Virus record (IMG/VR): IMGVR_UViG_3300030102_007788
Location: 1 to 64,000 of that record
From: a virus
DNA length: 64,000 nucleotides
Reading direction: 5' to 3' (one strand)
Each line of letters opens with the position of its first letter. Position 1 is the stretch's first letter. This document shows positions 1 to 64,000 of this stretch, piece after piece. The notes under the pieces were generated by a model. The model saw only the letters and a list, made by a program, of their open reading frames with translations, was not told the DNA's origin and did not search any database. The position numbers were made by a program, and so were the translations under genes.

Positions 1-2
1 TG

Positions 3-2978
3 TGGGTAGACGCTTCCGGCAACAGAAAGATTAATGCTGGTACTACAGAGGTTTTTTCCTTTACTCATGCTGCTGTTGATATAAAGCAAGCTACAACATT
101 TAGCAGCGGCAGAGCTACATTTAGCGGCACGGCTGGTGCAGATGGAGTTGTTCTTGCGGGTGGTGAAAATAACAATATTTCAAGTAGGTTATTCTTTGAT
201 AATGGTACATCGGGAGAAGCGGTAACTATATTGAACAATACTGCTGGTATGGAGTTCAGGACAGGCGGTACACCGGGTTCTAGTAGCGGAACCACAAGGA
301 TGTATTTAAATTCTGCGGGTAATCTCGGCGTAGGAACAGGTAACCCTCCTCATAAATTATCTATTTACGGTACTGGGGCGGGGAAGGCTACTGTTCAAAT
401 TGAAGGAGAAGGTGGAGCTGATCCATATATAAATTTCCTTGTCAACAACACAACTCACTGGGCCGTGGGAGCTGATGATTCAGCTAGTGATTCTTTCAAA
501 ATAAGTCAACATAGCGCATTAGGTACTAATGATAGAATTACGGTCCTTAGCGGCGGAAGTGTTGGCATCGGAGTGGCAGACCCAGATCAATCACTAGAAG
601 TAGCGGGAGCTGTAAAATCTACAGGAGCTTATGGGTTCTATGCTGGAAGGGGAGATACGACATGGGCTTCATTTGGCTCAGGGGTTCCTACTATTTTATT
701 AAGAGGCTCACTTGATAACAGTAGAGCTGGCGCAGTTCAATTTAAAGAATACGACGGGACTGATACGGCGGCTATATATTCTACTGACGGAACAGATGGT
801 TATGGTCTAGTCATGGCGGCGTACCAAGGAGACATGAAGTTCGCTACTGGTTCATTGACTGGATATAAAATGGTTATTCTTAGCGGCGGAAGTGTTGGTA
901 TAGGGACAAATGCCCCAGTTACAAAACTTGATATTTGGGGAGGGACAGGAACTAGGCCAACTGATCCATTCGGTGGACAAAATCAATTATTTATATCTCA
1001 AGGTAGTACAGCTAACGCCGGAATAACTATTAGCGCAGATAATAATGGCGGAACTCAAATCTGTACATTTATCCAGTCAAACACTTCTGCTTCTGCGGCT
1101 TTAATAGGAACTCAAAGTAATCACGGGGCGCGGATAAGGACTAATAACACAGATAGAATTACAATAGCTTCCGGAGGAGCAATTACATTTAACAGTGCCT
1201 TTACTTTTCCAACTGCAGATGGCTCAGCTGGTCAAGTACTTACAACAGATGGTAGCGGTACTTTAAGTTTTACTTCAGCTGGAAGTGGTACAGTATCAGG
1301 TTCTGGAGCTAATGGTTATATATCTATTTGGACAAGTGCCAGTGCTTTAGGTAGTTCTGTTCTTTATCAAAATAATGGTCTTATTGGTGTTAGTACTACA
1401 AGTCCTGCGGCAAAATTGCATGTTAGCAACTCGGCTTCTTCGGGGGGTACTTTTAAATTTACTGATGGTTCTTCTCGGACATTAATGGATTTAGGCGGGG
1501 GAGTTTTGTCTTGGAACGCTGCATCTGTATTGGGGGCAGGAGCGTGGGCTGGTACTGCTGACCACGAGATAAAAACTCTTACCACTGCTAGAGATACAGT
1601 TTTGATAGCTGGCCCTTCTTCAGGAACAAACCATGCTTTATATGTAACGGGTCTAAAGAGTTATTTTGGTGGTAACGTCGGAATAGGAACTGTTGATCCT
1701 GACGGTAGGCTCCATGTCTATACGGGAAGCGCAGGGTCAACTACTCCTAATACTAACCATGATGATCTTACAATTGAAAGTTCTGGTAACGCTGGCCTTC
1801 AATTGTTTACCCCTGACGCAAATTACCAATACATTGCTTTCGGTAGTCCAGCGGGAGCAAATAGAGGTTATGTTCGCTACGGGCATAACGAGGAAGAAAT
1901 GGTTCTTAGAGCCGCGACTGTAGACATTTTAAAAATAAAAAGCACGGGAGTTGGTATCGGTACTACCCCGAACTCAAGTGCAAAACTAGAATCCTATATA
2001 ACAGGTGGCGGAGAAAAGGGACTACGCCTAAATAGTAATTTTTCAGGAGGTAATGCAGTTGATTTTATTCCTGCTGTCGTTGGGGTTTCAAACGCAGGAT
2101 TTAGTATAGACGTAGCTGGAACTACTAGATTCGTTATTAACGATGGCGGTAATGTAGGTATAGGAACTAATAGTGCATTAGACAAACTAGACGTATACGG
2201 AAGCGGTGCAGTATTTAGAAATCTTTCTGATAATGCTGATTCAGTACAAATTGTAAGAGGTACTGGCCATACAGCTAATCCCGACGCTAAGTTTTATATA
2301 TATGATAATTCAAGTGCAGATTGGGCCGCAAGAATTAACTTGGATGGAGCGAGTTATGGCTTAGATATTACAGGGGGAGCAGATTATTTCTTCCTTTGTC
2401 GTAAAGCTAGTGGCGATCATCTATTTTCAGTTCATGGAAGCCATACTACCGTTAATGACGGTGGAATTGATTATGATTTCAGGGTAGAAAGTAACAATGA
2501 TGATTACCTTCTATATACTGACGGCGGTAATGACCGCGTAGCCGTTTCGACAAACGCTCCTGCCGCTAAACTTCACGTCGAAGGCGATTTTAAAGTCGGC
2601 ACCACCAATAACGGTAACTGGATGGGTTATAAAGATGTAAGTTTAAATGGAAATACCTATACCACAGCTCTTACAATTAATTTAAACAACCATACCGGCT
2701 GCTATGTGAAGCTATTCTTAAGCGGCGATTGGAGCAGTCATAGTGCTGTAGCATTTGTCGGCGAATACTTTATACAAAACGGAAGCGACGCATATGCAGA
2801 GCCCGGAACAGTGATAAGTGAATTTGATAATACTAATACTGATTCAATTGAATCGAAAATAGTAGACCCAAGTAGTGATACGTTTACTATACAATTAAAA
2901 TTAAGCACCGCTGCTAACGGAACACTGGGAGGTAAACTAAGTTACCACGTGATGGGAATGGCAACGGCAGTATCATAA
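3..2978 (+). CDS. Tail fibre protein (GNVGIGT-repeat type), 5'-truncated by the window edge
   Basis: The frame is open from position 3 (WVDASGNRKINAGTT...) into the 231..2978 ORF, so the TTG at 231 is not the real start. It has many G[NS]VGIGT..P..KL repeats, is Gly/Ser/Thr-rich and lies next to tail genes. Confidence 0.85.
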   Translation, partial: WVDASGNRKINAGTTEVFSFTHAAVDIKQATTFSSGRATFSGTAGADGVVLAGGENNNISSRLFFDNGTSGEAVTILNNTAGMEFRTGGTPGSSSGTTRMYLNSAGNLGVGTGNPPHKLSIYGTGAGKATVQIEGEGGADPYINFLVNNTTHWAVGADDSASDSFKISQHSALGTNDRITVLSGGSVGIGVADPDQSLEVAGAVKSTGAYGFYAGRGDTTWASFGSGVPTILLRGSLDNSRAGAVQFKEYDGTDTAAIYSTDGTDGYGLVMAAYQGDMKFATGSLTGYKMVILSGGSVGIGTNAPVTKLDIWGGTGTRPTDPFGGQNQLFISQGSTANAGITISADNNGGTQICTFIQSNTSASAALIGTQSNHGARIRTNNTDRITIASGGAITFNSAFTFPTADGSAGQVLTTDGSGTLSFTSAGSGTVSGSGANGYISIWTSASALGSSVLYQNNGLIGVSTTSPAAKLHVSNSASSGGTFKFTDGSSRTLMDLGGGVLSWNAASVLGAGAWAGTADHEIKTLTTARDTVLIAGPSSGTNHALYVTGLKSYFGGNVGIGTVDPDGRLHVYTGSAGSTTPNTNHDDLTIESSGNAGLQLFTPDANYQYIAFGSPAGANRGYVRYGHNEEEMVLRAATVDILKIKSTGVGIGTTPNSSAKLESYITGGGEKGLRLNSNFSGGNAVDFIPAVVGVSNAGFSIDVAGTTRFVINDGGNVGIGTNSALDKLDVYGSGAVFRNLSDNADSVQIVRGTGHTANPDAKFYIYDNSSADWAARINLDGASYGLDITGGADYFFLCRKASGDHLFSVHGSHTTVNDGGIDYDFRVESNNDDYLLYTDGGNDRVAVSTNAPAAKLHVEGDFKVGTTNNGNWMGYKDVSLNGNTYTTALTINLNNHTGCYVKLFLSGDWSSHSAVAFVGEYFIQNGSDAYAEPGTVISEFDNTNTDSIESKIVDPSSDTFTIQLKLSTAANGTLGGKLSYHVMGMATAVS

Positions 2979-2987
2979 GGATTTATA

Positions 2988-5900
2988 ATGGCAGATAAAA
3001 CTATACCAGCGTTAAAGATTTTAAGAGGAAAAGTCGGTATAAATATCGCAACGCCCACTCAACAGTTACATGTTAACGGCGAAGCGTTTATTTCTACGGG
3101 TTCAACAAGTGTCCGTACTTTGAGCGGCATATTTAAAGCTGACACTATAGAAAACAGCGCTGGCGCTTCTAACTTGAAACTTCAAACTGAAGCTGGGGGA
3201 AATAAACATATTGAGATAACTCCTAACGGTACAGGTAATGTTGGAATAGGCACAAATACTCCGAGCAAATTATTAGAGCTATACGGTGGAGGTTTAAGAT
3301 TACCAAATGGTAATTCTATAGATTGGAATAATGAGAATACTAGAATATTAGCCTCTCATGCCTCACAGTATATTCGGTTTGACGTAGGGGGAACGTCCAA
3401 TGTTTTATACGCTACTCCTACTTACGTTAGTTTTACTCCAAAATTGATAGCGGGTTCTAGCTCTACTACTGGTGGCTCATGGTTGGAGAAGAATTATACT
3501 GGGGCTAATAAACTTAACGTACTTTCGTCTAAATATTCCAGCGGAAACACTATTATAGGTTACGGCGCAAAAGGAAAAAGTGGTAGTGGTGGATATGTGG
3601 CTACCTATGGAAACTTTTCTGGTAAAAAATCTATTATAGAATTAAGTGCCAGCACTCTTTATTTTAAAGTAACCGATTCAGCAGCGCAGGATACTATTGG
3701 CGATGACATAACCTTAAACCAACGGTTGGCCGTTGATAAGGATTCTATGACATTCACCTCGTCTGGTGGGACTGGGTTGATTGTTAATCGGACATCGGCT
3801 ACTGCTTATCTCCAATTATTTCCATCGTATTCCAACGTCCCAACTATTATGGGTAAAGGGGCGGGAGGTTTGCATCTTAGCTATAACTCAAGCACTAGCG
3901 GCATTCGGATTGACACTAGTAATAACGTAATTATAAAAGATAATATACTTTATTTTGGCAGTACCGCTGGAGGTTTTGTTTATAATGACTCTGGAGTAAT
4001 GAGGGTTTCTGGTGACGCAGGGATAAAGCTTCAAACGTATGTTGGCGGTTGGCAAGATAGGTTAGTTATTTTAGATGACGGAAATGTTGGTATAGGAACT
4101 GATGGCCCAGCTAAAAAGCTAGAAGTCAACTTCACTGGTGATGATGGGCTGCAGGTTCAAAACACAGGTAGTAGTCATGCAAGTATATGGCTTGAGGGCG
4201 GAACCGGAGGGGTTGGCGGTGCCTACTTGAGGCTAACCTCTAGGGACGGCACGAATACTATGACCCATTGGATAAACTTACAAAGCAATGGGAATTTAGT
4301 TTTTAGGCCTGCTGCAACAGGAACTGCGGCAAATCAAATTATTTTTAACCAGAACGGCTCGATTGGCGTAGGTGGAACCCCGCCAAGTGGCTATAAATTT
4401 TATGTAAACGGGCTCACTCACTTAAACTCCGGGGTCCTTATCGGAGACTCTTCGAACACAGGCACAACTTTAACAATAAGAGCTCAAAATACTTCCGGTG
4501 CCCCTGCCGCTACAGCTAAAATTATAATGCAGGGTTATGAGGGAAGGGGGATTGGCACATTCTACGAGGACTCTTCCTATTCCGGTGAGCAGTGGTTTTG
4601 CGGAATGAATTACTCTGGAAGTTTCAATAGCTGGAACGTTGGTTATGACGCTTCTGGTGACCAAGCTGAATATGTTGCTAATACCTTATTGCAACTACAT
4701 TATACGGGTAAACTTCAGCTTTACGCTTATGGCTCTGGAACTCATACAGGAACTGCCGCTTACAAATTAGCCGTTGACTCAAGTGGTAATATAATTGAAA
4801 CCGCAGTTGGCTCCGGTCAAGTCGATGGTTCAGGCACAGCGAATTATGTAACTAAGTGGACTGATGGGGACACAATTGGCAACTCTAGCATCTTTGATAA
4901 TGGTAGCGTCGGAATAGGTACGAATAACCCTTCCTGCTTATTACAACTGGGAACTGATGGGGTGCAAGGTGGTGCATCTTTGGCCATTCGCAGAAATGGT
5001 GACTCTATTAATTTTGGTCATGTTAACGGAGCTGGATATGGTTCTGTCATTGGTTGTTCATCAAACAATGGATATCCACATATTGGATTCATGTGTGAAG
5101 CGGGAACGAATAATAATACATTCAGAACTCGCGGCTTAAAAGGTAATGTTATTTATACTAACACAAGCGGCACATTAATCTTTGGACAAGTAACAAATGC
5201 TAATGCAGATAACCAATCCGTAACGACCAGAGTCGCAATTGAATCTGACGGTGACGCTTACTTTTATGGTGGTAACTGGTTTTGTAACTATAACAACAGT
5301 ACTAATGTTAGTAATGGCGGATTATATATAAATAGAGGAGGGGGTCTTCACGCATATGCTTTAGCGGCTGCAAGGTCTGGTACTGGATTAGGCGGCGTTG
5401 ATTTTTGGGATTACCATGGCGTGGGTCTAGTATTTGGCCCCGATTCAAGTACTAAAGTTTTAACTGTTAAAAGTAATATTGGCATTGGAACAACTGATCC
5501 CGGATACAAGCTAGAAGTCAAAGCTTCAGTTACTGGCAATTGGCTTTCAAGGATATATAATACGGCTACCAGTGGGAACTCAAGTGGGCTGCTGGTGCGA
5601 ATGGATGAGCCGGGAAGTACGGGTATAGCTTTTGGGGTTTATGCAAATGGGGGCTATAAGTTTAGAGTCGAGCCAGACGGTGAGGTTCAGATATTGAGCG
5701 GAGCGGCTTATACCACGCACTTAAATTACCAAAACTCAGGCACTCACTACATAACTATGGCTAATGGCGGGTATACTTACTTTAGGGGCTCTAGCAACAG
5801 TATAACTACCATGACGGTTACGGGGGCTGGGAAGGTTGGGATATTAGACTCTAGTCCTCAAACCACTTTAGCTGTAAACGGAGAGGCAAGTTTCGGTGAT

Positions 5901-7733
5901 GGAGCTAGATTAAGTTTAATTGGATTAAATATAGCTTCTAGCGCCGCGAGCCCGAATATTAAAATTAGAACAAAAATTCCTTTCGCTTTGGGTGGCGCTG
6001 ATTTTACCGTTAATATTAAAGGTTTTATTTATGGTAATCAGGAGACAGCTAACCTGACGGTATGCTGGCATTATTACAATAGCACTTTCTATAATGCTAC
6101 CTGTAGTTCTGCTGGCAGCTGGGCACCCACTATTCAACTATCCGCTGAAGATTGGGACTCGTCTGGAACTAAGAAGGTTTGTATTTGTCTTAGCACCCCG
6201 GGTTATTGGGTCAAAATGTACGTGGAAAGCATGTTTAGTAATAATTATAATGACGCTTATGCTGATGGATGGACTTGGGTTGACGGGACTGCCTCTGGCA
6301 CAGGTAATGATTTAGCGTCGCTTTCTTACCGATCTGATTTCGGTAATAACTTCAAAATGTTAAGTAATGGATGTGTCGGCATAGGGGGAGGCATATTAAC
6401 TAATGCACAATTAACTGTTAATGGTGCGGTGGCTATTGGCGACACCGCTTACCAATCCAACATGAATGGCGGTAATGCCGATTTTTCAGTAGACTGTAAT
6501 GGTACTCCTCAAATTAGTTGGCTAAGTAATTACCTTCAGGTAGGTGGAACCAATCAAAACTGGGACATGAGGATGTCCACCAGCCTACTGCAAACGTATA
6601 GTAGTAATCTTACTATCACAGCAGGTGGTACAGGAACAACTTATAAGCTTTATCTTGGCACCAACGGCCAAACACAAACAATCACATGTAATAATGGAAG
6701 CGTTGGCATAGGGACAAATGCCCCTAAATCAAAACTGTTTGTAGCCAGCGGTGAACTCATGGTTGATTACGGTAGCGGCGGTTCTAATGGTGGGGCTGCT
6801 ATGCGTATTGCAACTAATTCTAATGAAGCGTTCATCCAAAGTAATGCTTATTATGATTCTAGTCTCAAACATGCTCGTGCCCAAGCAAGCTCGTTAATCG
6901 CTTTTAAATTAGATGCTACTAGGGGTGGTGACATTGTGTTTCAAACCGCCCCGTCGGCCTCCGCTGATGCTAATATGACGTTAACCGAGAGGATGACGAT
7001 CAAGAGAGCTGGTAACATTGGTATAGGAACAACTGATCCCGATTCTTTATTGATGGTTTATAAATCATCGGCGGATTCAATAGTTCATGTAAGGGGAGCA
7101 AATAGCGGAGCGGATGCTAGAGTCAGAATTAACGGCTATAATAGCTCAGAGCTTTATATTGACAGAAACGGAGTAGGTCGATTCGCTTTTAGACGGACAA
7201 CTGGAACAGATGATCTTTCACTTCTTAAATTAAACGATAATTATTCAGATAATTCCACAATTATGTTCTGGGATTATAGTAGTGGCAACGTTGGTATAGC
7301 ATCAGCTAGTCCCGCAGCTACGCTTGATGTAAAACAGGGAACTGCAACCAATAACAACAAATTAATGAAAGTCGCTGATGATGTTCTCAGCGTCTATAAA
7401 GTAACCAGTCTTTCAAATCACACAGTAACTTTAACTTGCGGTTCTTACTTCCAAGCGGAAGTAGTGATCACCGCGAACCAAACAAACGGCGGTACATATA
7501 ATAATTTATATATTAGAGGTATTTGGTCTAATAACCATCACTCTCATCATTGGGATGAAATAGAAAACATTGGCAGCTTGTCAGGCAGCAGTTTTTCAAT
7601 TGCTGTATCTGCAAATGATGTAAGTAATTCTGGAAAGCTAGTAATCACTCACACATATTCTAGTGGGAGTTTTTCTCAAATGGTGGTTAGGGTAACAGAT
7701 CTCTTTGGGGTACATTCATATTCAATAACTTAA
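2988..7733 (+). CDS. Long tail fibre protein (GNVGIGT repeats), 1581 aa
   Basis: Repeated GNVGIGTxxP modules, an AAGGA RBS upstream, and a C-terminal beta-rich domain. Confidence 0.85.
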   Translation: MADKTIPALKILRGKVGINIATPTQQLHVNGEAFISTGSTSVRTLSGIFKADTIENSAGASNLKLQTEAGGNKHIEITPNGTGNVGIGTNTPSKLLELYGGGLRLPNGNSIDWNNENTRILASHASQYIRFDVGGTSNVLYATPTYVSFTPKLIAGSSSTTGGSWLEKNYTGANKLNVLSSKYSSGNTIIGYGAKGKSGSGGYVATYGNFSGKKSIIELSASTLYFKVTDSAAQDTIGDDITLNQRLAVDKDSMTFTSSGGTGLIVNRTSATAYLQLFPSYSNVPTIMGKGAGGLHLSYNSSTSGIRIDTSNNVIIKDNILYFGSTAGGFVYNDSGVMRVSGDAGIKLQTYVGGWQDRLVILDDGNVGIGTDGPAKKLEVNFTGDDGLQVQNTGSSHASIWLEGGTGGVGGAYLRLTSRDGTNTMTHWINLQSNGNLVFRPAATGTAANQIIFNQNGSIGVGGTPPSGYKFYVNGLTHLNSGVLIGDSSNTGTTLTIRAQNTSGAPAATAKIIMQGYEGRGIGTFYEDSSYSGEQWFCGMNYSGSFNSWNVGYDASGDQAEYVANTLLQLHYTGKLQLYAYGSGTHTGTAAYKLAVDSSGNIIETAVGSGQVDGSGTANYVTKWTDGDTIGNSSIFDNGSVGIGTNNPSCLLQLGTDGVQGGASLAIRRNGDSINFGHVNGAGYGSVIGCSSNNGYPHIGFMCEAGTNNNTFRTRGLKGNVIYTNTSGTLIFGQVTNANADNQSVTTRVAIESDGDAYFYGGNWFCNYNNSTNVSNGGLYINRGGGLHAYALAAARSGTGLGGVDFWDYHGVGLVFGPDSSTKVLTVKSNIGIGTTDPGYKLEVKASVTGNWLSRIYNTATSGNSSGLLVRMDEPGSTGIAFGVYANGGYKFRVEPDGEVQILSGAAYTTHLNYQNSGTHYITMANGGYTYFRGSSNSITTMTVTGAGKVGILDSSPQTTLAVNGEASFGDGARLSLIGLNIASSAASPNIKIRTKIPFALGGADFTVNIKGFIYGNQETANLTVCWHYYNSTFYNATCSSAGSWAPTIQLSAEDWDSSGTKKVCICLSTPGYWVKMYVESMFSNNYNDAYADGWTWVDGTASGTGNDLASLSYRSDFGNNFKMLSNGCVGIGGGILTNAQLTVNGAVAIGDTAYQSNMNGGNADFSVDCNGTPQISWLSNYLQVGGTNQNWDMRMSTSLLQTYSSNLTITAGGTGTTYKLYLGTNGQTQTITCNNGSVGIGTNAPKSKLFVASGELMVDYGSGGSNGGAAMRIATNSNEAFIQSNAYYDSSLKHARAQASSLIAFKLDATRGGDIVFQTAPSASADANMTLTERMTIKRAGNIGIGTTDPDSLLMVYKSSADSIVHVRGANSGADARVRINGYNSSELYIDRNGVGRFAFRRTTGTDDLSLLKLNDNYSDNSTIMFWDYSSGNVGIASASPAATLDVKQGTATNNNKLMKVADDVLSVYKVTSLSNHTVTLTCGSYFQAEVVITANQTNGGTYNNLYIRGIWSNNHHSHHWDEIENIGSLSGSSFSIAVSANDVSNSGKLVITHTYSSGSFSQMVVRVTDLFGVHSYSIT

Positions 7734-7737
7734 AATC

Positions 7738-10700
7738 ATGGGAATAGCAACGCAAACATCAGATGGATTAAAATTTAGCACAACGTACATGTACGTTAAG
7801 AATAGCTCGGGCACCACTTTAGCTGCATTTAAGAGCGATGGTAGTGTTGGTATAGGTACTGGAACTCCAGCAGCAAGGCTAGATGTTAGAGGTGCACTTG
7901 GGGCAAATGGCACAGCAGTAGTTACCTCTTATTTTGCAAATGTTACATCCGGGGCTACAAGTTCAGCCATATACATTGGGGCAAGCTCTGGTACTGATTG
8001 GAAGATTGGTAAAAACGTAACTGGCATAACGAGTAATACTAATTTCAGCATTTCTGACCATGCCAATAATAGATTTCTTGATATAAATTCTAATGGTAAC
8101 ATCGGCATAGGAACGACAGATCCGGCTTTTAGACTGCATGTTGCTGGCGGCGATGTAAGACTTACCACTTATTCCAATTCGGTTTATTTCGGATCAGCAA
8201 GGCTGCTAGGTTACGACTCGTCTACTGCTGGCAATTTGTGGATAATAGGCGGCTCAGGAGGGGCGAGTGGCTCATGCCGTGTTACTTTGGGAACGGTCTG
8301 GAGTTGGGATACAAGTTGTGATTTTCACTATGCTCCCGGCACTTACGGAGCGGGAACTGGCATACTGTCAATTGGACAGCAGGTAAAAAACAACACTAAT
8401 TTTACCCACGGAATAACTCGCTTTTATACAAAAGGAGCAGAGCAGGTCCGCATAAATGTTGATGGTAATGTTGGAATAAACACTACAAGTCCATCAGCAA
8501 AATTACATATCCAAAGCGACGGATCACATGACGAAGGGGCAGAAATAGTATTAAGGCATGCTAACAACAATACCACTGATATCGTTTCTACGTTATCATT
8601 TCAAAATAATGGTGGGCAGGTAGCAATGATTCAGGCGGGGACTACAGGCGCTAATAATACTGGTTATATTTCATTCTTCGCAGACAGCGCCGGGACGTCT
8701 GGAGAAAGAATGCGTATCCAAGGTAATGGTTACGTCGGAATAGGTACAGCCACAGCTTACTCACCTTTACAGGTTTATAGTTCAGCCGACCAAAAAATAC
8801 TGTTAAGTGGTTCGGCTAATCCATATATCCGTTGGCAAAATGGAGGCTCTAACCGCGCTTATATTCGGTGGATTGAAGGAGGCGCTAACTCTGCATTGAC
8901 GTTTGTTAATTCCTTAAGTGACAATTTTGATTTTCTTCCTCATGCTAATACAGGGGCACTAGCACTGAGGTTAAGGGGTAATGATAGTGATGTTTGGGGT
9001 TACGTTTACGCAGAAGAAGGAAGTGGTGCAGCTCATACCGTAGGTTTTCTAGATGGCGATGGAGCTTGGGCAGCTCAACACGTAAAAGACACTTCTTGGG
9101 ACTTTAGAATTAATAATGACTCCAAGATGTTCATTAACAGCAACGGTAGTGTTGGCGTAGGGGCAAATTCTCCAAATAAAACATTAGAAGTCAGATATGT
9201 AAGCACTTCTACTGATGTTACTGCAGAAGGTTTAGGTGGAGGTTCAGCGGGCAAAGGCCTACTAATTTACAACAACAATCAAAGTAATAATAATGTTTAC
9301 GCCAACTTAGATTTTAGAGCAAGAAATGCTGACGGGAGAATCGCTTATCAATATCAAACTGCTGCAAATACAGGAGATTTTCATTTTATAACTGATAATA
9401 CTAACTCACCTCAGAGCATGATGACTATTAAAAATGATGGAGAAGTTAGACTCGTCAATAAGTTATTAGTTCAAAATAGTAGTTCTAGCTCTGAAATTAA
9501 CATTTATAAAAGCGCAGGAAGTAATACTGATTCGGCAATTTTAAGGGTAGGGTATGATTCAGCCAGTTCATTTGCTATTAGCAGGCAACAAGGCAGCAGC
9601 GCCATATACCTTAATTCAGGGCAATCTGGCTCAACTGTTTACCATCAAATTGCTAGCTCTACTAAGATGACTGTTAATGCAACTGGTGTTGGCGTTGGAA
9701 CCGTTTCTGCCTCTGGCCGTTTACATGTTTATAGGACCGCAGACACCGTTCCGGGATTGCTACTTGGTGCTAACCGCGATGGAGCTAGAGTTAATTTCAA
9801 CTATCTTGGGAATACAGCTACTCTAGGTGAAATTGGAATGACTTATTATGGCGGAAATGGAGATTGCCAAATTTGGATGGGGGCAAACTTAAACTCTAAT
9901 TCTAGTAGCCATTCTGGTCCGACAGTTGGGGTCGCTGGGACAAGCGCTTCATCTTGGTATACAGTATGGAATACTCAGACCGCTTCAGATTTTTATGGCA
10001 TCTACCGCAGAGCCCCGAGCCCTTCTTCTAGTTATGAAAATTACTTTAGAATCAAATCAGATGGAAACGTTGGTATTAATACTACAAATCCGACTGACAG
10101 ACTTCATGTAAGAAGTGTCCAAGCTGCAGGTTACGATGGCTCAAATTTAGCTACTTTAAGTTTGGAAACTTACAATAGTAATAACAGTAGCTATGGATCT
10201 TATGTTAAATGTAAGAATTTTGGAGGAGGAGGCGGTGGTCCCGATTGGAAAATAGGAGGTATGGAAGGATATTGGACTACCAATAAGGTCGCCAGTATTG
10301 ATTTCATAACGGGTGATGATTGGTACAACCCCGGAAACAAAGATGAAGGAGAAATAGCATTTACTGTTTATAACAATACCGGTAGTGGTAGCACCGCGAT
10401 AGAAGCCATGAGGATCCATCAGACCGGTAACATTGGAATAGGATCAACTAATCCGGGTTCTAGACTAACCGTAAATGGATCTTTCTCGGCTTCTTCAAAA
10501 TCTTTCTTAATTGACCACCCAACTAAAGAAAATAAAAAATTAGAACATGGCTGCTTAGAAGGTCCAGAATTTGGAGTTTACCATAGAGGAACAACTCAAT
10601 CAAATACGATTACTTTGCCGGATTACTGGTCTGGCCTTGTCCGAGAAGGCACGGTTACAGTTCAACTCACGCCAAAAGGTTCATTCCAGCATTTATATGT

Positions 10701-10824
10701 AGTTAGTCAGTCATTAACTGAGATAGTAATCGGCGCTGCTGGCGGCGAAACAATTAACTGTTTCTACACGATTTATGGGGAAAGAGCTGATATAGATAGC
10801 CTCGTGGTTGAAAAAGATGTGTAA
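7738..10824 (+). CDS. Tail fibre protein with C-terminal chaperone-like domain
   Basis: GNVGIGT repeats. The C-terminal SKSFLIDHP...LEGPE.GVY.RG...LPDYW..LV...TVQLTP domain is typical of aquatic phage fibres. Confidence 0.85.
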   Translation: MGIATQTSDGLKFSTTYMYVKNSSGTTLAAFKSDGSVGIGTGTPAARLDVRGALGANGTAVVTSYFANVTSGATSSAIYIGASSGTDWKIGKNVTGITSNTNFSISDHANNRFLDINSNGNIGIGTTDPAFRLHVAGGDVRLTTYSNSVYFGSARLLGYDSSTAGNLWIIGGSGGASGSCRVTLGTVWSWDTSCDFHYAPGTYGAGTGILSIGQQVKNNTNFTHGITRFYTKGAEQVRINVDGNVGINTTSPSAKLHIQSDGSHDEGAEIVLRHANNNTTDIVSTLSFQNNGGQVAMIQAGTTGANNTGYISFFADSAGTSGERMRIQGNGYVGIGTATAYSPLQVYSSADQKILLSGSANPYIRWQNGGSNRAYIRWIEGGANSALTFVNSLSDNFDFLPHANTGALALRLRGNDSDVWGYVYAEEGSGAAHTVGFLDGDGAWAAQHVKDTSWDFRINNDSKMFINSNGSVGVGANSPNKTLEVRYVSTSTDVTAEGLGGGSAGKGLLIYNNNQSNNNVYANLDFRARNADGRIAYQYQTAANTGDFHFITDNTNSPQSMMTIKNDGEVRLVNKLLVQNSSSSSEINIYKSAGSNTDSAILRVGYDSASSFAISRQQGSSAIYLNSGQSGSTVYHQIASSTKMTVNATGVGVGTVSASGRLHVYRTADTVPGLLLGANRDGARVNFNYLGNTATLGEIGMTYYGGNGDCQIWMGANLNSNSSSHSGPTVGVAGTSASSWYTVWNTQTASDFYGIYRRAPSPSSSYENYFRIKSDGNVGINTTNPTDRLHVRSVQAAGYDGSNLATLSLETYNSNNSSYGSYVKCKNFGGGGGGPDWKIGGMEGYWTTNKVASIDFITGDDWYNPGNKDEGEIAFTVYNNTGSGSTAIEAMRIHQTGNIGIGSTNPGSRLTVNGSFSASSKSFLIDHPTKENKKLEHGCLEGPEFGVYHRGTTQSNTITLPDYWSGLVREGTVTVQLTPKGSFQHLYVVSQSLTEIVIGAAGGETINCFYTIYGERADIDSLVVEKDV

Positions 10825-10835
10825 TTTTAAAAAAG

Positions 10836-11432
10836 ATGAAGATTGTAGACATAGCTGACGAAATTTACAGAGAACTGGCTGAGCCATCTTCTCTTTCTAT
10901 CCCTGCGATTTCCTTCTGGATCCGCAGTAATGTTGGTGAATTAAATAATAGGCTTAACACTGCGTTTAAGATTTACGACCACGGAACAGAGGCCTATGAA
11001 TTCTCTGGCAGTTTTGATAACTCAGAATACGTCCCTCAAGCTTTTAACGAAGCTACAGGCGCTGTAGGTCTTGGTGATCCAGCTTCTGTTACTATTGAAG
11101 CTGAGGAAGCGTCCATATTGAAAAAAATGTATTTTGTGCATTATTACGATAAGCAGATACGTAGTACAATTGGCGCCGCTTCAACCGATCCCGTAGTGGA
11201 AGTCGCATCTGACGGATCAAGAGTCAGAAAAATTAACAAAAACGAGTTAAGTAAAACATACCTAGCTTTGAAGAAAGAAGAGTATATGGAGCTAACTGAT
11301 TTAATTAATGCTTACAAGCTTAGAAAAGCTTCTCCAGTTCAAGTTGCTGGGGACGATACTGTAAGGGGAGAATTCGCAAATAATAATGACGGTTATCCTT
11401 ACAATAGGGTTCCGTATAGTATAGGGGTATAA
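10836..11432 (+). CDS. Putative head-tail adaptor/neck protein
   Basis: First gene of a coupled block upstream of the tube genes, predicted helical. Function is inferred from synteny only. Confidence 0.5.
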   Translation: MKIVDIADEIYRELAEPSSLSIPAISFWIRSNVGELNNRLNTAFKIYDHGTEAYEFSGSFDNSEYVPQAFNEATGAVGLGDPASVTIEAEEASILKKMYFVHYYDKQIRSTIGAASTDPVVEVASDGSRVRKINKNELSKTYLALKKEEYMELTDLINAYKLRKASPVQVAGDDTVRGEFANNNDGYPYNRVPYSIGV

Positions 11433-11869
11433 TGGCGTCTTTAATTCCATCATCTGCGTTAGCAGGACTGCAAGCAGCCCTGTCTGATCATTTTGACACT
11501 TTTAAAGGTACTATAATTGTCAATAAAGAACCTAAAAAAACTGTTACATTAACCGCAGACCAAAACATCTATGCTGGTTATGGAGCGCCGAAAACTCAAA
11601 CTACCTATACCCCAGTTAATCAGTCCTTCAGTGCGATTATTAACTATAAAGAGAATCAGCCTTTAGAATATCAAGACGAGTTAAAGGTTATGATAGAAAA
11701 AGGGGACGTTAGGATTAAAGTAGAGCTGGATTGTAAAAATTATATCGATAAAGGAAAAACCGAGTCGATTGAAATAAACGGAAGTCTTTTTAACGTAGTT
11801 AGCTCTGACGGCGCTAGATTTTTTGTAGGGCAGACCTACTATGTTTACTATTTGGAGGCGACGACTTAA
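11432..11869 (+). CDS. Putative head-closure (stopper) protein
   Basis: 145 aa, beta-rich pattern (...SIEINGSLFNVVS...YYVYYLE), canonical position, TAATG coupling. Confidence 0.5.
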   Translation: MASLIPSSALAGLQAALSDHFDTFKGTIIVNKEPKKTVTLTADQNIYAGYGAPKTQTTYTPVNQSFSAIINYKENQPLEYQDELKVMIEKGDVRIKVELDCKNYIDKGKTESIEINGSLFNVVSSDGARFFVGQTYYVYYLEATT

Positions 11870-12492
11870 TGGCAAAGAGAGGTCAGTTGGACATGAACAG
11901 ACTGCTTAAGCAGATTTCTGTTGAAGTTCCTAAGAATTTAGAAAAGTTCGCCAACAGGGAAGCTAGAAAAAAAGCTGATGCTATAAAAAAAGAGGTGTTG
12001 CGAGAATTTGACCGGCACGAAGTCACAAAAGAAATAAAAAAGGGGCCTAAGGGAACCGGTAGCACATTGCTTGGTGGGAGAGGGAACTTCTACGGGTTTT
12101 TGGGTTTTGAAAAAGGCTCACAACCCGTGGCTATTTTAAGGGACGCTTTAGAAAACTCTTTTACCTTAACGAGTAAGAAAGGAAGAGTGGTCAGGGTAAG
12201 TAAAACTACTTTTAAAGTCGAGTTTGATATAAGAGTGCCAAGCAAAATGGAAATTTACTCAGTTACCCCATTACCTTGGACTACAAAAAGTTGGGTTCAG
12301 GGTGTGGAAAAAGGTATAACAAATTATAGTCAGACAGTATTTCAACCAAGAAAAGGTTCTGGCTTTTTGTACGATAAATATAGCAGGTCAGGAGTAGCGC
12401 TACAGACTCAACGACAGATTAATTTTATTAAATTTAGTCCTACTCCTTATATAATTAATATACTGGATAAAGCAAAAAATAAACTAAAATGA
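11869..12492 (+). CDS. Putative neck/tail-completion protein
   Basis: Basic 207-aa protein between the stopper and terminator positions, translationally coupled. Confidence 0.45.
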   Translation: MAKRGQLDMNRLLKQISVEVPKNLEKFANREARKKADAIKKEVLREFDRHEVTKEIKKGPKGTGSTLLGGRGNFYGFLGFEKGSQPVAILRDALENSFTLTSKKGRVVRVSKTTFKVEFDIRVPSKMEIYSVTPLPWTTKSWVQGVEKGITNYSQTVFQPRKGSGFLYDKYSRSGVALQTQRQINFIKFSPTPYIINILDKAKNKLK

Positions 12493-13349
12493 AGGCACAA
12501 TTTGACAACCAAGTACTATCTAGCTTTTTGCTGTGGTTTGACCATACTCTTCTAAACGTTGGGGAGGCTTATCAAAACACTACAGGTCAGTTCTATAACG
12601 TGTCTCAAGAGTTTGCTGGATATCAAACATATGCGAGTTCTTACTCTCAAATCGTTTCTGACGCTTCAATTACTGGCGCGACTATACCCACGGGTCTATA
12701 TGTAGGAAGTAATTTGGTCAATGTTGGCCAAGGCGCTGGAACTGGTTTGTATGCTATTGATTATAACAATGGTCGCTCCTACTGGTCAGGAGAGCAGGGC
12801 GGGGATGTGACCGGAAGCTTCGCTATAAAAGACTTTAACACTTTTCTCACAAACCGTACAGAAGACGAGATTTTATTCCAAAGTCAGTATACAAATAGAA
12901 ACAAAATATCAAATGTTGTTCCGACGGGACTCGAGCCTGATACAAAAACATACCCCGTTGTTTACATAAAAAATGACGGAAGCACTAACGACCCTTTTGC
13001 TTTTGGCGGTCAAGATAGCACGGTTATAGATATTCGAGCTATTGTTATAGCAGATAGTCAGTTTGAAATTGATGCAATTGGGTCACTGTTTAGGGATCAG
13101 GCAAGAAAGTATTTTTCATTATTTGAGGCTTCGGAGATGCCCTTTGACCAATTTGGATACTACAGGAATGGCACTCAATACAATTACAATACAGTAGTTT
13201 CGAGTAAAAACGAAAGCCAGAAATGCTTCTTGGAAGAGGTTAACATTTCGCGATTTGATCGTGTTTTAGAGAATGAAGTTAGGAAATTTAATCCTAATGT
13301 CTATTCTACGTTAATCGATTTTGAGATTAGTAAAGTAAGAATCCCTTAA
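12489..13349 (+). CDS. Putative tail terminator/completion protein
   Basis: Directly upstream of the tube genes. The YPVVYI motif and C-terminal ...LIDFEI strand resemble tail terminators. Confidence 0.45.
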   Translation: MKAQFDNQVLSSFLLWFDHTLLNVGEAYQNTTGQFYNVSQEFAGYQTYASSYSQIVSDASITGATIPTGLYVGSNLVNVGQGAGTGLYAIDYNNGRSYWSGEQGGDVTGSFAIKDFNTFLTNRTEDEILFQSQYTNRNKISNVVPTGLEPDTKTYPVVYIKNDGSTNDPFAFGGQDSTVIDIRAIVIADSQFEIDAIGSLFRDQARKYFSLFEASEMPFDQFGYYRNGTQYNYNTVVSSKNESQKCFLEEVNISRFDRVLENEVRKFNPNVYSTLIDFEISKVRIP

Positions 13350-13423
13350 CAGAGATGATTTTATTTCTCTTTTTGGGCTATTAAATGTAATTTAAAATAA
13401 GAAAACTTGAATAGGAATTAAAC

Positions 13424-14906
13424 TAAAATGGCAAGAACAAGAGTAATTTATCAAGGAGAAGCGCTGTATTGCAGCCAAGATGTAGCGTATAACGTTGCTG
13501 AAACCGGTACCCAAGAAGGGGATGGGGTCACTTCTACTCCTGATAATTTTAACATTAAAGACTTAAACCGCGTTCAAAGCGTTAATTACTCTTTTAATGT
13601 AACTCGTCAAGACGTTAATCAATTTGGAGATTTAGCTGCGATTGATCAATGTATTGTAGAAGCCCCCACTGTTTCCCTTGATGCTTCTTATTATTTGGCT
13701 GACTTTACAAATGAGCATCGCTTGGGTCTTTATGTGACTCAAAGTGGAGAAGGTACAAAATATGGAGGAGCTGCTGATAATCCAGTTGGCGATCAAACGG
13801 TAGAAGCTAGCGGTCTATACAAATCTGCGATTACTAATTTGATAGACAGCACAACAACCGCTTACCAAAAAAATTATTTTATTTTAACTGCTAAAGAAGG
13901 TAAAGATGCTAACCTTAACAGTCCCAGCGGTGTTCCTTTAGCTAATTCTGGTAACTACGAGAGTATTATTGGTATTGGAAATGGATTTTTATCATCTTAT
14001 TCCACAGAAGGTTCTGTTGGTGGAATGCCTACCGTATCAATTGGCGTAGAAGGTCAGAATATGAATTTTGTAAACCTGCCTTACACGCCAGATATAATTA
14101 CAGAAAGTGGTAATATTAAAGCAACTAATCAAGGGTACAGAACTTCAGGCTCCGTTGGGGGCAACGGTATCATAGCTTTAGCAAATTCTTCTTTAATAGG
14201 TCTCTCTGGGGAATCCCCTGCTGTTAATCCTGTAAATGGAACTAAATATGGCCATCCTGTTTGTTTGCCAATTCCTACTGGAAATGCTTCGGGTAAATTC
14301 ATGGGGAGCATATCAACTTTACGCCCCGGAGACATCACCCTTACATTAGCCAAACAAACAGGTGATGCAATAACTTTTGCGGCGACTGGAGAAAATACTT
14401 CTGAACCAACTAATCGTATAACTTCTCCTGATTATGCTGGAGCTAGTATAGCTGACGCTCATATCCAAAGCTATAACATTGGATTTGATTTATCTAGAAC
14501 AGCAATTCAAAAAATGGGTGTTAAATATGCGTTTGCGAGACCGGTAGATTTTCCAATTAACGTAAGTCTTAGCGTAGACGCTATTGTCTCAGATCTTACA
14601 ACTGGTTCTCTAGCTGATATTATTAACTGTGATGATTCTTTTGACGCTAGAGTAACTATGAGAGACCCAAGTTGCGAGACCGATCCCAAGCCAATTGTTT
14701 GTAATTACATTGTTAAGGGATTAAAGTTGGATAGCGAATCCTTTTCGTCAGATATAGGTTCAAATAAAACAGTAACTTTGGACTTCTCAACTCAGATTGG
14801 CGGTCCATCACAGAAAAATAAAGGAATATTTATGAGTGGATCTCATAACATTAATTAAAAAATTTAAAGGATTAATAAAATGGCAAGAACAAGAGTAATT
14901 TATCAA
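13424..14906 (+). repeat. 31-bp identical direct repeat at the 5' ends of the two tube genes (13424-13454 and 14876-14906)
   Basis: taaaatggcaagaacaagagtaatttatcaa is present at both positions. Confidence 0.9.
13428..14858 (+). CDS. Major tail tube protein, paralog 1
   Basis: Upstream of the chaperones and TMP. The beta-rich motif occurs twice (RVQSVNYSFNVTRQDVNQFG and HIQSYNIGFDLSRTAIQKMG). AGGA RBS. Confidence 0.75.
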   Translation: MARTRVIYQGEALYCSQDVAYNVAETGTQEGDGVTSTPDNFNIKDLNRVQSVNYSFNVTRQDVNQFGDLAAIDQCIVEAPTVSLDASYYLADFTNEHRLGLYVTQSGEGTKYGGAADNPVGDQTVEASGLYKSAITNLIDSTTTAYQKNYFILTAKEGKDANLNSPSGVPLANSGNYESIIGIGNGFLSSYSTEGSVGGMPTVSIGVEGQNMNFVNLPYTPDIITESGNIKATNQGYRTSGSVGGNGIIALANSSLIGLSGESPAVNPVNGTKYGHPVCLPIPTGNASGKFMGSISTLRPGDITLTLAKQTGDAITFAATGENTSEPTNRITSPDYAGASIADAHIQSYNIGFDLSRTAIQKMGVKYAFARPVDFPINVSLSVDAIVSDLTTGSLADIINCDDSFDARVTMRDPSCETDPKPIVCNYIVKGLKLDSESFSSDIGSNKTVTLDFSTQIGGPSQKNKGIFMSGSHNIN

Positions 14907-16151
14907 AGTGAAGCGGTTTACTGCAGTCAAGACGTAGCTTTTGACGCGGAACAAAGAGGAGCCGGAGCTATCAAGCAGTTGAGTAGGGTGCAAAGCGCCA
15001 ACTATTCATTTTCTGTAGCTCGTCAGGACGTTAATCAATTTGGCAATCTTGCTGCAATTGACCAAATCGTTACGGAAAGCCCTACAGTTTCATTCGACAC
15101 TAGCTATTATTTAGCTAATTTTAGCAATGAAGCTCGTTTAGGTTTTAATGTGCTGCAAAGTGGCGTAATAGCTACTGGGTATACTTCATGTATTGGTGAT
15201 ATTATTGATAGTACTAGTAATGCTTATCAAAAAGATTACTACATGCTAACCACTAAGGAAGGTAAGGACGCTAATGAAAATGTAACTACCGGAGACTTTA
15301 GCTACGGCGCAAGCATTATTGGTATTGGCAATGCATTTTTAAGTTCTTACAGTACTGAAGGAGCTGTTGGTGGATTACCTACTGTTTCTGTCAGTGTTGA
15401 AGGGCAAAACATGAATTTTGTAAATTTGCCCTATGCTCCAACTGGAGGTAACTTTGTTGGGGCTGGGCAAGTTGTTGCAGGAGGAAATACGGTTAGAATT
15501 TCCGGAGAAAACCCTGCTGTAAGCGCTACAGATGGTGAAAAAATTGCTTTACCTATCGAGCTGCCAGTGCCAAAAACAAACTCGAATTCAGCCGCGGGGA
15601 ACGAAATTACTACATTGCGTCCCGGCGATATTACCTTAAGCTTAGCGAAGCAAACAGCAACAAGTAACACTGCTGCAACTCTTTTTAAAAGCACAGATGC
15701 TGGAAATAATATGGCTAGCCCGGATTATGCAGGTGCTTCTATTAGCGATGCTCATATTCAAAGCTATACTTTAAGTTTTGATTTGAGTAGATCTCCTATT
15801 CAAAAGTTAGGCAATAGATTTGCTTTTGCTCGGACTGTTGATTTTCCAATCACTGTAAGCTTGAGTGTTGATGCTGTCCTTTCAGACTTAACAAGTGGAT
15901 CTCTTGCTGACATTATTAATTGCGACGATAAGTTTGACGCTAGAATTAGTATTAAAGAGCCAGAGTGTGCCCCCGGCGCTGTTAAGCATGTAGCATTAAA
16001 TTATCTGCTAAAAGGAATGAAGTTGGATAGTCAGTCTTTTTCCTCTGATATTGGTTCTAATAAATCTGTAACATTAGATTTTAGTTCTCAGATTGGCGGT
16101 CCGGATCAGTTTGAACACGGAGTCTTTATGAGCGGTTTTCATAACCCTTAA
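14880..16151 (+). CDS. Major tail tube protein, paralog 2
   Basis: Co-linear homolog of 13428..14858 (MARTRVIYQ, EGQNMNFVNLPY, LRPGDITL, SLADIINCDD, FSSDIGSNK), followed by a terminator. Confidence 0.75.
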   Translation: MARTRVIYQSEAVYCSQDVAFDAEQRGAGAIKQLSRVQSANYSFSVARQDVNQFGNLAAIDQIVTESPTVSFDTSYYLANFSNEARLGFNVLQSGVIATGYTSCIGDIIDSTSNAYQKDYYMLTTKEGKDANENVTTGDFSYGASIIGIGNAFLSSYSTEGAVGGLPTVSVSVEGQNMNFVNLPYAPTGGNFVGAGQVVAGGNTVRISGENPAVSATDGEKIALPIELPVPKTNSNSAAGNEITTLRPGDITLSLAKQTATSNTAATLFKSTDAGNNMASPDYAGASISDAHIQSYTLSFDLSRSPIQKLGNRFAFARTVDFPITVSLSVDAVLSDLTSGSLADIINCDDKFDARISIKEPECAPGAVKHVALNYLLKGMKLDSQSFSSDIGSNKSVTLDFSSQIGGPDQFEHGVFMSGFHNP

Positions 16152-16172
16152 GATAATTAAAAAAATTCACAG

Positions 16173-16199
16173 AGCCCCTCTTATGAGGGGCTTTTTTTT
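16173..16199 (+). terminator. Intrinsic terminator after the tail tube genes
   Basis: AGCCCCTC-ttat-GAGGGGCT followed by a T-run. Confidence 0.9.
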
Positions 16200-16241
16200 G
16201 TACTTTTATGTATTTTTACTGTAAGATATAAGGTATAAGGC

Positions 16242-16496
16242 ATGTCTAAGGAAGAAGGACCGGATAGGGATATTATCAATAATTTTTTTGCGTTTCAAAC
16301 AAAGCGGAAAATTACAAACCTGTATAAACAATTCTTTTTTATACTAGAAGACCTCCAAGCTGATGGGATAAAAATCCCTGAAGAAAAACATCAAAGAATC
16401 CGAAAAAAAATACTAGATTTAGGCAACGATACTATTCGTGAGCTGGAGGATTATTTTGATAAATTCATTGAATATAACAATAATAAACAAAAATGA
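16242..16496 (+). CDS. Hypothetical protein (84 aa, helical)
   Basis: AAGG RBS, CTGTAA motif upstream, ATGA overlap with the next gene. Confidence 0.7.
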   Translation: MSKEEGPDRDIINNFFAFQTKRKITNLYKQFFFILEDLQADGIKIPEEKHQRIRKKILDLGNDTIRELEDYFDKFIEYNNNKQK

Positions 16497-17287
16497 AACG
16501 TATATACGAATTTACTGTCGATAGAGAAGAAATTGTTAAAGAGGAGACCGTTAAAAAAGAAAAAGATGGTACTGAGGTAACAACTTCAAAAGACGTAAAG
16601 AAAAGCGTACCTAAGAAGTATTTTTTACGACGCCCAACTCGCGCTATGACTGACGAAGCGGAGTTATATTATGGCGTTAAATTAGCCGAAGGAATTAAGG
16701 CTGGACTCCTGACCAAGGCGTTGCTTGAAAAACGCTTTGACAACGACGGAGGGACTCGTAATGACCAAGAAAATAAACAATATAAAGAAACTTTAAGTAC
16801 TTTAGAGCAGCTTCATAAAGAGCAAACTAAAATTTTAAATGTAGAAGACAAAAAAAGAACAGCGGCTCAGAAAAAAAGACTAAAAGAGTTGGAAGAGGAA
16901 ATGAAGCCAGCTAGGAGGACTCTTCGCGACCTTCAATTGATGGAGGATGGTCTGTATGAGGAAACCGCAGAAAGCCGCGCTAGAAACAAAGTAATTTTAT
17001 GGTGGATGCTTCACCTAGCTTATGCAGAAAAGGGCGATAAAGAAGCTCCCTTTTTTGGCGAAGGGTCGTTTGACGATAGAATCGAAAGGTACGACGAAAT
17101 TGACGAAGGTGAAGACATTCATGATCTTGTTGTAGCTAGAAAAGTTGCTTATTATGTGAGTTTTTGGTTTGTGGGAAGACCCAACAGTCAAAAAGAGTTT
17201 CAAGAGATGATTGACTTAGCTCTAAAGCTTGACGAAGAAGAAACCAAAGCCGCAGAAGAAGAAGCTAAGAAAGCGGAGAAGTCGTAA
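16493..17287 (+). CDS. Putative tail assembly chaperone 1
   Basis: Charged helical/coiled-coil protein between the tube genes and TMP. Confidence 0.55.
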   Translation: MKRIYEFTVDREEIVKEETVKKEKDGTEVTTSKDVKKSVPKKYFLRRPTRAMTDEAELYYGVKLAEGIKAGLLTKALLEKRFDNDGGTRNDQENKQYKETLSTLEQLHKEQTKILNVEDKKRTAAQKKRLKELEEEMKPARRTLRDLQLMEDGLYEETAESRARNKVILWWMLHLAYAEKGDKEAPFFGEGSFDDRIERYDEIDEGEDIHDLVVARKVAYYVSFWFVGRPNSQKEFQEMIDLALKLDEEETKAAEEEAKKAEKS

Positions 17288-17290
17288 AGT

Positions 17291-18286
17291 GTGGAAGATG
17301 CCAGTTTAAAGGTCATTTTTTCTGAAATTCTTAGAGGGTTTACTCTTGTGGATTCTCAATCTCATGGAAAAATAAGAATTAAACACTTCACTAATTTTGA
17401 CTCAGCAGAACTGGATATAAAAAACAAATTATTTCTTGATAAAGCTATAAATCAAGGGCTTCCAACGCGAAAAGATCGAGTTGATTACCTATTAAAAGAA
17501 AATATTTGGACGGAGGATAAGAATAAAGAAATCCTTCAGTCTAAAAGCATGTTAGCGGGGTTAAAAAACTCCAAATCTAAAGTTTTTCTTAAAGTTCATA
17601 TTGATAATATCAATGAACAAATGAAAAAAGAACAGCTTAAGCTAGCAAAACTTGAAACCGAAAAAGAGGAGTTAATAGGTTTCTGTGCTGAGAATTATGC
17701 CTCCCGCCGAATCAATGAGTTTTACATGTTTAACGCTATCTTAGGCCCTGATGGTGACAAACTTTTTAAAACCGATGATTTTGAAGACTTAGAAGAAGAT
17801 GAGTTAGTCGAACTGATAGGAATATACAATAAAAGTACTCACAAGTTTGGTTCAGACAACTTAAAAAAAATATCTCTTTCAGGGTTCTTCACTAATTTAT
17901 TTTATCTTTGTAAGGATAACGCTTTTACTTTTTTTGGCAAACCTCTCGTCCAATTAACCTTTTACCAAATAGAACTTTTTGGATATGGGAGGTATTACAA
18001 AAGTCTAATGGAAAATTCTGAGACTAAAGTCCCAGATGATGTAAAGGAAGATCCCGAAAAGCTTGTAGAATGGTTTGACTCTACTAAAAGCGCGAGAGAA
18101 ACCCTTGAAAAGTCTAAAAACGCGGGTCAGGACGGTAGTGCTACTTCTTTGGTGGGAGCTACAAAAGAGGACCTTCAAAGACTTGGGTTGGATAATCCAG
18201 ATGAGACTATAAACCTCGCCAAAAAAGCCGCAGAAAAGGGAGGCAGGCTTAATATGGAAGATATGATGAAACTTCACGGAATGTAA
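17291..18286 (+). CDS. Putative tail assembly chaperone 2 (apparent paralog of the preceding gene)
   Basis: Directly upstream of TMP, GTG start, shares motifs with 16493..17287. Confidence 0.55.
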   Translation: MEDASLKVIFSEILRGFTLVDSQSHGKIRIKHFTNFDSAELDIKNKLFLDKAINQGLPTRKDRVDYLLKENIWTEDKNKEILQSKSMLAGLKNSKSKVFLKVHIDNINEQMKKEQLKLAKLETEKEELIGFCAENYASRRINEFYMFNAILGPDGDKLFKTDDFEDLEEDELVELIGIYNKSTHKFGSDNLKKISLSGFFTNLFYLCKDNAFTFFGKPLVQLTFYQIELFGYGRYYKSLMENSETKVPDDVKEDPEKLVEWFDSTKSARETLEKSKNAGQDGSATSLVGATKEDLQRLGLDNPDETINLAKKAAEKGGRLNMEDMMKLHGM

Positions 18287-18287
18287 C

Positions 18288-18306
18288 GTAAAAATAGTGT
18301 AATATC
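18288..18306 (+). promoter_or_regulatory. Putative late promoter (GTGTAA core), identical 19-mer to 35959-35977
   Basis: gtaaaaatagtgtaatatc ends 10 nt upstream of the TMP ATG. The same 19-mer has the same spacing before 35988. Confidence 0.7.
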
Positions 18307-18316
18307 CCTTAGGAAT

Positions 18317-21300
18317 ATGGCTAGGGATAAAATAGAAGTCGATTTATTATTAAACGCCAAGAGAGCGGAAGCCACGATTAAGAAAATGAATCGTGAGCTC
18401 GATAAAATGGGTAAAACCATGAGTCGGGCTTTTAGTGGAGGTCCCGGTGCTGGCGGTGATAAAGTTAGAGCCCTTGGCACTGGCTTGTCAAAAGCTACTG
18501 TTCGTGCCGACGAGTTCACTAAATCCCTAGAAGCTTCTAATGCTCGTGTTATAGCTTTTGGCGCGTCAGCGGGTCTTATAATGAACGTTGAGAAGGCTAT
18601 GAGGGCTATGGTAGTGTCCGCTATCAAAGTCGAAAAAGCAATGGCCGATGTAAATGTGGTCATGAACGTATCCACCAAAAGGTTGGAGCAGTTCGGAAAG
18701 GGCATGTTTAAGGTTGCTAAAGACACTGCACAAAATTTCGATACAGTAGCAGAAGCAGCGACAGAGCTTGCTCGTCAAGGTTTAGGAATGGAAAAGACTT
18801 TGATGAGAACAAAAGATGCTCTCATCCTTACCCGACTGACAGGTATGAACGCAGCGGATTCTGTTAAGTCTTTGACTGCTGCTGTAAACTCTTTCAATAA
18901 AGCCGGAGTCACCTCTACCCAAGTTATCAATAAAATGGCAAAAGTTGACGCTGCCTTTGCTGTTAGTTCAGAAGATTTAGCAAAATCCATTTCCCGAGTT
19001 GGTTCTTCTGCTGTTGACGCGGGAGTAAGCTTAGATCAGTTACTAGCAATTACTACGGCAGTGCAGCAAAAAACTGCACGAGGTGGTGCTGTAATTGGTA
19101 ACGCATTTAAAACTATCTTTACGCGCATTCAGCGTACTGACGTTCAGCAAAAATTAGCTAATATAGGTGTTGCTACTCAAGACATGCAAGGAAACATGTT
19201 GGACGCAGTTACCGTGTTAAGAAATCTAGCCGGAGAATTTCAGAATTTAAGTAAGCAACAACAAGCTAACATAGCAGAAAACGTAGCTGGAGTTTTCCAA
19301 GTTAACGTTTTAAGAGCTGCTTTGTCAGATTTAAGTTCAGAATATTCTAACTACGGAAGAGCTTTAAACACCGCTAGTACCGCTACTACAGAAGCCTATC
19401 AAAGAAACGAGCAGTTAAATAAAAGTTTAGACGCGTTAGTAAACAGAACGCTGGCTAATTTAACACAAGCTGGAGCAGCTTTAGGTGGAGATTTATTTGG
19501 GCCAACAATTGAAAAGATTTTAGGTTTAGTAAATACAACTATTGACTCCTTTGGCAAAGGGGGTGCCATGGAAGGGTTTGGTCAGACTATAGGTAAAGGT
19601 TTGATCAAGGGGATTGGAAGTTTTATATCAGGCCCCGGCTTGGTTTTAGCAACTGCAGTGTTTGGTAAGCTAGCTTTGAGTTTGGGTAAATTTGCCTCAC
19701 AGGCTTTAAAAGATATTGTAGGGCTCAATACTGCAACTAAACAAAGAGCGGCGTTAGAGGAGGTTGTAGTCGCTACCATAGCTAAAGAGCCAGCTCTTTT
19801 ACAAAGAGTAAAAGCGGGAACGTTGGATGTCCTAACTGTCGAAAAACAAATTTTAAATACGATAAGACAACAGCAGGCAGAGAGAAAAGCTTTATCAGGT
19901 TACGGAGGAGCTTTAGCTACATCTATGTATGGGAGAGGGGCTCGAGTTGGATCAAGTGGTAGAGCTTTTATGAGAGGTGGCCCCGGGGCCGCTGGTGGAT
20001 TTGTCCCTAACTTTGCTAACCCAAATACTGAGAGAGCCGCGGCAGCTGCCGGAGGATATACTGCGGGAGCCATTAAGACGATGAGACAGCCCGGGGCTGG
20101 CACTATGATGTATAATTCTGCCGAGACCGTTAGGCAGTTTCCGGGGATGGCTCAGAAAGCTATCATGCCACCAAAGGGAAGCCCTGCTGGAGCTGCTTAC
20201 AAATCAGCTTTCGGCGCAGCACACGGTTTTAACCCTTACGCTGCTGGTGGATTTGTACCTAATTTCGCTCCAAAATCTAGCCCTTGGGCTACCGTTAGTA
20301 GAAAAAGAGGCATCGGAAACAAAGAAGCCACTTATACGATTCCGGCGAATGATATAGGAGTATTGTTAGGTTATGACGAAAAAAGAACGACTACCTTTGA
20401 TGCTCCAGCAAATGTTGCGAGTTTAGCTGGCTTAAGGAATACCCCTATAGGTAAAAAGCTTGCTAAAGACAAAGCGCGTGTCGTCCTAAGAGGCATAAGA
20501 GCAAAAAGTTTTCAATCTCCTAGTGCAGATGCGACTGCGGAACAGTTGTTTGCAAATGATTTAGACTTGAATTTGAAAAAGGGTATGTCCGGTCTCTCTA
20601 AAACCATGATGAGAAAAATGGGGATAGAGGGCATGCCCGGAAGAATGGGTCGTTTAGACCCCGGAACTGAGGGGGGCATTTTTGAAGAGGCTATGCGTAT
20701 GTCGATGAAAGCAGCGCAAGCCACTCCCGGGGCTGCTTTTGATTTCGAAGCAGGCGGAAAACCAACTGACGCGATGTCTAGAATTTTTGGTGTTCCTATC
20801 ACTCGTATAGATGCTAAAAGAAGACTTGAGGCAGCTAAGGGTGGGGAAATGCCTAAGAAATACTTTAATGATCCTGTGACTAAGAAAACTGGAATAAAAT
20901 TACTAACAGATCTTGCGGCAGGTAAATATGGACAATTTACAAAAAGCGCTGCAGCTGGCTTTGTTCCTAACTTTAGCCCTCTTTCTAATTCCATAGGAAG
21001 AGAAATGGCGGCAGGAGTTCCTGCTTCTGCAATTAGAGTGGGTTCTAGCTCATCTCTTCGTGGGCCGGGAAATCCTCGTGGCCTTGGAGTTTACAATACT
21101 ATAGATGAGCCAATGGGTTTGAATCAGGGTATTCGTCGATCAAGGAATATGGGTATTAATCCTCGCGGGCATGGTGCTGCTGAGGGTTTTGTGCCTAACT
21201 TTATGGTGCCTACGCGTATCCTTAATCAACCAAGACCTTTGGGACCTTACCGTCCTGCACAAAAGAAAGTTGATAAAGCAACTACCGAAACTGCAGAAAA

Positions 21301-24300
21301 TACTGGCCGTATGGCTAAGATAATGCAAGGAATACGAGATAGGCCAGAGATGGCTTCAATGGGTGGATTTGCAGCTTATACAGCTTTAACTGGTAGTACC
21401 TCTATGATGGGCGATCAAGTAGCCGCGGGAGGCAGAATCGCAGCAAATATGGGAATGATGACAATGACTGGAGCGGCTCTTGCAGGGCCTGCGGCGCCAT
21501 TAGGGGCAGCCGTAGGGGCGGCTGTAGGCGCTCTTTCTTCTATTGGTGACATAATGATCCTTTTTAAAGATAATACTGAACAGGTTGCAGAAGCGCTAGC
21601 TAAATCTACAGGTATTATAAACGAAAGCTTAGGTAAAATTCTAGGAGCTGTAGACGCTCTTGGTAATTATGATTCTATGACTGTTGAAGAAAGAATGAAC
21701 AAGCTCATGGAAATTGAAACAGAGCGGGTAGAAGCTTTGAACTTTCTTGAAAAAGAGGCGAAAAAAGAGGGGGCAAATCCTATTTTTGCGTCGTTAGCGG
21801 CAGATTTGAAAAAGACTTTACCTACTGCTGGCGCTGCTATTGCCAAAGGAAACGTTAGCGCTGAATTCTTAAGGGGTTCGCGTCAGCAATTATCCCAAAT
21901 ACAGGGTCAAACTCAAGCTGCGTTAGGGTTACAAGGGTTTGTAAATGAAGAAGGAGGGTTCGCGGGATTAACAAAGGAAGAAGATACAGGTCGTTATAGG
22001 CATCTCGACTTCGCAACCGAAAGGATAATGAAGACCGTAGGCGACCCTAATAAAAAAGGTCAGGCTCAATTTTTGCTTAATACTTTAATAGGAGCTAAGG
22101 GTGGCGCGGAAATAGCAACGGCACCACTTACAGGCGCTGGCCCAGTAACGAAAATGAGAGGAACAACTGGGCTAACTGAATTAGAAGCTATAAGTAAGCT
22201 CGTAAAGGATGGTAAGGTTCAGGAGGGGATAGGGGCTTTTCTTGCTTTATTGGAAAATCCAGCAATAGGTAAAGGGGGGCTCGCTAAAGGTTTTGAAAAA
22301 GCTTTTGCTTTTGATAGGAGCTTTAACGTAAAAGAATATAAATCTGGAATAACCGATAAAACCCCACTGGGCAGGTTCAGCCGGAAGCATGGCGATCTAG
22401 CTACAACAGTAGGGGCACGTTTTGCATTTCAATCCATGTTTGAACAAGGGGGCATGTATGGTCCTGAGATGTTAGAGGCCGCAAGGGCAGCTACTATAAG
22501 AAAAGATTCTGGACCCGGTCCCGATTTAGGCGCCGCTATAAGAGGATCCTCAAGAAGAGGTTTCAGCGCTCAGCGTATGGCCAGAGGACAAGCTCGCTCT
22601 AGTATTGATTTAAAAAGAGAGGCTCAAGCAGCAAATAAGTTGGCGGCGCAACAAATGCAATACGCAACGGCTATAGCTCGGGCTACCAAAGACACTATAG
22701 GGCTTTCTGATGAAACTAAAAAGTTAGCAGACGCGGAAGCAGAGAGAAGATTTGAGCAAGATATGAATATCGCCAAAGCTTCAAAAAGAGAAGCTGAAAG
22801 CAAAGCTTTCGTTAGCGCTAATGCTCTACGCACATCTTATCTTATGGATAATAATTTGGGCGTGTCTCAGCAAAAATCTGTAAGTAGAGCGTTTGATAGA
22901 GTATTAACGATGTCCCCAAAAGAGATGGAGGACGAAGTGACTCGAATACGTGGTATAATGGGTCCTAAACTTCCCCAAGATGATTTTACTTTAAAGCTTT
23001 TAGAGGCTGTTCTTCCTAATTTCCAAAAAATTGGAGAAGATTTTAAAACCGCGGGAGACAACGCAACAAACGCTCTTACAGATTCAAAAAATATTAATAA
23101 GGAGAAAAACGAAGCTGATAAAGAAGCGTTAAGGTTATCTCGCATACTGAATACTGAAAAACAAAGGGAAATAAGAATAACTCAAGCTATACTATCTAAG
23201 CAAAGTGTTGATGACGCGAAGAGAAGAGCGAAGCGTGGTCAAATGTCGGCAAAAGATGTAGCTAGAACTTATCAAGGGTCAATAGATGATCAAATTGCCG
23301 CTTACGGTATAGGTAGCGTTGATGTCGGCGGGGTTATGGGCCAAACATTTAGAAATGAAATGGCTTACAATCAGGTTGACGCGTTTAGGGATTTTAGAAG
23401 CGGGGTCCAAGACGTAGCTGGGACTATGAAGTCCTCTTTCGCTCAAGCGTTTCAATCTATATCTACCGGAGCAACAACTGTGCAAGGTGCTTTGGCTAAT
23501 ATGGCCCAAAGCATTCTTAATTCAATTAACCAAATGTCTAGTCAGATATTTGCCAACATGATGTTCTCCAAAATGTTTGCAGGTAATTCTCCCGGAGCTT
23601 TTGCTCAAGGAGGTTATGTAAGAGGATACGCTGGTGGTGGTTTAGTTACAGGGGGTTCTGGTTACAAAGATGACGTGTTGACAAAAATGTCTGGCGGGGA
23701 ATTTGTGATTAAAAAATCTGCTGTTAATAAAATAGGAGTAGGAACTTTAAACGCTATTAATGGATATGCTAACGGCGGCCAAGCGGGACCCGGTATGGGC
23801 GCTATGGGTATGTTGGCTTTAGGGTCAGGAGCTGCTTCAGGTATAATTGGGGCAGCAATGGCCGACGGTCCAGATAAACCTATTCGTATGCAAAACTATG
23901 GTAAGGGCAGAAATGAGTTGGGTTATTTAGGTGGTGCGGATATAGACGCTGGCCAAGTCGATTCCATTGGAGGAGGACCAAGGTCTGCGAGTACTTCACT
24001 GGCTAAAGGTTTTGTATATTATACAAGAGATCCAAAAACAGGTAGGCTTATTAGTGAAAGAGCTAGACCTACTGAAGGAAGATTTGAAGTGAGTGACAGT
24101 TTATCTTTAATGGGCAGGCTATCAGAAGGAGACCCGCAAACAGCAAGAATGTTTGAGAAGGAACAAAGATTGGGTTCGTATCTTAATTATGTAGCTGGGG
24201 AAAAAGCTAGCAGAAAGGCTCAAATACAAGCGGTCAAAGATCAAAAAAGAGCAAGAACTATGGGTGCATTTGTGAACGCAGCTATGTTAATAGGTGGAGC

Positions 24301-24868
24301 GAAGCTAATGTCAATGGGTAAGCCTGATTCTCCAGCAGCAATAGACGTGGATTTTGATCCATCAACAGGAGCAAGTAGCAGTTACCCTCTGGGTTATGGT
24401 GGTACAACTGGCTCCTTTAGCGCTACCACGGGAGCATCACGCAGTTATCCGTCAAATTACCCCGGGATAGGAGGAGATAACGCTAATGGGGGGCTGGCTA
24501 AAGTAATGGGTGGAGAGTATATAATGAGCCCTCAAGCAGTCCGTACTCACGGCGTAGGCTTCATGACAGAGCTTAATCGCGGAAATGTCCCCGGTTACGC
24601 TTCTGGCGGTTTAGTTGGCGGCGGAGGAGGCGGTTCTACGGTCAATAACGGCGGTAATACCACTAATAACGTTAAGATAAATATCAGTATTGATAAGAAG
24701 GGTAAAGCTGAAGTAGAATCTGGAGTCACAACTGCTCAAGCCAGCGGAAGCGACAGAGACGATCAGGGAGAAGCTCAGAGTAACGCCAAGTTCGGTGAGA
24801 TCATTCAGGGAATGGTTTTGGAAGAAATTGTCAAGCAGCAAAGACCCGGTGGGCTTTTAACAAATTAA
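18317..24868 (+). CDS. Tail tape measure protein (TP901-type N-terminal core), 2183 aa
   Basis: Very long Ala/Gly-rich helical protein with a TP901-like core (AEAATELARQG...SSEDLAKSISRVGSSA...GGAVIGNAFKTIF), hydrophobic segments, and C-terminal [FY]AxGG and GGE[FY][VI] motifs. Confidence 0.92.
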   Translation: MARDKIEVDLLLNAKRAEATIKKMNRELDKMGKTMSRAFSGGPGAGGDKVRALGTGLSKATVRADEFTKSLEASNARVIAFGASAGLIMNVEKAMRAMVVSAIKVEKAMADVNVVMNVSTKRLEQFGKGMFKVAKDTAQNFDTVAEAATELARQGLGMEKTLMRTKDALILTRLTGMNAADSVKSLTAAVNSFNKAGVTSTQVINKMAKVDAAFAVSSEDLAKSISRVGSSAVDAGVSLDQLLAITTAVQQKTARGGAVIGNAFKTIFTRIQRTDVQQKLANIGVATQDMQGNMLDAVTVLRNLAGEFQNLSKQQQANIAENVAGVFQVNVLRAALSDLSSEYSNYGRALNTASTATTEAYQRNEQLNKSLDALVNRTLANLTQAGAALGGDLFGPTIEKILGLVNTTIDSFGKGGAMEGFGQTIGKGLIKGIGSFISGPGLVLATAVFGKLALSLGKFASQALKDIVGLNTATKQRAALEEVVVATIAKEPALLQRVKAGTLDVLTVEKQILNTIRQQQAERKALSGYGGALATSMYGRGARVGSSGRAFMRGGPGAAGGFVPNFANPNTERAAAAAGGYTAGAIKTMRQPGAGTMMYNSAETVRQFPGMAQKAIMPPKGSPAGAAYKSAFGAAHGFNPYAAGGFVPNFAPKSSPWATVSRKRGIGNKEATYTIPANDIGVLLGYDEKRTTTFDAPANVASLAGLRNTPIGKKLAKDKARVVLRGIRAKSFQSPSADATAEQLFANDLDLNLKKGMSGLSKTMMRKMGIEGMPGRMGRLDPGTEGGIFEEAMRMSMKAAQATPGAAFDFEAGGKPTDAMSRIFGVPITRIDAKRRLEAAKGGEMPKKYFNDPVTKKTGIKLLTDLAAGKYGQFTKSAAAGFVPNFSPLSNSIGREMAAGVPASAIRVGSSSSLRGPGNPRGLGVYNTIDEPMGLNQGIRRSRNMGINPRGHGAAEGFVPNFMVPTRILNQPRPLGPYRPAQKKVDKATTETAENTGRMAKIMQGIRDRPEMASMGGFAAYTALTGSTSMMGDQVAAGGRIAANMGMMTMTGAALAGPAAPLGAAVGAAVGALSSIGDIMILFKDNTEQVAEALAKSTGIINESLGKILGAVDALGNYDSMTVEERMNKLMEIETERVEALNFLEKEAKKEGANPIFASLAADLKKTLPTAGAAIAKGNVSAEFLRGSRQQLSQIQGQTQAALGLQGFVNEEGGFAGLTKEEDTGRYRHLDFATERIMKTVGDPNKKGQAQFLLNTLIGAKGGAEIATAPLTGAGPVTKMRGTTGLTELEAISKLVKDGKVQEGIGAFLALLENPAIGKGGLAKGFEKAFAFDRSFNVKEYKSGITDKTPLGRFSRKHGDLATTVGARFAFQSMFEQGGMYGPEMLEAARAATIRKDSGPGPDLGAAIRGSSRRGFSAQRMARGQARSSIDLKREAQAANKLAAQQMQYATAIARATKDTIGLSDETKKLADAEAERRFEQDMNIAKASKREAESKAFVSANALRTSYLMDNNLGVSQQKSVSRAFDRVLTMSPKEMEDEVTRIRGIMGPKLPQDDFTLKLLEAVLPNFQKIGEDFKTAGDNATNALTDSKNINKEKNEADKEALRLSRILNTEKQREIRITQAILSKQSVDDAKRRAKRGQMSAKDVARTYQGSIDDQIAAYGIGSVDVGGVMGQTFRNEMAYNQVDAFRDFRSGVQDVAGTMKSSFAQAFQSISTGATTVQGALANMAQSILNSINQMSSQIFANMMFSKMFAGNSPGAFAQGGYVRGYAGGGLVTGGSGYKDDVLTKMSGGEFVIKKSAVNKIGVGTLNAINGYANGGQAGPGMGAMGMLALGSGAASGIIGAAMADGPDKPIRMQNYGKGRNELGYLGGADIDAGQVDSIGGGPRSASTSLAKGFVYYTRDPKTGRLISERARPTEGRFEVSDSLSLMGRLSEGDPQTARMFEKEQRLGSYLNYVAGEKASRKAQIQAVKDQKRARTMGAFVNAAMLIGGAKLMSMGKPDSPAAIDVDFDPSTGASSSYPLGYGGTTGSFSATTGASRSYPSNYPGIGGDNANGGLAKVMGGEYIMSPQAVRTHGVGFMTELNRGNVPGYASGGLVGGGGGGSTVNNGGNTTNNVKINISIDKKGKAEVESGVTTAQASGSDRDDQGEAQSNAKFGEIIQGMVLEEIVKQQRPGGLLTN

Positions 24869-25740
24869 AAATTCATATTCTCAACATTAGAAATTCTCTT
24901 TTCGAGCTCTAGGATTTTTTCTTCTAGGATTTTTATACCTTGGTTGTACATGGTATTGGTCTGCACCGCCTCAGAAGGAATCATAGGTATTTTTAATAAA
25001 GGCGATAAGTCAAAGCTAATCTCGCAAATCGCGTTTTCCAACGAGCCAAAATTAAAACCTTTATTTAGATAAACAATTTGTTTCTTTAGCGAGATATCAC
25101 CAGAGTCAACTTTCGGCGGGAGACTGTAATTAAAGTTAATTATTGTTTGCCCATCTTTATATATTACTTGGCTTACAGTTTTTTGCAATATCGAGGCTGA
25201 AATAGATTCGGTAAAATCAAAGTCAACTTCAATAACTTCTCCATGACTATTCATTACCTGCACTGGATTTTCGGGAGGATAAATATACTTACCCGGCGAG
25301 TTAATTGATAAATTTAAGATTTTTCCCTTGTCGTCTACTTTTTTAACAACCAGTTCTGCATATTCTCCGGTTAGATTTGTATTACTGCTTGAAGAAACTC
25401 CTCCTTGTGCGTAAATCTTTTCCCCTAGCTCGTATTTATGATTATTTTTTTGTTCAAAACTTTGGATACTTTCTGCTTCGTACTCTTCAAAGGTTATTTG
25501 AGCCTCATCATTTGGGGATATTTTGTACAAAAAATTTCCCTTTACTGATACGCTATTGTTATCAATGCGAGTAAACTTTCTTTTCAGGTTAATTATCTCA
25601 CTGGTCTCTATTTGATAAGGAACTTGATTTCCACCAATTAAAATAGTTGAGCCATTTTTTGTTAAAACTTTTCTTGTACTGCTTATAAATAACTGATCTG
25701 TACCTTTCTTAATTGAGCCTTGAAAAATCTCAGGTTTCAT
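24865..25740 (-). CDS. Hypothetical tail-associated protein
   Basis: Last gene of the minus-strand tip operon. It has a G.I..LSI.SPG.Y..PP segment seen in phage structural proteins and a C-terminal coiled coil, and overlaps the TMP stop by 4 bp. Confidence 0.55.
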   Translation of the reverse strand: MKPEIFQGSIKKGTDQLFISSTRKVLTKNGSTILIGGNQVPYQIETSEIINLKRKFTRIDNNSVSVKGNFLYKISPNDEAQITFEEYEAESIQSFEQKNNHKYELGEKIYAQGGVSSSSNTNLTGEYAELVVKKVDDKGKILNLSINSPGKYIYPPENPVQVMNSHGEVIEVDFDFTESISASILQKTVSQVIYKDGQTIINFNYSLPPKVDSGDISLKKQIVYLNKGFNFGSLENAICEISFDLSPLLKIPMIPSEAVQTNTMYNQGIKILEEKILELEKRISNVENMNF

Positions 25741-25749
25741 ACTGATATT

Positions 25750-28700
25750 TTATTCCAAATCCGCATATACGGCGAATTTTATTCTTAATCCTCCTGCTTG
25801 AGCAACAGACACAGCATTAGTCATTCCCCCAAGGTCTGAACTAATAAGGCCTAGTGATTTATAATTCTTTAAACGAGCTCTTCTTTGGGTGATCATAATC
25901 AAAAATGAATCTTCTCTTTTTTGAACCTCATAGGAACTAATGGTATTCGACCCTAAATAACTCAAACCTGTATCATTACGCTTACCCCCTGAGGAGTTTG
26001 GAGCTTCTATTTCTGCGCGAACACTATAAAGATCAGGGTTTAAGTTTTGATTTAAAAAAGGAACGGATAATATAAAGGTTCTTACATGGCCTATATGAGA
26101 TCCTACACTAAAATTTTCGTCATCGCCTTTATCGTAAACCCTTGCTTTGTAATTGAACTCATTCTTTTCTGTTTCATTGACCGATACTACCTGAACATAA
26201 CACTGGATACCATTTAAATCCACAATGCCTTTAGTCATTGTAGGGGTAGCATTTGGGCTTACTTTTTTAACATCCCCTACCGTTCTGCTAACAAGTTGCT
26301 CAACAACCTCTCCTCCTCCATGGTACACTCGTAATGGTACCGTAGGTACGAGACCTTGCCCTGCATTATTTTTATATTTTTCGGCGTCAGGTTTGTCTGT
26401 TTCTGCCAGATTACTAAATTGCACTGGTACCTGCGTTATAATAGCTTCCAACGGGGTGTGTGCAATAGTTACCTCTCCCCAGCCTACGCTTGATAGTGAA
26501 GAAGCTGCTAAACTATTTAGATTATATTGAGGTATAAATATTGGTGTTCCCAAAGAGTTCAAAAAAGCTCCTTCTGCGTCTCCAGCTAGAGAAGCCCCTT
26601 CAACTGTATACTTAGTTTCTGAACTTTTTGGAAGAGTCGAGAAGTTTATATCCACATCTTGTAATATTTTAGGCACTTTATAGGTAGTGTTTCCCTCTGT
26701 GTAGCTAGAAAACCTTATGATATCATCATCTTCAACAAAAGCTCTGTTGTAGGACAGGGTGTCATAGAAACCCATTGTGATGTTAATATTATCCGCTTCT
26801 AGACCTATGGGAAACGGGATTATAAAGCGTTCTAAATTATCTCCATCCCCTAGTTCATAAAAAGACCTATAAATTAGATAGGGTTTTGGATTATTACCCT
26901 GTCCATCTCCGGCTCCTTGATGACTTGCGTAACTTGAATCTATGGTTACCAGTCCATCAAATGCGGTCCCATCGGCTGCTATCTGGCTAGTTCTATTATT
27001 TTTTATATTTTCATCTGTTTTAGCTATAGCATCTCCGTTTTCTTTTGTGGCTTTTATATTTAATTTAAAGTCTGGAGCTAGGTTTGAGGAAGATTGCCTA
27101 TCCGACTCACTGTCAAATACTTGTGAATTATCTCCTGTGGTATAATAAAAAACCACTCCCTCAATATTATTAAAGAATCTGTCAAAAGTTTCTTCGTCTA
27201 CTGTGGTATCACCCGCAAGGGTAGTAACAGGAGCAATCCCGACTTCAAGAGAATCTCTAATTAACTTAATAGAAGCTAGGTACGGGTAGTTATTCTCTGC
27301 GGCATTTCTGTTTGTGAGGTAACGTACAGATCCCTCTCTGTCAGGTAGGGGATCGATTGCAAAAAACATTCCGCTAGGGGGCTCTATATTTACTCCTATT
27401 AAATCATAGGCGCCGCCCATTAAAAAGTTATCATCACCTTCGCCGACTGAGCTATCAATAAACTTTTCTCCGTCAGGCCCAATAGTGTTGGCATAAACTG
27501 GATTATCAGCAGCAGTGGTGCCAAACTGATCTTGAGGTTCTACCACTAAATCAAATTTTCTAAGCGGGTATTCGTTAGAATCCCTTACTACAAGCCCGCT
27601 TGATGGAACTTTGTAAAAAGTAGATTTTTCGTCAGGTCCTACGTTTTCATATTTTTGCCCAAGAGTGTTTCCGATAGAAGCCGGGAATACAGCAGAATTT
27701 CCTCTTAAATCAGATATTACGTCAGGGTTGTTAACGTCGCTTGTTAAAGTGAAACTAGGCTCTGCTGCTGGGTCATTGTATCCAGTGAATTCAAAATAAA
27801 TATGCTCATTAGGCGCATTTGGGGTATCCGGTTTGCTTGGTTTCCTTACCGTAATTCTGTAATTTATTTGGCTAGAGTTAAACGTTAATGGGTATTGTTT
27901 GTATATTGGCGATTCTTCTTCAGGTCTATTGTATATAGATGATTCTGCGCTTATTTTCCACTGGAATGAAGGCTCTTGTTCTTCTATGGAAAACATGGAT
28001 TGACTATCCCCAACCGCTAAACCTTCCTCGTCCAAAACTTTTAACTGATTTAAATTCAAAGCAGCAACTGAGCTTTTAAAAGATGTCGAGCTTGTTAAGT
28101 CTAACGCTGACATCAGGCCGTATCCTATAGTGCCCATATCTGATATTGGGTAAATAACAACATACGTTACTTTTGCTTCCGTAATCAAGGTTTCGTAATT
28201 TAACCGTTTGTACTGTTCTAATACATCTTCAGATTCACTAGAGTCTGAGATTAAGTTAAAATACCCATTGTCAGCTATTGCTTCTTCATAGGTTATTATT
28301 TTTACTTCATTTTCTCTTATGTCGTTGTAGTAGACGGGATCAACTAAATACCCAACATTATATTGGGCTGTGCCCCCTCCAGCGGGGTATCTCACCCTAG
28401 GGTTTCCGTTTGCTGTCCAATTGTTTAGGATTTGAGGATCTCCGCTAGTTATAATACTAATAGAATAACTAATCTGTTGATCTGTTCTCTTTAAGTTTAC
28501 GGAGTCTGAGGGCTGGCTATTGTCAGTTGCGTTAACTGAGTTTATGCCATTCCTAAATCCAGCGGCGCTAAAATCAATTAAAAGAGTCTGATAATTTGTA
28601 TCAGCATTAAGGCTACCGCCTTCAACATAAGCGGTGTCAGCTTTTACTTCAATCAAATTAGTATTACTTTGAGTAACTCCATTAGAGGGAGTGGTGGTAG

Positions 28701-31656
28701 GTAAATAATTTTGCTCAGGGTAGTTGGAGAAATAAGTTTTTAAATCTCCTGCGAAATTTTTAATTTGCGAAACGGGAAAGTATATCAAGTCACTATCTAA
28801 AGATACATTTGAGGCGCTAACACTGTCCACCTCTGAATACTTTCCTGTAGAGTAAGACAATGCAGAAATGTCATGGGTTCCTCCTTGCCCTTCTTTTATG
28901 TTTACTATTCTATAGGTAGAAGAGGTATTGTTTATAGAGTCAGGGTCATCTTTTATTAACGGTTCTATTGACCAGACCAGATTTTGACCAGAGAAATATC
29001 CGCCAGAGTATGGAAAACTGTCGGTAGTTCTATCTCCGTTTACTTCTCTTCCTACTGTAACAGCGTTATTGTCATACCCCGTAATTACATAATCAACAAA
29101 ATTTAATTGATTTCCGGTATATCCAGCAGCTACGTTACCAGCATCTGCGTTAAAGGTATCCGCGCCCTGAATAGCAGGGTCTTCTAAAATCATACCTGAA
29201 TTAAAATAAATTTTTGTGCAAACACCGCTTCCGCTAATCCTAAAATCAGATCTGAATGAGCCAGCTTCTCCGGTTATGGATTCAGCATCTGAGCCATTAA
29301 AAGCTAATGACTGGATTTGAGTTCTTCTTACTCCATCCAGCTCTGTGCTATTTCCTACGTTTTCATTTGAGTAGTCGTAAGTCGGAGTTAAAATAGAAAA
29401 TTTATACTTTTTATTTTTTTCCAAATCTACGGATTGATCTAAAACTACACTGTTTACAGTTGACCTTGCTGCAGCGACAATTTGATTTTCATCAAGCACT
29501 GTACCTCGAGCAACAGTAAGCGGAGTTACCGCATTTGTCCTTCCGCTGTATTTTAGCGGGTTTCTGTTATTATCGTATATAGTTACTACATCCCCGGGTC
29601 GTAGATAAGCTCCTTCAAGTCCAGCTTGGAAAGATACCGTCTCTGTTTCTTGGGATTCACTTGCTATAATCCATTTTGCAAATCTTCGGGCTTGTCCTCG
29701 GCTTGTGCAGCCTAAGGCTGTAGTTTCAAGCTCTCTTATCCCGTATCTTTTAACGGCTTCTTCATCTTCCATGTATTCTATAGCGGGTTGATACCAGTTT
29801 CTCTTATCGTTGTATCTAACTACCGCAACAGTATGGCGAGCTTTTTTGGCTGAGCTGGAATACGTAAAGTTACCATCAACAACATTTGTGTTATTGAAAG
29901 AGTGAACAGCAGACTTAAATTTATCCTGTGTGGAAAAAATACTTCCATTCGTATAGTAGCATATACCGCGAAATACAGATGATAAATCATTTAAAACTTT
30001 ATAAGCTTCTTCTCTGGACGTTATGATATAGTTAATTGTGAACCGTGGCTCAAACCCTCCGTATGTATCATCAACTAGCTCATCACAGTATTGGGCAATC
30101 TCATAAAGCACCCATTTATCTATTTGGTTGGGAGATATGTAGTCACCCAGTCCGTATATTGGATTGGTTATTAAGTCATAAAAACACCAAGCAGGATTAT
30201 CTGTCCACACTTTATCCTTATTAAACTCTCCATTCCATTCTACGGTTGCGTTGGAGCTTAGCCTGCTCCATGTTTTTCCGTTATCTAGGGTGTTTGAGTT
30301 TGTGGCTGTGCCCACTGCTATCCCTTGTACTTTAGTTCCCATGCCCCCAGCGCTAGTTCCGTAGCTTTTTATAATTGGGTTGTAATTGTTAGGGACTTTT
30401 ACTTTCAACAATTTAGTGTCGTAAGCCCTACTTGGAACGCGTGAAAAAGATCTGGCGTCAAACTGAGAGTATACCATGGAAGAGTAGGGGTATCTCAATT
30501 TAGTTCCATAAACCTCTACAATAGAATCCACAAATGATTGATGCCTCAGAAACGAACTCAAAGATTCTGGTGTGGTTCTTACTATGCGGATATTCCAGCC
30601 TTGAAAGCCCTTTTTATCTTGAAACCCCGCTTCAGATAAATCAATTCTTGATGATCTTATATAAGCCTCGTCAACTTTACCTTGAATAGTCTCTTTCTTA
30701 CCTAACTCCCAATTAGAAGATGAATAATGTCCCCCAGCGTTGCTGCTAGTTTTGTTCTGGGAAAACCTTTCGTCAAAAATAGGTTGATAATATATACTGT
30801 AATCAATACTTCTGGCTTTAGTGTCTCCGTACCCAACAGGCTGGGGACTGCGTTTCTTTTTGTACATTTTAGGCCCCGCTTGTATTTGCTCTACCATTGA
30901 CGGGACTTTAATATTTACTATTAACTCGCTGCACTGTTTATTTAAAATAGTATAAGTTTTAGCGTATTTGTCTATAGGTCCTCTTAGGGTTGCTTGTCTT
31001 TCTGCTGTCGGTAAAAGATCTCCTCCTTTTACTTCTGGTCCATATAGTCTCTCTCCAATATTTCTGGATATACTTAAATCTAAAATATCGGTATCAGTCA
31101 TGTTGGCGTAAAGAGGTAAGTTAGTGGAGTCTAGTTTAGGTGTGTTTCCTGTAGGATTACCTATCGTATAACTTACGTTAACTGAAGAAAAATTATAAAA
31201 AGAGCTATCGTCTACTATCGGGATTTCGTTCCAATAGATAGATCTGAGAAAGCCTAAATTTTGAGACTGTTCTGAATCTGTGGGGTCTATTCCTGTAGCT
31301 GTGTAGTGAGTAAACTCAGACCTATAATAACCAGTAACATTATCATTTTTTGTAAAAACATACTCCCCGCTTACGAGGCCTTCAATAGGCCCTTCGGATA
31401 TTAAATCTACTACCTCTGCATAACCTCTTGAAGTAACGGGATCTCCGTCAACCTTAACAGCTGCAACGTCTGTCACTGTTGGTCGGGCCTTCTTCTTTTG
31501 TTTTTTACCACCAAAGCTGATGCCTAACATAGGTTCCAAGCCGCTGGCAGGAGAGTTAGCGTCGCCTCCTAAAACTATTAAATAGATAAGGTAAAACCAA
31601 AATATTATATTTGGACTACTTATTGTTTCGATTAATTTTTTCTTCATTTTAGCCAT
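25750..31656 (-). CDS. Tail tip/central fibre protein (lambda gpJ, TipJ-like), 1968 aa
   Basis: VVDLISEGPIEGLV, YPYS, WTDNPAWCFYDL, IAQYCDELV...EPRF and GCTSRGQARR motifs typical of gpJ. Confidence 0.92.
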   Translation of the reverse strand: MAKMKKKLIETISSPNIIFWFYLIYLIVLGGDANSPASGLEPMLGISFGGKKQKKKARPTVTDVAAVKVDGDPVTSRGYAEVVDLISEGPIEGLVSGEYVFTKNDNVTGYYRSEFTHYTATGIDPTDSEQSQNLGFLRSIYWNEIPIVDDSSFYNFSSVNVSYTIGNPTGNTPKLDSTNLPLYANMTDTDILDLSISRNIGERLYGPEVKGGDLLPTAERQATLRGPIDKYAKTYTILNKQCSELIVNIKVPSMVEQIQAGPKMYKKKRSPQPVGYGDTKARSIDYSIYYQPIFDERFSQNKTSSNAGGHYSSSNWELGKKETIQGKVDEAYIRSSRIDLSEAGFQDKKGFQGWNIRIVRTTPESLSSFLRHQSFVDSIVEVYGTKLRYPYSSMVYSQFDARSFSRVPSRAYDTKLLKVKVPNNYNPIIKSYGTSAGGMGTKVQGIAVGTATNSNTLDNGKTWSRLSSNATVEWNGEFNKDKVWTDNPAWCFYDLITNPIYGLGDYISPNQIDKWVLYEIAQYCDELVDDTYGGFEPRFTINYIITSREEAYKVLNDLSSVFRGICYYTNGSIFSTQDKFKSAVHSFNNTNVVDGNFTYSSSAKKARHTVAVVRYNDKRNWYQPAIEYMEDEEAVKRYGIRELETTALGCTSRGQARRFAKWIIASESQETETVSFQAGLEGAYLRPGDVVTIYDNNRNPLKYSGRTNAVTPLTVARGTVLDENQIVAAARSTVNSVVLDQSVDLEKNKKYKFSILTPTYDYSNENVGNSTELDGVRRTQIQSLAFNGSDAESITGEAGSFRSDFRISGSGVCTKIYFNSGMILEDPAIQGADTFNADAGNVAAGYTGNQLNFVDYVITGYDNNAVTVGREVNGDRTTDSFPYSGGYFSGQNLVWSIEPLIKDDPDSINNTSSTYRIVNIKEGQGGTHDISALSYSTGKYSEVDSVSASNVSLDSDLIYFPVSQIKNFAGDLKTYFSNYPEQNYLPTTTPSNGVTQSNTNLIEVKADTAYVEGGSLNADTNYQTLLIDFSAAGFRNGINSVNATDNSQPSDSVNLKRTDQQISYSISIITSGDPQILNNWTANGNPRVRYPAGGGTAQYNVGYLVDPVYYNDIRENEVKIITYEEAIADNGYFNLISDSSESEDVLEQYKRLNYETLITEAKVTYVVIYPISDMGTIGYGLMSALDLTSSTSFKSSVAALNLNQLKVLDEEGLAVGDSQSMFSIEEQEPSFQWKISAESSIYNRPEEESPIYKQYPLTFNSSQINYRITVRKPSKPDTPNAPNEHIYFEFTGYNDPAAEPSFTLTSDVNNPDVISDLRGNSAVFPASIGNTLGQKYENVGPDEKSTFYKVPSSGLVVRDSNEYPLRKFDLVVEPQDQFGTTAADNPVYANTIGPDGEKFIDSSVGEGDDNFLMGGAYDLIGVNIEPPSGMFFAIDPLPDREGSVRYLTNRNAAENNYPYLASIKLIRDSLEVGIAPVTTLAGDTTVDEETFDRFFNNIEGVVFYYTTGDNSQVFDSESDRQSSSNLAPDFKLNIKATKENGDAIAKTDENIKNNRTSQIAADGTAFDGLVTIDSSYASHQGAGDGQGNNPKPYLIYRSFYELGDGDNLERFIIPFPIGLEADNINITMGFYDTLSYNRAFVEDDDIIRFSSYTEGNTTYKVPKILQDVDINFSTLPKSSETKYTVEGASLAGDAEGAFLNSLGTPIFIPQYNLNSLAASSLSSVGWGEVTIAHTPLEAIITQVPVQFSNLAETDKPDAEKYKNNAGQGLVPTVPLRVYHGGGEVVEQLVSRTVGDVKKVSPNATPTMTKGIVDLNGIQCYVQVVSVNETEKNEFNYKARVYDKGDDENFSVGSHIGHVRTFILSVPFLNQNLNPDLYSVRAEIEAPNSSGGKRNDTGLSYLGSNTISSYEVQKREDSFLIMITQRRARLKNYKSLGLISSDLGGMTNAVSVAQAGGLRIKFAVYADLE

Positions 31657-32392
31657 TCCAGTTTGATGGATTTACTGCTTGAGGTACGTTGTATTTCAAT
31701 CCGTAATCTGTTCTTCCCCAGTGACTGTTAAAATTAACTCCTGCGTCGACATCCACCACGTCGGAGCTTGATTGAATTACATGACTACCAACTAAAAGTC
31801 TACCGTAGCCAACAAAAACTGGCCCTCCTTCCCTAATTGTGTTTTCAGGACCATTGAACAAGTAAGACTTACCTCCTTGCTGCTCTATTTCTCTAAAATC
31901 TCCAAATTTTGGCATCGGAGTAAGCAAATTTGTAATACCTGCCGCTACAAGGCCAACACCGCCCATAAAGACCGCTTGAGCCATAAAGTTACCTCCTTGC
32001 ATTAACGCGCCGAAACCTCCTGCCATACCCACTCCGGTTGCCATTAAACCAATACCTACAATGACCGGAATCCAATCTGAGGCCCCTTCAATTACAGGCA
32101 CAATATCAATTGTTTCTAAATTAGATTTTTTAACTATTAACTCTGAAGACGCAAGGCCTTCTAGCGTGTTTATATCCTTACTTTCATCGTAAGAAATGTC
32201 TTTTTCGTTTATTAAGACTCTGTATTTTATATTTTTCTTATCGTTTTCTATAAGGTGTTTGTACAGCTTTCTGCAATTAGACTCGATTGCCCGAATCGCC
32301 TCATCAACACTGGACACCGATAAACTCCATTCCGATTTACCTATCTGCTCGCCAAGTATACCGTGTATTTTAATGCTAGTTAAATTGCTCAT
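31649..32392 (-). CDS. Tail assembly protein I (lambda gpI-like)
   Basis: Ubiquitin-like N-terminus (IKIHGILGEQIG...IDIVPVIEGA), Gly-rich hydrophobic middle, SYLFNGPENT..EGGPV.VGYGRLLVGSHVI. Confidence 0.9.
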   Translation of the reverse strand: MSNLTSIKIHGILGEQIGKSEWSLSVSSVDEAIRAIESNCRKLYKHLIENDKKNIKYRVLINEKDISYDESKDINTLEGLASSELIVKKSNLETIDIVPVIEGASDWIPVIVGIGLMATGVGMAGGFGALMQGGNFMAQAVFMGGVGLVAAGITNLLTPMPKFGDFREIEQQGGKSYLFNGPENTIREGGPVFVGYGRLLVGSHVIQSSSDVVDVDAGVNFNSHWGRTDYGLKYNVPQAVNPSNWNG

Positions 32393-33116
32393 TTCTGTAT
32401 ATTTTGTAAATTTTACTAATTCTTTTATTCGACATTTTTTCTATAGTCACGTCTCTATTTCTAGGTCTATGGATCATAGAATTGTCCCCTAAATAAATGC
32501 CAACATGATTTCCAAGTCTGCCCGGAAGCATTTTAAAAAGAAGTATGTCGTGCTTTTTAGCTTGGGAAAAGTTATCTATTTTAAACCAGTTCTCTTTAGT
32601 GTTTAAATTAGTTTCTACTATCTCTTCTATTAGGTTGGGTTTGACTTCGTACCAGTTTTCTTTTCTGCCAGTTTCAGGGTCCTCTAGGGTTATGTTTAAA
32701 TTATTGTAGTAGTTCACTACAAAATTGTAACAGTCTGAAATTCCCATCTTAAAAGGCTCATTGCATATATATGTTTTTTCTTTTTTTGGGTCAAATATAG
32801 AAAAGGAGTCTTCTGTTACGTTGTAGAGAATAAAAATTAATGAGTGTCCTAAGCTATTTATTAAATCATAAGAAGAGAAGTCTTTTGTTCCATCTGTATG
32901 GGAGTGATATACTGCAATTATTTTACCTAACCTCCCAGCTTTAAGATAATCTTTAGGGGATATGGAAAAATTATTATTAGGATTTTCTGAGAAATTTTTG
33001 CACGGGAAAACGTCTATCTCGTTATTTTTTTCGAAAACAAATCCACACGCTTCCTTAGGTTGTTCATCTAAGGAAAATGACTTTATTTTCTCTTTAATTT
33101 TTTCTAAAAATAACAT
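32376..33116 (-). CDS. Tail assembly protein K (JAB/MPN + NlpC/P60)
   Basis: JAB motif EACG...YHSH...S..D; NlpC/P60 residues DCY...NHVGIY...IH. Confidence 0.9.
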   Translation of the reverse strand: MLFLEKIKEKIKSFSLDEQPKEACGFVFEKNNEIDVFPCKNFSENPNNNFSISPKDYLKAGRLGKIIAVYHSHTDGTKDFSSYDLINSLGHSLIFILYNVTEDSFSIFDPKKEKTYICNEPFKMGISDCYNFVVNYYNNLNITLEDPETGRKENWYEVKPNLIEEIVETNLNTKENWFKIDNFSQAKKHDILLFKMLPGRLGNHVGIYLGDNSMIHRPRNRDVTIEKMSNKRISKIYKIYRNEQFN

Positions 33117-33119
33117 AAA

Positions 33120-34436
33120 TTATCCACCTCTTGAAATTTTCTTGGCCGCAGGGAACCCTCCGAAAGGTAATTCACCTGCTGGTATTTCGCAGCCGCCTTT
33201 GTTGATATTGACTGATCCGCCCTGAGGGTAAAGGGCGCTTTTTGTAGCTCCCCATCTTAAGCGACATCCCTGAAGTGTTTTAGAACATTGATCAGCAGCC
33301 CAAAAATTCTTGTTAGGTGGGGGTTTTGGGGTCCCTCCGTCTCTTTGTTTTAAGGTTCTCCTGCAGACAAAGTAGTATTTTACTTTTGTGGTTTCATCTA
33401 CGGTATATACATAGTTGCCGGGATCGTAATCTTCGTTAGCACTGTAAAGGCCTTTATCTTTTTTATGAAAATTTTCTGCAGCTATAGTTTGATTTCCAGC
33501 CTCCCTCCATATACTTAGATCTGCGTCAGTGGCAGCGGGGGGAGCATTCTTTAACATCCCTATATTTTTAATATTGTCATTTTCTTGGTCGGTTTTTCCA
33601 TCTGCTCTAAGAGTATCGAGACCAGCTCTTTCTAGTAAGGGTAGATTTTCACCATCAGCTTCGCCGTTTATATACTTTTCCCATTTTTCAAGTTCAGGAT
33701 CGTTGTACGGATGCTGATACCAACAGCCTAAACCTCTATATTGCCAAGAGCATTTATCGGCTAGTATTGTTCTTTTTGGAAGTTTGATATTTTCCAAGTC
33801 TAATACAGAGCTTAATTGATATACCAAATTTGCTTTATTCTCCGTTTGTTTTCTTTCTATGAAATAAACATCGCTTGGTAGGTAAGCAAACGGGTCAGGT
33901 TCATATCCGTCAGGTAAAGAATTGGTATGCGCTCCGATTGCGGCTTCCTTGCTAATTCCAAAGTTAGACGAGTCCAAATATTTTGCAAAGGTCCTCTTTC
34001 TTGTCACTTTTGCTCCTACAATATCTCCCATTTTTCTTATTTGATATTTTAAGAAATTTAATTGACTGATTCCGTCTTCTGTATTGGTCGCTAAACTAAG
34101 AGTAGGTTGTGGGGTACTGCCTTTAGTTGTGGATTCAAAACCTTCAGCCATAATCGGCGCCGGGAAGAAAGCTTTACCTTGCCAAGTGATATAAGAATTG
34201 AAAACTTTTATATTATTGTGAAACCTTAGAATACCTCCTTCAACTTGTGATCTGTCTGTTAACCCTAGTTCTTGGGCGTCTTTTTCTAGATCTATGCTTA
34301 AATCTTTTGCTAATGACCGAATATCGATTTCGAATAAGGTTATGATGGAAGAAGGGGTTAAGTTAGATAGCTCCGCATTTAGAGACCTTATAGAGTTTCT
34401 ACTTTGAGCTGCGTTTCTTGTGTCGTAATCTGGCAT
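33120..34436 (-). CDS. Minor tail protein L (lambda gpL-like)
   Basis: ITLFEID, WQG..F.P.PI.AEGFE, RKRTFAKYLD, LPKR...CSWQYRG.GC...CSKTL.GC.LR, FGGFP; Fe-S-type cysteines are present. Confidence 0.9.
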   Translation of the reverse strand: MPDYDTRNAAQSRNSIRSLNAELSNLTPSSIITLFEIDIRSLAKDLSIDLEKDAQELGLTDRSQVEGGILRFHNNIKVFNSYITWQGKAFFPAPIMAEGFESTTKGSTPQPTLSLATNTEDGISQLNFLKYQIRKMGDIVGAKVTRKRTFAKYLDSSNFGISKEAAIGAHTNSLPDGYEPDPFAYLPSDVYFIERKQTENKANLVYQLSSVLDLENIKLPKRTILADKCSWQYRGLGCWYQHPYNDPELEKWEKYINGEADGENLPLLERAGLDTLRADGKTDQENDNIKNIGMLKNAPPAATDADLSIWREAGNQTIAAENFHKKDKGLYSANEDYDPGNYVYTVDETTKVKYYFVCRRTLKQRDGGTPKPPPNKNFWAADQCSKTLQGCRLRWGATKSALYPQGGSVNINKGGCEIPAGELPFGGFPAAKKISRGG

Positions 34437-34437
34437 T

Positions 34438-35022
34438 TTAATTATTGGTTTCTACGAAAGATGCTTTAATACTATGGTTGTCAACAAAAGCAAAAGACGA
34501 AGAAAAGTTAGAGCAGTAGAACCTTTTTTTATAGCCTCCGTCGGCGTATACTGCGGGTAGATGCTGGACAACAAAACTTTCAACCCCTTTTCGGGCTCTT
34601 AAAAAGTGCATTATTGCTTTAGTCTCCTTGTCTGTTCTCATGTCAAAAGAAACATCGAGTTTCATTAGGGAGTTGTTTATTCCATCTGGAATTCGTTGTT
34701 CGTAACCGTTTTGAAAAACTACTGTGTTGGTTTTTGGTTGAAAATTGGTGGTAGCATTGTAAGAAGGAATCCAGATGAACTGAGGCACTTTTTGCGCTCC
34801 TGCAATTTCTGAATTGCCTAAATGCTCTGTATACCCTCCCCAGAACTCAGTATTTGTAACAGCTGTGTTTAGTGGCACAGCCTTTAAAGCGTAATAATAC
34901 TTTACCGTTTTGGGTATTAAACCGGAGGGTCTTAGTAGTTCTTGCACTAAAACTATGTCGTTTTTAGCGTAAGTCCTATTCAGTCTGTGTAGGTCAATAT
35001 CGTATATGCTGTCAGTTGCCAT
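34438..35022 (-). CDS. Minor tail protein M (lambda gpM-like); start re-assigned to ATG 35022
   Basis: F.NGYEQR.PDGIN, FL.ARKGVESF and ..ASFVE motifs. AAGGA RBS precedes MATDS. The longer ORF-track start runs through the divergent promoter region. Confidence 0.85.
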   Translation of the reverse strand: MATDSIYDIDLHRLNRTYAKNDIVLVQELLRPSGLIPKTVKYYYALKAVPLNTAVTNTEFWGGYTEHLGNSEIAGAQKVPQFIWIPSYNATTNFQPKTNTVVFQNGYEQRIPDGINNSLMKLDVSFDMRTDKETKAIMHFLRARKGVESFVVQHLPAVYADGGYKKRFYCSNFSSSFAFVDNHSIKASFVETNN

Positions 35023-35045
35023 TTTCCTTGTACCTTTATTATTAT

Positions 35046-35068
35046 AATACACTGAAAAAAGAGTGTAA
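35046..35068. promoter_or_regulatory. Back-to-back divergent GTGTAW promoter motifs
   Basis: TACACT (35048-53)-gaaaaaag-AGTGTA (35062-67): AGTGTATT on the minus strand before gpM and AGTGTAAA on the plus strand before 35084. Confidence 0.65.
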
Positions 35069-35083
35069 AATAAAGATAAGGTA

Positions 35084-35962
35084 ATGTTAGGTAGAATTAC
35101 AAGGGAAGCTGAAAAGCTCACAATCAACGGTAGCGGAATAGAAGGAATTCAATCCTTATCGGCTTCTTATAGCTCTGTAGCCAAACCAGTAATAGGATTG
35201 GGCGTAAAGCCTGAGATTTCAGCAGATCCTCACAGTTCTTTTGGGTATTATCCAGAGGGGCCACAGCAGGCTTCTTTGCAGGTAAACACCTTAATGACTC
35301 ATTTTTTACCAAATCCTGATGAATTTAGCAGTTATAAGTCCCGAGACCCGCTCCAAAATTATACAGGTCAGTTTCCTTTTAGCGGAATTATAGACCATGG
35401 GACTAAAAAGTTCTATTTTACAGAGGGATACTTGGAGACTTACTCTGTTAGTTGTGGAATTGGAGAAATACCTCAAAGCTCAACAAGTGCAGTTATTTAT
35501 GGCAATTTTGGCACCGGAGCTAAATTTGATTCGTGGCAGCAGTATAATGATGGAGTAACGAGCCCAAACCTTAATATAGCAAGTTATGGGTCTATGGAAA
35601 TTAATCTAGACACTTTTACAACCAACCGAGTAAATTCTTTTAATGTAAATATTGCCACACCTAGAATTCCTTTATATGCAATAGGTATCGACCAGCCTAC
35701 TGGAGTAATCGCTGGCACACCAATCGAAGTTAATGTAAATTTTCAAATTGAAGCTGATGATTACGAAATAAAAAATATGCGCCTGAGCCCCGGCGAAACA
35801 GTTTTCAAAAATACAATAATAACTTTGAAAGAAAACAATTCTCACAATATATTAATTAGGTACTCTTTTGATAACATGTTGTTATCCTCGGAGTCCTTTA
35901 ATGGAAGTAACAATTCAAACGCTACCGTTGATTTTAATTTAAGATCTTTCATTTTAAGGTAA
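35084..35962 (+). CDS. Tail-tube-fold protein (minor tube/distal tail)
   Basis: GIQSLSASYSS, YLETYSVSCGIGEIP and VNSFNVNIATPRIPLYAIG...PIEVNVNF match the motifs of the major tube genes. Confidence 0.6.
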   Translation: MLGRITREAEKLTINGSGIEGIQSLSASYSSVAKPVIGLGVKPEISADPHSSFGYYPEGPQQASLQVNTLMTHFLPNPDEFSSYKSRDPLQNYTGQFPFSGIIDHGTKKFYFTEGYLETYSVSCGIGEIPQSSTSAVIYGNFGTGAKFDSWQQYNDGVTSPNLNIASYGSMEINLDTFTTNRVNSFNVNIATPRIPLYAIGIDQPTGVIAGTPIEVNVNFQIEADDYEIKNMRLSPGETVFKNTIITLKENNSHNILIRYSFDNMLLSSESFNGSNNSNATVDFNLRSFILR

Positions 35963-35977
35963 AAATAGTGTAATATC
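35959..35977 (+). promoter_or_regulatory. Putative late promoter, identical 19-mer to 18288-18306
   Basis: gtaaaaatagtgtaatatc ends 10 nt upstream of ATG 35988. Confidence 0.7.
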
Positions 35978-35987
35978 AAAAAAGGTT

Positions 35988-36899
35988 ATGGCAAGAATAT
36001 TTTACGATAAGGCTCCGGTTGAAATTCAGGTGGGTACCTACAGGGAAACCCTGATAGCGACTGACTGTAGCATAAACTTCAATAACTCTCAGTCCCCTAT
36101 CTATTCTGTTGGTAAAAAAGGGCCTATCGGCCAGTTTCCTTCGGCAGCAAGAGCTGGAGACATGTCTTTTAATTTCTTAACCACAATAACAGGAAATTTT
36201 GATTCTATAGTGGGAGTTTCTACATCTACTCAGGGTAATATTATTAACTACCTAGCAGATGCAATTAAAAATTCAACAGATTCTGAGGCCAGCGGAGTTA
36301 TTGTAAAATGCGCAGGAGTAAGTGGCGTTGGTTTTCTTAATTCTTACAGTTTTAATACTACGGCTAATAGCATTTCCTCTTCTAGCGCAGCATTCACTCT
36401 TTTTGGGTCAGGTACGCAGCTGCCTGTTAGTGGGAGATTGAGCGGTATTAGTGCTGGAGTTGGTATAGGTGGAACTGAAGCAAGTACAGTTACAACAGGT
36501 ATTGCTCATGGTAGGTTTACAACTATGCCAGCAGCTTTAAATACAAAGTTGTATGATGACACTACTGCCGAAAATCCCGCCACTGCAACAATTTATAGTG
36601 CAGATTATTCTATAAGTTTTAATCATAACCCAATTTATAAAATTGGTCAAGAATTTCCCACCACAACATTTTATACAAACGCTTCTGAATCTTTAAACGT
36701 TTCTGAAGACCTTTTCAACTCTGGATTAAAATTTGATGAAACTGCGGCTAGTTACAATCTTGAAATAAAAGGGTTGGCCGGGGCCGGTACTCTAGGTATG
36801 AAGGTAAGGGTTAAAGATGCAAAGCAAATTAGCACTTCAGCAAGTGTGGGATTAGATGATATTATCAGAACTCAAAAATCCTTAACCGCGGTTTATTAA
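35988..36899 (+). CDS. Tail-tube-fold protein
   Basis: DCSINFNNSQSPIYSVG, FLNSYSFN and ADYSISFNHNPIYKIG show the duplicated tube-like motif. Confidence 0.6.
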   Translation: MARIFYDKAPVEIQVGTYRETLIATDCSINFNNSQSPIYSVGKKGPIGQFPSAARAGDMSFNFLTTITGNFDSIVGVSTSTQGNIINYLADAIKNSTDSEASGVIVKCAGVSGVGFLNSYSFNTTANSISSSSAAFTLFGSGTQLPVSGRLSGISAGVGIGGTEASTVTTGIAHGRFTTMPAALNTKLYDDTTAENPATATIYSADYSISFNHNPIYKIGQEFPTTTFYTNASESLNVSEDLFNSGLKFDETAASYNLEIKGLAGAGTLGMKVRVKDAKQISTSASVGLDDIIRTQKSLTAVY

Positions 36900-36900
36900 T

Positions 36901-37788
36901 GTGTTTTATACTGCCAATAATTCTAAATTACAGGTAAACGGAAATGAAATTTTAGCTTCCGACGCTCAAATTTCTTTACAAACCAACTTACAACCCAACT
37001 ACAATATAACACAGAGGCACACCGCTGATTTTAGGGCAACTAACGGTGTGGGAGGCACCCTTTCGTTTAACTATTACTTAACTGGGGTGGACTATTTTAA
37101 AAGTTTTATAACAGGTCAAGCGGAGATGCCCTTCACTGCGAGTCAGGTTATTTCTGGCAATTTTGGCGGTTTAAATTTTGACAGCGGTTACTTAACTTCT
37201 TATTCAGTTAATTTTGGGCCTAATGCTTTAGCCACAGCTAATGCTTCAATATCTTTTTTTGATCAGTTAAATGGGGAATTTGACCCTACAGTTGAACAGG
37301 CTCCTACGGATAAAGAGGTCCTGAACTTTAAGAACGCTACCGTGTCTCATTATATCCCAATAACCAATGAAACTTTGTCGGGGACTGTAGACGAGTTTGT
37401 GGAGGGAACTTTTAATTATGATTGTGAGGTAAAACCGGTTTATTTAATGGGAGAAACAAAGCCGAGTTCTGTAAACTTTGGACCTAAAAACGTAAGCATG
37501 AATTTTGAAACCGATAACCCTACCGGTTATTTACCTTTTTCAGGAAACACGGCTAGAATTTCCGTAGGGCTGCAAAACTCACAAGGAACTCAGGTTGAAG
37601 CTTTTACGTGTTCTGGGGTTATGAGGGGTAGGAATTTAGCTACTTCAGTTGGAGACTATATTAAGCAAACCATTAACATAACCCAAGCCTCAACACAGGG
37701 GACAAATGTATATGTAGCGAGCATAATTGACAGTAATGGAGTGGCAGGAAACATAGGAGCAGGTACTAGTGGAGGAGGTAACGTATAA
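36901..37788 (+). CDS. Tail-tube-fold protein
   Basis: YLTSYSVNFGPNALATANASISFF and FNYDCEVKPVYLMG; GTG start. Confidence 0.55.
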   Translation: MFYTANNSKLQVNGNEILASDAQISLQTNLQPNYNITQRHTADFRATNGVGGTLSFNYYLTGVDYFKSFITGQAEMPFTASQVISGNFGGLNFDSGYLTSYSVNFGPNALATANASISFFDQLNGEFDPTVEQAPTDKEVLNFKNATVSHYIPITNETLSGTVDEFVEGTFNYDCEVKPVYLMGETKPSSVNFGPKNVSMNFETDNPTGYLPFSGNTARISVGLQNSQGTQVEAFTCSGVMRGRNLATSVGDYIKQTINITQASTQGTNVYVASIIDSNGVAGNIGAGTSGGGNV

Positions 37789-40700
37789 TGCCAGTATATA
37801 ACCCTAAGAAGAGTTTTACTTTAAGCGGAGAGGGCTTGAACTTTATTAATAGAGTTTACTTTGGGGAAGATCAAGTCGAAGAGCTATTTTACCTAGGGTC
37901 TACCGGCGTGTCTGGGGAAATCCCTTCTTCAGCTATGACTGCCGACCTGACCGCTCAGACTAATGACGGCATACTTAATTTAGGCCGTCCTAACATAGTG
38001 TTAGATTCTTCTTCTCAGGTCCTTGTAAGTGGCCTACTTCCCGAATACGTAAGTGGTCAAGCTGGAGACACTATTGTTATATCGGGAGAAAACTTTCATA
38101 AGATAACAAATGTAAACTTTGGAGCCGGTTTAGGCAGCTCGGGTGAATCTGGTCAATTTTCTGTTATATCTGATCAAATCTTAGAAGTAATTGTTCCAAC
38201 TGGCGCAAGTTATGATGGGGTAACTGTTTTTTCTTCACTTAGAACTGGGCTGAATAATAATCAAACTTTTGCTAGCGGAAAATCATACAACAATTTTATT
38301 CCTATTCCCAATGTCACAGGCATAAATTCAGGTATGTTAGCAAAAGACTCAGAGTTTATTATTGGTGGTGTTAATATGTCAGGGGTAACTGGGGTGTCTG
38401 TTAATGATATAATATTTAATCAGTCTTCTTTTGAGAACCTAGGGAAGACTGGCGTAAAAGTCACAGTCCCTACAGGTTATGCGCAAGGCAGACCAAACCT
38501 TTTGTTGCAAAGCGGAGTTTCTCATTTAGCTCCAGAGGAATTTTCTTTTAACCCTCTAGCTGAAATAGTTGGAGTGAGTGCTGGAAACATTATTGGCTCT
38601 CAGATGACAATATCTGGCCACAACTTTAGCTCCGGTATGTTCTACACAGGGCTGGGGTCTCTAACAGGGAGTTTAGTGGAAGTTGGGGAAAAGACCGGAT
38701 TGTTTACGCAAATATCAGACGCTGGGGGGTACAATAGGCTTAGAGGCTATGTCCCTACGGGTATATCGATTCTTCTTTCGGGAGGTAACATTAGCGCAGG
38801 GGTTACGCCTGATATTTTGCATTTGCCTGTTTCAATTTTTACGCCAGATTATCCTGTCGCGTACCCTAGTGACAAAACTTTTAGACCCGGTATTGGGAGC
38901 CCTTCAGTTTCTCTTATATCACCAACCTCTGGAATAGGGGGAGATCTTGTCACGATCAGCGGAGAAAATTTATTTGGAATTACTGGAGTCGTTTTCGGCG
39001 CTGGTAACGCAGGGATAGGGTCGGAGGGTTTTAATTTTGGTATTACTGAAGTGATTCCCGGTAAACAAATTACCGCAACAGTCCCTCAGGTGAGTTATGA
39101 TACAGCGGGTGGGTTTCTGGATATTGAGGTATCGGGAGCTTTTGGTAATGTTGGTATTGAGGAAGGATTTTTTATATATGGTAAACCTAAAATTAATACT
39201 ATTATCCCGGGAGGATCTGGTATACTTCCCGGGGCAACTGGAACCATATACGGAGAAAGACTTTATTCTGGGTCTGAAGTTTTATTGTATGGAGGAAATG
39301 GAGGCTTAGCTTCTAGTAACTTTATACAAAAGTTAAATATTAGCGGCTACAGAGGAGATAATGCTGAAATAGTTTTTAGCTACCCTAACTCTTTTGTGAC
39401 TGGTAACACATATGGGATTAGGGTTGAAAACCAGAGGGGTTATCATATTAGTCCGACTAATACTTACAAGATAACCGGATTTAATACACCTTCGGTTGGT
39501 GGGGTGAGTTTGGTTAGCGGTACCCAAGGAGAATCTGTGACCATCTCGGGGTATTTTGAAGAAATATCTCCCAGTGGTTTGAAAATAGGAGAGACAGTTG
39601 TTAGTGATTTTACTAGAGTTTCAACTACTGGAATCGTATTTGACATACCTACAAAAACTACAAGTAACCTGATAAATATTGAGACTAGCGGAGGATTCGC
39701 TAGTACTACGGGTATTTTAAATATAGCCCTTAAAGAGCCTACAATTAGCGGATATTATCACACTCCGTCTTTTACTGGCGTCAATACTTACTACGATTCA
39801 AGTGACCAAGTTTTTGCGCAATCTAATGTAATTACAATTACAGGGGAAAGACTAAATTTAGTTACAGGTATTGTTTTCTCTGGAAATAACCAACAGTTTG
39901 GTATTAACGAGTTTACAAATAAAGATAATAGCAGTTTAACTTTCCGCCTCCCAACTGGAATTAACGCTGCGAGTGGTAATTTTATAACAAAAGATTTTAA
40001 AAATAGAGACTCTTTAGTGCCGTTGCCCATAAACGTGTTTAACTTATCGGGGTATAATAATTTTGTATTACCGGGGCAAAACTTAACTCTTAGCGGGACT
40101 AATCTAACAGGATTAAATGTTGCCTTTGATCGAGTTCAAGGTGGTCAAATAATAGTAGAACCTCATCAAAATTTAGTTTCTGGAGGTACGGATGTTTTAG
40201 TTTTAACAATGCCGACTGGGGTAGTAGGAGGCACTGCTGCTTTTTCAGGGCGTAATAGTGACGACTTTTTTAATTTTGCTTTTGATCCAACTCCTGTTGT
40301 TACAGGAACCGTAGGGTTTGGGTCAGCCCTGCAGGCCGGGACAGGAAACTTGATTACCATTACTGGAGTTAACTTTCCAACTGGGGTGTCCTCTGGAGAT
40401 TTTGCAATAGGAATAACAGGCACAGGAAACTCGTTATCTAAGCAACAAGTAGACTTGATAAGAATTGAATCGGCTACAGGGGTTGTCGGAGCAGGAACAA
40501 ATGTAGCTACCTCATTGGGATCTGGGGAATTATCATTTAGGCTTCCAAATACTTTTATAGGTACTGGGCAATTTTTTATTAACACAGATAATTCGCTTGC
40601 GTTCCAAGATGACATAACCGCAGATTTAAATTCAACTGGAATAGACACCTCTTTGTTAGACTATGACTTTGTTAGAGCTACTACAAATTTTTTAGGTACT

Positions 40701-41156
40701 AACTTTAAAATTACAGGAGACAGGGTTAACGCGACTGGATATGGGCCTACCAGAGGGGTTACTGGTCAAGCTGTGGAGTTTACCGGGCACGGGCTTAGGG
40801 CTGTTAGGGAAGTTTATTTTCAGGCTCCGAGTGGAGACTTATTTAATTCTCAATTTAATGCTAGCTCAGACACAAAGCTCACAGCTTATGTTCCAGAAGA
40901 AGCAATAGAAGCTCGAGGAACCGCCAATATTATATTTTCAGGAGGTACAAATCAAGAGGTAGGCCCATTTGAGATTATTTTAGATGCTAGTGTTGTAGAA
41001 TTTAACATTGTTGAAGAGGACGATGTGCCGACAAGTTCTAGCAGGGTTGGTAACTTTACGCAAAAAGAAACCATAAACGGAACTGTCTTTCTAGTTACTA
41101 GGACTAGGTTTCCAGATGGAACCACAGCTATTGTGAGTAGCACTCCGCAAGCTTAA
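37788..41156 (+). CDS. IPT/TIG (Ig-like) repeat structural protein, 1122 aa
   Basis: Repeats of P.[SV]...P.SG..G..[VI]TI[ST]G.N[FL]..[IV]..V.FG...[IL].[AV].VP. Confidence 0.8.
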   Translation: MPVYNPKKSFTLSGEGLNFINRVYFGEDQVEELFYLGSTGVSGEIPSSAMTADLTAQTNDGILNLGRPNIVLDSSSQVLVSGLLPEYVSGQAGDTIVISGENFHKITNVNFGAGLGSSGESGQFSVISDQILEVIVPTGASYDGVTVFSSLRTGLNNNQTFASGKSYNNFIPIPNVTGINSGMLAKDSEFIIGGVNMSGVTGVSVNDIIFNQSSFENLGKTGVKVTVPTGYAQGRPNLLLQSGVSHLAPEEFSFNPLAEIVGVSAGNIIGSQMTISGHNFSSGMFYTGLGSLTGSLVEVGEKTGLFTQISDAGGYNRLRGYVPTGISILLSGGNISAGVTPDILHLPVSIFTPDYPVAYPSDKTFRPGIGSPSVSLISPTSGIGGDLVTISGENLFGITGVVFGAGNAGIGSEGFNFGITEVIPGKQITATVPQVSYDTAGGFLDIEVSGAFGNVGIEEGFFIYGKPKINTIIPGGSGILPGATGTIYGERLYSGSEVLLYGGNGGLASSNFIQKLNISGYRGDNAEIVFSYPNSFVTGNTYGIRVENQRGYHISPTNTYKITGFNTPSVGGVSLVSGTQGESVTISGYFEEISPSGLKIGETVVSDFTRVSTTGIVFDIPTKTTSNLINIETSGGFASTTGILNIALKEPTISGYYHTPSFTGVNTYYDSSDQVFAQSNVITITGERLNLVTGIVFSGNNQQFGINEFTNKDNSSLTFRLPTGINAASGNFITKDFKNRDSLVPLPINVFNLSGYNNFVLPGQNLTLSGTNLTGLNVAFDRVQGGQIIVEPHQNLVSGGTDVLVLTMPTGVVGGTAAFSGRNSDDFFNFAFDPTPVVTGTVGFGSALQAGTGNLITITGVNFPTGVSSGDFAIGITGTGNSLSKQQVDLIRIESATGVVGAGTNVATSLGSGELSFRLPNTFIGTGQFFINTDNSLAFQDDITADLNSTGIDTSLLDYDFVRATTNFLGTNFKITGDRVNATGYGPTRGVTGQAVEFTGHGLRAVREVYFQAPSGDLFNSQFNASSDTKLTAYVPEEAIEARGTANIIFSGGTNQEVGPFEIILDASVVEFNIVEEDDVPTSSSRVGNFTQKETINGTVFLVTRTRFPDGTTAIVSSTPQA

Positions 41157-41788
41157 CGCTCCCAATTATCATACCTTGCATTAAAGGCTATAGATACTCT
41201 CATTGCTTCAGTTGGGTTAGGGTCAACGTAGTGCATTAGCCAAGATGGGAATATCACAATTTTCCCTTCTTTTACTTCATATGTAAAAAGACTGCTATCG
41301 TATTTATTTTTGTTTCTATACCAATTTATATCCCCTTCAAAAGATAACTCTGGACATGCTATAACGTGCTGGGGGCGTGGGTCTAAAAAGTGAATTAAGC
41401 CAGAATTGTGTGGAAAGTTTACGTAATAGCATCCTGAGTAATGGTTTGATGGGTGAATGTGGGGCGGATTAAAATTTCCTTTTAAATTAACGTTTAGCCA
41501 AGCCTCTGGCTTCTCCCATTTTCCTTTTCTCCAAGAATGTTCTTTTTCTACATTGTTGAGTAGTTTCAATGTTTGAATTTGAAAAAAGTTATAAAGCTCT
41601 GGAACAGCATCAAAATCTAGTTCATCTCCACCGTAAGAGTCAAGGGATGGGTTAATATCTTTGTTATCGTTGATGTGTGTTTTCGCTATTGGGTGATTGG
41701 TTATGTAATCAAGGATCTGTTTTTTGAACTTATCATGATAAGGAAAATCGAATTCCCAAAAATCGGTAACAAACAAATCGCGTTTCAT
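41153..41788 (-). CDS. Putative 2OG-Fe(II) oxygenase (TIGR02466-like)
   Basis: WLNVN..G.FN.PHIHP...SGCYYV...F.DPRP...G..VIFPSWL.H.V.PN...RVSIAFN. Confidence 0.88.
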   Translation of the reverse strand: MKRDLFVTDFWEFDFPYHDKFKKQILDYITNHPIAKTHINDNKDINPSLDSYGGDELDFDAVPELYNFFQIQTLKLLNNVEKEHSWRKGKWEKPEAWLNVNLKGNFNPPHIHPSNHYSGCYYVNFPHNSGLIHFLDPRPQHVIACPELSFEGDINWYRNKNKYDSSLFTYEVKEGKIVIFPSWLMHYVDPNPTEAMRVSIAFNARYDNWER

Positions 41789-41994
41789 AAATCAGCTTCT
41801 CCTATATCTATAAAGTACAAAAGTCTATAAAGCCTTTCTGTCCCTTCCTGATTAAAAATGTCAATAGGCATATCCATATTTAGATCACTGTTTGGAGTAT
41901 GTAACCATGTCTCAACATAATTATCGTCCATGACATCACAACATTCGTTAACTAAATTTACAAATTCTATTAATTTTTCTTTTTTAACATGCAT
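41785..41994 (-). CDS. Xre/MbcA/ParS antitoxin C-terminal domain (DUF2384-like), stand-alone
   Basis: V.TWL.TPN.DL....PIDI....G.ERL..LL..I matches the toxin-binding-domain pattern; no N-terminal HTH. Confidence 0.7.
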   Translation of the reverse strand: MHVKKEKLIEFVNLVNECCDVMDDNYVETWLHTPNSDLNMDMPIDIFNQEGTERLYRLLYFIDIGEADL

Positions 41995-43087
41995 GAGAAC
42001 GAATAATATCCACTATTTCATCTTGCTCTTCCTCCGTTAGAAAGGGATGCATCGGAAGGCTCAAAACCTCGCTAGATGCTTTTTCTGAGGCGGGGAAATC
42101 CCCAAGCTGACCCGCCTTCCACCAAGGGAGAGAAGAAAATACGGGTTGTTCATGTAAGCACTTTGGATAATATATAGCAGTTGGAATACCTCTTTTTTGC
42201 AGTTTTTCTTTTAACGAATCCCTATCTTTGGTTCTGATAGTATATTGCCCGTAGACATGAGTATTGCCTTCTGATATTGATGGGGTTACGCACACTTCTC
42301 TTAAGAGCGATGAATAGCGCTTACCAATAGACGATCTAGCTTCTAGCTCTCTTGAAAAGTGCGGGAGCTTCGCTAAAAGAACTGCTGCTTGTATTGTGTC
42401 GAAACGGCCATTCATCCCAACTAGATCGTGATGACCTCTTTCTATTCCGCCATGATTTCTTATAGATCTAAATTTTAAATTTAACTCTTCGTTATTAGTA
42501 AAAAGGGCTCCACCGTCTCCATAACATCCTAATACTTTCGCGGGGAAAAAACTAGTACTGCCTATAACAGTGGTTCCGCAACTTTTTATTCCGTTTCTTT
42601 CTGCTCCAAAACTTTGAGCCCCGTCTTCTATAACGGGCAAATTATATTTTTTTGCTATAGAAGAAATTTTTTCTATATTAGGTATTTGTCCAAATAAGCT
42701 AACTGGGATAATCGCTTTTGTATTTTCATTGATTGCTGCTTCCAGTAAATCGGGATTCATATTATAGCTATCTAGTTCAATATCTATAAATATTGGAGTG
42801 GCTTTTACAGCCATAATAACTTCAGCAGTGCTAATCCAAGTAAACGGGACGGTTATCACCTCATCGCCGGGGCCTATATCTAAAGCTCTAAGGGCTATCT
42901 CTAAACTAACTGTTCCGCTTCCTACTGTTACGCAGTGTTTAACGCCAACAAAATCTGATAGTTCTTGTTCTAGTTTTTCAATTTCTGGACCCATTAAATA
43001 CTTACCGTGGTTAAGTACTGAATGGATTGATGAATCTATGGAGTCTTTATATTGTTGGTATTGAGATTTTAAATCAATGAACTGCAT
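41984..43087 (-). CDS. DegT/DnrJ/EryC1/StrS PLP-dependent sugar aminotransferase (WbpE/WlbC-like)
   Basis: IGPGDEVIT.PFTWIST, IEDGAQSFGA, SFFPAK.LGCYGDGGA (catalytic Lys), LSLPMHP. Confidence 0.95.
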   Translation of the reverse strand: MQFIDLKSQYQQYKDSIDSSIHSVLNHGKYLMGPEIEKLEQELSDFVGVKHCVTVGSGTVSLEIALRALDIGPGDEVITVPFTWISTAEVIMAVKATPIFIDIELDSYNMNPDLLEAAINENTKAIIPVSLFGQIPNIEKISSIAKKYNLPVIEDGAQSFGAERNGIKSCGTTVIGSTSFFPAKVLGCYGDGGALFTNNEELNLKFRSIRNHGGIERGHHDLVGMNGRFDTIQAAVLLAKLPHFSRELEARSSIGKRYSSLLREVCVTPSISEGNTHVYGQYTIRTKDRDSLKEKLQKRGIPTAIYYPKCLHEQPVFSSLPWWKAGQLGDFPASEKASSEVLSLPMHPFLTEEEQDEIVDIIRSHAC

Positions 43088-43758
43088 TATTTCTTACGAT
43101 CTTTACTTTTTCTGTATTCTTCGTATTTTTGCATTCTTTCTCTAATTTCTTTATCGTAATCTCCTCTTTGGAATTTCTCTAGTCTCTCTAGCATCGCTTG
43201 TTTTTTTTTGGGGTTGTCAATTTTATTAAGGTATTCAAGCCCTTTTTGGACGACTCTTGGATCTATTTTTGGCCGTCTAGAAGGTACAGTAACAATGTTT
43301 GGCTTAGGGGTTGCTGGCGTAGTCTTGAGAGGTTTACTTTTATCGTCTTTCTTTTTTATGATTGTTGGTTTGGTGTTAAGCTTGGGCAATGTGACAATGG
43401 ACGGTAATTTGTGGGTATCAAACGAAAGCAACTCTGTTACCCCATTGTTGTCTACCTTCACTAAACCTCTTTCTACACTCAGTAACGTTACTCCACTATC
43501 TGTTCTCTTTTTAGAGGACAGCGTCAAAAACCTTTTTGGTATATCTTTAGAGAACATGTAGACGTTAGTAACTCCTCCCCTAGTTATAATACCTGTCAAG
43601 TTAAGCTTTATAGGTAGTTGCTCTATTAGTTTTGGAACCTCAACTTTTGCTGGCGTCTCTTCAAGTAAGGCGAAGGCGTTCCGTTTAGCGATTGTATCGT
43701 AAGGGTTCTCTTGTGCAAAAAGAGAACTAACAAAGAATAGTGGTATTAGTTTTTTCAT
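43087..43758 (-). CDS. Secreted GspC/PilP-like protein with signal peptide; start re-assigned to ATG 43758
   Basis: MKKLIPLFFVSSLFAQ signal peptide, NPY..I..RN.F.L, L.LTGI, then beta-strands (GVTLLSVE.G.V.VDNNG...LSF). ATGA overlap with the upstream pilin gene. Confidence 0.6.
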   Translation of the reverse strand: MKKLIPLFFVSSLFAQENPYDTIAKRNAFALLEETPAKVEVPKLIEQLPIKLNLTGIITRGGVTNVYMFSKDIPKRFLTLSSKKRTDSGVTLLSVERGLVKVDNNGVTELLSFDTHKLPSIVTLPKLNTKPTIIKKKDDKSKPLKTTPATPKPNIVTVPSRRPKIDPRVVQKGLEYLNKIDNPKKKQAMLERLEKFQRGDYDKEIRERMQKYEEYRKSKDRKK

Positions 43759-44030
43759 TCTGCGTAATAGTAAGGTATTCTTGCTGAGGTATGGCATTTA
43801 TAACATTGATCATATGTCTCTATTAAAAGTTTAATATCGGAGTCCGATATAGTTAGCAGGTCGTACTCTGGCATTTCGTGAAAAGTCTCTATTTGTTTCC
43901 TATATACTTTACATGCAGCGATTCTAGCTTGGCGCTGCGCATTTGCGTAACTTTGTAAGGATAAAGAAATTAGCAAAAATATAACAGTAATGGCTAATAA
44001 AAGCTCCAACACTGTAAATCCTTTTTTCAT
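43755..44030 (-). CDS. Prepilin-type N-terminal cleavage/methylation protein with C-terminal CxxCH
   Basis: MKKG|FTVLELLLAITVIFLL class III signal (G-1, F+1, E+5), PVC-style A...AR...C....KQI continuation, and CYKCH near the C-terminus. Confidence 0.85.
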   Translation of the reverse strand: MKKGFTVLELLLAITVIFLLISLSLQSYANAQRQARIAACKVYRKQIETFHEMPEYDLLTISDSDIKLLIETYDQCYKCHTSARIPYYYAE

Positions 44031-44272
44031 TCATCTTCTAATTCTTTTATACACTTGTTTAAATCGCAGCACTCTTGAAGTAAGTTAATAGCCGTGGCTC
44101 TCCAGTATTTACCAATATCTCTTAGAGCTTCGTTTTGATCCCTTAGTTCTTCTAGGTATTTTTGAGCTTTGTCTATGTGCGGGCAAGTGTTCCCGGGTAT
44201 AGGAGGACAGTCCTCTTTTATCTCCTTGTATCCTTTATGGGGAAAATTCACGCCTTCTGTTTTTCTAGCCAC
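44027..44272 (-). CDS. Hypothetical phage protein (TCP.ID...LEELR..N..LR)
   Basis: Coupled to the pilin gene (ATGA); small coiled-coil protein. Confidence 0.65.
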   Translation of the reverse strand: MARKTEGVNFPHKGYKEIKEDCPPIPGNTCPHIDKAQKYLEELRDQNEALRDIGKYWRATAINLLQECCDLNKCIKELEDE

Positions 44273-44784
44273 CTATTATGAGCATCCAAAACTACCGTGC
44301 TGGCTTTTTTTCCGTTTTTCCATTCGCCCACTTTTACAGAACTGGCTCTATCAATTTTATAAATTCTGAAAAACTGTTTGTAAATTTTGAGATGCTCCTC
44401 TTCTATGGAGGATAAGCGTGGGTAGCGGCTTTTTGGTGACCAATGCGGTACAGCTATTACTTTATAATCTGTTTCGTTATTGTCTACAAAATCAAGAACG
44501 CCCAAAACTCTACATTTTACTAAACTTCCCCTGTCAATAGGGTCGTGATTAAAAATTAAAACATCTAACGGATCTTTATCTAAAGCGTAAGTTTGAGTTA
44601 TAAACCCATAGTTAACAGGATATTGTAGAGAGGAAACAAGGCATCTCTCAAGCTCAAATATATCATGATTTTCATTATACTCGTATTTAGTATTAGTTCC
44701 TTTAGGGATTTCGACGATACAGCTTATGTGATCAAAGCCATCTTTTGTAATTGGGATATCGTTTACTAGATTTCTTTTTGTCAT
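44248..44784 (-). CDS. ppa: Inorganic pyrophosphatase (family I)
   Basis: VEIPKG..KYE, YP.NYGFI.QT...D.DPLDVL, D.K.IAV, FF..YK. Confidence 0.93.
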   Translation of the reverse strand: MTKRNLVNDIPITKDGFDHISCIVEIPKGTNTKYEYNENHDIFELERCLVSSLQYPVNYGFITQTYALDKDPLDVLIFNHDPIDRGSLVKCRVLGVLDFVDNNETDYKVIAVPHWSPKSRYPRLSSIEEEHLKIYKQFFRIYKIDRASSVKVGEWKNGKKASTVVLDAHNRWLEKQKA

Positions 44785-44801
44785 TAGTGTAATATTATTT
44801 T

Positions 44802-45122
44802 ATGAATCTTTTGGTTCATGCTCCTTTATCTGAGCCGCCAACGGAATCGCTTCCGTTCAGGTACGTGTTGTCGTGCTGTAAGATTGATTGTGGAATGGAG
44901 GTGCTGCTAGAGTGCGAAGAGGGCACTAGGGACTTATACTGGAACTTCTTGAGAAAAAGGGGTATGTTTGACTTTATATCAGACATCGTCAACCCATTTG
45001 AAGAAAGAGGGTTGAGATTAGACACTAAAGTCCGAAACCACCAAAACACCGTAGTAGTTAAGTACATTCGAGTAGAGAATCAAATTGAAATAATTGACCT
45101 CGTAAAAGAAAAGGTAATTTAG
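44802..45122 (+). CDS. Hypothetical protein
   Basis: Isolated plus-strand ORF with AGTGTAAT (44786-44793) just upstream. Confidence 0.6.
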   Translation: MNLLVHAPLSEPPTESLPFRYVLSCCKIDCGMEVLLECEEGTRDLYWNFLRKRGMFDFISDIVNPFEERGLRLDTKVRNHQNTVVVKYIRVENQIEIIDLVKEKVI

Positions 45123-45355
45123 CTGGCAGTTTGCTCTGCCATATTGTCATGCTTAAGCATTTTAGCTTCTAGTACCTTCACTCTCTCGCTGGCTTCTACT
45201 GCTTTTGAAGCTGCATCCTGAGCCATCTGATCAATTTCTAGGGCTTCATTTTGAGCTTCCTGAGCTGCTTTCCTAGCGTCCTCAGCCGCGTCTTGAGTTG
45301 CCGCTGCGCATCTACGGGCTGAATCCAACATTAGTCTTAAATAACCACTTGCCAT
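45119..45355 (-). CDS. Small Ala-rich coiled-coil protein
   Basis: Follows the DUF2589 pair after a 12-bp gap; A/E/Q-rich heptads. Confidence 0.65.
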   Translation of the reverse strand: MASGYLRLMLDSARRCAAATQDAAEDARKAAQEAQNEALEIDQMAQDAASKAVEASERVKVLEAKMLKHDNMAEQTAS

Positions 45356-45367
45356 GGTTATATTATA

Positions 45368-45844
45368 TTAAGTTGGGATAGTTTTTACAATTTTATCATT
45401 AACCCTAGCTAGTCCTTCAGGGGTTTCGCCGTTTTTTATAGTTAATTTTACTTTTGCTAAGGTTTTTTTAGGGTCTTTACGGCCAATCATAGCAATCATA
45501 CGTCGTTTTTTATGATTATCTTCGTTCTCAAACTGACCTAAATCTACATCAAACTCCATTTCAAGAGAATCAATTTTAAGATGATTGTGCCCAGCAAGGG
45601 TCATGAGAGGTATCTCTACTTCTTGCTCTCCCTCACTAGTAGGAAGCATCATTTTTTTTGTAATTGGCCGACCATACTCGTCAAAATACGTGCCTATGAC
45701 CCTTTTTAAATGCTCAGTTTCTACATAGCGTTGAGCATAGACTACGGAGTTATAAAGACACTGGATCAGATGATCAAACGTTTTTAACGCAGGAGCACCC
45801 TTGAAAGATCCAGATTTAGAATAAGATAATTTGTCGTCAGACAT
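45368..45844 (-). CDS. DUF2589-like protein
   Basis: LIQ.LY.SV..AQ, YFD..G.P, EIPL.TL..H..L.ID.LE.EF, PEGLAR..D. Confidence 0.7.
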   Translation of the reverse strand: MSDDKLSYSKSGSFKGAPALKTFDHLIQCLYNSVVYAQRYVETEHLKRVIGTYFDEYGRPITKKMMLPTSEGEQEVEIPLMTLAGHNHLKIDSLEMEFDVDLGQFENEDNHKKRRMIAMIGRKDPKKTLAKVKLTIKNGETPEGLARVNDKIVKTIPT

Positions 45845-46440
45845 TATTTATTGCCGCCACCGCCGCCAGCAGGAACAGGTTGGATAGCTGCTCCGAGAAT
45901 GTCAAGAACCTTCATCAGCCCTTCAGGAGCTCCGTCGTCCCGGGCCTCTACGTGAACAGTATATTTTGCGGAGTTATCAGTTTTGCGAATATTTTCGCTT
46001 TTGGTGGATACAGAAGCGTTAAGGTTTACCTTCACGGGAGACCACCAATTATCATACTTAACACTTAGGTCAGTCTTTGTGTTTACTGAGCTTGTGTCTT
46101 GAGTACTGGATTTAACCTCCATGTCAAAATCAACAGTGGCTCTTTTTACTCCCAAGTTAGGGGTTTGAATGATTGACAACAATGGAACCTTCATCTTTCG
46201 GTTTTCAATAGTTGTGGTGATGGTTCCGTCTGCTGCTTTAGATTCTACCGGGGCATCATAATCGAATTCTACGGTGCGAGCACTAAGTTTTCCGTTTCCG
46301 TCGTCTTCGAGTCCGATGTCTTTTATAAACTGTTCCGTTGTGTGAGCAAGTTGGCCCTGTGCTTTTGCTGCTCCGAGTAATGGTTCTGCGATTAATGTCC
46401 CAATTGGGAGCCCTTTGAATTGATCTGCTATGCTAGCCAT
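45844..46440 (-). CDS. DUF2589-like protein
   Basis: QF.GLP...LI..PL..AA.AQ..LA, VPLL.I...PNL....TVDFDMEVK, TDNSAKY.V.V.A....PEGL.KVLDIL. Confidence 0.8.
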   Translation of the reverse strand: MASIADQFKGLPIGTLIAEPLLGAAKAQGQLAHTTEQFIKDIGLEDDGNGKLSARTVEFDYDAPVESKAADGTITTTIENRKMKVPLLSIIQTPNLGVKRATVDFDMEVKSSTQDTSSVNTKTDLSVKYDNWWSPVKVNLNASVSTKSENIRKTDNSAKYTVHVEARDDGAPEGLMKVLDILGAAIQPVPAGGGGGNK

Positions 46441-46458
46441 AAATAACCTTACACAATA

Positions 46459-46653
46459 TTATCGACCAGATACGAATTTTTGAAAAATATTCTTTAAATC
46501 ATTTAAAAAAATTCGGGACATTTCTACTCTTACGGCATCGGTGTCTTCCATGACTACAGTGTCCTTTATCAACTTCTCGTATTTCTCCTTAGCGGAAATA
46601 ATCGCTTTGTGAGTTTCAACTGGTTTATTTCTTTCAAATTCAGAGATATTCAT
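46459..46653 (-). CDS. Hypothetical protein (64 aa)
   Basis: Fills the gap in the minus-strand gene run. Confidence 0.55.
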   Translation of the reverse strand: MNISEFERNKPVETHKAIISAKEKYEKLIKDTVVMEDTDAVRVEMSRIFLNDLKNIFQKFVSGR

Positions 46654-46834
46654 CTTTTTCTACAAGGCTTGTTTTTACGCTTTTCATTAGGCCCATTATC
46701 CTATCGAATTCAACTAATTCGCCGTTTAGTTTTTTTCCCTCGAAATTGTCTAAATCGTTACAAAGAGCGATTATATCACAAGTTATTTGCTTTAATTTAA
46801 AAGCATCCGGAGAAAAAACATATGAGCGGGACAT
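46640..46834 (-). CDS. Hypothetical protein (64 aa)
   Basis: Fills the gap in the minus-strand gene run. Confidence 0.55.
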   Translation of the reverse strand: MSRSYVFSPDAFKLKQITCDIIALCNDLDNFEGKKLNGELVEFDRIMGLMKSVKTSLVEKDEYL

Positions 46835-46851
46835 ATCTGTAAAAAATTACA

Positions 46852-47868
46852 TCAAAAGTCATCCTCAAGGGAACCCGATTGTTGATATTCTCTAACTCTT
46901 CTTTCAAAGAAGTTCCCCATAGCTTGAACGTCTACTACTTCCCCTAGCCATGGGAAAGGATTTTTATCTGATTCAAATCTATATTCAAGGCCTATACCTT
47001 CTAACCTGCGGTTGCCGATGTAATGCATATAGTCTACAAACATCTCAGCGTTAAGGCCGAGAATACCCCTAGGTAAAACATCTTTAGCATAGGCTATCTC
47101 AAGCTGTACAGCTTTCTGTACATGTTCGGTTACCTCCTGCTGAAACGCTTTAGTCCATATTTTAGGATTTTGCTCTATAATTTGATTAATTACATAAGTA
47201 CCGAATTTAATGTGAGAACTTTCGTCTCGTAGGGTATATTTAATCTGATCAGCAACGCCTTGCATTTTATTCTGGCGGCCAAGTGCCAGCAACATTGCAA
47301 ACCCACTAAAGAAAAAGATGCCTTCGCAAACAATCCAGTAAGTAATAAAATTTCTTAAAATTTCTTTTCTACCCTCTTGGGTGTGGGGATTAAAGTCTGA
47401 CCTGCTTAAATCAGTCGTAATGCTCATCAAGAAGTCATCTTTAGCTTTAATTGACGGAATATTCAGATAAGCCTGATAAACTTCATCTATCTTAAGATCC
47501 AAAGAATCGCAAACGTAAACAATAGTAAGATTATGAAGGCTCTCCTCAAACGCTTGTCTAAGAATATACTGACGACACTCAGCATCAGTAATGTACCTAA
47601 AACCAGAAAGTAATAAATTATTACCAACAAGAGATTCACTACCGGCAAAGAAGCCGAGTGAACGTTTGACCAAAAGTTTTTCATCGTCAGTTATTTCTCC
47701 GTTTTTCCATTGCTTAATATCGTCTGCCATAGAGATTTCTGTTGGCATCCAGTTATTAGCGCAGCCCTTTAAGAATAAGTCCCAAGCGGTCTTATGCTTG
47801 TGCGGAAGAATACAGTTAACCCCCGCTACATCTTTCCCAAGTATTTGTCCGTTCTTTGATTCGCTCAT
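46852..47868 (-). CDS. nrdB: Ribonucleotide reductase beta subunit, class Ic (R2c)-like
   Basis: W.P.EI.M..D..QW, FFAGSESLV.NN, EESLH, EGIFFFSGF, RDESSH, NFFERRV.EYQ. Confidence 0.93.
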   Translation of the reverse strand: MSESKNGQILGKDVAGVNCILPHKHKTAWDLFLKGCANNWMPTEISMADDIKQWKNGEITDDEKLLVKRSLGFFAGSESLVGNNLLLSGFRYITDAECRQYILRQAFEESLHNLTIVYVCDSLDLKIDEVYQAYLNIPSIKAKDDFLMSITTDLSRSDFNPHTQEGRKEILRNFITYWIVCEGIFFFSGFAMLLALGRQNKMQGVADQIKYTLRDESSHIKFGTYVINQIIEQNPKIWTKAFQQEVTEHVQKAVQLEIAYAKDVLPRGILGLNAEMFVDYMHYIGNRRLEGIGLEYRFESDKNPFPWLGEVVDVQAMGNFFERRVREYQQSGSLEDDF

Positions 47869-48635
47869 TTTGTATAATAAGTAGATTGTGCTTTAAGATT
47901 CCCTAAGTAAGTATTAAAACCGCGATGGCCAAGATTTACGTCAGAGACGACTTTTATCTTTCCGCCTAAAGATGTCCAGAGTTTACAAAAGCCATAATCT
48001 TCGCTTTCATACTTCTTAGTTTCTTCATTTACTTTACACTGAAAAATATCGTAAAAGTTATCTCCCGCGTCCATATATCCATCTATATCATTTTTGTAAT
48101 GAAGCTCTGGTTTTTCTTTGATAATTTTTTCTATACATTCTCTTTTTATAAGCATGAAGCCGGTTGCTGCGTATTTAGCTTCAACCGAAGTTTGAGTTTT
48201 AGATTTTTTAAATTCTTCGAAATCTAGCTCTGTGGAGAAATCGGTTGCTAGATGCCTCCAATATTCGGGGAGCTTACCTGTCGAAGCCATTAGCTCAATT
48301 TTCTGACCATTGAAATACTTCTTGGGGTAGACTCCCACTACTACATCGTCGTCTTCGTCAACCAGTTTTAAAACATCAAATGCGCTAAACTGTATATCAG
48401 TATCGACAAAAAGTAGGTGGGTGTAGTCTTTATTTAACATGAAAGCTACAGCTGCATTTCTTCCGCGGCTAATTAAGCTTTCAAACCAAATAGACCTTAA
48501 TCCGATCTTGATTCCTTTCTGTCTACAAACCGATAGAAAGTCGATGGTGCTCATCATGTAATCAGAGTGAACCATCCCCGTGTATCCAATCACGGGATAG
48601 AATATATTTACTTTAGAGTAATCCATTATTGGCAA
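47865..48635 (-). CDS. GT-A fold glycosyltransferase-like protein
   Basis: ESLISRGRN, THLLFVDTDI.F, VVGVYPKK, TGFMLIKR, SEDYGFC..W...GGKI. Confidence 0.8.
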   Translation of the reverse strand: MPIMDYSKVNIFYPVIGYTGMVHSDYMMSTIDFLSVCRQKGIKIGLRSIWFESLISRGRNAAVAFMLNKDYTHLLFVDTDIQFSAFDVLKLVDEDDDVVVGVYPKKYFNGQKIELMASTGKLPEYWRHLATDFSTELDFEEFKKSKTQTSVEAKYAATGFMLIKRECIEKIIKEKPELHYKNDIDGYMDAGDNFYDIFQCKVNEETKKYESEDYGFCKLWTSLGGKIKVVSDVNLGHRGFNTYLGNLKAQSTYYTK

Positions 48636-51055
48636 GCCTCACATGCTTCAGGGTTGGCGATAGAACAAGCTATTTGTTCTTCTTCAGTATATTCTTTTTT
48701 AGTTGACTTTTCAACTTTGGAAGCACCTCGGTTGCGTAAATAATACGTAGTTTTCAAGCCTGCTTCCCACGCTGCCATATAAATGTCATTGAGATATTTT
48801 AGACTTGTCCCTTTGTTATAAAGGTTAAACGAAATACCTTGGTCAATCCACTTTTGTCTAGTGGCGTTACATTCAATTAATTTGAACATATCTCGATCAA
48901 AAGCAGTTTTATACTTCTCTTTATACTTTTCTGGGATATCTAGAAGGGTTACGTCTCCGTCCACTTCCTTAACAGCTTCCGCAAACTGAGGGTTCCAAAT
49001 ACCCTCTTTTTTCATGTCGTTGACGAATTGTTCGTTTGTGATGTAGAAGTTTCCGCTTTTGTTTTCGTAGACGAAGAGGACCGAGAAGTTCGGTTCGATG
49101 CTCTGCTCCACACCGTTGATATAACCAATAGTGGCAGTAGGAGCAATTGCCATAGTGTTGCTATTTCGGATTCCATATTTTGAAATACTCTCCCTTACTT
49201 CTGACCAATCCATTTTACCCCCCCGGGGGGTGCCTGAAGATTTTTTTCTAAAATCTAGTAATCGATTGTATGTGTCGATAGGTAATTCACCCTTATCCCA
49301 TAGAGATCCAGAGTAAGTTTTATAACTGCCTCTTTCTTGAGCAAGCTTACTAGAAGAAAGAATAGCGTGATAAGAAAAGAACTCGGTAAGTTCATCGACA
49401 TATTTTACGGCTTCATCTGAATCGTATTGTAAGTCAACGAGTTGCAATACATCATGAGTGGCCATCATGCCAAGACCAATTGGTCTATGTTGCATGTTTG
49501 CGTTTTCAGCTTCTTTTGTTGGATAGAAGTTTAAATCTATTACGTTATCAAGGAGGCGTATAGCTGTTTTAACTGTACTAGCTAATAAATCTTTGTTTAG
49601 CGCATATTTACCTGACTCGTCTTGAGATAGGTGATTTTTTAGATTAACGCTGCCTAGGTTGCAAACAGCGGTTTCTCCGATTTCTACTTTTTCTCCGTCT
49701 TTGTATTTAGATGGTTTTGTATGTAGTAATATTTCAGTGCATAGGTTGCTGGAGTGGACAGTCCCTTGATGCTGATTGCTATACCTTAAGTTAGATGGGT
49801 CTTTAAAAGTAATCCAAGGATGTGAGGTTTCAAATAAAACCTTTAACATTTTCTTCCAAAGTTCTTTAGCTTTTACCTTGCGAAAGTTCTTAAGTTCTCC
49901 CGCCTCGGCTTTATTAACCATCTGCTCGTAAACTGCGGTAAAACAATCCCCAAATGCTTCATGCAGGTCTCTTGAATCCGAAGGACAAAACATGTACCAG
50001 TCTTCATCAGTTTTAACTTTCTGCATAAATAGGTCAGGAACCCAAGAGGCTGTGTTCATGTCGTGACACCGTAGTCTTTCGTCGCCGGTATTTCTGCGAA
50101 GGTTGAGGAAATCCTCAAAATCGAGATGCCAAGGCTCCAGATAAGCGCAACCAGCGCCGGGCCTTTTACCTCCTTGATTTACCGCGACGAGTGTGTCGTT
50201 GAGGATTTTGAGCCATGGCACAAGACCTCCAGAAATCCCGTTTGTGCCTTTGATATAAGCCCCAGAAGCACGAAAATTAGTAACATCAAAGCCAAGACCT
50301 CCGGCGTACTTACTCTTTCTGGCCTCTTGCCAGACTCCTTCGAATATTCCGTCGATACTGTCATCGAATGTATTTAGGTAACATGAGCTTAATTGAGAGT
50401 GAGTAGTTCCACTATTAAAAAGAGTAGGAGTGGATGGAGTGTACAGCAAATTGCTAAACAGGTTATAGAATTCAATTGCTCGTTCTTCTTTGTTATCTTC
50501 ATTTAAGGCCAAGCCCATTGCTATCCGCATCCAGAAAGCTTGCGGGGACTCTATAATCTTATTATTATTGCGAATAAAGTATCTGTCGATTAAAATTTGT
50601 AATCCGAGGTATTTAAATTTCCTGTCTCTTTCTGGAACAAGGGCTTCTGATAATTTTTTTAAGTCGTAATCAAGCAGCCTTTCGTTTAAAATGTCGTTTT
50701 TTACAAGTTTTTTAACACCTTGGACAAAAGCTTTCTTATACTGAAGATCAAAAGTATCCGAATCTACACTTTCCCTGAAAACTTCTTTGTATAAAGCGTT
50801 AACAGCTAGAGCGGCAGCAGCGTTGCTGTAGTTAGGCTCTTTTTCTATCTTAGCTCGGGCCGACAAGATCAAAGCTTCATCAATCTCTTTGGTGGTAATT
50901 TTATCATAAAGTTGTAACTGTGCATCAAGAATAATCTCACTGGCAGAAACGTTATTTCCGTCTATCCCAGCGCAGGCCCTATAAACACATTTGTTTATTT
51001 TCTCTACGTCAAACTGCTCTAGTTTACCGTTTCTCTTTTTTACTTTTATTTCCAT
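48626..51055 (-). CDS. nrdA: Ribonucleotide reductase alpha subunit with N-terminal ATP cone
   Basis: VKKRNG...FD..KI ATP cone, PSTPTLFN, LSSC, SNLCTEI, CNLGS, AIAPTAT, TYYLR, C-terminal CEACQ. Confidence 0.97.
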   Translation of the reverse strand: MEIKVKKRNGKLEQFDVEKINKCVYRACAGIDGNNVSASEIILDAQLQLYDKITTKEIDEALILSARAKIEKEPNYSNAAAALAVNALYKEVFRESVDSDTFDLQYKKAFVQGVKKLVKNDILNERLLDYDLKKLSEALVPERDRKFKYLGLQILIDRYFIRNNNKIIESPQAFWMRIAMGLALNEDNKEERAIEFYNLFSNLLYTPSTPTLFNSGTTHSQLSSCYLNTFDDSIDGIFEGVWQEARKSKYAGGLGFDVTNFRASGAYIKGTNGISGGLVPWLKILNDTLVAVNQGGKRPGAGCAYLEPWHLDFEDFLNLRRNTGDERLRCHDMNTASWVPDLFMQKVKTDEDWYMFCPSDSRDLHEAFGDCFTAVYEQMVNKAEAGELKNFRKVKAKELWKKMLKVLFETSHPWITFKDPSNLRYSNQHQGTVHSSNLCTEILLHTKPSKYKDGEKVEIGETAVCNLGSVNLKNHLSQDESGKYALNKDLLASTVKTAIRLLDNVIDLNFYPTKEAENANMQHRPIGLGMMATHDVLQLVDLQYDSDEAVKYVDELTEFFSYHAILSSSKLAQERGSYKTYSGSLWDKGELPIDTYNRLLDFRKKSSGTPRGGKMDWSEVRESISKYGIRNSNTMAIAPTATIGYINGVEQSIEPNFSVLFVYENKSGNFYITNEQFVNDMKKEGIWNPQFAEAVKEVDGDVTLLDIPEKYKEKYKTAFDRDMFKLIECNATRQKWIDQGISFNLYNKGTSLKYLNDIYMAAWEAGLKTTYYLRNRGASKVEKSTKKEYTEEEQIACSIANPEACEACQ

Positions 51056-51099
51056 GTCGTTAGTAGAAAAAAATACACCTACAATCGAGGTGTTTTTTT

Positions 51100-51128
51100 A
51101 TGTTATGCCTTACAGGGAGAGTGGTCAA
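51100..51128 (-). promoter_or_regulatory. Sigma70-type promoter upstream of nrdA
   Basis: Minus strand TTGACC-N17-TAACAT. Confidence 0.6.
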
Positions 51129-51129
51129 G

Positions 51130-51297
51130 TCATTTTTCGACGATTTCCAGTTTTTCTTTGACCTTTTTCTGCATGGCAGTTAAATATTTTTTTGCTTGCT
51201 GTAATCCTTCATCAGTGTGTGGGAATGCCCCATACGACCATTTTCTTTCTATAGATTCGATTAAATAATATTTTTTATTTTTTTTGTTTCTTGGCAT
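51130..51297 (-). CDS. Small basic hypothetical protein (55 aa, below the ORF-track cutoff)
   Basis: Read by hand as MPRNKKNKKYYLIESIERKWSYGAFPHTDEGLQQAKKYLTAMQKKVKEKLEIVEK*; fills the gap before the nrdA promoter. Confidence 0.6.
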   Translation of the reverse strand: MPRNKKNKKYYLIESIERKWSYGAFPHTDEGLQQAKKYLTAMQKKVKEKLEIVEK

Positions 51298-51604
51298 ACT
51301 TTTTAACGAAGTTTACAATTCTTAATTCCAGTTCCATTAAATTTTTTTCAAGAATATCTAGCTGGTTATTCTCGAATTCAATCCTATTCATCAAGGAGCG
51401 CATCTCTTTTGAGTATTGCGCGTACTTTGATTCAGCCTCTTCTGTTGGGAGGTAAGAGGCCTCTGCCTCTAACTCGTCCATTTTGGCAAAAAGTTTGTTA
51501 GCCTCATCTTCCCAAAAACCGATACTATCACAGCAAAGATTAGCAGATTCTAAAAGATCTTTCTTTTTGTCTGAAAGAAGCTGTACTTGTTGTTCAAATT
51601 TCAT
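51275..51604 (-). CDS. Hypothetical coiled-coil protein
   Basis: 109 aa, operonic. Confidence 0.6.
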   Translation of the reverse strand: MKFEQQVQLLSDKKKDLLESANLCCDSIGFWEDEANKLFAKMDELEAEASYLPTEEAESKYAQYSKEMRSLMNRIEFENNQLDILEKNLMELELRIVNFVKKYAKKQKK

Positions 51605-51782
51605 TAAGTAGAGTCTTTCTGATTAATTTAAGTTTTGAGGTCATAAAACCTTCGCCGGTGTTTTGGGTGGGGTCTTCTTCTTTTTTTGTAAAATCTTCAG
51701 ACTGAGAGAACTCTATGAGTTGTTCTATTAGCTGTATCACTTGGTCGTGGGCAGCTTGAGTTATGATAACATCGTTAGTCAT
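51594..51782 (-). CDS. Hypothetical protein (62 aa)
   Basis: Directly downstream of a sigma70-type promoter. Confidence 0.6.
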   Translation of the reverse strand: MTNDVIITQAAHDQVIQLIEQLIEFSQSEDFTKKEEDPTQNTGEGFMTSKLKLIRKTLLNEI

Positions 51783-51790
51783 TTAAAAAA

Positions 51791-51819
51791 ATTTTATTTT
51801 ATAGAAGACGGAAAGTCAA
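51791..51819 (-). promoter_or_regulatory. Sigma70-type promoter
   Basis: Minus strand TTGACT-N17-TAAAAT; a GTGTAA motif lies just upstream (51826-51831). Confidence 0.7.
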
Positions 51820-51831
51820 ATACTATTACAC

Positions 51832-51856
51832 AAAAAAACCGGGCCGAAGCCCGGTT
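51832..51856 (-). terminator. Intrinsic terminator after Hsp20
   Basis: Minus strand AACCGGGC-TTCG-GCCCGGTT-TTTTT (cUUCGg tetraloop). Confidence 0.92.
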
Positions 51857-51862
51857 GTCCCG

Positions 51863-52231
51863 CTATGTTATTTGGATTTCCTTGGGTTTGTGCTTTTCTT
51901 TTCTTTTAAGGGTTATAGTGAGGATACCTTTGTCCAGTTTTGCCTCTACTGAAGACGTGTCTGCTTTCTCTGGTACTCTGTAGGTTTCTCCAAACTTAAC
52001 TTCCTTCCCCCGCCTTTTGGTTTTTCCTTGCAAGTTGAGGTGTCCGGTATTGTCAATTTTGATGCTGACATCTTTCTTATCAAAACCGGGCATTTCTACC
52101 TCGAACACATAATCTCCGTCCTCTTCAAAAAAATAATTGTTTTCTTCGTGGAAGGCTCTTTCGATGTCGGTGAATAACGGCGTTGCGAAATCGAGCAAGC
52201 CCCTGCTAAAAGATGTACTTGGCGTATACAT
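51863..52231 (-). CDS. Small heat shock protein (Hsp20/alpha-crystallin)
   Basis: EVEMPGFDKKDVSI, P..ADTS.VEAKL.KGILTITL, PKEI.I. Confidence 0.93.
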   Translation of the reverse strand: MYTPSTSFSRGLLDFATPLFTDIERAFHEENNYFFEEDGDYVFEVEMPGFDKKDVSIKIDNTGHLNLQGKTKRRGKEVKFGETYRVPEKADTSSVEAKLDKGILTITLKRKEKHKPKEIQIT

Positions 52232-52237
52232 ACGATT

Positions 52238-52260
52238 TATTATAGCAGCGGGTGTGCCAA
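52238..52260 (-). promoter_or_regulatory. Sigma54-type (-24/-12) promoter overlapping an extended -10, upstream of Hsp20
   Basis: Minus strand TTGGCACACCCGCTGCTATAAT has GG-N10-GC spacing with TGGCAC, and also TGnTATAAT. Confidence 0.6.
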
Positions 52261-52336
52261 CTTGGCATGGCGCTGTTTTTCCTAGGAAAAATGAAGGTTT
52301 TAATTTTTAGGTGTGGAACAACTGAGACATTTTGAA

Positions 52337-52579
52337 TCAAGGTGTCTCATAAGATAGGGACCTTATGTCATACATGGAAACAACTTCGGTTTCAAGAGGG
52401 TTTTCGAATTTAGAAATTTCAAAGTATTCTTCGTCAATGACTCTCTCTACTTTTCCTTTCCATTTTGATCCGTCTTTGGCGCGGACAACAAGAACTTGAT
52501 CCCCCACCATTTTTGAGTTGTAAGACATTAAGTCTTTTTTTGAATTGTTAGTGTCCATTTTATCTACCGGAACTGCCAA
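52337..52579 (-). CDS. Hypothetical protein (small beta-barrel-like)
   Basis: Follows dut; the true start may be the second Met (MDTNN). Confidence 0.55.
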   Translation of the reverse strand: MAVPVDKMDTNNSKKDLMSYNSKMVGDQVLVVRAKDGSKWKGKVERVIDEEYFEISKFENPLETEVVSMYDIRSLSYETP

Positions 52580-53033
52580 ATCCGCCTTCGCCTCTTTGGC
52601 TATTTTCTAATGTTTTCATTTCAATCCATTCTGGCGTGTGGCAACTTTCAATTATGAGTTGAGCCACTCTATCGCCGGGTTTTACGTCAAACTTGTTAGC
52701 TGAACCGAACATAGACTCGTAAACACTCGGCTTTAAATTATAGCCTTCAAAGTTTAGGTTTATCAATAAAATTTTTATTTCACCCCGATAACCTGAATCC
52801 ACGACCCCAGCCATGACATCTATTCCTCTTTTTACAGCCAGTCCACTTCTAGGGGCAATCCGTCCATAAAAACCTTCAGGAATTTCTACGCTAATTCCTG
52901 TCGAAATTAATGTTCTTTGGCCCGGCTCCAAAGTGGCGTACTCTGTTGAAAAAAGGTCAAACCCGGCATCAGAAGTGTTAGCTCGGTAGGGAGCTAAGGC
53001 TTCTTTGTTTATTTTTTTATAATTTATTTTCAT
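52560..53033 (-). CDS. dut: dUTPase (trimeric)
   Basis: AGFDL, PRSGLA, GVVDSGYRGEI, GDRVAQL, RGEGGFGSSG (motifs I-V). Confidence 0.97.
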   Translation of the reverse strand: MKINYKKINKEALAPYRANTSDAGFDLFSTEYATLEPGQRTLISTGISVEIPEGFYGRIAPRSGLAVKRGIDVMAGVVDSGYRGEIKILLINLNFEGYNLKPSVYESMFGSANKFDVKPGDRVAQLIIESCHTPEWIEMKTLENSQRGEGGFGSSGR

Positions 53034-53434
53034 AGTTTAACGCAGTCAATTCCGTAAAAATCAAAAATGTTTAACGCCGCGACATCTCTATCATAAACTT
53101 CTTCATAGACGACTTTTTTAACACCGTATGCTGCTATCATAGTAGCACATGAGGAGCATGGAAGTAGCGTGCATGCAAGGAGATTTACTTCCCCTCTTTT
53201 GACTAAACTCAAGCAGTTAACCTCAGCATGAATCATATAGGGTCTGCGGTGGTTTCGGTTCCGAAAAAATTGATACGAGACATCTTTTCCCGGAGCTAAA
53301 CCGTTGTAGCCAACTGCAACTATCATATTTTTGCTGTTAAGAGCACAGGCTCCGACTTTTTTGTAGATGTCCTCACTCCTTTGCGCAGCGGTCCTAGCAA
53401 TATCTAACGCGTATTTTTCCCAAGAAACTCTCAT
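53030..53434 (-). CDS. dCMP deaminase
   Basis: KVGAC, GYNG, HAEVN, PCSSC zinc-binding motifs. Confidence 0.92.
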   Translation of the reverse strand: MRVSWEKYALDIARTAAQRSEDIYKKVGACALNSKNMIVAVGYNGLAPGKDVSYQFFRNRNHRRPYMIHAEVNCLSLVKRGEVNLLACTLLPCSSCATMIAAYGVKKVVYEEVYDRDVAALNIFDFYGIDCVKL

Positions 53435-53453
53435 AATCTTCCTTAAAAATCAC

Positions 53454-53524
53454 AACCTAAATCAAACAGGTTGCCAAATCAAGAAAAAAAAGTTGTTGAC
53501 TTCCCTGCCTGAGTCAATTACAGC
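53454..53524. promoter_or_regulatory. Divergent sigma70-like promoters
   Basis: Minus strand TTGATT-N17-TAGGTT (53454-53482); plus strand A-tract then TTGACT (53496-53501) with a weak -10 (TACAGC). Confidence 0.45.
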
Positions 53525-53815
53525 TTGCTCACGTAGCACTTCCGTCTTGCTACGGTAAAAGGTAGGCGGATCCGCAATCTATGTGTCCGGCTCTGCTGTG
53601 GAGACTTGCAACCGGAGGAACTAACTGGCGTGAAAAGGGCGCTTCGTTAGGCGAGTAGTATAGGCGATGTCATATGGGTGGAAACTACCACGCACCCAAA
53701 AAAGGCTAGCCGGGGAGAATTCTCAGGGAAAAGTAAAAAGATTGCCGATGTTCTGGAATAGCCGCCAAAACGGGGAAAGTCTCCGTTTCACTTCGACTTT
53801 CTAGGGAAAAGTTTT
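53525..53815 (+). ncRNA. Candidate structured non-coding RNA or replication-origin element (unassigned)
   Basis: ORF-free, GC-rich island with several stem-loops and palindromes in an otherwise gene-dense, AT-rich genome. No known family was recognised. Confidence 0.45.
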
Positions 53816-53857
53816 ATATATATTTATTTATTTAACTATAGTTAACTTTAATTAAAC

Positions 53858-54454
53858 ATGGATTTTAATTACAAAAATATAGGTATATCCGGGGTCGCAG
53901 GATCCGGCAAAAATACTCTAGCTGAAATACTGGGGCTGTTTTTTTCTAGATTACAGTTGCCGATTAAAGAGCTTTCAATTGCAAGGAACTTAAAGCAGGA
54001 GATAAGCCCCGTCTGTAAGAGTCTTTATTCTATTGATTCTCTTAATTGCTCCAGAGAGGAGAAAAATTTAATCAGACCTATGCTGGTTGCTCACGGAGAA
54101 ATAAAAAGAAAAATGACAGAGGGTACTCATTGGACCTCATTACTGGAGAAAGATTTAGAAAAAGATAAAATAAATATTATTACCGACATAAGATACGCTG
54201 AATATCCCGAGGATGAATATTTTTGGCTTACAAAAAAAGCAAACGGCGTATTGATTCACGTTTCAAGGTACGACGAAATCGATGGAGAAAGACATTTCAT
54301 AAAACCTGCAAATCCGTCTGAGGAGAAAAACGACCATCGAGTAAAAAAATTATCAGATTTTTCCTTAAATTGGAAAACTGAAAAGAATTATGGAGATATG
54401 ATCTTTAACTGCCGAAAATTACTCAAGTGGCTTAAAAAAATATATGTCGAATGA
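53858..54454 (+). CDS. Deoxynucleoside monophosphate kinase-like protein
   Basis: P-loop GISGVAGSGKNT, A..LKQ, R.....G...R, IITDIRY. Confidence 0.82.
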   Translation: MDFNYKNIGISGVAGSGKNTLAEILGLFFSRLQLPIKELSIARNLKQEISPVCKSLYSIDSLNCSREEKNLIRPMLVAHGEIKRKMTEGTHWTSLLEKDLEKDKINIITDIRYAEYPEDEYFWLTKKANGVLIHVSRYDEIDGERHFIKPANPSEEKNDHRVKKLSDFSLNWKTEKNYGDMIFNCRKLLKWLKKIYVE

Positions 54455-54884
54455 TACCGTAGAGGATAGTTTATGCCAACCTATCGTAGCTTATTGCGGT
54501 AGAAATGCTAGTATAAATTTTTCCCCTGAAAATGCCAATAAAGCTTTAGGTTTTTCTTTCGACAATCACTACGCTTTATTCAATTATGAGATTCGAATAG
54601 TAAGATTCAACGGTAAAGATGTAAAAGCAACAGAAAATAATGAGAATTATTATCTAGTAGAAATTTTCATATGCTCAGATGACTTGAATGATGATTCTTT
54701 TTGCGATTCTTATATTTTCAGAGAAGAAAATTTAGAAGATTTAATTGAGTATGTTATAATATTGCCACGTCTCTTTAAAAGACACCATCGTTATGTTCTT
54801 GCCATGGAGAGAGATGACGTGTGTTTTTTTAAAGATTTCGGGTATAAGGTTGACTTATGGAAACAGGCTGCTGGGATAATATAA
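54444..54884 (+). CDS. Hypothetical protein
   Basis: Operonic, overlaps both neighbours. Confidence 0.55.
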   Translation: MSNDTVEDSLCQPIVAYCGRNASINFSPENANKALGFSFDNHYALFNYEIRIVRFNGKDVKATENNENYYLVEIFICSDDLNDDSFCDSYIFREENLEDLIEYVIILPRLFKRHHRYVLAMERDDVCFFKDFGYKVDLWKQAAGII

Positions 54885-55456
54885 CGGATAATTGTCTAGT
54901 AAATAATGTAAAAAATAGCAATTGTGAGGAAAGCTTACTAGAACTGTCAAACAGGCATACTGGACTTTGCTTCAAAATAATGAAAAAATACGCAAAGACT
55001 TTTTGCGCCAATGATATCTGCATCCAAGAAAAACACGCTGAAAAAAATTTAATTATTTGGAATTCAGCAAAGACTTTTAACACTGAAAAAAATGTAAAAT
55101 TTTCTACTTGGCTAGCCAATCAAGTTAAATACAGCTGCCTTAATGAAATTAACAAAAAGTCTAAAGACAGACTAGTAACGCTTGAAGATGAGATGCTGGA
55201 CGTGTTAAAAGATCCACCAGAAGAAGAGGATTCTGGTATCTTTGAGTATACTAATAATATTTTAAAGCAACTTCGAGATAACAGGATTCAAAACATCTTC
55301 TCAATGAGGTATTCGAAAGAGGTTAAAAAGCCTTCATGGTCTCTAATTGCAAAAAGACTTGATATCAGCACTCAAACAGCTATAAACCTACATAATAGAG
55401 GCTTGGAAATTTTAAGAAAAAAAATCAAAAGTAATAAATTTTTAGACAATGTTTAA
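54857..55456 (+). CDS. Phage-encoded sigma70-family sigma factor (regions 2 and 4)
   Basis: SAKTFN.EKNVKFSTWL..QVK...LN (region 2) and IF.MRY...SW..IAKRLDIS.QT...LH.RGL..LR (region 4 HTH). Confidence 0.85.
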   Translation: METGCWDNITDNCLVNNVKNSNCEESLLELSNRHTGLCFKIMKKYAKTFCANDICIQEKHAEKNLIIWNSAKTFNTEKNVKFSTWLANQVKYSCLNEINKKSKDRLVTLEDEMLDVLKDPPEEEDSGIFEYTNNILKQLRDNRIQNIFSMRYSKEVKKPSWSLIAKRLDISTQTAINLHNRGLEILRKKIKSNKFLDNV

Positions 55457-55464
55457 AAAAAGTG

Positions 55465-55493
55465 TTGACACCCCTGCCAGAGGGGTATAATAT
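55465..55493 (+). promoter_or_regulatory. Sigma70-type promoter
   Basis: A-tract, then TTGACA-N17-TAATAT (TATAAT also present at N15). Confidence 0.75.
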
Positions 55494-55503
55494 ACAGACT
55501 CTT

Positions 55504-55803
55504 ATGTCTACCGAACAAAAGAACAACGACTGGAAAGAGCGTGAATTAGGCGCTCTTTGGGCAAAGAAAAGCAACAACGGTTCTCAGTACATGACTGGCC
55601 ATATTGAAGTTAAAGGGGCATCTGGAAAGGTGCAGCTCGTAGTCTTCAAAAATAAAGGCAAGTACAATGACGACGGAACTGTTAAAAGCGAGAACGCTCC
55701 CGATCTTCGCATCTATCTTAGTGAACCACGCGAGGAGCGCTCTAATAAAGCCGAGACCACGGCTGCGACTACAAACCAATCCAATAACGACCCATTGTTT
55801 TAA
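55504..55803 (+). CDS. DUF736-like putative ssDNA-binding protein; start re-assigned to ATG 55504
   Basis: ELGALW.K....G..YMTG.I...VVFKN..K....PD.RIY, with a flexible tail ending DPLF like an SSB tip. The ORF-track start lies inside the promoter. Confidence 0.7.
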   Translation: MSTEQKNNDWKERELGALWAKKSNNGSQYMTGHIEVKGASGKVQLVVFKNKGKYNDDGTVKSENAPDLRIYLSEPREERSNKAETTAATTNQSNNDPLF

Positions 55804-56909
55804 TGTCGGACATAGCCTTACATCTTCCAATTAACGGTGTAAGCTTTGGTCAGGTTAGCACTGCCCTTCTGCGTGAATATTACCAGAAGGGCGTGCAACC
55901 TTTTATTTTTACAATAGGCCAAGTTGACCTCAACTCACAAGAAGCGGACAAGGATTTCACCAAGTGGATAGAGTCCTGCATTAAAAAGTCCTTCGAAGAG
56001 TACAAAAGGTCTACGCCTATCTTAAAGCTGTGGCATTTAAACCATGAAAGTTTATCGTCTTACAGCAAAAGTCAGACTCTTTTTACTTTTTATGAATTAG
56101 ATCACCCTACGACATATGAAGTAAATATTGCTAAAAATCAGTCCAATATAATCGTAAGTAGCACTCACGCTAAACAAATTTTTGAGGCAGTCGGTTTAAC
56201 TAACTGCCACTACGTTCCTTTGGGTTTTGATAAAAACAATTTCAAAGTAAAAGATCAGCAATACCTTGAGGGTAAAATTGTCTTTAATCTTACTGGTAAG
56301 TTAGAAAAAAGAAAGCACCACAAAGAGGTAATTCAAGCTTGGGTTAAAAAGTACGGCAATAATAAAGACTACGTTTTGCAGTGCGCTATTACAAACCCCT
56401 TCATGAAAGAAGAGGATTTCAAGAGTAGGCTTTCCCATATACTTGACGGCAAAAGTTATTTTAATCTTAACTTTTTAGGGAGTATGCAGAAAAATGTTCT
56501 GTACAATGATTTTCTAAACTCCTCTAACATTGTTATAGGCATGTCGGGGGGAGAGGGCTGGGGCTTACCAGAGTTTCAATCTACTGCCCTTGGAAAACAT
56601 GCGGTTATACTTGATGCGCCGGGTTACCAAGAGTGGGCGAATGAAAAAAATGCTGTCATGATAAAGCCTGATGGAAAAGAAGAAGCTGCCGACGGTATAT
56701 TTTTTAATAAAGGTGGAGCTTTTAATCAGGGGAGTATATTTACCTTTAATGAAGATGAATTCATCGCTGGCTGCGAGCAGGCTGTAGAAAGATACAAGTC
56801 TTCTCCCGTAAACACCGAGGGGTTAAAACTGCAAGATGAGTTCACTTACGAAAAGACAGTCAAAAGTATCACGGACATCATGCAATCACAAGGAGAAATA
56901 AATGCCTGA
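55803..56909 (+). CDS. Glycosyltransferase (GT-B, GT4-like)
   Basis: VPLGFD, GKLEKRK, GEGWGLPEFQS.ALGK. Confidence 0.85.
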   Translation: MSDIALHLPINGVSFGQVSTALLREYYQKGVQPFIFTIGQVDLNSQEADKDFTKWIESCIKKSFEEYKRSTPILKLWHLNHESLSSYSKSQTLFTFYELDHPTTYEVNIAKNQSNIIVSSTHAKQIFEAVGLTNCHYVPLGFDKNNFKVKDQQYLEGKIVFNLTGKLEKRKHHKEVIQAWVKKYGNNKDYVLQCAITNPFMKEEDFKSRLSHILDGKSYFNLNFLGSMQKNVLYNDFLNSSNIVIGMSGGEGWGLPEFQSTALGKHAVILDAPGYQEWANEKNAVMIKPDGKEEAADGIFFNKGGAFNQGSIFTFNEDEFIAGCEQAVERYKSSPVNTEGLKLQDEFTYEKTVKSITDIMQSQGEINA

Positions 56910-57267
56910 GTATATTTACGAACACCCTGAAACCGGCGAAAAAATAACTGTTTGGCAGACTATTCACGAGGCTCATGAATATGAAGTCGATGGAGTTGCT
57001 TATAACAGGGTTTATACGGTACCTAACGCTTCAATAGATACAAAGATTGACCCTTTTTCTCAAAAAGAATTTAGGGAGAAAGCTAAAGCTTCAACTATTG
57101 GAGACCTGTGGGATCAGTCAGCGGAAGCTTCCGAGAAAAGAACTGAGAAGCTTGGGCACGATCCTGTTAAGCAAAAACATTTTGAGGACTATTCCAAGAA
57201 AAATAAAGGCGCCAAACATCCACTAGACAGAGGTAAAGTGGATAATTCCAACTTTACTCTTGAATGA
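56902..57267 (+). CDS. FmdB-like small protein lacking Zn cysteines
   Basis: MP.Y.YE...TGE...V...RV..VP pattern; GGAG RBS. Confidence 0.55.
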   Translation: MPEYIYEHPETGEKITVWQTIHEAHEYEVDGVAYNRVYTVPNASIDTKIDPFSQKEFREKAKASTIGDLWDQSAEASEKRTEKLGHDPVKQKHFEDYSKKNKGAKHPLDRGKVDNSNFTLE

Positions 57268-58145
57268 TAAAATATACCGTAATAGACGACTCCGCTATAC
57301 AGCTAGGAGGCACGTCACTTACTTTAGAGGCCATAACAGAGCCTTTTAAAGATGAGTGTGAGTTTATTACGACTTCAGAGTTAACAAAAACTCATTTACA
57401 ATTCAAGCACCCTAAAGTTTGGATTATAGGTAACACCTTAGGACTCTCTAGAGAATCTTATGAGTCATTATTAGAGGTTATAAAAAATAGAACTTCTATT
57501 AAAATAGATTTTGATTATGGATTTTGCAGGTTCAGAGGGCCAACCCCGCACCGCGTTTTAGGTAAAAAAGAGTGCGATTGTCTGGTAAACTCAGAAACAG
57601 CAACACTAAAAAATTTATACTACCAAATAAAAGAAAACAGCTCCGCTGTCTTCTACATGTCAGAGGCGCAACGTCAGATTCATCAACAGGCAATTGGCAT
57701 AAAAGATGAGCAGTCTATAGTTTTATCATCCTGTTTTACTAGCGATTCTTTCAAAAAAATGAAAGAGTACAGAAGTAAGCTTAAATCAGAAAAGTATGCA
57801 GTGATTGATGGCCATCAAGGCTGGCACTCTGAAGCTAAAGGTGTTACAAAGTCAATTAATTATGCCGTGACTAAAAATTTAGCTTACGATGTGTTTAAAA
57901 CAGACACGCATGACGAAATGCTTGATAAACTAAGTGAGTATAAAGGATTAATATTTTTACCCACTATCGAAGATACCTGCCCTAGGATAACCATCGAAGC
58001 GAAACTTATGGGCTTGGAAGTTATAACAAATGAAAACTCCCAGCACACCTCTGAAAGCTGGTGGAACTTCAGTTTAGAGAAGATGGAAGAATACTTAAAA
58101 GAAAGGCCAGAATTATTACATCAAAAACTCATAAGTTTGAGTTAA
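57264..58145 (+). CDS. Glycosyltransferase-like protein (GT-B)
   Basis: GGT.LT, KGV, FLP..EDTCPR.TIEAKLMGLEVITN. Confidence 0.75.
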   Translation: MIKYTVIDDSAIQLGGTSLTLEAITEPFKDECEFITTSELTKTHLQFKHPKVWIIGNTLGLSRESYESLLEVIKNRTSIKIDFDYGFCRFRGPTPHRVLGKKECDCLVNSETATLKNLYYQIKENSSAVFYMSEAQRQIHQQAIGIKDEQSIVLSSCFTSDSFKKMKEYRSKLKSEKYAVIDGHQGWHSEAKGVTKSINYAVTKNLAYDVFKTDTHDEMLDKLSEYKGLIFLPTIEDTCPRITIEAKLMGLEVITNENSQHTSESWWNFSLEKMEEYLKERPELLHQKLISLS

Positions 58146-58882
58146 TTGCTAGGATTCATGGTGACTGTTTGCATAACATTAAAAGGTTAGTATCTAGTGT
58201 TTTAGTCCAAAGTCATTATAATTTTAGGCTTCATTTAGCTATCGACAAAACCTCTAACGAGGTTATTTCTTTATGCAGGCAGATAGAATCTGACCCTCAG
58301 TGCGTTATGCCTTTTCCCGTCGATTACCCATCCGGTACAATAAAAGTCTGGGAAAACAATGGTGACCGACTTTACGCTGTAGCCAACACGGCTCGCGTTT
58401 TAGATTCTCTTAACGATATAGATTCAATTATAGGAGTCATAGATGCTGACGACCAACTCTGTGAAAGGAGCGCTTTACAGTGGGTCAACAGACTTTACAA
58501 TAACGCAAATTTAGGCGCTGTTTGGACATCAAACATCTGGGAGCCGTATGGTATTAATTTATGTTCAAACAATTTAGATGACTCTCAAGATGTATATAAA
58601 CATCCTTGGGTAAGTAGTCACTTCAGAACCTTCAAGCTCGGATATTATAAAAGAGTTAATCCAGATAATTTTAAAGATGAAAATGGCGACTGGATGAAAA
58701 GGTGCGAAGACCAAACTTTTATGCTTCCCATTATCCACGTAATTCATAAAAATAACGAGCACACACATTTTTTAGAAAATCCATGTTATCTGTATAGAGG
58801 ATATCAAGAGATAGGTGGTGAAGCGCATCAATACCAAATGCAATTAGAAAAATTTATAAGAAATAGAGGTTTTGTAGAATGA
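58061..58882 (+). CDS. Glycosyltransferase family 2-like protein (start uncertain)
   Basis: SVLVQSH.NF, IDADDQL (DxD), SHFRTFK, ED..FMLP. Confidence 0.75.
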   Translation: MELQFREDGRILKRKARIITSKTHKFELIARIHGDCLHNIKRLVSSVLVQSHYNFRLHLAIDKTSNEVISLCRQIESDPQCVMPFPVDYPSGTIKVWENNGDRLYAVANTARVLDSLNDIDSIIGVIDADDQLCERSALQWVNRLYNNANLGAVWTSNIWEPYGINLCSNNLDDSQDVYKHPWVSSHFRTFKLGYYKRVNPDNFKDENGDWMKRCEDQTFMLPIIHVIHKNNEHTHFLENPCYLYRGYQEIGGEAHQYQMQLEKFIRNRGFVE

Positions 58883-59829
58883 GTTTTAGTTTTTATATAA
58901 ATAACTGTAGTCCGACAGGCGGTCCCGGTATTTTTGGAGGCCGTCTTAAAAAGCAGTTTGAAAAAAATGGTCATAAATTTGTAGACCCATATGTGTCCGG
59001 GGAAGTTCCTGAAAAAAATATCTCTATTATACAAGGGGAGAGAATACCGGGATGTCCTTTTAACATGCTTAGGCTAGATGGTCTTTATTTTGATTCGGAT
59101 AATCCCAATAATGATCAAATGAATTCGGGTATTTTTAAGAGCTTTGACGAAGCAGACTATATAGTTTACCAGTCCGAGTTCTCAAAAGAAATGTATCACG
59201 CTTTTTACAAGGATAAACCTTTTACTATTATTGCTAATGGTATAGACCAGCAAGATTTTATTTCAAACGCGAAGCCTATAAAGTATGAAAATCCAGTTTT
59301 TTCCAAATACGAAAAAATATGCGTTGCTTCAGCTTCTTGGCGCAGGCATAAAAGGTTAGAAGAAACTATAGAGGCATTTAAAGACCCTAAACTTAAAAAC
59401 GTATTACTGATTGCGTTAGGAGGTTTTGAATATATAAAAGACAAATCTTCAATACCTGAGAATGTTATACTAACACCTTTACTGAAACCTAACGATACTG
59501 CCTCTATTTATACAATGGCTGATGCTATGATTCATTTAGCTTGGTTAGATTGGTGTCCAAATACTGTTGTAGAGGCCTTGTCTTGCGGAGCTCCAGTTCT
59601 ATGCTCTCATAACGGTGGTACTAAGGAGCTAGTTAAAGATGACGGAGTAGTTATTCAGCTAGAAGAAGACTATGATATAGGCACTAAAGTTCCTCTTTAC
59701 AACCCACCAAAAGTAGATACAAAAATAATTGTTGATGGTGTTTTAGAGGTTATAGAAAAATCAACGCTTTTTGATAGGCCTGATCTAGATATTAGTTACG
59801 TAGCTAATCAATACGAGGAACACTTATGA
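58879..59829 (+). CDS. Glycosyltransferase family 4-like protein
   Basis: GGP..F, VYQSEFS, I.NGID, HKRL, D.CPNTVVEALSCG.PV....GGTKELV. Confidence 0.88.
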   Translation: MSFSFYINNCSPTGGPGIFGGRLKKQFEKNGHKFVDPYVSGEVPEKNISIIQGERIPGCPFNMLRLDGLYFDSDNPNNDQMNSGIFKSFDEADYIVYQSEFSKEMYHAFYKDKPFTIIANGIDQQDFISNAKPIKYENPVFSKYEKICVASASWRRHKRLEETIEAFKDPKLKNVLLIALGGFEYIKDKSSIPENVILTPLLKPNDTASIYTMADAMIHLAWLDWCPNTVVEALSCGAPVLCSHNGGTKELVKDDGVVIQLEEDYDIGTKVPLYNPPKVDTKIIVDGVLEVIEKSTLFDRPDLDISYVANQYEEHL

Positions 59830-60722
59830 AAAATTATAACGCTTGTATTTCTTATATATCCTCACGAGAGAACTGTATAGGTAACTCTCTAAAGTCACTA
59901 CATGATAACTTTAATTATAAATACAACTACCCTGTCTACGTTCATTATTTTGACGATATATATTCTCATCCCGATTTACTAAAGTCAGTACATGAGCAAA
60001 TAGGTGATTACATCCAATTTATCAAAATAGATTATAACACCCCAAAACATGTAAAAAAGGAAGACTTATTTTTTAATAGAGATTTGTGGTATGTGAATAA
60101 TCATTTTTCCGTACATAGGATTGGTTACTTGCATATGTGTCATTTTGTTAGCAACATGTTTGAGTATCCCAACACTAAGTTTCATGAGTATGATTACGTA
60201 ATGGTTCATGACGATGAAGCTGGATACAATTCAGAATTACCTTACAACCCATTTGAAATTCTCTCTGAGCGGGAAGAATTTTTAGGTAGTTTTAAATCAG
60301 GCCAAAGGTTAAGAGACGGCAAACCTCACCAAGGTCACTTAGACACTAGAATTGGTCTTTGTGAACTAACAGTTAATTTCTTAAAAAAGAATAACATAAC
60401 CCCTAAAAATAAAAAGTTATTAAATTTGTTAGATAGCGATACTGCTGAAAGTGACTTTCACTTTTTAGATTGGTGCGACACTTACGTCCTTAAAACATCA
60501 ATGTTTAAAACTGATATATGGAAACTCTGGATAAAGGAGGTGAACGAAAGTGGAGGTATCTACAAATACCGCTGGGGAGACAATGAAATAATTAGCCTAT
60601 TTGCGCATTTTGTTCAAGAGGAAATTTTTGATTTTAAAGCTGTTGAGGAGGGATACCACGACTTAGGTAAATACAGAAGACTACAAGACACCGCGCCAAG
60701 TGTGCAAGACCTAAATAAATGA
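59826..60722 (+). CDS. GT15 (Kre2/Mnt1 alpha-1,2-mannosyltransferase)-like protein
   Basis: SL..NFN..Y.YP, GYLHMCHF, YDY, GGIYKYRWGD resemble the GT15 signatures Y.HMCR and GG.FY.RWGDA. Confidence 0.75.
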   Translation: MKNYNACISYISSRENCIGNSLKSLHDNFNYKYNYPVYVHYFDDIYSHPDLLKSVHEQIGDYIQFIKIDYNTPKHVKKEDLFFNRDLWYVNNHFSVHRIGYLHMCHFVSNMFEYPNTKFHEYDYVMVHDDEAGYNSELPYNPFEILSEREEFLGSFKSGQRLRDGKPHQGHLDTRIGLCELTVNFLKKNNITPKNKKLLNLLDSDTAESDFHFLDWCDTYVLKTSMFKTDIWKLWIKEVNESGGIYKYRWGDNEIISLFAHFVQEEIFDFKAVEEGYHDLGKYRRLQDTAPSVQDLNK

Positions 60723-61654
60723 CCTTTTACATCATAGAGCCTCATTTTCACTATCAACAGTTTTCTTATTATTCTACATTAGCAAAAGAAATAGTAAAAA
60801 ATGAAGATGCCCAAGTAGCCCTAAATCCAAATTCTATCCAAGACATACCAGAATCTCTTTCTAAAGAGAATTGTATTTTTTTAGGCTTGGGTTTTTTCGA
60901 TAGCAAATGCTATGAAAAACATTTTTCTAACTTCCTGAATACAAAGGCTTTAAAAATAGCATACTTGCATAAAGTAAAAAACTCCTATCAAGAAAAAATA
61001 AACTTCTGCAAAAGCCATAAGGTAGATTTGATTCTAACTTCCACCCCCTTAGAAAAAGAAATACAAGAAGATTCAGGTATACGAACTTTCACTTTACCAT
61101 ATGGAGCAGATCCCAATACTTTCAATATTGCCCCTGATGTTAAAAAACAATATGACATAAGCTTCAGCGGCGCTATGCATGAAAACAAGCAGGGTGTACC
61201 AGAAGAATTATTAAACATAAGATTTAAAGCGCGTGATCTTATCAAAGAAAGAAAAGACTTGTCTATTTTTTGGAATGGCTCTGACGACCCCAGTCAATCC
61301 TATAGAATGTCCCAGCCTGAATATGTCAAAAAACTAAATCAAAGCAAGATCTGGTATGCTGCGACTGGGCCAGCTTGGGACATGAACCCTCGTCATTCTG
61401 AAATTTTATTTTGCGGAGCTGTTTTGCTTACAAACGAAACCCCTAGCGGTTATTATGACCAATGGGAGGACGGTTTTAATTGTGTTCGATACAAGACGGA
61501 TCTGTCAAATCTTAATGAAAAAATAAATGAAGCGTTAGAAAAACAAGAATTTATAAGCAAAAACGCATATAATTTTGCGTTAGATAATTTAACTCCTAAT
61601 AAAATTTACGAAAGACTTAAGTGGATAATAAAGCAAAATTTAAAGATAATTTAA
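60719..61654 (+). CDS. Glycosyltransferase (CgeB/Glyco_trans_1_2-like)
   Basis: LPYGADP, YDISFSG, Y...LNQSKI, R..EI..CGA.LLT, DG.NC. Confidence 0.8.
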   Translation: MTFYIIEPHFHYQQFSYYSTLAKEIVKNEDAQVALNPNSIQDIPESLSKENCIFLGLGFFDSKCYEKHFSNFLNTKALKIAYLHKVKNSYQEKINFCKSHKVDLILTSTPLEKEIQEDSGIRTFTLPYGADPNTFNIAPDVKKQYDISFSGAMHENKQGVPEELLNIRFKARDLIKERKDLSIFWNGSDDPSQSYRMSQPEYVKKLNQSKIWYAATGPAWDMNPRHSEILFCGAVLLTNETPSGYYDQWEDGFNCVRYKTDLSNLNEKINEALEKQEFISKNAYNFALDNLTPNKIYERLKWIIKQNLKII

Positions 61655-62475
61655 AGCTTATAGAGATAGAAATTTTTTCTTTCTGTAATAGGAAGTGCTG
61701 GTTTTGCCCCAACTCTTATGTGGATCGTATTTCAGAAACAACTTTCATGAATGAGGAAGTATATTTAGGCCTCATCAAACAACTTCAGGAAATAGATTAT
61801 TCAGGCGAGTTAACATACAGCAGATACAACGAGCCCCTTTCTTACCGAGAAGTTTTTACTAAAAGAGTAAAACAAGCTCGTAAACTTTTACCAAATGCAA
61901 CCTTAAGAACAAATACTAACGGAGATTATATAACTAGAGATTACATAGAAGAGCTTTGTGACATAGGGCTAGATCAACTTTGGATTCAACAGTATTTAGC
62001 TAATCAAGAAAGGTACAATCATGCTAAAGTAAAATCAAAAATGATATCTAAAATTAAAAAATTAGACTTACCTTACGAAACGCTTGTTGATATAGAAGGC
62101 TGTAAAATAGAGTTTGACCTCTCTCACAGGGATACCACAATTCACCTTAGGGCAAGAAACTTTGCGATTGACGGATCTAGCAGAGGAGGTACCGTACCTA
62201 TTGCAGAGCAGTACACAAGAACACAACGATGCCTTCAGCCGTTTCATAATATGTACATTGATTACAACGGGCACGTTATGGTGTGTTGCGCCCTAAGGTC
62301 TGACGTGGAGCCTTACGACGAAGGTAGAATGGGGCACATAAACCAAGGTAAATTATGGGACATACATTCTAGCGACACCTATAAACCTTGGAGGGAGCAC
62401 CATAAAGAAGACGGCCCCAAAGAGGGGGTTTGCAAAACTTGCAGAGACAATGTCAAGCCATCTTATCTAGAATGA
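61621..62475 (+). CDS. Radical SAM protein with SPASM/twitch domain
   Basis: CNRKCWFC (CxxxCxxC), NEPL, TNGD, C..PF..MYID.NG.V..CC...C..C. Confidence 0.92.
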   Translation: MDNKAKFKDNLKLIEIEIFSFCNRKCWFCPNSYVDRISETTFMNEEVYLGLIKQLQEIDYSGELTYSRYNEPLSYREVFTKRVKQARKLLPNATLRTNTNGDYITRDYIEELCDIGLDQLWIQQYLANQERYNHAKVKSKMISKIKKLDLPYETLVDIEGCKIEFDLSHRDTTIHLRARNFAIDGSSRGGTVPIAEQYTRTQRCLQPFHNMYIDYNGHVMVCCALRSDVEPYDEGRMGHINQGKLWDIHSSDTYKPWREHHKEDGPKEGVCKTCRDNVKPSYLE

Positions 62476-63248
62476 AAACAGCGGTACTTATAACAGGTCA
62501 ACTTAGAGACTATAAGATAAATTGCCTTAACCATGTCAAGCATCTTATAGAACCCAACAACGCAGATGTTTTTGTTTATGCATGCACTCAAAATACTATT
62601 CACAACTGCGGTAAGAGTCTAGACCAGAAATATTATAGAACTGCTAACTATGGCAAAGATGAGATAATTGATAATGTAAGTGAAATATATGGCAATTACT
62701 TAAAACTTGTAGAAGTAGATGAAAATGAAAAGTTAACGGAGGATGACTTTGGCACACTTGGATATTTCAGAACAAGGATGCAAAACCAAATAGATAACAT
62801 AGGCAAAGGTTTTGCTATGGCTAAGTCCCATGACGATTATGACGTTATAATTAGATGCAGACCTGACAACTCTATGTACTTGCAGCCTGTCAAAGTTAAG
62901 GATTTCCCTTTTAACGACACTACAATATATAGCACGGTTTTTATGCCATCTAGGCATAGGGATTTATGTTTTTTTGCGATGGCTAACCCACACGTATTTG
63001 AAAAATACTGCTCTTACGAATACCTTAAAGGGGAAGACCCAAATAGAAAGGATAGTAACTTTTTATGCACGGAGCACGCTTGGGAGGGGTATTTAATGCA
63101 AAACGGCATAAATGTTCAATATATACCAGATGTATGCAGGCCATTCACTCAATTTGACAAAAGCACAAAAGTAGCAGATTTCCCATACAGAAACGAAAAA
63201 GAAAAGTTGGTGGATCATCACGGAAATTGGGTAGATCAAGTAATATAA
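62472..63248 (+). CDS. Putative glycosyltransferase (K.A....GQ.R family); start re-assigned to ATG 62472
   Basis: MKTAVLITGQLR, DVF, YDVIIR.RPD; ATGA overlap with the radical SAM gene. Confidence 0.65.
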   Translation: MKTAVLITGQLRDYKINCLNHVKHLIEPNNADVFVYACTQNTIHNCGKSLDQKYYRTANYGKDEIIDNVSEIYGNYLKLVEVDENEKLTEDDFGTLGYFRTRMQNQIDNIGKGFAMAKSHDDYDVIIRCRPDNSMYLQPVKVKDFPFNDTTIYSTVFMPSRHRDLCFFAMANPHVFEKYCSYEYLKGEDPNRKDSNFLCTEHAWEGYLMQNGINVQYIPDVCRPFTQFDKSTKVADFPYRNEKEKLVDHHGNWVDQVI

Positions 63249-64000
63249 TGCAGCCTGTTATAAGAGTAGACTTTACCGTAGGGTTTGGTAATAACTTATT
63301 CCAATTTGTTTACGCTAAATTATTAGCTGAAAAAATCGGAGCCAAGATTTATATTCTCTCTCCTATTACAGACTACTTTGGAATAGATTGCCTAGACTTG
63401 CTAGTAGCAGACGACACCTATGAAAATGTTTCTGTATATTTTTCTAGTAAAATTTTTGAAAACGGGCTTCCCTTAAAACAGGTGACTACCGAGCAGCAGG
63501 CTAAGACCGAGCTAGAGAACCCTTCAAAGTGCAACTATTTACTTAATGGTTATTTCGAAGATTATACGTTATACGAAACCCATCTTGAAAAAATTAGATC
63601 TTGGTTTATTAGACCTGATGTTATAGATAAAGAAAATGCAGTCTTGCATCTAAGGTTAGGAGATAGGTTATTCATCCCCACAACTTACCAACAGGAAAGT
63701 CTTCTTACTTTCGATAAGTATAAACGCGGCTTAGATCAAATGGATTTTGACAAACTTTACATTGTTTCTGACCTACCTGAGTGGAGGCATTTTAAATATG
63801 ATGAGCTTTTACAATACAGATACCACGTTAAGGTTGAGGAAAATACTCTCGAAATGTCTGCAAAAGCTGCTAATTACGTAAACGAATTAGTTGAAAAATT
63901 TTCAAATTCATATAAAATAAGCTTTTGTAACGGTAATCTTAGTTCTGATTTTTATAAGATTATGAGCTACGATAAAATTATTTTTGGCTATAGCACTTTC
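63248..64000 (+). CDS. GT11 alpha-1,2-fucosyltransferase-like protein, 3'-truncated
   Basis: Read by hand from ATG 63248: GFGNNLFQ, LNGYFEDY, HLRLGD, IVSD, DF..IMS.D.II...STF; open to the end of the window. Confidence 0.85.
   Translation, partial: MQPVIRVDFTVGFGNNLFQFVYAKLLAEKIGAKIYILSPITDYFGIDCLDLLVADDTYENVSVYFSSKIFENGLPLKQVTTEQQAKTELENPSKCNYLLNGYFEDYTLYETHLEKIRSWFIRPDVIDKENAVLHLRLGDRLFIPTTYQQESLLTFDKYKRGLDQMDFDKLYIVSDLPEWRHFKYDELLQYRYHVKVEENTLEMSAKAANYVNELVEKFSNSYKISFCNGNLSSDFYKIMSYDKIIFGYSTF

Follow-up and report, generated by a model that had tools for sequence, protein, structure and literature searches.

The main outcome of this analysis is that positions 53530-53817 (plus strand) of the window, by which we mean the whole 64-kb stretch of viral DNA that was analysed, represent the gene for a structured non-coding RNA of approximately 285 nt, which belongs to a family outside Rfam 15 and which appears to be transcribed from its own conserved promoter. 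The window constitutes the first 64 kb of a single-contig virus record of 170,406 bp, for which a genomic G+C content of 39.4% and a CheckV completeness estimate of 100% were obtained. Sequence comparison places members of this RNA family in dozens of large uncultured marine phages and, in addition, in a small island of a bacterial genome. The first-pass annotation of this DNA had proposed either a structured RNA of about 290 nt or a replication origin primed by RNA, and the former is strongly supported by compensatory changes in 41 homologues and by a promoter at a fixed distance. Literature searches retrieved no description of the RNA of 53530-53817.

On a crude ORF map the RNA is located in a 423-nt gap without genes (53435-53857), which is the largest in the window, as the first-pass annotation had noted, and which divides a leftward block of 10 ORFs from a rightward, 50-kb block of 64 ORFs. 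The gap is bordered by a diverging dCMP deaminase gene and by the gene for a P-loop protein resembling deoxynucleoside monophosphate kinases (hereafter the kinase; Table 1), the latter also exhibiting a weak match, under the cut-off, to PF04275. Named phage genomes yielded neither a DNA match nor a match to the kinase, and for the dCMP deaminase they yielded distant matches only. The description of the gap as a GC-rich island is correct in that 53530-53812 has a G+C content of 50.5%, which exceeds the genomic 39.4% by about 2 SD of 200-nt windows, but several coding regions are richer still; the almost pure AT tract reported to follow it is present (Table 1).

Exact-pattern scans with conserved stretches of the region retrieved homologues from IMG/VR, from 48 loci of marine metagenomes and from two MAG contigs, and an alignment (A4) was assembled from 41 distinct full-length homologues on marine viral and metagenome contigs, following removal of duplicates. 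Pairwise identity among these 41 sequences ranges from 71 to 99%, and the carrier phages occur in many marine samples in the Tara Oceans and JGI metagenome records. In a first three-way alignment 53530-53812 was much better conserved than either flank and the left-hand gene differed outright. The aligned RNA region contains indels throughout whose lengths are not divisible by three. More than 40 phage contigs exhibit the gene order hsp20, orf80, dUTPase, (dCMP deaminase), RNA, kinase, (orf146) and sigma factor, the genes in brackets being variably present; the left neighbour of the RNA is not constant among relatives, and the kinase is the next gene, on the same strand and 10-56 nt on, in all phage copies.

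A helix model built from RNAalifold output, our own helix scan and inspection comprises 12 helices, 67 pairs and three pseudoknots that are supported by the 41 homologues (Table 1). Standard pairs were observed in 97.3% of the 2,728 cells of alignment A4, as compared to 86.5 +/- 0.3% when partners were shuffled and 30-44% when partners were slid by 1-3 columns. The search for covariation in relatives that the first-pass annotation had suggested revealed compensatory changes in 34 of the 67 pairs with conservation of the fold, and double-change cells numbered 342 against an expectation of 99.6 +/- 9.6, a value that was reached in none of 500 shuffles. G-U pairs are abundant and would be A-C on the other strand, which establishes that the RNA has the sense of the plus strand. 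Single-sequence folding of 53496-53811 was at chance for both strands, with MFE z-scores of -0.49 (plus) and -0.10 (minus) relative to dinucleotide shuffles.

According to the covariation data the RNA adopts a compact core, in which a 5′ H-type pseudoknot (PK-A) is stacked on a long-range helix that closes a four-arm junction, with a second pseudoknot (PK-B) inside one arm and a third (K1), of 8 bp, that connects the 3′ tail with the end of a further arm. An extra inserted hairpin is found in P7 in approximately 40% of relatives. As K1 is one column out of register in eight rows of A4, it was read by motif: the combination GGAGACUU/AAGUCUCC is present in 33 homologues and GAAGACUU/AAGUCUUC in 8, so that the two strands are complementary in 41 of 41, and the change from one combination to the other requires two separate double changes on the RNA tree. 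The hand-drawn helices GGCGAU/AUUGCC and ACGGGG/CUCCGU and a GAAAGUC/GACUUUC pseudoknot were dropped, as the long-range helix and K1 fit the covariation better. With regard to the stems listed in the first-pass annotation, all of which exist in the sequence, CGTAGCA/TGCTACG, TCCGG/CCGGA, CTAAC/GTTAG and GGGTG/CACCC were borne out by covariation, whereas the three others were not. The purported palindrome GCGGATCCGC forms no hairpin, its left half being the 3′ strand of PK-A while its right half starts the helix with 53739-53748; the stem AAACGGGGA/CTCCGTTT competes with the better-supported K1 and exhibits one-sided changes only; and the stem of the palindrome GAGAATTCTC never varies, for which reason covariation neither confirms nor refutes it.

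Table 1. Coordinates, strand and supporting evidence of the RNA, its helices, its promoter and the adjacent genes (positions are those of the window).
Feature	Position	Strand	Evidence or remark
dCMP deaminase gene, diverging leftward	53030-53434	-	PF00383, E 2.9e-17
A-run, UP-element-like, 8 A	53484-53491	+	A-rich run before GTTGAC in all phage copies
-35 hexamer TTGACT	53496-53501	+	GTTGAC(A/T) in each phage copy, position unchanged
-10-like hexamer TACAGC	53519-53524	+	family consensus TAnAAn, 17 nt past the -35
RNA gene, ~285 nt	53530-53817	+	ends set from conservation; conserved block, diverged flanks, covariation
P1 hairpin	53532-38 with 53548-54	+	compensatory changes in 5/7 pairs
PK-A pseudoknot, A-rich linker inside	P1 loop 53541-47 with 53564-70	+	compensatory changes in 6/7 pairs, 100% of cells paired
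Long-range helix, closes the multi-helix core	53571-72 and 53574-80 with 53739-45 and 53747-48	+	compensatory changes in 4/9 pairs, 100% paired
P2; P2a	53586-90/53612-16; 53594-96/53608-10	+	compensatory changes in 6/8 pairs jointly
P3 hairpin, variable-length tip	53621-25/53646-50	+	compensatory changes in 4/5 pairs
PK-B pseudoknot	53655-59 with P5 loop 53684-88	+	single varying pair, U-A to G-U
P4, two segments, encloses P5	53663-65/53709-11, 53669-71/53704-06	+	one-sided variation only
P5, within P4	53676-80/53693-97	+	compensatory changes in 3/5 pairs
Purine repeats 1-3, GG(G/A)AAA(A)GU	53725-34, 53772-80, 53803-12	+	conserved in alignment
P7 hairpin	53750-56/53765-71	+	compensatory changes in 4/7 pairs; alignment imperfect there
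K1 pseudoknot	P2 apical loop GGAGACUU 53600-07 with AAGUCUCC 53777-84	+	covariation; duplex -13.4 kcal/mol
AT-rich spacer to kinase start, 45 nt	53813-53857	+	8.9% G+C; sequence
dNMP-kinase-like P-loop gene, opens rightward block	53858-54454	+	phrog_139 deoxynucleoside monophosphate kinase, E 4.3e-10

Three purine repeats lie in the 3′ part of the RNA, the spacing between repeats 1 and 2 being 42-64 nt and that between repeats 2 and 3 a constant 32 nt. Repeats 1 and 3 are outside helices, and the AAG of repeat 2 pairs in K1. The GGA element is retained at all three repeats, even where a G changes to A; in one clade, which is also devoid of orf146 and dCMP deaminase, the same G-to-A change has occurred in all three, which constitutes a single evolutionary event and thus weak evidence. 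The final ~50 nt of the RNA, ACGGGGAAAGUCUCCGUUUCACUUCGACUUUCUAGGGAAAAGUUUAU, are almost invariant among homologues, an invariance that was in part imposed by the search patterns used. Interpretation of this tail as a genome-wide promoter motif was rejected because it is found nowhere else in the 170-kb genome, and interpretation of the three GGGAAAAG repeats as DNA iterons was rejected because their spacing varies by 22 nt.

The A-tract and TTGACT sequence to which the first-pass annotation had drawn attention are both present, and they form part of an arrangement shared by all phage copies, in which an A-run precedes GTTGAC(A/T) and TAnAAn follows after a spacer of 17 nt, with a further 7-9 nt to P1. 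This conserved promoter and its short distance to P1 suggest that the RNA probably starts near 53530. A simple promoter scan had omitted TACAGC because just three of its six bases match TATAAT. No convincing terminator was found between the RNA and the kinase gene, the local hairpins either being weak or competing with K1, and as both are on the same strand, 10-56 nt apart, the RNA may represent the 5′ part of an operon mRNA. An alternative is that the RNA acts in cis as the leader of the early operon in rightward direction (kinase, orf146, sigma factor and the genes beyond), functioning as an attenuator, as an antiterminator of the put/EAR kind or as protection of the mRNA 5′ end, a reading that we judge to be somewhat unlikely. 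In agreement with such a role the RNA heads the 50-kb, 64-ORF co-directional block, its structure begins just a few nucleotides from the probable 5′ end, its position immediately before the kinase is constant, and it is joined to that gene without a strong terminator. Acting as an antiterminator it would modify the polymerase, while as an attenuator it would alternate between K1 and the local hairpin CGGGG/CUCCG with a U-rich run: two pairings are available to AAGUCUCC, one with the P2 loop (-13.4 kcal/mol) and one that is local (-10.0 kcal/mol), and each of these structures excludes the other. In the local hairpin, however, compensatory changes are lacking, conservation does not include its A-tract extension, and it is followed by only three U residues, i.e., a weak U-run, and the tail beyond it is invariant, unlike an expression platform. 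Furthermore, a -10-like TAT(A/T)(A/T)T is present in the spacer 17-18 nt after the TCGACT of the RNA tail, and this pair of hexamers over tail and spacer could start the kinase mRNA separately from the RNA.

Further evidence that bears on the leader reading comes from bacterial genomes. An intact RNA is present in four independent bacterial assemblies (L024, L036, L056 and L058, the last being part of a Verrucomicrobia MAG), while two variants (L035 and L017) also hold an intact RNA in a bacterial island. This island is a low-G+C stretch within bacterial surroundings of 52-60% G+C and consists, in order, of tRNA-Arg(CCG), a 61-aa ORF (o61), a 213-aa resolvase (PF00239), variable small ORFs, an 80-aa ORF (o80) and the RNA, after which an AT spacer, a G+C-rich hairpin or pseudoknot and then nuoA are found. 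The island copies have TTGTCT at the -35 position. The o80 protein had no match in Pfam or PHROG, and its structural model is a helical hairpin without a significant structural neighbour. Neither a kinase gene nor a conserved ORF was found downstream of the RNA in the islands of L056, L036, L058, L024, L035 and L017, so that intact copies persist without the operon that a leader would serve, and a riboswitch-type tie to one downstream gene is likewise not seen in these copies. BLAST detected the RNA in a single genome among 26 from the family of the MAG and in a single one among 401 sampled from the phylum, a weak match in a second Verrucomicrobiota genome being dismissed as an A/T-rich chance match. 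The MAG, which is host-like, possesses its own RNase P RNA (221 bits), tmRNA and SRP RNA, and given that the studied RNA is rare in relatives, the notion of a captured host housekeeping RNA was rejected.

The flanks of the islands in L056 and L035 are 93% identical as compared to 79% for their RNAs, and the RNA tree divides the island copies between two well-supported clades that lie apart and that adjoin different phage clades. This contrast in identity, together with the two island clades, indicates that the module was exchanged between phage and island more than once. Two contigs (L059 and L051) have a phage left flank joined to an island-type right flank across the RNA; integration of the phage at the RNA gene was rejected as an explanation, as no integrase, resolvase or reverse transcriptase was found in the phage, and these contigs are more likely to have arisen as assembly chimeras or by rare recombination across the RNA that both share. 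A more far-reaching possibility, which we consider doubtful, is that the RNA is a mobile module which large lytic marine phages and small chromosomal islands with a resolvase trade through recombination, in which the island copy hijacks or jams a phage function, either in a satellite-helper relationship or as defence by mimicry, or else that it is a new natural ribozyme.

A second type of RNA was encountered in the same genomic slot. Among 17 IMG/VR loci found by means of the kinase, 13 carry the RNA, two (L086 and L089) carry a different RNA and two distant ones are without any RNA. The gene order of L086 and L089 is as in the studied phage (dUTPase or dCMP deaminase, gap, kinase, orf146, sigma), and their RNA is conserved, has a length of ~400-500 nt and is preceded by a promoter of the same style, with an A-run and TTGACA. 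It displays no similarity to the studied RNA and no Rfam match; hence the two RNAs share slot and promoter style and are both uncatalogued, whereas the greater length and a strong intrinsic terminator, in which the RNA ends, are restricted to L086 and L089. As this terminator is followed by a promoter-like TTGAAA and only then by the kinase, the unrelated RNA argues against a leader role for the studied RNA. Together with the operon-free islands, this sister RNA, being a unit that extends from promoter to terminator, suggests that the studied RNA forms a module of its own and is no switch dedicated to the kinase.

The origin proposed in the first-pass annotation would involve a purine-rich transcript that stays on the template as an R-loop beside the AT tract, acting as unwinding element, and that primes the leading strand, in which case the islands would carry an origin for phage replication. 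We consider this very unlikely. Phage and island copies do have the corresponding layout of promoter, structured RNA (57% purine) and AT tract, the site coincides with the divergence of leftward and rightward gene blocks, and the exchange of the module between phage and island would suit a satellite copying the origin of its helper. The GC skew, which had been suggested as a means to locate an origin, nevertheless shows the same dependence on gene orientation to the left and to the right of the site (+0.135/+0.109 for plus-strand genes, -0.057/-0.057 for minus-strand genes), no iterons are present, the spacing of the internal repeats being variable (42-64 nt), and the AT spacer ranges from 17 to 56 nt among relatives, shrinking to 17 nt in L026 and L041, and is not conserved in sequence, AT spacers being ordinary at 39% G+C. 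To our knowledge, three pseudoknots and invariant loops also exceed the needs of known primer RNAs. With a skew set by gene strand, unphased repeats and a short, variable AT spacer, the primer reading is left without positive support.

Membership of a known RNA class was assessed with Rfam 15, which yielded zero matches at gathering scores for the whole window; when the RNA region was searched with E-values up to 10, chance matches only were obtained (E 2.5-8.2, far under gathering scores), and searches up to E 10 in seven homologue loci returned nothing recurrent, the island loci likewise yielding no family. ARAGORN detected no tRNA or tmRNA in the window and no tmRNA in the island loci. The statement in the first-pass annotation that no tRNA, tmRNA, RNase P or intron hallmark is present agrees with these negative ARAGORN and Rfam results, and the Rfam scan that it put forward as a check of novelty returned no matching family. 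A tmRNA combines a tRNA-like domain (acceptor stem, T-arm and CCA end) with a tag reading frame, and this class was rejected as the studied RNA has neither such a domain nor a tag and has non-triplet indels, while the MAG has a canonical tmRNA elsewhere. In RNase P RNA, the two strands of P4 are CR-I, which is close to the 5′ end, and CR-V, which is close to the 3′ end, within a P1-P2-P3 frame; no match to RF00010 or RF00011 was found even at E = 10, and the GGAAAGUC-like strand is at the 3′ end of the studied RNA and pairs with a hairpin loop. Group I introns interrupt a gene and possess a P3-P7 pseudoknot with a G-binding site; here a promoter and an AT spacer, instead of exons, flank the RNA, no Intron_gpI match was found and the helix order does not agree. 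6S RNA forms an extended, rod-shaped hairpin in which a central bubble imitates an open promoter, whereas the consensus of the studied RNA is a multi-arm junction with three pseudoknots, which moreover is present in just 1 of 26 genomes of the MAG's family. Membership of the GOLLD or ROOL families was rejected in the absence of a model match in the Rfam scans of the window, the region and the seven loci.

It is in our opinion barely credible that the RNA belongs to a known class (tmRNA, RNase P RNA, group I intron, 6S RNA or a known riboswitch) and has diverged so far as to be missed by the Rfam models. The features that recall such a class are GGGGAAAGUCUCC, which resembles the CR-I motif of RNase P RNA, GAGGAAAGUCC, and UUCGA, which resembles a T-loop, both being resemblances only. 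In opposition to this, the topology differs, the flanks are not exons, a tRNA-like domain and tag are missing, Rfam is empty at E = 10, and the MAG contains a canonical RNase P RNA, tmRNA and SRP RNA. A ribozyme, self-cleaving or other, would make use of the junction nucleotides and the tail as an active site, for example for self-release from the operon mRNA, and the lack of a terminator is compatible with some processing event that may define the 3′ end of the RNA. Its size and knotted architecture are comparable to those of mid-size ribozymes, and ~50 nt of the 3′ region plus several junction stretches are invariant in sequences that are otherwise 71-87% identical. Part of this invariance nonetheless stems from the search patterns, no cleavage site is indicated and no known ribozyme family was matched in the Rfam scans, and we deem catalysis highly improbable.

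We therefore favour, with moderate confidence, the reading that the RNA is a stand-alone, early-expressed structured non-coding RNA of a new family, which is probably protein-binding or regulatory. In such a scheme the host RNA polymerase would transcribe the RNA as soon as infection begins, using a strong promoter of the sigma-70 type, and the RNA would act alone, neither as a kinase switch nor as a replication primer. More speculatively, it might be part of an RNA-protein complex or serve as a decoy, with the fold presenting three purine tracts GGRAAAAG, each with a GGA, and the invariant tail to a host or phage partner; this GGA-tract or decoy idea is drawn from the conservation of the motif and the triple G-to-A change in a single clade. 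Equally speculative is the suggestion that promoter and RNA might move as a module between phages and small chromosomal islands by recombination. A 285-nt fold with three pseudoknots and ~50 invariant nucleotides is the signature of a specific role, be it partner binding, sensing or catalysis. That sister phages have an unrelated folded RNA in its place, and that bacterial islands retain and exchange the studied one, points to a step of early infection that is based on RNA and has gone unrecognised. What looks to be the strongest early promoter of these phages drives the RNA, yet it is of no described RNA family, and it is small enough for direct structural and biochemical study.

Several known systems share individual aspects with this RNA. 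The put RNA of phage HK022 is ~70 nt in length with two stem-loops, and put and EAR are cis-acting processive antiterminator RNAs. Similar to the put RNAs and the EAR element, the studied RNA is a folded RNA that is located right after an early promoter and heads a long co-directional block; in contrast, it also occurs in islands without such an operon, and action on the polymerase is only a candidate role. With respect to EAR, no match to any Rfam 15 family was obtained, a result that covers EAR only if Rfam 15 holds an EAR model. ColE1 RNA II and the T4 origins ori(uvsY) and ori(34) are alike in combining a promoter, a structured or purine-rich transcript and an AT stretch at divergent transcription, but the studied locus is without a skew signal, a conserved unwinding element or an antisense regulator, and its predicted fold is far more elaborate. 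Sponge RNAs of the CsrB/RsmZ type show GGA in many simple hairpin loops; on the basis of its sequence the studied RNA is alike in having several conserved GGA purine motifs, yet it has only three such tracts, and these are in a knotted fold.

The closest likeness, albeit one of kind only, is to the GOLLD, ROOL, OLE and raiA-motif RNAs, as these are also stand-alone, promoter-driven and heavily structured RNAs on phages or mobile DNA that are conserved through covariation. GOLLD and ROOL are roughly 500-800 nt in length as compared to ~285 nt for the studied RNA, which is without similarity to any of these four RNAs in sequence or model and which differs in topology, having three pseudoknots round one junction. 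These four are large 'ornate' non-coding RNAs of phages, prophages and bacteria that are catalogued in Rfam, with cryo-EM work in bioRxiv 10.1101/2024.12.08.627333. The RNA family described here is new, while its kind is already known, namely the orphan ornate RNAs of phages and mobile DNA, and it thereby joins a growing set of orphan phage RNAs.

In the window, the RNA lies between a leftward dCMP deaminase gene and a rightward gene encoding a dNMP-kinase-like protein. The leader of the former contains the inverted repeat GCAACCTGTTTGATTTAGGTTGT with a T-run directly after it, which was flagged in a terminator scan. On the rightward side the kinase gene, orf146 and a sigma-70-like gene are linked by end-to-start overlaps, an arrangement which suggests that these first three genes of the block are translationally coupled. 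A Shine-Dalgarno sequence upstream of the kinase ATG is absent in every copy, and in two relatives (L026 and L041) just 17 nt separate the conserved end of the RNA from this start codon; use of the -10-like TATATT would give a kinase mRNA with almost no leader. One clade of relatives (L002, L004, L009, L032 and L053) lacks both orf146 and the dCMP deaminase gene, and in its members the RNA has a G to A change at the same position of each of its three GGGAAAAG repeats, and helix P2a displays a compensated change from G-C to A-U.

The bacterial copies reside in a low-G+C island of a Verrucomicrobia-type chromosome (contig L056), which is also present in L036, L058 and L024 and, as variants, in L035 and L017. 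The island comprises, in order, tRNA-Arg(CCG), a 61-aa ORF, a 213-aa resolvase gene, a zinc-ribbon ORF, an 80-aa ORF, the RNA and approximately 250 nt of conserved AT-rich sequence; a search of the island flanks for a directly repeated copy of the tRNA end found none. A conserved element (GCCCC..UGGAG..GGGGCUCCA) is located approximately 45 nt 3′ of the island RNA, and as its stems are retained while its loops vary, it can form either a hairpin or an H-type pseudoknot. Rfam returned nothing at gathering scores for this element, which is possibly a terminator. In two further contigs, L051 and L059 (the latter from a Dehalococcoidia-labelled MAG), phage genes are positioned left of the RNA (dUTPase in both, with dCMP deaminase additionally in L059) and the sequence on its right is of island or bacterial type, the switch point in L059 falling within the RNA; these contigs either are chimeras that arose in assembly across the shared RNA or represent natural recombinants between phage and island.

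Positions of features in the window and in related loci
Feature	Locus	Positions	Strand
Inverted repeat and T-run	window	53452-53474	-
Overlap-linked genes	window	54444-55456	
Kinase/orf146 overlap	window	54444-54454	
orf146/sigma-70-like overlap	window	54857-54884	
Low-G+C island	L056	1900-5430	
Element 3′ of island RNA	L056	2140-2190	-
Element 3′ of island RNA	L059	1265-1310	
Element 3′ of island RNA	L035		
Element 3′ of island RNA	L051	contig end	
Sister-phage RNA	L086	1894-2500	
Sister-phage RNA	L089	1884-2500	

In two sister phages that share this gene order (L086 and L089) the slot is filled by a different conserved RNA of approximately 400-500 nt, for which no similarity to the RNA of the window was found and an Rfam search gave zero matches. 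This RNA has a promoter composed of an A-run and TTGACA and a strong terminator (GCCCCCG..CGGGGGC plus U-run), with TTGAAA between this terminator and the kinase gene.
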